Assembly: GCA_034722055.1 (NCBI GenBank)
Contig: JAYENL010000298.1
Span: 1 to 19,192 of the forward strand
Length of the DNA: 19,192 nucleotides
Source: Armatimonadota bacterium
GTDB lineage: Bacteria; Armatimonadota; Zipacnadia; Zipacnadales; UBA5352
Direction: 5' to 3'
A program made the position numbers and the translations under genes. Numbering within the stretch: position 1 is the first letter of the stretch; every line of letters begins with the position of its first letter. Under the pieces are notes generated by a model. The model saw only the letters and a list, made by a program, of their open reading frames with translations. It did not search any database and was not told the origin of the DNA. Shown here one piece after another: positions 1 to 19,192 of the stretch.

Positions 1-17
1 TCTCGAACGCACCGCTC

Positions 18-70
18 AGGTTCCACCCCGGCCCACGTGTTAGGTAGCGTCTTGGGCCGGGGTGGAACCT
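18..70. repeat. Perfect 18-bp inverted repeat with a 17-nt loop
   Basis: AGGTTCCACCCCGGCCCA (18-35) is the exact reverse complement of TGGGCCGGGGTGGAACCT (53-70). Confidence 0.9.
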
Positions 71-310
71 TCGGTCTGTTCGCTATGCTCACAGGCCTCA
101 CCGGGCGCTGCGCGCCCGGCGGCCCCTCCATCAGGCACACCGCGGATCTTCAAGGCAACCAAATGCTAAGCGCGCTCGTCGTCAACATGCGCGCAATTGC
201 GCAAGTTAGCACTAGCGTACGCCGCTTCGCTCGCCCAGTCTCCCGGCAACAGGTCTGGGGACGTCCCGGAATCGTCGATTGAGGACAGGGGCGCCCGCAA
301 GCCAACTCAG

Positions 311-534
311 TGCTGGGGCGCGGGCGCCCCCGCCCGCGTATCGTCTGACTGAGACCGCCGAAAGGGTCAAGTGGCGCTGCGCGCCACAAGCCGCCGAGGG
401 CGCTGGCTTCCCAGCATGAGATGCTCATTCTTGCTGGGGCGCGGGCGCCCCCGCCCGCGCATCGTTTGACTGAGGCCGTCCAAGAGGTCGAGTGGCGCTG
501 CGCGCCACAAGCCGCCGAGGGCGCCGGCTTCCCA
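311..534. repeat. Tandem duplication of a 103-bp REPIN/BIME-like unit (period 121 bp)
   Basis: Copies lie at 311-413 and 432-534, with 9 mismatches by hand alignment. Each unit is CTGGGGCGCGGGCGCCCCCGCCCGC, a central GTGGCGC-TGC-GCGCCAC hairpin, and an inverted REP-like end GCCGCCGAGGGCGC(C/T)GGCTTCCCA. A partial third end is at ~552-570. Confidence 0.9.
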
Positions 535-715
535 AGATGAAGAGCGTCGGTGGGCGCCGGGTTTCCAGCACGGGACACCCATCCTTCGGGGGGGGGGTGG
601 CCGCAGGCAGAGACAAACAACGGCCTCCGGCCTGGACTGAGGCAGGGGGGAGAAGCGCATAGCGCTCCCGACCGGGGCTACACCGACACTGCCGATTGGC
701 ACCCCAGACCGCGGC

Positions 716-1528
716 TCACTTCACCGCCCCGGCGGTCAGGCCGCGCACGATGTGGCGCTGGAAGAGCAGGTAGAGCAGCATCAGCGGCACCACCGCCACC
801 GTCACTCCCGCCAGGATCGCCCCCCAGTTGGCGATGTGCTCCCCCTGGAAGCTCAGCAGCCCCACCGGCAGCGTGTAGTGGCCCGTCTGCTTGATGAACA
901 CCAGCGCGAAGGGCAGCTCGTTCCAGATCCAGGCGGCCTGGAAGATGGCCACCGTCGCCACCGCCGGCCGGGCGATGGGCATGAAGATCGCCCACAGGAT
1001 GCGCAGGTGGCCCGCGCCGTCCATGATGGCCGCCTCCATCAGCTCCCTGGGGACCTCCACGAAGTAGGCCCGCAGCAGCAGCGTGGACAGCGGCAGTCCG
1101 AAGGCCACGTAGGGGCCGATGATCGCCAGGTAGTCGCCCACGTTGAGCGCGGCATTGAGCTGATACAGCGGTATCAGCACCGCGTGCGCCGGGATCAGCA
1201 GCCCGGTGAGGATGAAGCCCAGCACCAGCGAGGAGGCCCGGAAGCGCAGCCGCGCGAAGGCGTAGGCCGCCGGGGCGCTCAGGGCGATGATCAGCGCCAC
1301 CGAGATGACCGTCACGGCTGTGGAGTTGAGCAGGTAGAGGCCGATGTGGCCCTTCCAGGCCGCCACGTAGTTGTCCACGTAGGCCCGATCCGGCAGCCCC
1401 CAGGGCTCCACGCGCAGGGCGTTGCCGGGCCGCACCGAGCCGATGATCGTCCAGATCAGCGGCAGCATGAACACCAGCGCCAGCAGCGCGAAGAGCCCGT
1501 CCGCCAGCCACGCCGTCGCCCGGCGCAT
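716..1528 (-). CDS. Carbohydrate ABC transporter permease (MalG/UgpE-like), 270 aa
   Basis: This is the C-terminal part of track ORF 716..2890. The real start is the ATG at 1528, overlapping the upstream TAA (TAATG) and preceded by GGAGG. It has the EAA loop (ELMEAAIMDGA), AYAFARLRF, WNELPFAL and a C-terminal FQRHIVRGLTAGAVK. Confidence 0.95.
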   Translation of the reverse strand: MRRATAWLADGLFALLALVFMLPLIWTIIGSVRPGNALRVEPWGLPDRAYVDNYVAAWKGHIGLYLLNSTAVTVISVALIIALSAPAAYAFARLRFRASSLVLGFILTGLLIPAHAVLIPLYQLNAALNVGDYLAIIGPYVAFGLPLSTLLLRAYFVEVPRELMEAAIMDGAGHLRILWAIFMPIARPAVATVAIFQAAWIWNELPFALVFIKQTGHYTLPVGLLSFQGEHIANWGAILAGVTVAVVPLMLLYLLFQRHIVRGLTAGAVK

Positions 1529-2403
1529 TAGCCGAATGCCTCCTCCCGCCGCGTCAGGCGCAGGTAAATGGCGGTGGCGATGAGGGTCAGCACCAGCATC
1601 ACGGTGGCGATGGCCGCGGCGTAGCCCATGCGGTCGTCGCTGAAGGCGGAGCGGTACATATAGGTGGCGAGCACCTCGGAGGCGTGGTTGGGGCCGCCCT
1701 CGGTCATCACCCAGATGAGGTCGAAGATCTTCACGGAGCCGACCGTGATCAGCAGCGCATCCACCAGCACGATGCGCTTCATCAGCGGGAGTGTGATGTG
1801 CCAGAAGGTGCGCCAGGCGCCGGCGCCGTCGATGCGCGCCGCCTCGTACAGATCCTCGGGAATGGCCTGCAGGCCCGCCAGCAGGATCATCATGTGAAAG
1901 CCCGTGTAGCGCCAGCAGGAGACGGCGATGATGCACAGCGTAGCGAGCTGTGGGTCGCCCAGCCACCCGGCGGTCCACTGCTGGGCACCAAGGCGCTCCA
2001 GCAGGGCGTTGAGGGCCCCGAAGTTCGGGTCGTAGAAGAGGGTCCAGATGAGCCCCACGGCCACCGCGGGCACGATCAGCGGCGAGAAGAAGAGCGTGCG
2101 CAGAAGCCGGTGGCGGCGCAGCGCCGAGCCGATCGCCACCGCCAGCAGCATCGCCAGGGGGAGCTGAACCGCTAGCGACAGGACGATCCACAGGGCGTTG
2201 TTCTTCAGCGCCGTCAGCAGCACCGGATCCTGGAGCAGATCGGCGTAGTTGCCGAGGCCCTTCCAGGTGCGCACGGGGCGCAGCGCGCTCCAGGAGTAGG
2301 CGCTGAGGACGATGGTGTGCAGCAGCGGATAGGTGATGTAGAACGCGAAGACGGCCAGCGCGGGGAGCACGAGCAGCCAGGCTGTGAGGGGTCGGTGACG
2401 CAT
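1528..2403 (-). CDS. Carbohydrate ABC transporter permease (MalF/UgpA-like)
   Basis: Motifs include GLGNYADL, EAA loop LAGLQAIPEDLYEAARIDGA, FWHITLPL, MTEGGP and MGYAAAIA. The start may be 2403 or 2415; the GGAG at 2417-2420 is too close to 2415. Confidence 0.95.
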   Translation of the reverse strand: MRHRPLTAWLLVLPALAVFAFYITYPLLHTIVLSAYSWSALRPVRTWKGLGNYADLLQDPVLLTALKNNALWIVLSLAVQLPLAMLLAVAIGSALRRHRLLRTLFFSPLIVPAVAVGLIWTLFYDPNFGALNALLERLGAQQWTAGWLGDPQLATLCIIAVSCWRYTGFHMMILLAGLQAIPEDLYEAARIDGAGAWRTFWHITLPLMKRIVLVDALLITVGSVKIFDLIWVMTEGGPNHASEVLATYMYRSAFSDDRMGYAAAIATVMLVLTLIATAIYLRLTRREEAFG

Positions 2404-2433
2404 GGTTCGATGCATGCTCCCGGGGGTAGCGGG

Positions 2434-3813
2434 CTACCCGGTCTGCGCGCCGACGGTGGTGCCGCCGGCGGCCTCCAGCTCCTCCTTCACCTCCGCCTGG
2501 CGCTCGCGGATGTCCTCCAGGATCTGCTCCGGATCCGTGGAGCCCTCGATGAGGGCCTGGCAGCCGTCCAGCAGCACCTCCGCCACCTGCCGGGCCATCA
2601 GCGTGTCGGCCCAGGGCACGATGGTGCTGGCCCGGGCAACCTGCCTGGCGTACTCCTGCAGATGCACGTCGGCATTCTCTTCGGTGACCGCGCCATCGAC
2701 CAGCACCAGCTCCTTGCACCGGTCCACGAAGAGGCGGGCGGACTCCAGGGAGTTGAGGTGCTGCAGGAAGGTGATGGCGTCGTCGGGATGCTCGGTCTTC
2801 GAGGAGATCACGTAGCCGTCGGCGCCGCCGTGCAGCGCCTGCTGGTTCCCGGCACCGCCGGTGGCGCGCGGGAAGTTGAACCAGGCCCACTTGTCCCAGA
2901 ACTCCTCCGGGGCCTCCCCGCCCTCGCGGAAGTTGTTGAGGTTCCAGGTGCCCGTGTAGAACATGGCGGCCTCGCCGGTGTAGAACAGGGCACGGGCGTT
3001 CTCGCGGGTGGTGCCGTTGGGAGCGCGGTTGAAGAAGCCGCGCTCCACGAACTCCTGGAACATCTCCAGGCCCTGCAGGTAGCCGGGATCGTCATACCGC
3101 CCCGGCCCCAGCGGGTCGAAGTCCTCCAGAAGCTGCTGCTCGCCGATGAGCCGCTGCCACAGGCAGGAGACGTAGTGATGCGCGGGCCACTTCACGGAGT
3201 TCCCGAGGGCGATGGGGGTGACGTCGGCCTGCTTGAGCGCCTCGCAGACGTCCACGAGCCCGGTCCATGTGCCCGGGATCGGCAGATCCTGCTGCTCGAA
3301 CAGCTCCGTGTTGTAGAAGAAGAACGTGCACTGGCGCAGGAAGGGGATGCCGTAGCTCTCGCCCCCGAAGGTGTACCACTTCAGGGCGTCGCCCATAATG
3401 CGCTGGCGCCAGGCGCCATCGTTGGCGTTGAGCGCGTTTGTGATGGGCAGCACATTCCCGCCGCGGACGAAGTTGTGCAGCCACTCGCCGCTCCACACGA
3501 AGAACACATCCGGCGGCTCCCCCGAGCCCACCGCCACCCGGATACGGGTCTTGTAGGCGTCCGGCTCCACGGGCGTGACATTGACCTTGATGTCCGGATG
3601 CTGAGCCTCGAAGTCCGCAACGATCTCCGCCAGCGCCGACTTGCGAGGCTCGGTGCTCCAGATGGTCCACATCTCCAGCTCGACCGGCTCGCCCTCCGCC
3701 ACGCCCGGACCTGCGGCGGGCGGCGGCGTCACCTCCTCGCCGCCCGGACAGCCGACGAGCAGGAGAGCCCCGACGAGGGCCCAGCCGAGCGCGAGTGCGA
3801 TGTCGCGACGCAT
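2434..3813 (-). CDS. Carbohydrate ABC transporter solute-binding lipoprotein (SBP family 1), 459 aa
   Basis: Lipobox LLLVGC, FEAQHPDIKV, GEPPDVF, YGIP, FYNTELF and FYTGEAAM motifs. An AAGGAG RBS lies at 3824-3829, and the gene is adjacent to two permeases. Confidence 0.95.
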   Translation of the reverse strand: MRRDIALALGWALVGALLLVGCPGGEEVTPPPAAGPGVAEGEPVELEMWTIWSTEPRKSALAEIVADFEAQHPDIKVNVTPVEPDAYKTRIRVAVGSGEPPDVFFVWSGEWLHNFVRGGNVLPITNALNANDGAWRQRIMGDALKWYTFGGESYGIPFLRQCTFFFYNTELFEQQDLPIPGTWTGLVDVCEALKQADVTPIALGNSVKWPAHHYVSCLWQRLIGEQQLLEDFDPLGPGRYDDPGYLQGLEMFQEFVERGFFNRAPNGTTRENARALFYTGEAAMFYTGTWNLNNFREGGEAPEEFWDKWAWFNFPRATGGAGNQQALHGGADGYVISSKTEHPDDAITFLQHLNSLESARLFVDRCKELVLVDGAVTEENADVHLQEYARQVARASTIVPWADTLMARQVAEVLLDGCQALIEGSTDPEQILEDIRERQAEVKEELEAAGGTTVGAQTG

Positions 3814-3915
3814 AGTCTCTCGACTCCTTGAGCGCGACGCGGTAGGGTCCTCAATCTATTCCACGCGGGCGAGGCAGGCTCCTTTGCGGGCCGCCGCGGG
3901 CCCCTTCGCGCGTGC

Positions 3916-3962
3916 GTCGTTGCGACGTTCCGTGGCACGGACACTCCTGTCCGTGCGCCGTT
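3916..3962. repeat. REP-like element, with an inverted near-copy at 18568-18613
   Basis: GTGG followed by the palindrome CACGGACA-CTCC-TGTCCGTG. The reverse complement matches 18568-18613 with a few substitutions and indels. Confidence 0.85.
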
Positions 3963-3995
3963 GGTGCGTGAGCTCAGCCAGCAGCGATAACGACC

Positions 3996-4360
3996 GGGCG
4001 GGCAGGGAAGCCCGCCCCTCCTGACGACATGCGTGCCTCGCCCTCGTATCCCTGGGAATCTGGGCCCGGGTCCTGAGAGTCTGGGCCGCGGGCGCCTCGC
4101 CCGCGCGTCGTTGCCGCACGTCAGTGAACAACGGTGTCGGGCTGGAAGCCCGACCTACGCGATGAAGGTTGTACGCCGTTGCCGTTGTGGTGACGCCGTC
4201 GTCCACGTCAGAGCGGGCCTTCGGCCCGCAGGCGGGCGGGGACGCCCGCCTCCCATTACCGACCAGCGGCGCAGGGAGCGAACGGCAGGCCGGACGGTGG
4301 TCCGGCCTCTCCACGCGAGGTACGGCTCGCGTGAACGGCGGCGAGGGCGCCGGCTTCCCA
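3996..4360. repeat. Mosaic cluster of REP-like palindromes
   Basis: Elements: GGGCGGGC..GCCCGCCC (3996-4017); CTGGGCCGCGGGCGCCTCGCCCGCG (4081-4105, same family as 313-338); minus-strand GTAG-GTCGGGCT-TCC-AGCCCGAC (4136-4158); GCGGGCGGGGACGCCCGCCTCCCA (~4232-4255); GGCCGGAC-GGTG-GTCCGGCC-TCT-CCAC (~4288-4314); and CGAGGGCGCCGGCTTCCCA (4342-4360, identical to 516-534). Confidence 0.8.
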
Positions 4361-4400
4361 GAATGGGATACTGATTCGAGAGGGCACGGCGCCGGAACAA

Positions 4401-4429
4401 TTGACAGGGCGCTCCCGTCCTACTAACAT
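4401..4429 (+). promoter_or_regulatory. Sigma70-type promoter of the envelope operon
   Basis: TTGACA (4401-4406), a 17-bp spacer and TAACAT (4424-4429), 64 bp upstream of the ATG at 4494. Confidence 0.75.
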
Positions 4430-4493
4430 CGCATGCGAGCCCCTGCCCGGCGACAGCGCCCGGCGGAAGCGAATCCGTGAGGTTTCCCAACCG

Positions 4494-7400
4494 ATGCACC
4501 AAAGCCGTCACCTGCCTACTTGCACCCCTGTCATCGCGCTCCTGGCGCTGCTGATGTCGGTGTTCTGTGCGGCCGACCCCCTGGACGACATCGAGGAGTT
4601 CTTCGACGACGCGGGGCTGTTCCAGGGCATCCAGGTCAGCGGGAGCAACAGCTTCACGCTGCAGGGCCACGCCCTGGAGGGATCCAGGTCGGCATTCGAG
4701 GGCCAGCGGTGGGATACCGGCTCGCTGGTTCGCCGCAGCAGCCTGCACATCGAGGGCCCCATCTGGCAGAACCTGGGCGTCCAGGCCGACATCTCCTCCA
4801 TCGGGTGGGGCCGCAGCTATAACCGCTTCGTCCTGGGCTGGACCACCGACGAGACCGCGCTGTACTACGGGGATCTCAACGTCCGGCTGACGGGGAACGA
4901 GTTCGCCAGCTTCAACAAGACCCTGGAGGGCTGGCAGCTCGACCAGGCGCTGCCCAACAACGGCCTGCTGCGGGCGTTCTACTCCCGTGAGAAGGGCCTC
5001 ACCCGGCGGGAGACCATCAACGGCAACAACACCTCCGGGCCGTTCTTCCTCCGCTACACCCCCATCATCGAGGGCAGCGAGGTGGTGAAGGTCGATGAGG
5101 AGGTCATGCGCTTCGGCCGGGACTACCGCCTCGACTACGAGACCGGCCAACTCAAGTTCGAGCCCGTGGACGGCCCTCCCCGGATCATCCCCAGCACCTC
5201 CGTGATCTCCGTCAGCTACCAGTCCTACGGGTGGCAGAGCACACCGGGGAACCTCTACGGTGCGCGGGCGGAGATGCCGCTGATGGGCGACAAGATGCTG
5301 GTTGGGCTGACGGCGCTGATCCAGGACAGGCGCGATCCCAGCAGCGCCGGCGACACCGCGGGCTTTCAGGAGGACATCTTCCAGGGCTCGGGCAGCACCG
5401 GCCCCTTCGACGTGAACTTCCGCCCCATCCTGCCCAACGGCGCCACCGTGGTCTACGAGGGAGAACGGCAGACTATCGACCAGACCGTGGTGGTGCTGGT
5501 GGACAACGTGGAGCAGGTGCAGGGCGTGGACTACGACGTCTACCACGACATCGGGCGCATCATCTTCCGCCGCGCGGTGCCACCGACCTCGCTGGTCATC
5601 ATCCGCTACTACTATGATCTCGGCGAGCCGCTGGTGGGTGGGGACTCCAGGGTCGTGGGCCTGGACCTGGGCTGGCGTGTGGCGGAGGGCATGACCCTGC
5701 GGGCGGACTGGGCGCAGAGCGACCAGGACGCCGACGGCCTCAGCGGCCAGGCGCTGCGCAGCAGCCTGTCGTTCTCCCGTCCGCGGCTGAACGCCACGCT
5801 GGAGATCCGGGACGTGCAGCCGGAGTTCAGCTACCTCGAGACCGTGGGCTTTCAGCGCAAGGAGAAGGGCCTCAACTTCGCTGCCCAGTGGCAGGCGAAT
5901 GACCACATCTCCGTCTACGAGCGCTTCTCCAAGCTGAAGAGCGACAGCGGTCTGCTGTTCGGCTACAGCGGCTACACAGGTTACTCCGGCGGGGTCACGC
6001 GCACATTCGGCGTCAGCCCGGCACAGACGACCGCCAGCAGCCTGGAGACCAACACCCAGCGCAACGACTTCGGCGTGGACGTCCGCTATCCCGGCTGGCC
6101 GACGCTGAGCTTCACGCGCCAGGACATGGAGAACAGCGGCGGCTCCCGCGGCGACAGCCGCAACAGCACCAACAGCCTCACGCTCAACTACTCCCCCCGC
6201 GAGCAGCCCTACAGCCTCCGCCTGGCCCTCAGCGACAGCAGCCAGCGCTATCTGGGGGCCGACGCCGGGGGGGCTCTGGGACAGCCCCGCGGCTCCTCCA
6301 CCGACCAGACGCAGCTCTCGGCCCAGTACTCCCCCACCTCGACGCTGAGTCTGGGCGCGCACTTCGGGACCAACAGCGCCACCTCGCTGGGAGAGGCGGG
6401 TAGCTCCAGCAGCACCGTCAGCCAGCTTTCGGCGTCGTGGAGGCCATCCACCCGGCTGAGCCTGAACCTCGACCACACCATGTCCGAGTCTGACGGCGCG
6501 GTGACCAGCGGCTTCTACGGGGGGATCGGCGGCTTCGGGACAGGGAGGCTGACGCCCTACCAGATCCCCGGCAACCCCGGCGGGGGCGGTGGCGAGATCC
6601 CCGACGAGGACGAGGAGGAGCAGGAGCGGTCGCGGTACGAGGACACCGACACCCGGCTGAGCCTCAACTACAGACCGGCTAAACGGGTGGACCTCAGCCT
6701 CTCGGCCGGCTGGCGAGACTATACCAGCGGCGGTGGCGTGGGCTATCTCGCCGACAGCGAGCAGACCTACTACAACGCCTCCGCGAGCTGGCGGCTGGGG
6801 CAGGGCCTGGCGCTGACAACCACGTGGGGCAGCGACGAGATGCGCTTTCTGGAGGAGGACCGCGGCACGATCACCAACGACATGCTGTCCCTGGGGCTGA
6901 ACTACCGGCCGGAGGGACAGCCCTGGGGCCTGGGCGTGAACCTGCACCGGCAGACGGGCAGCAGCCCCACCTCCGTGGGCTTTGGCGACAATCAGGTGAC
7001 CCGCGTGGTGCCCACCGACCTGTTCGACATCTCCGGGGAGCTCAGCTACGACCTGGGTCCTGGGATGAGCCTCTTCGGCCGCCTGGGGCGCGCGGATTAC
7101 GACAGCGGCTACGCCGTCTTCACCAAGGACACCGGCGAGGTGGGGCTGCGCTACCGGATGAGCGACCTGGCGGACATCAACTTCGGCTACCGGTACATCC
7201 GCAATATCAGCGGGGAGCCCGACCTGCCGCTGCCGGGCGCCGTGGGCGGCGCCAGGTCCGGCCAGAACTACATCGCTCACACAGTCATGCTCGGCCTCTC
7301 CAGCAACTTCACCAGCGGCCTCGGCTCGGCGGGACGGACCGGGCCTGCCGGCTACTCGGGCTACGGCGGCGCCATGTCGAGCTTCGGCGGCTACGCCATC

Positions 7401-7838
7401 GGCGGCTACGCGGGCGGCTACGGGTACGGAGGAAGCGGCCTGGGCGACTTCTCGGGCGCCAGCACCTATCGGCGCACGGGGCTGTCGGGGGGCTATGACC
7501 GTGGGGGCTACACGGCGACGCCCTTCGGGGGCGGCGGGATGACCGGCGGGACGGGGTGGCGATCGCAGGACTTCTCGGCCGGCGCCAACATCGCGCGCGG
7601 CTCCAGCGCCACCTACCAGCCGAGAGTGGGACGGCGCGGCGAGGGCTTCGAGGTCGGGGAGGGCGAGTTCCGCCGGGAGACTGAGGAGCAGAGGATGCAG
7701 CAGCCGCCGGCCCCCTTCGGGCCCGGGGGCGAGATGCGGCGGCGGCCCGGCGAGCGTCCGCCGCTGGGGCAGCGGCCACCTGAGGGCGAGGCCCGGAGGC
7801 GCGAGGACGTGCACAGGTGGTGGCAGTGGTATGAGTGA
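4494..7838 (+). CDS. Large predicted outer-membrane beta-barrel protein with SprA-like motifs, 1114 aa
   Basis: ATG 4494 follows GAGGT (4479-4483) and begins a hydrophobic signal peptide. The protein has many amphipathic strands with aromatic ends (LTLNYSP, LSAQYSP, LSASWRP, LSLNYRP, LGLNYRP, VGLRYR). It carries two copies of G-x-x-GPF...I...V.VD.....G.DY...Y..G.(L/I).F and a GDLNV...NKTLEG...YSREKG segment recalling the SprA N-terminal region, plus a Gly/Tyr-rich C-terminal tail. Confidence 0.8.
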   Translation: MHQSRHLPTCTPVIALLALLMSVFCAADPLDDIEEFFDDAGLFQGIQVSGSNSFTLQGHALEGSRSAFEGQRWDTGSLVRRSSLHIEGPIWQNLGVQADISSIGWGRSYNRFVLGWTTDETALYYGDLNVRLTGNEFASFNKTLEGWQLDQALPNNGLLRAFYSREKGLTRRETINGNNTSGPFFLRYTPIIEGSEVVKVDEEVMRFGRDYRLDYETGQLKFEPVDGPPRIIPSTSVISVSYQSYGWQSTPGNLYGARAEMPLMGDKMLVGLTALIQDRRDPSSAGDTAGFQEDIFQGSGSTGPFDVNFRPILPNGATVVYEGERQTIDQTVVVLVDNVEQVQGVDYDVYHDIGRIIFRRAVPPTSLVIIRYYYDLGEPLVGGDSRVVGLDLGWRVAEGMTLRADWAQSDQDADGLSGQALRSSLSFSRPRLNATLEIRDVQPEFSYLETVGFQRKEKGLNFAAQWQANDHISVYERFSKLKSDSGLLFGYSGYTGYSGGVTRTFGVSPAQTTASSLETNTQRNDFGVDVRYPGWPTLSFTRQDMENSGGSRGDSRNSTNSLTLNYSPREQPYSLRLALSDSSQRYLGADAGGALGQPRGSSTDQTQLSAQYSPTSTLSLGAHFGTNSATSLGEAGSSSSTVSQLSASWRPSTRLSLNLDHTMSESDGAVTSGFYGGIGGFGTGRLTPYQIPGNPGGGGGEIPDEDEEEQERSRYEDTDTRLSLNYRPAKRVDLSLSAGWRDYTSGGGVGYLADSEQTYYNASASWRLGQGLALTTTWGSDEMRFLEEDRGTITNDMLSLGLNYRPEGQPWGLGVNLHRQTGSSPTSVGFGDNQVTRVVPTDLFDISGELSYDLGPGMSLFGRLGRADYDSGYAVFTKDTGEVGLRYRMSDLADINFGYRYIRNISGEPDLPLPGAVGGARSGQNYIAHTVMLGLSSNFTSGLGSAGRTGPAGYSGYGGAMSSFGGYAIGGYAGGYGYGGSGLGDFSGASTYRRTGLSGGYDRGGYTATPFGGGGMTGGTGWRSQDFSAGANIARGSSATYQPRVGRRGEGFEVGEGEFRRETEEQRMQQPPAPFGPGGEMRRRPGERPPLGQRPPEGEARRREDVHRWWQWYE

Positions 7839-10818
7839 CTGCCGCGGCGGCCATCTTCCCGCCGCCGTCCTCGTGACGATCCTTGCTCTCGCCTCGGCGC
7901 CGCCCTCGGTCGCGTCCCCGTTTCGCAACATCGTGAACGAGCCCTTTGCCACCGTCTCCAACGGACCGCAGGGGGCCATCGTGGTGGATGAGAGCGCCAT
8001 CACCACCGCCGAGGCCGGTGACGCGGTCTCGGCCGCCATCCGCACCCAGCACAGCGTGCGCGCCCTGGCCCGGGCCCGGCACAGCCTGGAGACGCTCCAG
8101 CGCCTGGGGCTGAAGAGCCCTCAGGCGCGGGCGGCCTTCCCGCGGCGGCTGGTGAGGATGCGCGAGGGGCGCATCGTGGCGCCCGATCTGATCCGCGCCC
8201 GGCAGGCCGGCGACGGCCTCGGCGGCGCGACCAACGAGCTGCGCTTCACCTTCGAGGGCTTCGAGGAGGCTGACGAGACCGCGCTGCGCGATTACCTGAG
8301 CAGAGCGCTGCCGGTGGCCTACAACGTCTACGGCCGCCCGGCCTTCGACCTGGACGTGACCGTCATCCTCGACGAGGAGCTGGCGGAGCTGCAGGGCGGC
8401 GTCTACGACGCCTCGGCCAACGAGATCCGGCTGGCGCCGCTCTCGGGGAACTTCCCCGAGGACTCCTTCATCCTCCTGATCATGGTCCTGCAGGCCTTTC
8501 ACGATGACGCGGGCTTCTTCTACGACGCCTGGGAGCTGGGCTTCGCGGGGGCGGCCGCCACAGTGGTTCAGACGCGTCCGGGCGTGGCGCCGGGCTACGA
8601 TCCCATCGATCCGGGGCCCTTCTACGCCACCAGCGTCTACGAGCCGCAGAACCAGCAGGACCTGGGCGGCCCGACCTTCTACCCGCCCTCCGGCTGGGCC
8701 GGGATGCTGGTGTGGCGCGTGGCCATGGCGCGCAGCGCCTGGTTCAAGTGCTGGGTGGAGGACAACGACTTCTTCCGCCGCTTCAACCGCGCCTACTACG
8801 ACAGCTTCACCGAGACGCTGCCAGGAGACGTCCCGGCCCTGCGGGTGCTGGCGGCACAGGTGCTGCCGGAGGTGGAGGGACTGGCATTCCAGGAGTGGTA
8901 CCAGCGCCAGTGGGTGCTGGACACCAGCGTGCGCATCGGGCCGAAGCTGTTCATCTGGAACATCCCGCTGACGCAGTCGGTGGCGCTGATCGCGGAGCAC
9001 TTCTACACCACATTCCAGGGCGATGAGGAGCCGCGCGGCGGGCAGGCGCGCACCACCTACTGGAGCTATGACTTCCGCACCTCGCTGTACGCCGAGGAGG
9101 GCAACACCATCAGCATCCCCGCCTCCGGTGAGGGGGCCGGTGAGGGCTTTTTGATCCCCACCTTCTTCAACATCGGCGGGCCGCAGAACATCACGGTGCA
9201 GGTGGACCTCGGCTCCCTGCGGCGGAACCTGCCCTTCCCCTACGACCAGCGCGGGTTCGAGCTGGGCGAGAACAACCTCTACGGGTCCATCATCACCGCC
9301 ACCCAGGGGACCATCGACGTGGAGGGCGGGGCGGGCCTGGAGGACGTGGCCGTTCGGCGCGGCGTGTGGGGCGACCGCATCACGCAGGCGACCCTGACGC
9401 CCCAGCAGCTCCGCATCACCTTCACGAATCAGGACGAGCAGTCGATCACGCGCGTGTTCAACGTGGCCTGGGACTCCTACGTGACCTTCCTGCACGGCGG
9501 GCAGCAGCGGGCGCTGACGAAGAAGTGGTCGGCTGACCCGCCTGGACTGCACCTGATCTCCTTCCCGGTTCGGCCCCTGACGCAGGACCTGGCGGCGCTT
9601 CTGGAGGTGGATCCCGACCGGCTGCTGGTGGCCCGCTGGGACCCGAGCCTGCCGGGGGAGAGCAAGTACGCCATCTGGCCGCGGACGGAGCCGGTGGCGC
9701 CCGGCCGCGGCTACTGGCTGCGCATCTTCGACGACGTGAATCTCTCGCTGCAGGGGGTGCAGGAGCCACAGGAGCGGCCGGTGGTGGTGCCGCTGAAGGT
9801 GGGCTGGAACATGATCGGGCCGCCTCGCACTGAGCCGGTGGAGGTGGCGTCCCTGCAGTTCGCGGCCGAGGGGGAGGCGGCCGTGGACTACGCCGAGGCC
9901 GTTGAGCGGACCATCATCCAGGAGGGCATATTCGGCTACTCGTCCGAGGAGGGCTACACCATCGAGGAGACCCTCCGGCCCTTCGCCGGCTACTGGATAC
10001 GCTGCCTGCGGGCCGACGGCGCGCTGATGCGCTTCCCGGCCGTGAGCGTGTCCTCGGCGCAGGCCTCAGCATCCGCGACCCCTGCCGGCGGCGACGTGCG
10101 GTGGCGGCTGCCCATCGTGGCGGAGGCTGCCGGCATGCGCGGCTCGGCGTGGATAGGAGCCGCCTCGGACGCCGCCGACGGCCTGGATCGCCACGATCTG
10201 CAGGGCCCGCCGGCGTTCGGCCCGCACGTGAGCGTGCGGCTGGATCCGGCCGGCGAGGGCAGTGCTGCATACATCAGCGATGTCCGGCCGGCGGGAAGCG
10301 AGGGGGCCTGCAGGCTGCGCGTGCTGAGCACGCTGCCCGGCCAGGCGGTGCGGCTGAGCTGGCCGGACCTGAGCGAGCTGCCCGAGGATTTGGCGCCGAT
10401 GCTCGTGGACGAGGCCGCCGGAAGCCGCACCTACATGCGCACCACCGCGGGCATGGAGCTGCCGGGCGGCGACGAGGGCGTGGATCGCGCGCTACGCGTG
10501 GAGCTGCGGAGCCGCTGCGACGCGCCGCTGATGGTCAGCGCCATGTCGGCGATGCAGGCGCCGGGCTCGGCGGCACAGATCGTCTTCAGCCTCAGCGTGC
10601 CGGCCGACGTGGAGGTGGCGGTTCTGAACATTGCCGGTCGGCCGATCCGGGGGCTCGGCGGCGGCCTGCAGGCGCCCGGACAGAGCACGCTGAGCTGGAA
10701 TCTTCGGGACAATGGAGGGCGGCTGGTGCCCAGCGGGCTCTACCTCGTGCGCCTGCGCGCCCGGGATGACAGCGGCCGCCAGACCCAGGCGCTGCGCCCG
10801 CTGCAGATCAACCGATGA
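7831..10818 (+). CDS. Secreted multidomain protein with a degenerate gluzincin-like domain and a C-terminal FlgD-Ig/T9SS-like sorting domain, 995 aa
   Basis: Signal peptide ends near PSVA-S. Motifs are GGVYD...EIRL...LIMVLQAFHD...AWELGFA and the paired GLHLISFPV...PGRGYW / LKVGWNMIGPP...PFAGYW. The C-terminus reads IVFSLSVPADVEVAVLNIAGRPIRGL...LSWNLRDNGGRLVPSGLYLVRLRA. The gene overlaps the upstream one by 8 nt. Confidence 0.85.
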   Translation: MSDCRGGHLPAAVLVTILALASAPPSVASPFRNIVNEPFATVSNGPQGAIVVDESAITTAEAGDAVSAAIRTQHSVRALARARHSLETLQRLGLKSPQARAAFPRRLVRMREGRIVAPDLIRARQAGDGLGGATNELRFTFEGFEEADETALRDYLSRALPVAYNVYGRPAFDLDVTVILDEELAELQGGVYDASANEIRLAPLSGNFPEDSFILLIMVLQAFHDDAGFFYDAWELGFAGAAATVVQTRPGVAPGYDPIDPGPFYATSVYEPQNQQDLGGPTFYPPSGWAGMLVWRVAMARSAWFKCWVEDNDFFRRFNRAYYDSFTETLPGDVPALRVLAAQVLPEVEGLAFQEWYQRQWVLDTSVRIGPKLFIWNIPLTQSVALIAEHFYTTFQGDEEPRGGQARTTYWSYDFRTSLYAEEGNTISIPASGEGAGEGFLIPTFFNIGGPQNITVQVDLGSLRRNLPFPYDQRGFELGENNLYGSIITATQGTIDVEGGAGLEDVAVRRGVWGDRITQATLTPQQLRITFTNQDEQSITRVFNVAWDSYVTFLHGGQQRALTKKWSADPPGLHLISFPVRPLTQDLAALLEVDPDRLLVARWDPSLPGESKYAIWPRTEPVAPGRGYWLRIFDDVNLSLQGVQEPQERPVVVPLKVGWNMIGPPRTEPVEVASLQFAAEGEAAVDYAEAVERTIIQEGIFGYSSEEGYTIEETLRPFAGYWIRCLRADGALMRFPAVSVSSAQASASATPAGGDVRWRLPIVAEAAGMRGSAWIGAASDAADGLDRHDLQGPPAFGPHVSVRLDPAGEGSAAYISDVRPAGSEGACRLRVLSTLPGQAVRLSWPDLSELPEDLAPMLVDEAAGSRTYMRTTAGMELPGGDEGVDRALRVELRSRCDAPLMVSAMSAMQAPGSAAQIVFSLSVPADVEVAVLNIAGRPIRGLGGGLQAPGQSTLSWNLRDNGGRLVPSGLYLVRLRARDDSGRQTQALRPLQINR

Positions 10819-12026
10819 TCAGCGGCGGCCGGAGGGTGAGGCGGTCGCGCCGCCCTTGCCGGGCGGGCGCGGCGGCGCTGCTGAGCATAGTGATGGTGAC
10901 GGTGGCGCTGGCCTGGGGCTGCGGGGGGCTGCCGCCCATGGAGGAGGGGCAGGGGCAGGGCGCCGTGGTGGTGATGGTGGTGGAGGAGGAGACCAACGAG
11001 CCGCTGGAGGTGCCGGCCACCGTGATCGTCGGCGGCGTGCGCGGGACCCTCAAGCCCAGTGACGAGCAGCTTGTGCTGCGCGACGTGCCGCTGGGAACCG
11101 GCACGCCGCCCACCCAGCCGATGACCGTCACGGCCGCCGGGTATGTGACGCGCACGCAGCAGGTGCAGCTCAGCATCACCACCGCGACCTGGGTCACGGC
11201 CACCGTGCAGGCGGCCGACACCGCCATCACCGGGACGGTCTCAGGCACGGTGAGCGACGTCGAGACCGAGGAGCCGGTGGTCAACGCCTTCGTGCAGTTC
11301 ACGCCGCCGGATGCCGCCGAGCCGCTCGTGGCCGGCTACACCGACAACGACGGCGCATTCATCATCGGCGGCATCCCCGAGGGAGAGCGGCAGGTGACAG
11401 TGGAGGCAGGCGGCTACCTGCCGCGCTCGGAGGTCGTGAAGATCACCGCCGACGATGACGGCGAGAACGAGCCGCTGGAGGTCACCCTGGTAGCCGGCGA
11501 TACCACCGTGACGGTCACGGGCGTGGTGGTGGACGTGCTCACGCGCCAGCCCATCGCCGACGCGGAGGTCTCCATCGCGGAGCTCGACCCGGTCACGACC
11601 GGCGCCGATGGCCGCTTCGAGGTGGCGGACGTGCCGGTGGGCGATCAGCCCGCGAAGGCGACGGCCCAGGGCTACGAGGAGTTCGCCGGGACCGTCACCG
11701 TGCTGCCCGGCATGGGGGACCTGGTCATCGAGCTGTTCGAACGGGCCGAGGACCCGCCGGGTGCGCCCTTCACCCTCGCCGGTACGGTGACGCTCAGCGG
11801 CGCACCGGATAACTCCGGGGCCCAGGTGACGGCGGTGGACATCGACGCCGCGCTGGCCGCCGACAGCCAGGTCACCGGGCCGTCCGGTCGCTATGAGCTG
11901 TTCGTGCCGCCGGGCCGCTACGAGGTGAGGGTGGTGGTGGGCGAGCGGTCGCTGGCCCGCGAGGTGACGGTGCCCCCGGGCGGCGTGGTGGTTGACGGGA
12001 TCGACTTCGTGCTCACCGTGGAGTGA
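10815..12026 (+). CDS. Lipoprotein with about four carboxypeptidase-regulatory-like (Cna-B/transthyretin-like) domains, 403 aa
   Basis: Arg-rich N-region, hydrophobic stretch and lipobox LAWG-C. Repeats of G.V.D..T..P...A.V...T..DG.F....P.G...V.A.GY. ATGA overlap with the upstream gene. Confidence 0.85.
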   Translation: MISGGRRVRRSRRPCRAGAAALLSIVMVTVALAWGCGGLPPMEEGQGQGAVVVMVVEEETNEPLEVPATVIVGGVRGTLKPSDEQLVLRDVPLGTGTPPTQPMTVTAAGYVTRTQQVQLSITTATWVTATVQAADTAITGTVSGTVSDVETEEPVVNAFVQFTPPDAAEPLVAGYTDNDGAFIIGGIPEGERQVTVEAGGYLPRSEVVKITADDDGENEPLEVTLVAGDTTVTVTGVVVDVLTRQPIADAEVSIAELDPVTTGADGRFEVADVPVGDQPAKATAQGYEEFAGTVTVLPGMGDLVIELFERAEDPPGAPFTLAGTVTLSGAPDNSGAQVTAVDIDAALAADSQVTGPSGRYELFVPPGRYEVRVVVGERSLAREVTVPPGGVVVDGIDFVLTVE

Positions 12027-12059
12027 GTGCGCGCAGAGGACAGTGAGGAGCGTGCTTCG

Positions 12060-12680
12060 ATGAGGATCGGCTGGCGGATACTGCTGGGAATGGCGCTGAC
12101 GGCGGCGCTCGTGGTCGCCGCACCGGGCTGCGGAGGGGGCGGCGACGGTGGAGGTGGTGGGAGTTCGGCCACCGTGCAGGGCACGGTGCACGACGACGGG
12201 ACGCTGCAGCCGATCAACGGGGCCACGGTTGCCGTGGGCTCCGAGACCGCCACGACGAGCGCGAACGGGAGCTTCTCCCTCGAGACCACCTCCGGAACGC
12301 GAACCATCTCAGTGAGCGCCGCCGGCTATCAGGACGTGGAGCTGACCGAGACCCTTGCACCCGGCACTAACTCCCTGGGAGCGATCTATGTGGAGCCGGA
12401 GCTGGAAGAGGGGAAGGGCGCGGTGACCGGGATGGTCACCTCTAGTGGCGCGGCCGCGCCAGGTGCGACGCTGGTCAGCGGCAACGCCCGGGCCACCGCC
12501 AAGCCTGACGGCAGCTACGCGCTTTACAACATGGAGGCCGGCGAACGGGGGATCACAGCCGTCTCGGCCGACGGAACGACCACCGGCTGGGCAACGGTTG
12601 ACGTGGAGGACGGCGAGACGACCACGGGGGTCAACATCGCGCTGACACTGTCGCCGCCGCCTCCGCCGCTGCTACAGTAG
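12060..12680 (+). CDS. Lipoprotein with two carboxypeptidase-regulatory-like domains and a poly-Pro tail, 206 aa
   Basis: ATG 12060 follows GAGGAG (12045-12050). Lipobox APG-C is followed by a Gly linker and GTVHDDGTLQPINGATV...NGSFSL...SAAGY. The protein ends SPPPPPLLQ. Confidence 0.85.
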   Translation: MRIGWRILLGMALTAALVVAAPGCGGGGDGGGGGSSATVQGTVHDDGTLQPINGATVAVGSETATTSANGSFSLETTSGTRTISVSAAGYQDVELTETLAPGTNSLGAIYVEPELEEGKGAVTGMVTSSGAAAPGATLVSGNARATAKPDGSYALYNMEAGERGITAVSADGTTTGWATVDVEDGETTTGVNIALTLSPPPPPLLQ

Positions 12681-12692
12681 GTCGCGAATGCA

Positions 12693-13370
12693 ATGCTCTC
12701 CACCCGGGCGCGAAGGCTTCTGGCCGGACTGCTGCTGGTAGCGGCGGCAGGGGCGGCGGCGTGGCTGGTCAGCACGCTGGTGACCCGCCCGGAGGAGCCG
12801 AGGGATGATGCCCGCGAGGCGGGCGCTCCGGCGGTGTCCATCCGGGAGTCGATGGTGGAGCACTCGCGAGGGGGAGAGCCGGCGTGGCGGCTGAGCATCG
12901 AGGACCTGCAGATCTCGGGCGGGGGACGCACGGTGGCGGCGGCGGGGCTCCGCGAGGGCCTGGTGTATGATGAGGGAAAGCCAGTCGTACGCATCTCCGC
13001 CGGAGAGGCCATCTACAACACCTCCGACAAGAGCTTCGAGGTTACCGGCGGGGTGAAGGTCGTCTCACATCAGGGCGCCATCATCACCACCGGCACGGTC
13101 CAGTGGCTGCCCGCCAGCCAGACGCTGCACTGCCCGGGCGAGGTGACGCTGCGGGCTGAGGGAATCACGGTGCGCACCGAGAATCTCGATCTCATCGTCC
13201 CCAAGGACATCGTGCGCACCACCAGCCGCGTGCAGCTTCGCACCGAGCACGGCCAGCTCACCGGCCGCGACCTGACCTACAACCTGAAGACGCGCGACTA
13301 CACGCTGAGGTCGGTCCAGGCCGTCTTCACCGTGGAGTCCGCGCGCGAGGAGCTGGAGCGACTGCAATGA
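12693..13370 (+). CDS. lptC: LptC-like LPS export periplasmic bridge protein, 225 aa
   Basis: A single N-terminal membrane anchor followed by beta-jellyroll motifs (G.PAWRL, ISAGEAIYN, VTGGVKV, ITTGTVQW, PGEVTL, LTGRDLTYNL). It lies directly upstream of an LptA-like gene. Confidence 0.75.
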   Translation: MLSTRARRLLAGLLLVAAAGAAAWLVSTLVTRPEEPRDDAREAGAPAVSIRESMVEHSRGGEPAWRLSIEDLQISGGGRTVAAAGLREGLVYDEGKPVVRISAGEAIYNTSDKSFEVTGGVKVVSHQGAIITTGTVQWLPASQTLHCPGEVTLRAEGITVRTENLDLIVPKDIVRTTSRVQLRTEHGQLTGRDLTYNLKTRDYTLRSVQAVFTVESAREELERLQ

Positions 13371-14296
13371 GGGGATTGCGAGCGCTGCTGTGGATGCCGA
13401 TTGCGTGCCTGATGGCCGTCCCGGCGATGGCCCAGGAGGCCGAGCCGGAGGAGCCGGGCGGCATCGCCGAGGACGAGGACCGGGCGCGCATCGAGTGGGC
13501 GGACGAGCTGCGCTACGACGCCGACCAGGCCACCTACCACCTGTCGGGCAATGTGGTCTTCTCCCACCAGGACATCAGGCTCTACTGCGACCGGGCGGTC
13601 TACGACTACGACGCCAACAGCGCTGAGGCCACGGGCAGTCCCCGCGTCGAGAGCCCTGATACCACCATGACCGGGGAGCTCATCGAGGCCAACTTCGACG
13701 ACGAGGTGGCGGTGGTAACCGGCACGGTCACGGTGGTCACTCAGCGCAAGAAGGAAGAGGAAGAGGGCCAGGACGACGAGCAGCAGCCCTCCGAGTCCGA
13801 GCAGCAGCCCTCGGAGTCCGAGGAGACGGAAGAGGACGAGGAGGGCGAGCCCCGCAAGCTGGAGGACTACTGGGAGAAGAAGACCACCATCACCTGTGAG
13901 AAGATCGTCTACGAGTACGCCGAGGACGTCAAGCGCGCCACCGCCACCGGGCGCGTCAAGGCCGTCCAGGAGGACAAGACGGTATATGCTGACAGGGCGG
14001 TTTACGAGGAGCTCAAGGATCTCATCACGCTCACAGGGGACGTCCGGGTGCTCACCGACCGCGGGGACGAGTTCCGCTGCCCGAAGGCCGTGATCTCCGT
14101 GGAGGAGGACTGGGTGCGGGCCGAGCAGGTCACCGGCGTGGGCAAGCGCCGCGAGGAGGAGGAAGAGGAGGAGAGCTCCGAGGGGGCCGCTGCCCAGGAG
14201 GAGCAGCAGGAGCCAGCAGAGGGCGGAGGCGCGCAGGAGCAGCCGCCGGAGGGCGGAGAGGAGTCGCAGGGCTCGGAGGAATCCGGGGAGGGCTGA
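13367..14296 (+). CDS. lptA: LptA/OstA-like periplasmic beta-jellyroll protein with acidic insertions, 309 aa
   Basis: Signal peptide (AMA-Q) and OstA motifs ADELRYD, LSGNVVF, LYCDRAVYD, ATGRVKAVQ, ADRAVY, LTGDVRV. ATGA overlap with lptC. Confidence 0.8.
   Translation: MRGLRALLWMPIACLMAVPAMAQEAEPEEPGGIAEDEDRARIEWADELRYDADQATYHLSGNVVFSHQDIRLYCDRAVYDYDANSAEATGSPRVESPDTTMTGELIEANFDDEVAVVTGTVTVVTQRKKEEEEGQDDEQQPSESEQQPSESEETEEDEEGEPRKLEDYWEKKTTITCEKIVYEYAEDVKRATATGRVKAVQEDKTVYADRAVYEELKDLITLTGDVRVLTDRGDEFRCPKAVISVEEDWVRAEQVTGVGKRREEEEEEESSEGAAAQEEQQEPAEGGGAQEQPPEGGEESQGSEESGEG
13778..13819 (+). repeat. In-frame 21-bp tandem duplication encoding EQQPSES x2
   Basis: GAGCAGCAGCCCTCCGAGTCC and GAGCAGCAGCCCTCGGAGTCC differ by one synonymous base. 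Confidence 0.9.
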
Positions 14297-14355
14297 CGCT
14301 CACCCGCCCTCGGCGTACCGCTTCTGAGCAGGAAGTTCTCCGGCGGCGAGGGGCC

Positions 14356-16332
14356 TCAGAACGGCATGTGGGTGATGGACTGCTTCACCAGCACGACGGC
14401 GATGGCCAGCATGGCGACCAGGCCGGTGCCGCAGGCGAAGCCCGCATAGAGCACCGGCGGCCAGACACGCCAGTTCTCCTCCCCGAAGCGCTCCCGCATG
14501 TAGTAGCGTCCGATGAGCGCGCCGATGAACTGCAGCGTCAGGTAGTGCGGGATCTGACCCATGCCGCGGATCCACCCGTAGATGAGCAGCACCGGCATGC
14601 GCAGCCAGTTGAGGAGAGAGTAGATGCCGAGGCCGAAGACCAGCCCGCCGACCATCAGCCAGGGCTTGATGGCGCGCTGGAAGATCTCCTGGTGTCCGCC
14701 CTCGGTGGTGGAGCTGAACCACACCCACTGAGTGATGGCCTGGTAGCCCCACATCTTCTGGGCGTAGGGGTAGTAGACCGACGGGATGGGCTGCAGGCGC
14801 CACACGTAGCCCCAGAAGATGAAGCTGGTGACGATCATGATGGGGAACATCAGCAGCTCGGCCTTCAGCACGCTGGTGAACTTGTTGCCGGTCAGCTCAA
14901 TCTCCCTGAAGCGCTGCACCGTGCGGCCGTAGTTGCCCAGCGGAATGGGCGCGAACCAGATGTCTACACCCTTGTAGCCGCTGAGGATGAAGGTGGCCTC
15001 CCGGATCATGGGGATGGCGACGAACTGGCCGGTCAGGCCCACCATGCGGGCGTTGATGTAGGACTGCAGCGGCGTCCAGAAGTACCCGTAGATGATCAGG
15101 AAGATGATCGGGAACCTGGGGACCAGAATGCGGCACAGCACCACGTAGCCGGTGGTGGCTGCGAAGAACAGGGCCAGGCAGATCCAGACCTTGAAGTCGC
15201 CGCGGCCGGGGATGCGCCTGCCGAAGCCGAAGCCGGCGCTGTCGCCGGTCTCGTCGTACTCGCGCCATTCCACGATCATCTTGTAGACACCGAGGAAGGC
15301 GATGGAGAATGCGGTCCCGATGCCGAAGGACAGCCAGATGTCGATGCGCGTGGCCCACAGCGTCCGCGTCGTCTCCATGCCGGGCCGCCACGTGGGCAGG
15401 TGGCCGGTCAAGTAAGCGATAGGGTTGATGATCGCTGTAGTCATCACCGCCGTGAAGCTGCCCACCACCATCCAGAACGGCAGCACCATGCCCAGCATGA
15501 GGGTGGCCATGTTGGTCCCAATGCCCGTAGGCACCCCGGGCAGGAAGCGCTCCGTGCCCTGCGTGAAGTCAATCCAGGGGATGGGGAGGATGTGGACCGG
15601 CTGGATGAGGACTGCACCCGTCAGCGTGGGGACTGCCACGTAGATGAGGCCGAAGCCGATGCCCACCATGCTGCCGATAGAGAAGATGCGCCAGCGCCAG
15701 GTCTCCTCCTTGGTCTGAGCCTCAGCCAGGGCGGTCGCCCCCTGAGCCTGGATGGGCGCCAGTGGGAATGGAAGCTCCTCGCCGTCCGACAGCAGTCGAA
15801 AGAGAGAGTAGCCCAATGTGAACCAGGCCACGCGCGAGAAGACCTGCGTCACCAGCAGAACTCCGATGGCGGGAAGCCAGTCGGGGTGCATGAACGTCCG
15901 CTGAGCGATGGCCTCCGAGTGTGGAGCTGGCGCGACCCACTGAGGTACCTGGGAGACCAGGTCGCCTGGGGCCTGGGCACGGAAGAACTGATTCCAGACC
16001 AGTCGGGCGAATGGCCCTCCGGAGAGAGCCACGCCGCCCATCATAGCGGTCAGGCCGCCAGCGATGTAGTAGAGGATGTAGATCTGCTGGCGGCTGAGGG
16101 TGGCGAAGGACCGCCGGGCGATCTCCGTGAAGAGGATGATGGTCGTCCACTCGGCGGCCGGGCCCATGGTCTGACCCGCCACCAGCCCCAGGTAGATGGA
16201 GCCCGGCATCATCACGAAGCCGATGAAGAACGCCCCCACGACCGTCTGCCAGCCGAATCCGTCCTCGTACTCCTCCGGCGCCTCCATCAGCGAACGGTAT
16301 TCCGCCAGCTCCTGAGTCTCTCGCAGTGCCAT
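14356..16332 (-). CDS. OPT/YSL-like polytopic membrane (peptide) transporter, 658 aa
   Basis: ATG 16332 follows GGAG (16341-16344). The protein has more than 12 hydrophobic segments, N-terminal motifs YLGLVAG...LS.QQIYIL and ELPFPLAP...ATALA resembling OPT-family L.FP...A.A, and a C-terminal helix VLYAGFACGTGL. Confidence 0.75.
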   Translation of the reverse strand: MALRETQELAEYRSLMEAPEEYEDGFGWQTVVGAFFIGFVMMPGSIYLGLVAGQTMGPAAEWTTIILFTEIARRSFATLSRQQIYILYYIAGGLTAMMGGVALSGGPFARLVWNQFFRAQAPGDLVSQVPQWVAPAPHSEAIAQRTFMHPDWLPAIGVLLVTQVFSRVAWFTLGYSLFRLLSDGEELPFPLAPIQAQGATALAEAQTKEETWRWRIFSIGSMVGIGFGLIYVAVPTLTGAVLIQPVHILPIPWIDFTQGTERFLPGVPTGIGTNMATLMLGMVLPFWMVVGSFTAVMTTAIINPIAYLTGHLPTWRPGMETTRTLWATRIDIWLSFGIGTAFSIAFLGVYKMIVEWREYDETGDSAGFGFGRRIPGRGDFKVWICLALFFAATTGYVVLCRILVPRFPIIFLIIYGYFWTPLQSYINARMVGLTGQFVAIPMIREATFILSGYKGVDIWFAPIPLGNYGRTVQRFREIELTGNKFTSVLKAELLMFPIMIVTSFIFWGYVWRLQPIPSVYYPYAQKMWGYQAITQWVWFSSTTEGGHQEIFQRAIKPWLMVGGLVFGLGIYSLLNWLRMPVLLIYGWIRGMGQIPHYLTLQFIGALIGRYYMRERFGEENWRVWPPVLYAGFACGTGLVAMLAIAVVLVKQSITHMPF

Positions 16333-16471
16333 GGGCTCTACTCCATGTTGTCCGGCCCTCGAATGGCAGGGCCGCGGCTTCAACGGGGTTTGACCTGGCG
16401 TTGATTCACCGCGGGGCCAGACTCCACCTCCCGCGGCGACGAACGAATCCTACCAGCATGCCCGGACGCCG

Positions 16472-17548
16472 TCAACCTTCGCCCAGCGACCGCTCCAGGC
16501 GCTCCATGTTGACGCGGACGACCTGGTCGTCGGGGTACCGCGCCCGGAGCTGTTGCCAGACCGCCAGCGCCTCCCGGGGGTGACCGGCCTTCTCCAACGC
16601 GTGGGCGTGCGGGCGGGCGAACTCCCGGGGGCAGCCCAGCTCCCTGGCACGGCCCAGCAGAGGCACGGCGTCCTCATACTGCTTGAGGGCGTTGAAGTAG
16701 TAAAAGCCCAGCTCCCAGTTGGTCTCCCAGCTATCCGGCAGTATCTGCACACCGCGGCGATAGGCGCCAAGGGCCTCGCGGTCACGGTCAAGGCTCCAGT
16801 AGAGGTAGCCGGCGTTGCCGTAGCCGTCGGCCCAGGTGGGATCCAGCCATACGGCGGTCTCCAGGCAGCGCAGGATCTGGGGGTACTCCCCGGCGTGCCA
16901 CCACCAGTCGGTCTCGGCGATGATGTAGTTGGTGAGCCGGAAGATCGTGTCGTCAAGCGTCAGCTCCTCCTCCAGCTCCCACGCGACCTCAGCCTCGGCA
17001 GGCTCCCACGTCCGCTCAGCGGCTTCCTCGGCGAGGGTCCGCACGAGCTCATCGGAATCGTTACGGGTCAGGCGCTGGATATCGCTCGCCCAGAGGTTGC
17101 GGCCTATCGCCTCCACCGCCCAGAACCGGACCCACCAGCGATTGCCCACCAGCGCTGATTTCGCCGCGTGCAGCCCGCGCCAGTCACCCATCCGCATCAG
17201 TGCGACGCCGGCGAACTGGCGGACCTCGCGGTCGGGGTCGTCCAGCATCTCCGCCAGCGTGTCAAGCGCGGAGCGGTCGGCGACCTGGCCCAGCAGAAAG
17301 CAGCAGCGGGCACGGACCTGGGCGTCCTCATGGTCCAGGCCCTCAGTGAGCCGCGGGACGGCCCAGACGTGGCCCTCAAGCACCGGGATGGGCAACACAC
17401 GGGAGCCGTGGATCGGCTCTCCGGCGATCACGAATGGCGCCCTCCCGGAGTCGGGGCGCTCCGGCGGCTCCGCTGCTTCGTCGGCGACAGCGGGAATGAT
17501 CGTCAGGACTGCAACGGCGACCAGAATCGAGCGCTGAAGGATGCTCAA
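16472..17548 (-). CDS. Secreted HEAT-repeat plus TPR protein, ~358 aa
   Basis: Probable TTG start at 17548 overlaps the upstream TGA (TTGA) and follows GGTGA. Signal peptide ends PAVA-D. PBS-lyase-type HEAT repeats (D..VRA...LG, LDDPDREVRQFAGVAL, WWVRFWAVEAIG) are followed by TPRs (LDP..ADGYGNAGYLY, LPDSWETNWELGFYY, AHALEKAG..EALAVW). Confidence 0.8.
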   Translation of the reverse strand: MSILQRSILVAVAVLTIIPAVADEAAEPPERPDSGRAPFVIAGEPIHGSRVLPIPVLEGHVWAVPRLTEGLDHEDAQVRARCCFLLGQVADRSALDTLAEMLDDPDREVRQFAGVALMRMGDWRGLHAAKSALVGNRWWVRFWAVEAIGRNLWASDIQRLTRNDSDELVRTLAEEAAERTWEPAEAEVAWELEEELTLDDTIFRLTNYIIAETDWWWHAGEYPQILRCLETAVWLDPTWADGYGNAGYLYWSLDRDREALGAYRRGVQILPDSWETNWELGFYYFNALKQYEDAVPLLGRARELGCPREFARPHAHALEKAGHPREALAVWQQLRARYPDDQVVRVNMERLERSLGEG

Positions 17549-18312
17549 CAGGTCATCACCAACTCGGCCAACTGATTGAGAACGTATTCGGGCGGCGCCA
17601 TACGCGACAGGTAGAGCGTCAGGCCCAGGGCCCAGCCCACCAGCAGGAGGGTGCCGACGACTCCGAAGACGATGCCGGCGACAGCGACCGGACCGGCTCC
17701 GCGGCGGCTGGCGCCAACCCCCAGCCAGATGGCCACGATCCCCAGCAGCCCGAGCGCGCCGCAGGTCAGCACAGAGGCCAGCCCCAGGCCGAACGCCCAC
17801 CAGGCGGTGGACATGACCTCAGGGGGCGCCGGGGGCGCGGCTGGCCGCTGGGCCGGCGCAGGCCTGGTCGGCTGTCCGGTCATCGGGGCCCCGGGCCTCG
17901 GGGTCGGCTCCGCCTCGGACTCCGACGGCAGCAGGCGCCCGCGGCAGTTCCAGCACACCTGCTCGACCTCGTACACAGCCTCGCCGCAGTGCGGGCAGCG
18001 GCGGACATCATCGGCCGGCACGCCGCCCTCCTGGCGCTGGACGTCCTCGGCCGCCTGCTCCAGCGGAGTCTCCGGCCCGACGCGTGGCTCCTCACGTGGC
18101 TCTCCGGGCCCTGCATCGCCCGGCGCCACGCCCGCCGGCCCGGCTGCCTCAGGCGGCTGCGGGGCCTCACCCTCGCGATCGGATGGCTGCCGCCCCTCCG
18201 GCGTCTCCGCCGAGGGCGACCGCGGCGACAGCTCGCGGCCGCACTCAGGGCAGTAGCGCGCGGCCTCATCAGCGATGCGAACGCCACAGTGGCGACAGAA
18301 GCGCTGGGGCAT
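17545..18312 (-). CDS. Double zinc-ribbon membrane protein with a C-terminal DUF4190-like helix pair, 255 aa
   Basis: ATG 18312 follows GGGAGGG. It has CRHCG...YCPECG and CPHCG...CWNC motifs separated by Pro/Glu-rich linkers, then two TM helices (AFGLGLASVLTCG..GIVAIWLG...AVAGIVFG). Confidence 0.85.
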   Translation of the reverse strand: MPQRFCRHCGVRIADEAARYCPECGRELSPRSPSAETPEGRQPSDREGEAPQPPEAAGPAGVAPGDAGPGEPREEPRVGPETPLEQAAEDVQRQEGGVPADDVRRCPHCGEAVYEVEQVCWNCRGRLLPSESEAEPTPRPGAPMTGQPTRPAPAQRPAAPPAPPEVMSTAWWAFGLGLASVLTCGALGLLGIVAIWLGVGASRRGAGPVAVAGIVFGVVGTLLLVGWALGLTLYLSRMAPPEYVLNQLAELVMTC

Positions 18313-18419
18313 CACAGGCCCTCCCGGCGGCCCCGGCTGTATCCTCGAAGACAGGTTCGCCACGGAGCGGTGCAAGCCCTGCCATGGTGCCGCCGGACCT
18401 CGGGTTTGTGGGCGGGAGG

Positions 18420-18613
18420 CTCCGGTCAGCGAGACCGGAGGGCCGACTTCGTCGGGCTTGACAGCCCTCCTCAGGACGGCCCCTCCGACCACCTCTGCCG
18501 TGCCGTGAGGAGGGACGGACTCTCCTGCCCGGCTGGCCGTTGTCGTTGGGGGGTCGATCGGGCGGGAAACGGCGCACGGACAAGAGGTGTCCGTGGCACG
18601 GAACTGCAACGAC
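18420..18613. repeat. Run of hairpins and REP-like elements in the divergent intergenic region
   Basis: CTCCGGTC/GACCGGAG (18420-18440); CCGAC-TTC-GTCGG (18443-18455); CCCTCCTCA/TGAGGAGGG (18465-18514); and the REP copy at 18568-18613. Confidence 0.7.
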
Positions 18614-18721
18614 CGGCCTGGAACGGAGGCCAGCCCACCGAAACGCCACGCCGAAGGGGCGACCGCGCTGACTGGCGCGTTCGAGCGGGATTACGGGCTC
18701 GCATGGAGGGGCGCGCGGGCC

Positions 18722-18750
18722 TTGAGAGCGGACGGGAAACGCAGTATAAT
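18722..18750 (+). promoter_or_regulatory. Sigma70-type promoter upstream of the CBS gene
   Basis: TTGAGA (18722-18727), a 17-bp spacer and TATAAT (18745-18750), conspicuous in GC-rich DNA. Confidence 0.8.
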
Positions 18751-18774
18751 GCGCTTTGATAGCACACACCCACG

Positions 18775-18810
18775 CCGGGGTCCGCTGCCACGGCGGTCTC
18801 CGGGCTTTTT
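18775..18810 (+). terminator. Intrinsic terminator-like hairpin within the putative 5' leader
   Basis: CCGGGGTCCGCTG-CCA-CGGCGGTCTCCGG forms a 13-position stem with one mismatch and two G-U pairs, followed by GCTTTTT. Confidence 0.55.
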
Positions 18811-18849
18811 CGTGTTGCGTCCCCGCGACGATTCGCAGGAGGCGCCCCC

Positions 18850-19192
18850 ATGATCGCAGGCGAGCTCGTGCAGACAGACGCCCCCACGCTGTCACCGGAT
18901 GACACCATCGCTGAGGCCGCTGAGGTGCTGACGAGGTACGAGCACAGCAACCTCCCGGTGGTGGATGAGGAGGGGAGGCTGGTTGGCGCTCTGGGCGAGG
19001 AGGACATCCTGGCGCTGGCGCTACCCACCTCGGCCGCGGAGCTGGATCGCCTCAGCGACCTGCCCCGCTGCTACGGCCTGCGCAACCTCGAGGACGAGGC
19101 GCTGCGGGAGACTCCGGTCGGCGACGTGATGCGCCGGGAGGGGTTCGTGACGGTGGAGGAGGAAGAGCTGGTGGCGCAGGCGGCGCTGCTGA
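18850..19192 (+). CDS. CBS-domain protein, truncated by the window edge (not in the ORF track)
   Basis: ATG 18850 follows AGGAGG. Hand translation gives MIAGELVQTDAPTLSPDDTIAEAAEVLTRYEHSNLPVVDEEGRLVGALGEEDIL...PVGDVMRREGFVTVEEEELVAQAALL, containing the CBS motifs LPVVD..G.LVG and V.DVM. Confidence 0.9.
   Translation, partial: MIAGELVQTDAPTLSPDDTIAEAAEVLTRYEHSNLPVVDEEGRLVGALGEEDILALALPTSAAELDRLSDLPRCYGLRNLEDEALRETPVGDVMRREGFVTVEEEELVAQAALL

What the first reader, a model, noticed from the sequence alone, without database searches (positions are those of the whole stretch)
4494..7310. Half-sized SprA-like barrel with two inserted GPF...DY...Y..G..F domains
Seen: two related domains, ETINGNNTSGPFFLRYTPIIEGSEVVKVD...GRDYRLDYETGQLKF...VSYQ (~5010-5229) and EDIFQGSGSTGPFDVNFRPIL...VLVD...GVDYDVYHDIGRIIF...IRYYY (~5370-5615), are inserted between barrel-like strands. 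From recall, SprA has a similar GSV.V....L..G.DY.V.Y..G segment and is about 2,400 aa with 36 strands. The barrel region here is only ~939 aa. Inference: a minimal or ancestral form of the translocon, or a new large-pore family.
Basis: partly seen in the sequence, partly recalled or inferred. Interest (0 to 1): 0.7.

Follow-up and report, generated by a model that had tools for sequence, protein, structure and literature searches.

The report
Stripped-down type IX secretion pore
This gene from an Armatimonadota bacterium encodes a relative of SprA, the giant protein-export pore described as specific to Bacteroidota and their kin, at less than half its length, and it likely exports the enzymes and surface proteins that carry a shared tail tag, which would place a simpler form of this secretion system in a distant branch of bacteria.

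Summary
Observation confirmed, interpretation partly supported. The ORF runs 4494-7838 (1114 aa; barrel part ends at F939, then a clade-specific Gly-rich tail). The two inserted domains are real duplicates (profile match 99.6%). Homology to SprA is not confined to them: the first seven predicted strands alone match SprA at 97% (controls 0.2-0.3%), colinear with domain 1 and strands 8-9. Later strands show no specific match. The barrel is probably not half-sized: the alignment suggests 32-34 strands versus 36; what is missing is SprA's large inserts. No structure model could be run. The family is full-length in 91 of 150 Armatimonadota genomes; all 91 carry a type-IX-like tail domain (C-terminal in 29 of 30 barrel-positive hits inspected, 0 of 11 barrel-negative). 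PorV-family genes flank cargo clusters; GldL/M/N were not found. Independently, Saganbacteria homologues lie beside a subtilase whose tail passes the curated T9SS sorting-domain cut-off (9 of 9 loci adjacent, 6 of 6 tested). Best reading (0.6): translocon of a minimal T9SS-like pathway outside the FCB group. 'Ancestral' is untested. Not found in ten literature searches or earlier scan notes.

The parts
4494..7838 (+). SprA-related outer-membrane beta-barrel gene, 1114 aa (P0001), single copy in the genome
4494..4571 (+). Sec signal peptide, about res 1-26 (read by eye; homologues have one at the same place)
4629..4997 (+). Predicted barrel strands 1-7; specifically homologous to SprA N-terminal strands
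   Evidence: 97.4%; 96.8%; controls 0.2-0.3%
4998..5228 (+). Inserted domain 1, in the predicted extracellular loop between strands 7 and 8; matches the SprA domain at the same place and more weakly a second SprA copy
   Evidence: 98.5% and 82.6%; 98.1% and 88.6%
5250..5324 (+). Predicted strands 8-9; match the SprA strands that follow the domain
   Evidence: 84.7%; 90.0%
5361..5618 (+). Inserted domain 2, duplicate of domain 1, in the predicted loop between strands 9 and 10
   Evidence: (99.6%)
5646..7310 (+). Predicted strands 10-34 ending in conserved Phe939; generic outer-membrane hairpins, not specifically SprA-like
   Evidence: (PF13505 E 0.0014)
7311..7835 (+). Gly/Pro-rich tail found only in close homologues
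7831..10818 (+). Conserved partner gene C1 (995 aa), start overlaps the barrel gene's stop; ends in the shared cargo module; orthologue beside the barrel gene in 25 of 41 loci
9568..10815 (+). About 400-aa C-terminal module shared by 14 of 15 cargo-like proteins of the genome; its last 90 aa (10546-10815) are the FlgD-Ig / T9SS type-A-like tail domain
10815..12680 (+). Two predicted lipoproteins with carboxypeptidase-regulatory-like domains (10815-12026, 12027-12680); such genes lie near the barrel gene in 24 of 41 loci
   Evidence: lipobox read by eye
12693..14296 (+). LptC-like (12693-13370) and LptA-like (13367-14296) genes closing the operon; near the barrel gene in 13 of 41 loci

Best explanation
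The protein is a SprA-related outer-membrane barrel that likely serves as the exit pore of a minimal type-IX-like secretion pathway in Armatimonadota. Shown: sequence homology to SprA over strands 1-9 and the inserted domain; lack of SprA's long inserts; co-occurrence with signal-peptide proteins that end in a type-A-like tail domain; PorV-family genes beside cargo clusters in several genomes. Inferred: cargo crosses the inner membrane by Sec, folds in the periplasm, enters a wide (about 34-strand) pore tail-first, and leaves with or onto a PorV-like small barrel; the two duplicated domains face outward and form a reduced cap in place of SprA's large one; the partner C1 is a dedicated cargo or accessory subunit. 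The energy source is unknown, since GldL/M/N were not found; ExbB/MotA-family genes exist but are not linked to the locus.
For: Homology: 99.3%, colinear; 98.9% against a second SprA set; strands 1-7 alone 96.8%, reversed and unrelated-barrel controls 0.2-0.3%; 37 of 50 members hit TIGR04189, best 3e-21; 74 of 96 longer relatives carry SprA_N; it is the only TIGR04189 match in the genome. Cargo: 15 of 16 FlgD_ig hits in the genome end 14-17 aa before the stop, on subtilases, propeller, PKD, beta-helix and Ig proteins with signal peptides read by eye; the tail profile hits the PorU and PorZ tails in the PDB (E 1e-4, 0.02) and TIGR04183 weakly (10 hits, 1 over cut-off). Co-occurrence: 91 of 91 barrel-positive genomes have the tail domain, 28 of 59 others at E<=1e-5; with the unbiased Pfam model 51 of 51 versus 19 of 29; 11 of 11 hits inspected in barrel-negative genomes are not C-terminal, 14 of 14 in six other cargo clusters are. 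Shuttle: PorV-family profile hits PorV in 6H3I (E 6e-11), found in 40 of 51 barrel-positive and 7 of 29 other genomes, at the end of cargo clusters in 6 of 8 loci examined outside this genome. Second lineage: five-domain homologues in Saganbacteria/WOR-1 lie next to a subtilase with a tail in 9 of 9 loci with downstream DNA; 6 of 6 tested pass the TIGR04183 cut-off.
Against: No structure, so pore width, lateral opening and cap are unverified. Strands 10-34 show no specific SprA match (77.6% in one alignment, 2.3% in the other; a PorV-like control scores 93.7%). The family scores higher against DUF11-passenger barrels (99.8% over 698 columns) and has stand-alone ~1230-aa relatives (98.5%) whose functions are unknown. 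My tail profile A8 was built only from barrel-positive genomes and the stricter cut-off (90 of 91 versus 5 of 59 at 1e-14) was chosen after seeing the data; genomes are related, so the signal is 24 positive versus 15 negative families, not 150 independent cases. The tail profile matches flagellar FlgD better than any T9SS tail. PorV-family genes were missed in 11 of 51 barrel-positive genomes, all NF033709 hits are under the cut-off, this genome's candidates are distant (E 2e-11, 4e-8) and unlinked to cargo, and FadL-family barrels also include BamG (PMC12611786, passages). No GldL, GldM, GldN or PorU orthologue found (controls did not ring for GldL/GldN). C1 lacks the tail in several families. 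The Saganbacteria loci are one syntenic event and the two genes converge rather than form an operon.
Confidence: 0.6

Rival explanations
1. Surface docking platform rather than exit pore: the barrel and its outward domains bind the shared C-terminal module of proteins that cross the outer membrane by another route.
For: 14 of 15 cargo proteins share about 400 aa, far more than a sorting tag needs; some C1 orthologues keep the upstream part and lose the tail; in DUF11-type relatives the passenger is fused to the barrel; domain copy number varies from 1 to 5. It explains the co-occurrence equally well.
Against: One cargo protein has only the 90-aa tail; Saganbacteria partners carry a canonical T9SS sorting domain; a wide barrel is not needed for docking; PorV-family genes flank cargo clusters.
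Confidence: 0.15
2. Envelope-biogenesis pore for a glycolipid or cell-wall polymer, working with the neighbouring LptC/LptA or CsaB/DUF5693 genes; the link to tail-bearing proteins is shared ancestry of the lineages.
For: CsaB-like gene near it in 20 of 41 loci, DUF5693 in 18, LptC/A in 13; Pfam LptD not detected in the genome.
Against: A separate LptD-like gene exists (C111:4247-6244; weak similarity to the LptC jellyroll, otherwise my reading of the sequence, no family hit); strands 1-7 do not match it (0.3%); 59 of 150 genomes lack the full-length gene; Saganbacteria loci have none of these neighbours but keep the tailed partner.
Confidence: 0.13
3. Member of a wider SprA-related barrel superfamily with a different, unknown substrate, closer in function to the stand-alone ~1230-aa barrels or the DUF11/OmpA-fused barrels than to SprA.
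For: Such relatives exist; short single-domain barrels of 600-1070 aa occur in barrel-negative Armatimonadota; the trees do not join this family to SprA with good support.
Against: Does not explain the C-terminal tag pattern or the tailed neighbour in two phyla.
Confidence: 0.12

Closest known systems
SprA/Sov, T9SS translocon (TIGR04189, PF14349; Flavobacterium johnsoniae structures)
   Same: Homologous strands 1-9 and inserted domain in the same order; C-terminal Phe; one copy per genome; co-occurs with type-A-like tails and PorV-family barrels.
   Different: 939 aa barrel part versus about 1850-2700; lacks the inserts between strands 7/8 (about 300 aa shorter) and, by weak alignment only, the ~600-aa insert after strand 11; second domain copy sits in the next loop; far below the family cut-off (13.6 of 200 bits); GldL/M/N and PorU not found; host in Bacillati, whereas SprA is called FCB-specific (PMC12611786, passage).
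C-terminal barrels of DUF11/OmpA-domain giant proteins (e.g. P0265, P0388; uncharacterised)
   Same: Full-length profile match, 99.8% over 698 columns, one inserted domain at the same place.
   Different: Fused to a large N-terminal passenger; single domain; in Armatimonadota found in family f9, which lacks the stand-alone gene.
Saganbacteria/WOR-1 five-domain barrel (P0303-P0305, P0408; UniRef100_A0A1F4SHP2 carries the label 'Cell surface protein SprA')
   Same: Closest stand-alone relative outside the phylum among those fetched (99.8%); neighbour with T9SS tail.
   Different: 1335-1380 aa, five domain copies, partner gene convergent; database label only, no study found.
Phage/GTA distal tail protein Rcc01695 (DUF2460, TIGR02217; PDB 6TBA)
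   Same: Shares the small inserted domain (E 0.44 in PDB).
   Different: No barrel; no tblastn match in the phage collection.

Membership tests
SprA/Sov (TIGR04189) | Score over the curated cut-off of 200 bits | tested here: not met
   13.6 bits, E 0.0068; best member E 3e-21
SprA/Sov (TIGR04189) | Homology of barrel strands to SprA | tested here: met
   Strands 1-9 only; later strands not specific
SprA/Sov (TIGR04189) | 36-strand barrel | tested here: inconclusive
   32-34 strands estimated from amphipathic pattern; no model could be run
SprA/Sov (TIGR04189) | Large extracellular cap (over 150 kDa, PMC12611786 passage) | tested here: not met
   Whole barrel part is 939 aa; only two 75-85 aa domains and Gly-rich loops
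SprA/Sov (TIGR04189) | Lateral opening that binds PorV | not testable with these tools
Type IX secretion system | Cargo with Sec signal and C-terminal type-A domain | tested here: met
   15 proteins in this genome, mostly under the TIGR04183 cut-off; Saganbacteria partners over it, 6 of 6
Type IX secretion system | PorV carrier | tested here: inconclusive
   PF19572 none in this genome; PorV-family homologues under cut-off in 30 of 60 genomes, PDB PorV E 6e-11, distant candidates here
Type IX secretion system | GldLM motor and GldKN hub | tested here: not met
   GldM none in this genome; GldL 0 of 12 over cut-off, GldN 0 of 12 (controls did not ring, so weak); GldK not tested
Type IX secretion system | PorU sortase / tail cleavage and A-LPS attachment | tested here: inconclusive
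   NF033707 matches only tail regions; C25 peptidases in 4 of 12 genomes, not identified as PorU
Type IX secretion system | SprE, SkpA, PPI, Plug subunits | not tested
   No search run
TonB-dependent receptor | Plug domain plus 22-strand barrel | tested here: not met
   No such family among hits of 50 members in Pfam or NCBIfam; strand estimate 32-34
LptD | N-terminal jellyroll plus 26-strand barrel | tested here: not met
   No LptD hit; a separate LptD-like gene exists

The most novel reading that the evidence does not exclude
Armatimonadota and Saganbacteria, two Bacillati lineages far from the FCB group, run a minimal type IX secretion pathway: a ~100 kDa SprA core without the large cap, tail-tagged cargo and a PorV-like carrier, with no GldLM motor; SprA, these barrels and the passenger-fused DUF11 barrels form one superfamily of wide protein-export pores that predates or crossed the deepest split among double-membrane bacteria.
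Probability: 0.45. Interest if true: 0.88.

Novelty: new variant of a known kind. Interest (0 to 1): 0.72.

Why it matters
SprA is described as FCB-specific and as needing a huge extracellular cap and a proton-driven GldLM motor. A natural version with the cap stripped and no recognisable motor would show which parts of the translocon are essential, offer a smaller target for structure and reconstitution, give an export route for the subtilases and surface proteins of a poorly known phylum, and make the origin of type IX secretion testable. The family reaches Fimbriimonadia, a class with cultured members (recalled).

Tried and rejected
Direct PDB searches with the protein and family profiles found no SprA chain. 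Pfam gave nothing for the full protein. tblastn found nothing in plasmids or phages. No RNA holder listed. The 2018 SprA structure paper was not held, so strand-by-strand numbering of SprA could not be checked. Strand 10-15 and 16-23 matches to SprA seen in the whole-profile run (88%) fell to 2-23% as separate segments and are not used as evidence; the strand 24-34 match was rejected after its control. Trees on about 230 columns: SprA forms a clade without any Armatimonadota member (100%, 66 of 69 rows kept; 0.99, 69 rows) but its position is unsupported (50%; 0.2-0.9) and there is no root, so neither 'ancestral' nor 'reduced from SprA' is shown. 'LptD substitute' rejected as main reading. My early note that family f15's single tailed protein is C1 was wrong and is withdrawn. 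Literature searches without a relevant paper: (open-access library only; supplements not read, and the supplementary table on SprA distribution in PMC12611786 may bear on the range claim).

Full report
The gene. The finding lies in an ORF from ATG 4494 to the stop at 7838, 1114 aa. Homologue names place the window in Armatimonadota, nearest Ca. Zipacnadia, kingdom Bacillati. The gene is single-copy. Of 135 members, 101 have two domain copies, 22 one and 12 three by profile count.

Barrel size. From the family alignment a script picked 38 amphipathic windows, 32 outside the two domains; reading by eye adds two, giving about 34 strands from residue 46 to 939. With the usual topology (established knowledge, inferred here) both domains fall in outward loops, 7/8 and 9/10. 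So the protein is under half of SprA in residues but probably near its 36 strands (PMC10994853, passages and section 7 read); what is missing is inserted mass.

Homology to SprA. The protein alone hits TIGR04189 only weakly (E 0.0068), but 37 of 50 members do, best 3e-21. Searches among longer proteins returned mostly SprA: 17 of 27 and 74 of 96 carry PF14349. Profile comparison gives a colinear match over residues 32-406 at 99.3% (19 sequences) and 98.9% against a second set of 26. Tested in pieces, strands 1-7 with no insert score 97.4% and 96.8%, domain 1 98%, strands 8-9 85-90%; reversed and unrelated-barrel controls for strands 1-7 score 0.2-0.3%. SprA itself has a second, weaker copy of the domain (83-89%), in the same loop. 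Against this, strands 10-34 have no specific match (77.6% and 2.3% for the last eleven, while a PorV-like control scores 93.7%). The inserted domain alone is promiscuous (phage distal-tail family in 11-12 of 50 members). Other relatives: barrels fused to DUF11/OmpA passengers (99.8%, full length), stand-alone ~1230-aa barrels (98.5%; their FCB origin is my guess from sequence style, not a call), short one-domain barrels in Armatimonadota and five-domain barrels. Trees separate these groups but do not resolve or root them.

Neighbours. The gene heads an apparent operon (overlapping or abutting starts and stops): C1, two predicted lipoproteins, LptC, LptA. In 41 loci (this one plus 40 chosen to span families, some cut by contig ends) C1 occurs in 25, carboxypeptidase-regulatory-domain genes in 24, CsaB-like in 20, DUF5693 in 18, a tail-bearing gene in 14, LptC/A in 13, a PorV-like gene in 1.

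Cargo. The genome has 16 FlgD_ig matches; 15 end 14-17 residues before a stop, on 650-2140 aa frames encoding subtilases, propellers, PKD, beta-helix and Ig repeats with signal peptides visible by eye in most (one frame is cut by a contig end). Fourteen share about 400 C-terminal residues, one only the last 90. The tail profile hits FlgD best, then the PorU and PorZ tails; ten genome hits to TIGR04183, one over cut-off. Its last residue is a near-invariant Arg; T9SS tails have a near-invariant Lys close to the end.

Co-occurrence. Among 150 phylum genomes, 91 hold the full-length gene (E<1e-50, threshold set in a wide gap). All 91 have the tail domain (median 5 copies); 28 of the other 59 do at E<=1e-5 (median 0), 5 at 1e-14, three of those being single misses in otherwise positive families. 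This profile is biased toward positive genomes; the Pfam model gives 51 of 51 versus 19 of 29 on the first 80 genomes. Position is more telling: 11 of 11 hits inspected in five negative genomes are internal or N-terminal, while 14 of 14 in six other cargo clusters are terminal (one of these genomes, G056, is among the three misses). By family it is 24 positive and 15 negative; kin are not independent.

Other parts. PorV-family genes occur under the cut-off in 30 of 60 genomes; their profile hits PorV in the PDB (E 6e-11) and is found in 40 of 51 positive and 7 of 29 negative genomes, ten of them by construction. In 6 of 8 loci examined they follow an LptD-like gene at the end of a cargo cluster. 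In this genome the cargo cluster on C111 ends with the LptD-like gene, and two distant PorV-like candidates lie elsewhere. BamA is present. GldM, GldL, GldN and PorU were not found (weak tests); four ExbB/MotA-family genes are.

Second lineage. A metagenome scan with a five-domain relative gave 10 loci. In all 9 with downstream DNA the next gene, convergent, ends in a tail domain; the 6 tested are subtilases whose tails exceed the curated TIGR04183 cut-off. Proteins of three loci are named WOR-1/Ca. Saganbacteria, Bacillati near Cyanobacteria; one barrel carries a UniRef label 'Cell surface protein SprA'. This is one syntenic event, but independent of Armatimonadota.

Literature. Ten searches found no description. 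Passages of PMC12611786 call SprA FCB-specific; passages of PMC12204202, PMC7323717 and PMC12419801 did not mention such homologues. Earlier scan notes hold no look-alike; one note on a Latescibacterota operon concerns barrels said not to be SprA relatives.

Verdict. A real SprA homologue (about 0.95), not a member of the SprA family by its defining score and cap, most likely the pore of a minimal T9SS-like pathway (0.6). Pore geometry, cargo passage and energy source are inferred, not shown. New variant of a known kind; interest 0.72.

Noticed in passing
G073 loci L087, L090-L093: In barrel-negative family f28 a FlgD-like Ig domain sits right after the signal peptide of several large secreted proteins, and the genome has short one-domain barrels (L053, L057): possibly a sister system with an N-terminal tag.
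   Followed up: partly
L052-L058, L095, L104, L105: Armatimonadota barrels of 600-1300 aa that begin with a single copy of the inserted domain and lack strands 1-7; no Pfam family; present in both barrel-positive and barrel-negative genomes.
   Followed up: partly
L056, L096-L099, L101, L102 (family f9): About 2100-aa DUF11-type fused barrels occur in the family that lacks the stand-alone gene; its FlgD-like domain lies inside a ~650-aa protein between SLH-like repeats.
   Followed up: partly
G000:C111:4247-22313 (L150) and L142-L147: Conserved cluster of tail-bearing genes followed by an LptD-like gene with an N-terminal Ig-like domain that Pfam LptD and NCBIfam miss, and often a PorV-like gene.
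   Followed up: partly
P0309, P0316: Stand-alone ~1230-aa SprA-related barrels with one insert copy plus a probable degenerate N-terminal copy; no family name.
   Followed up: no
window 7831-9560: C1's N-terminal region has no family hit but conserved WE.G, NQP and VEG motifs; it may be a degenerate metallopeptidase-like fold (impression only).
   Followed up: no
window 14356-16383 (-): 675-aa multi-pass membrane protein with no family hit, conserved in related loci (3 of 21); resembles oligopeptide-transporter-like proteins by recall.
   Followed up: no
window 678-3813 (-): Ordinary sugar ABC transporter genes (binding protein and two permeases) diverging from the barrel operon.
   Followed up: no
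control genome: Thermus thermophilus gave a weak TIGR04189 match, perhaps another member of this superfamily.
   Followed up: no
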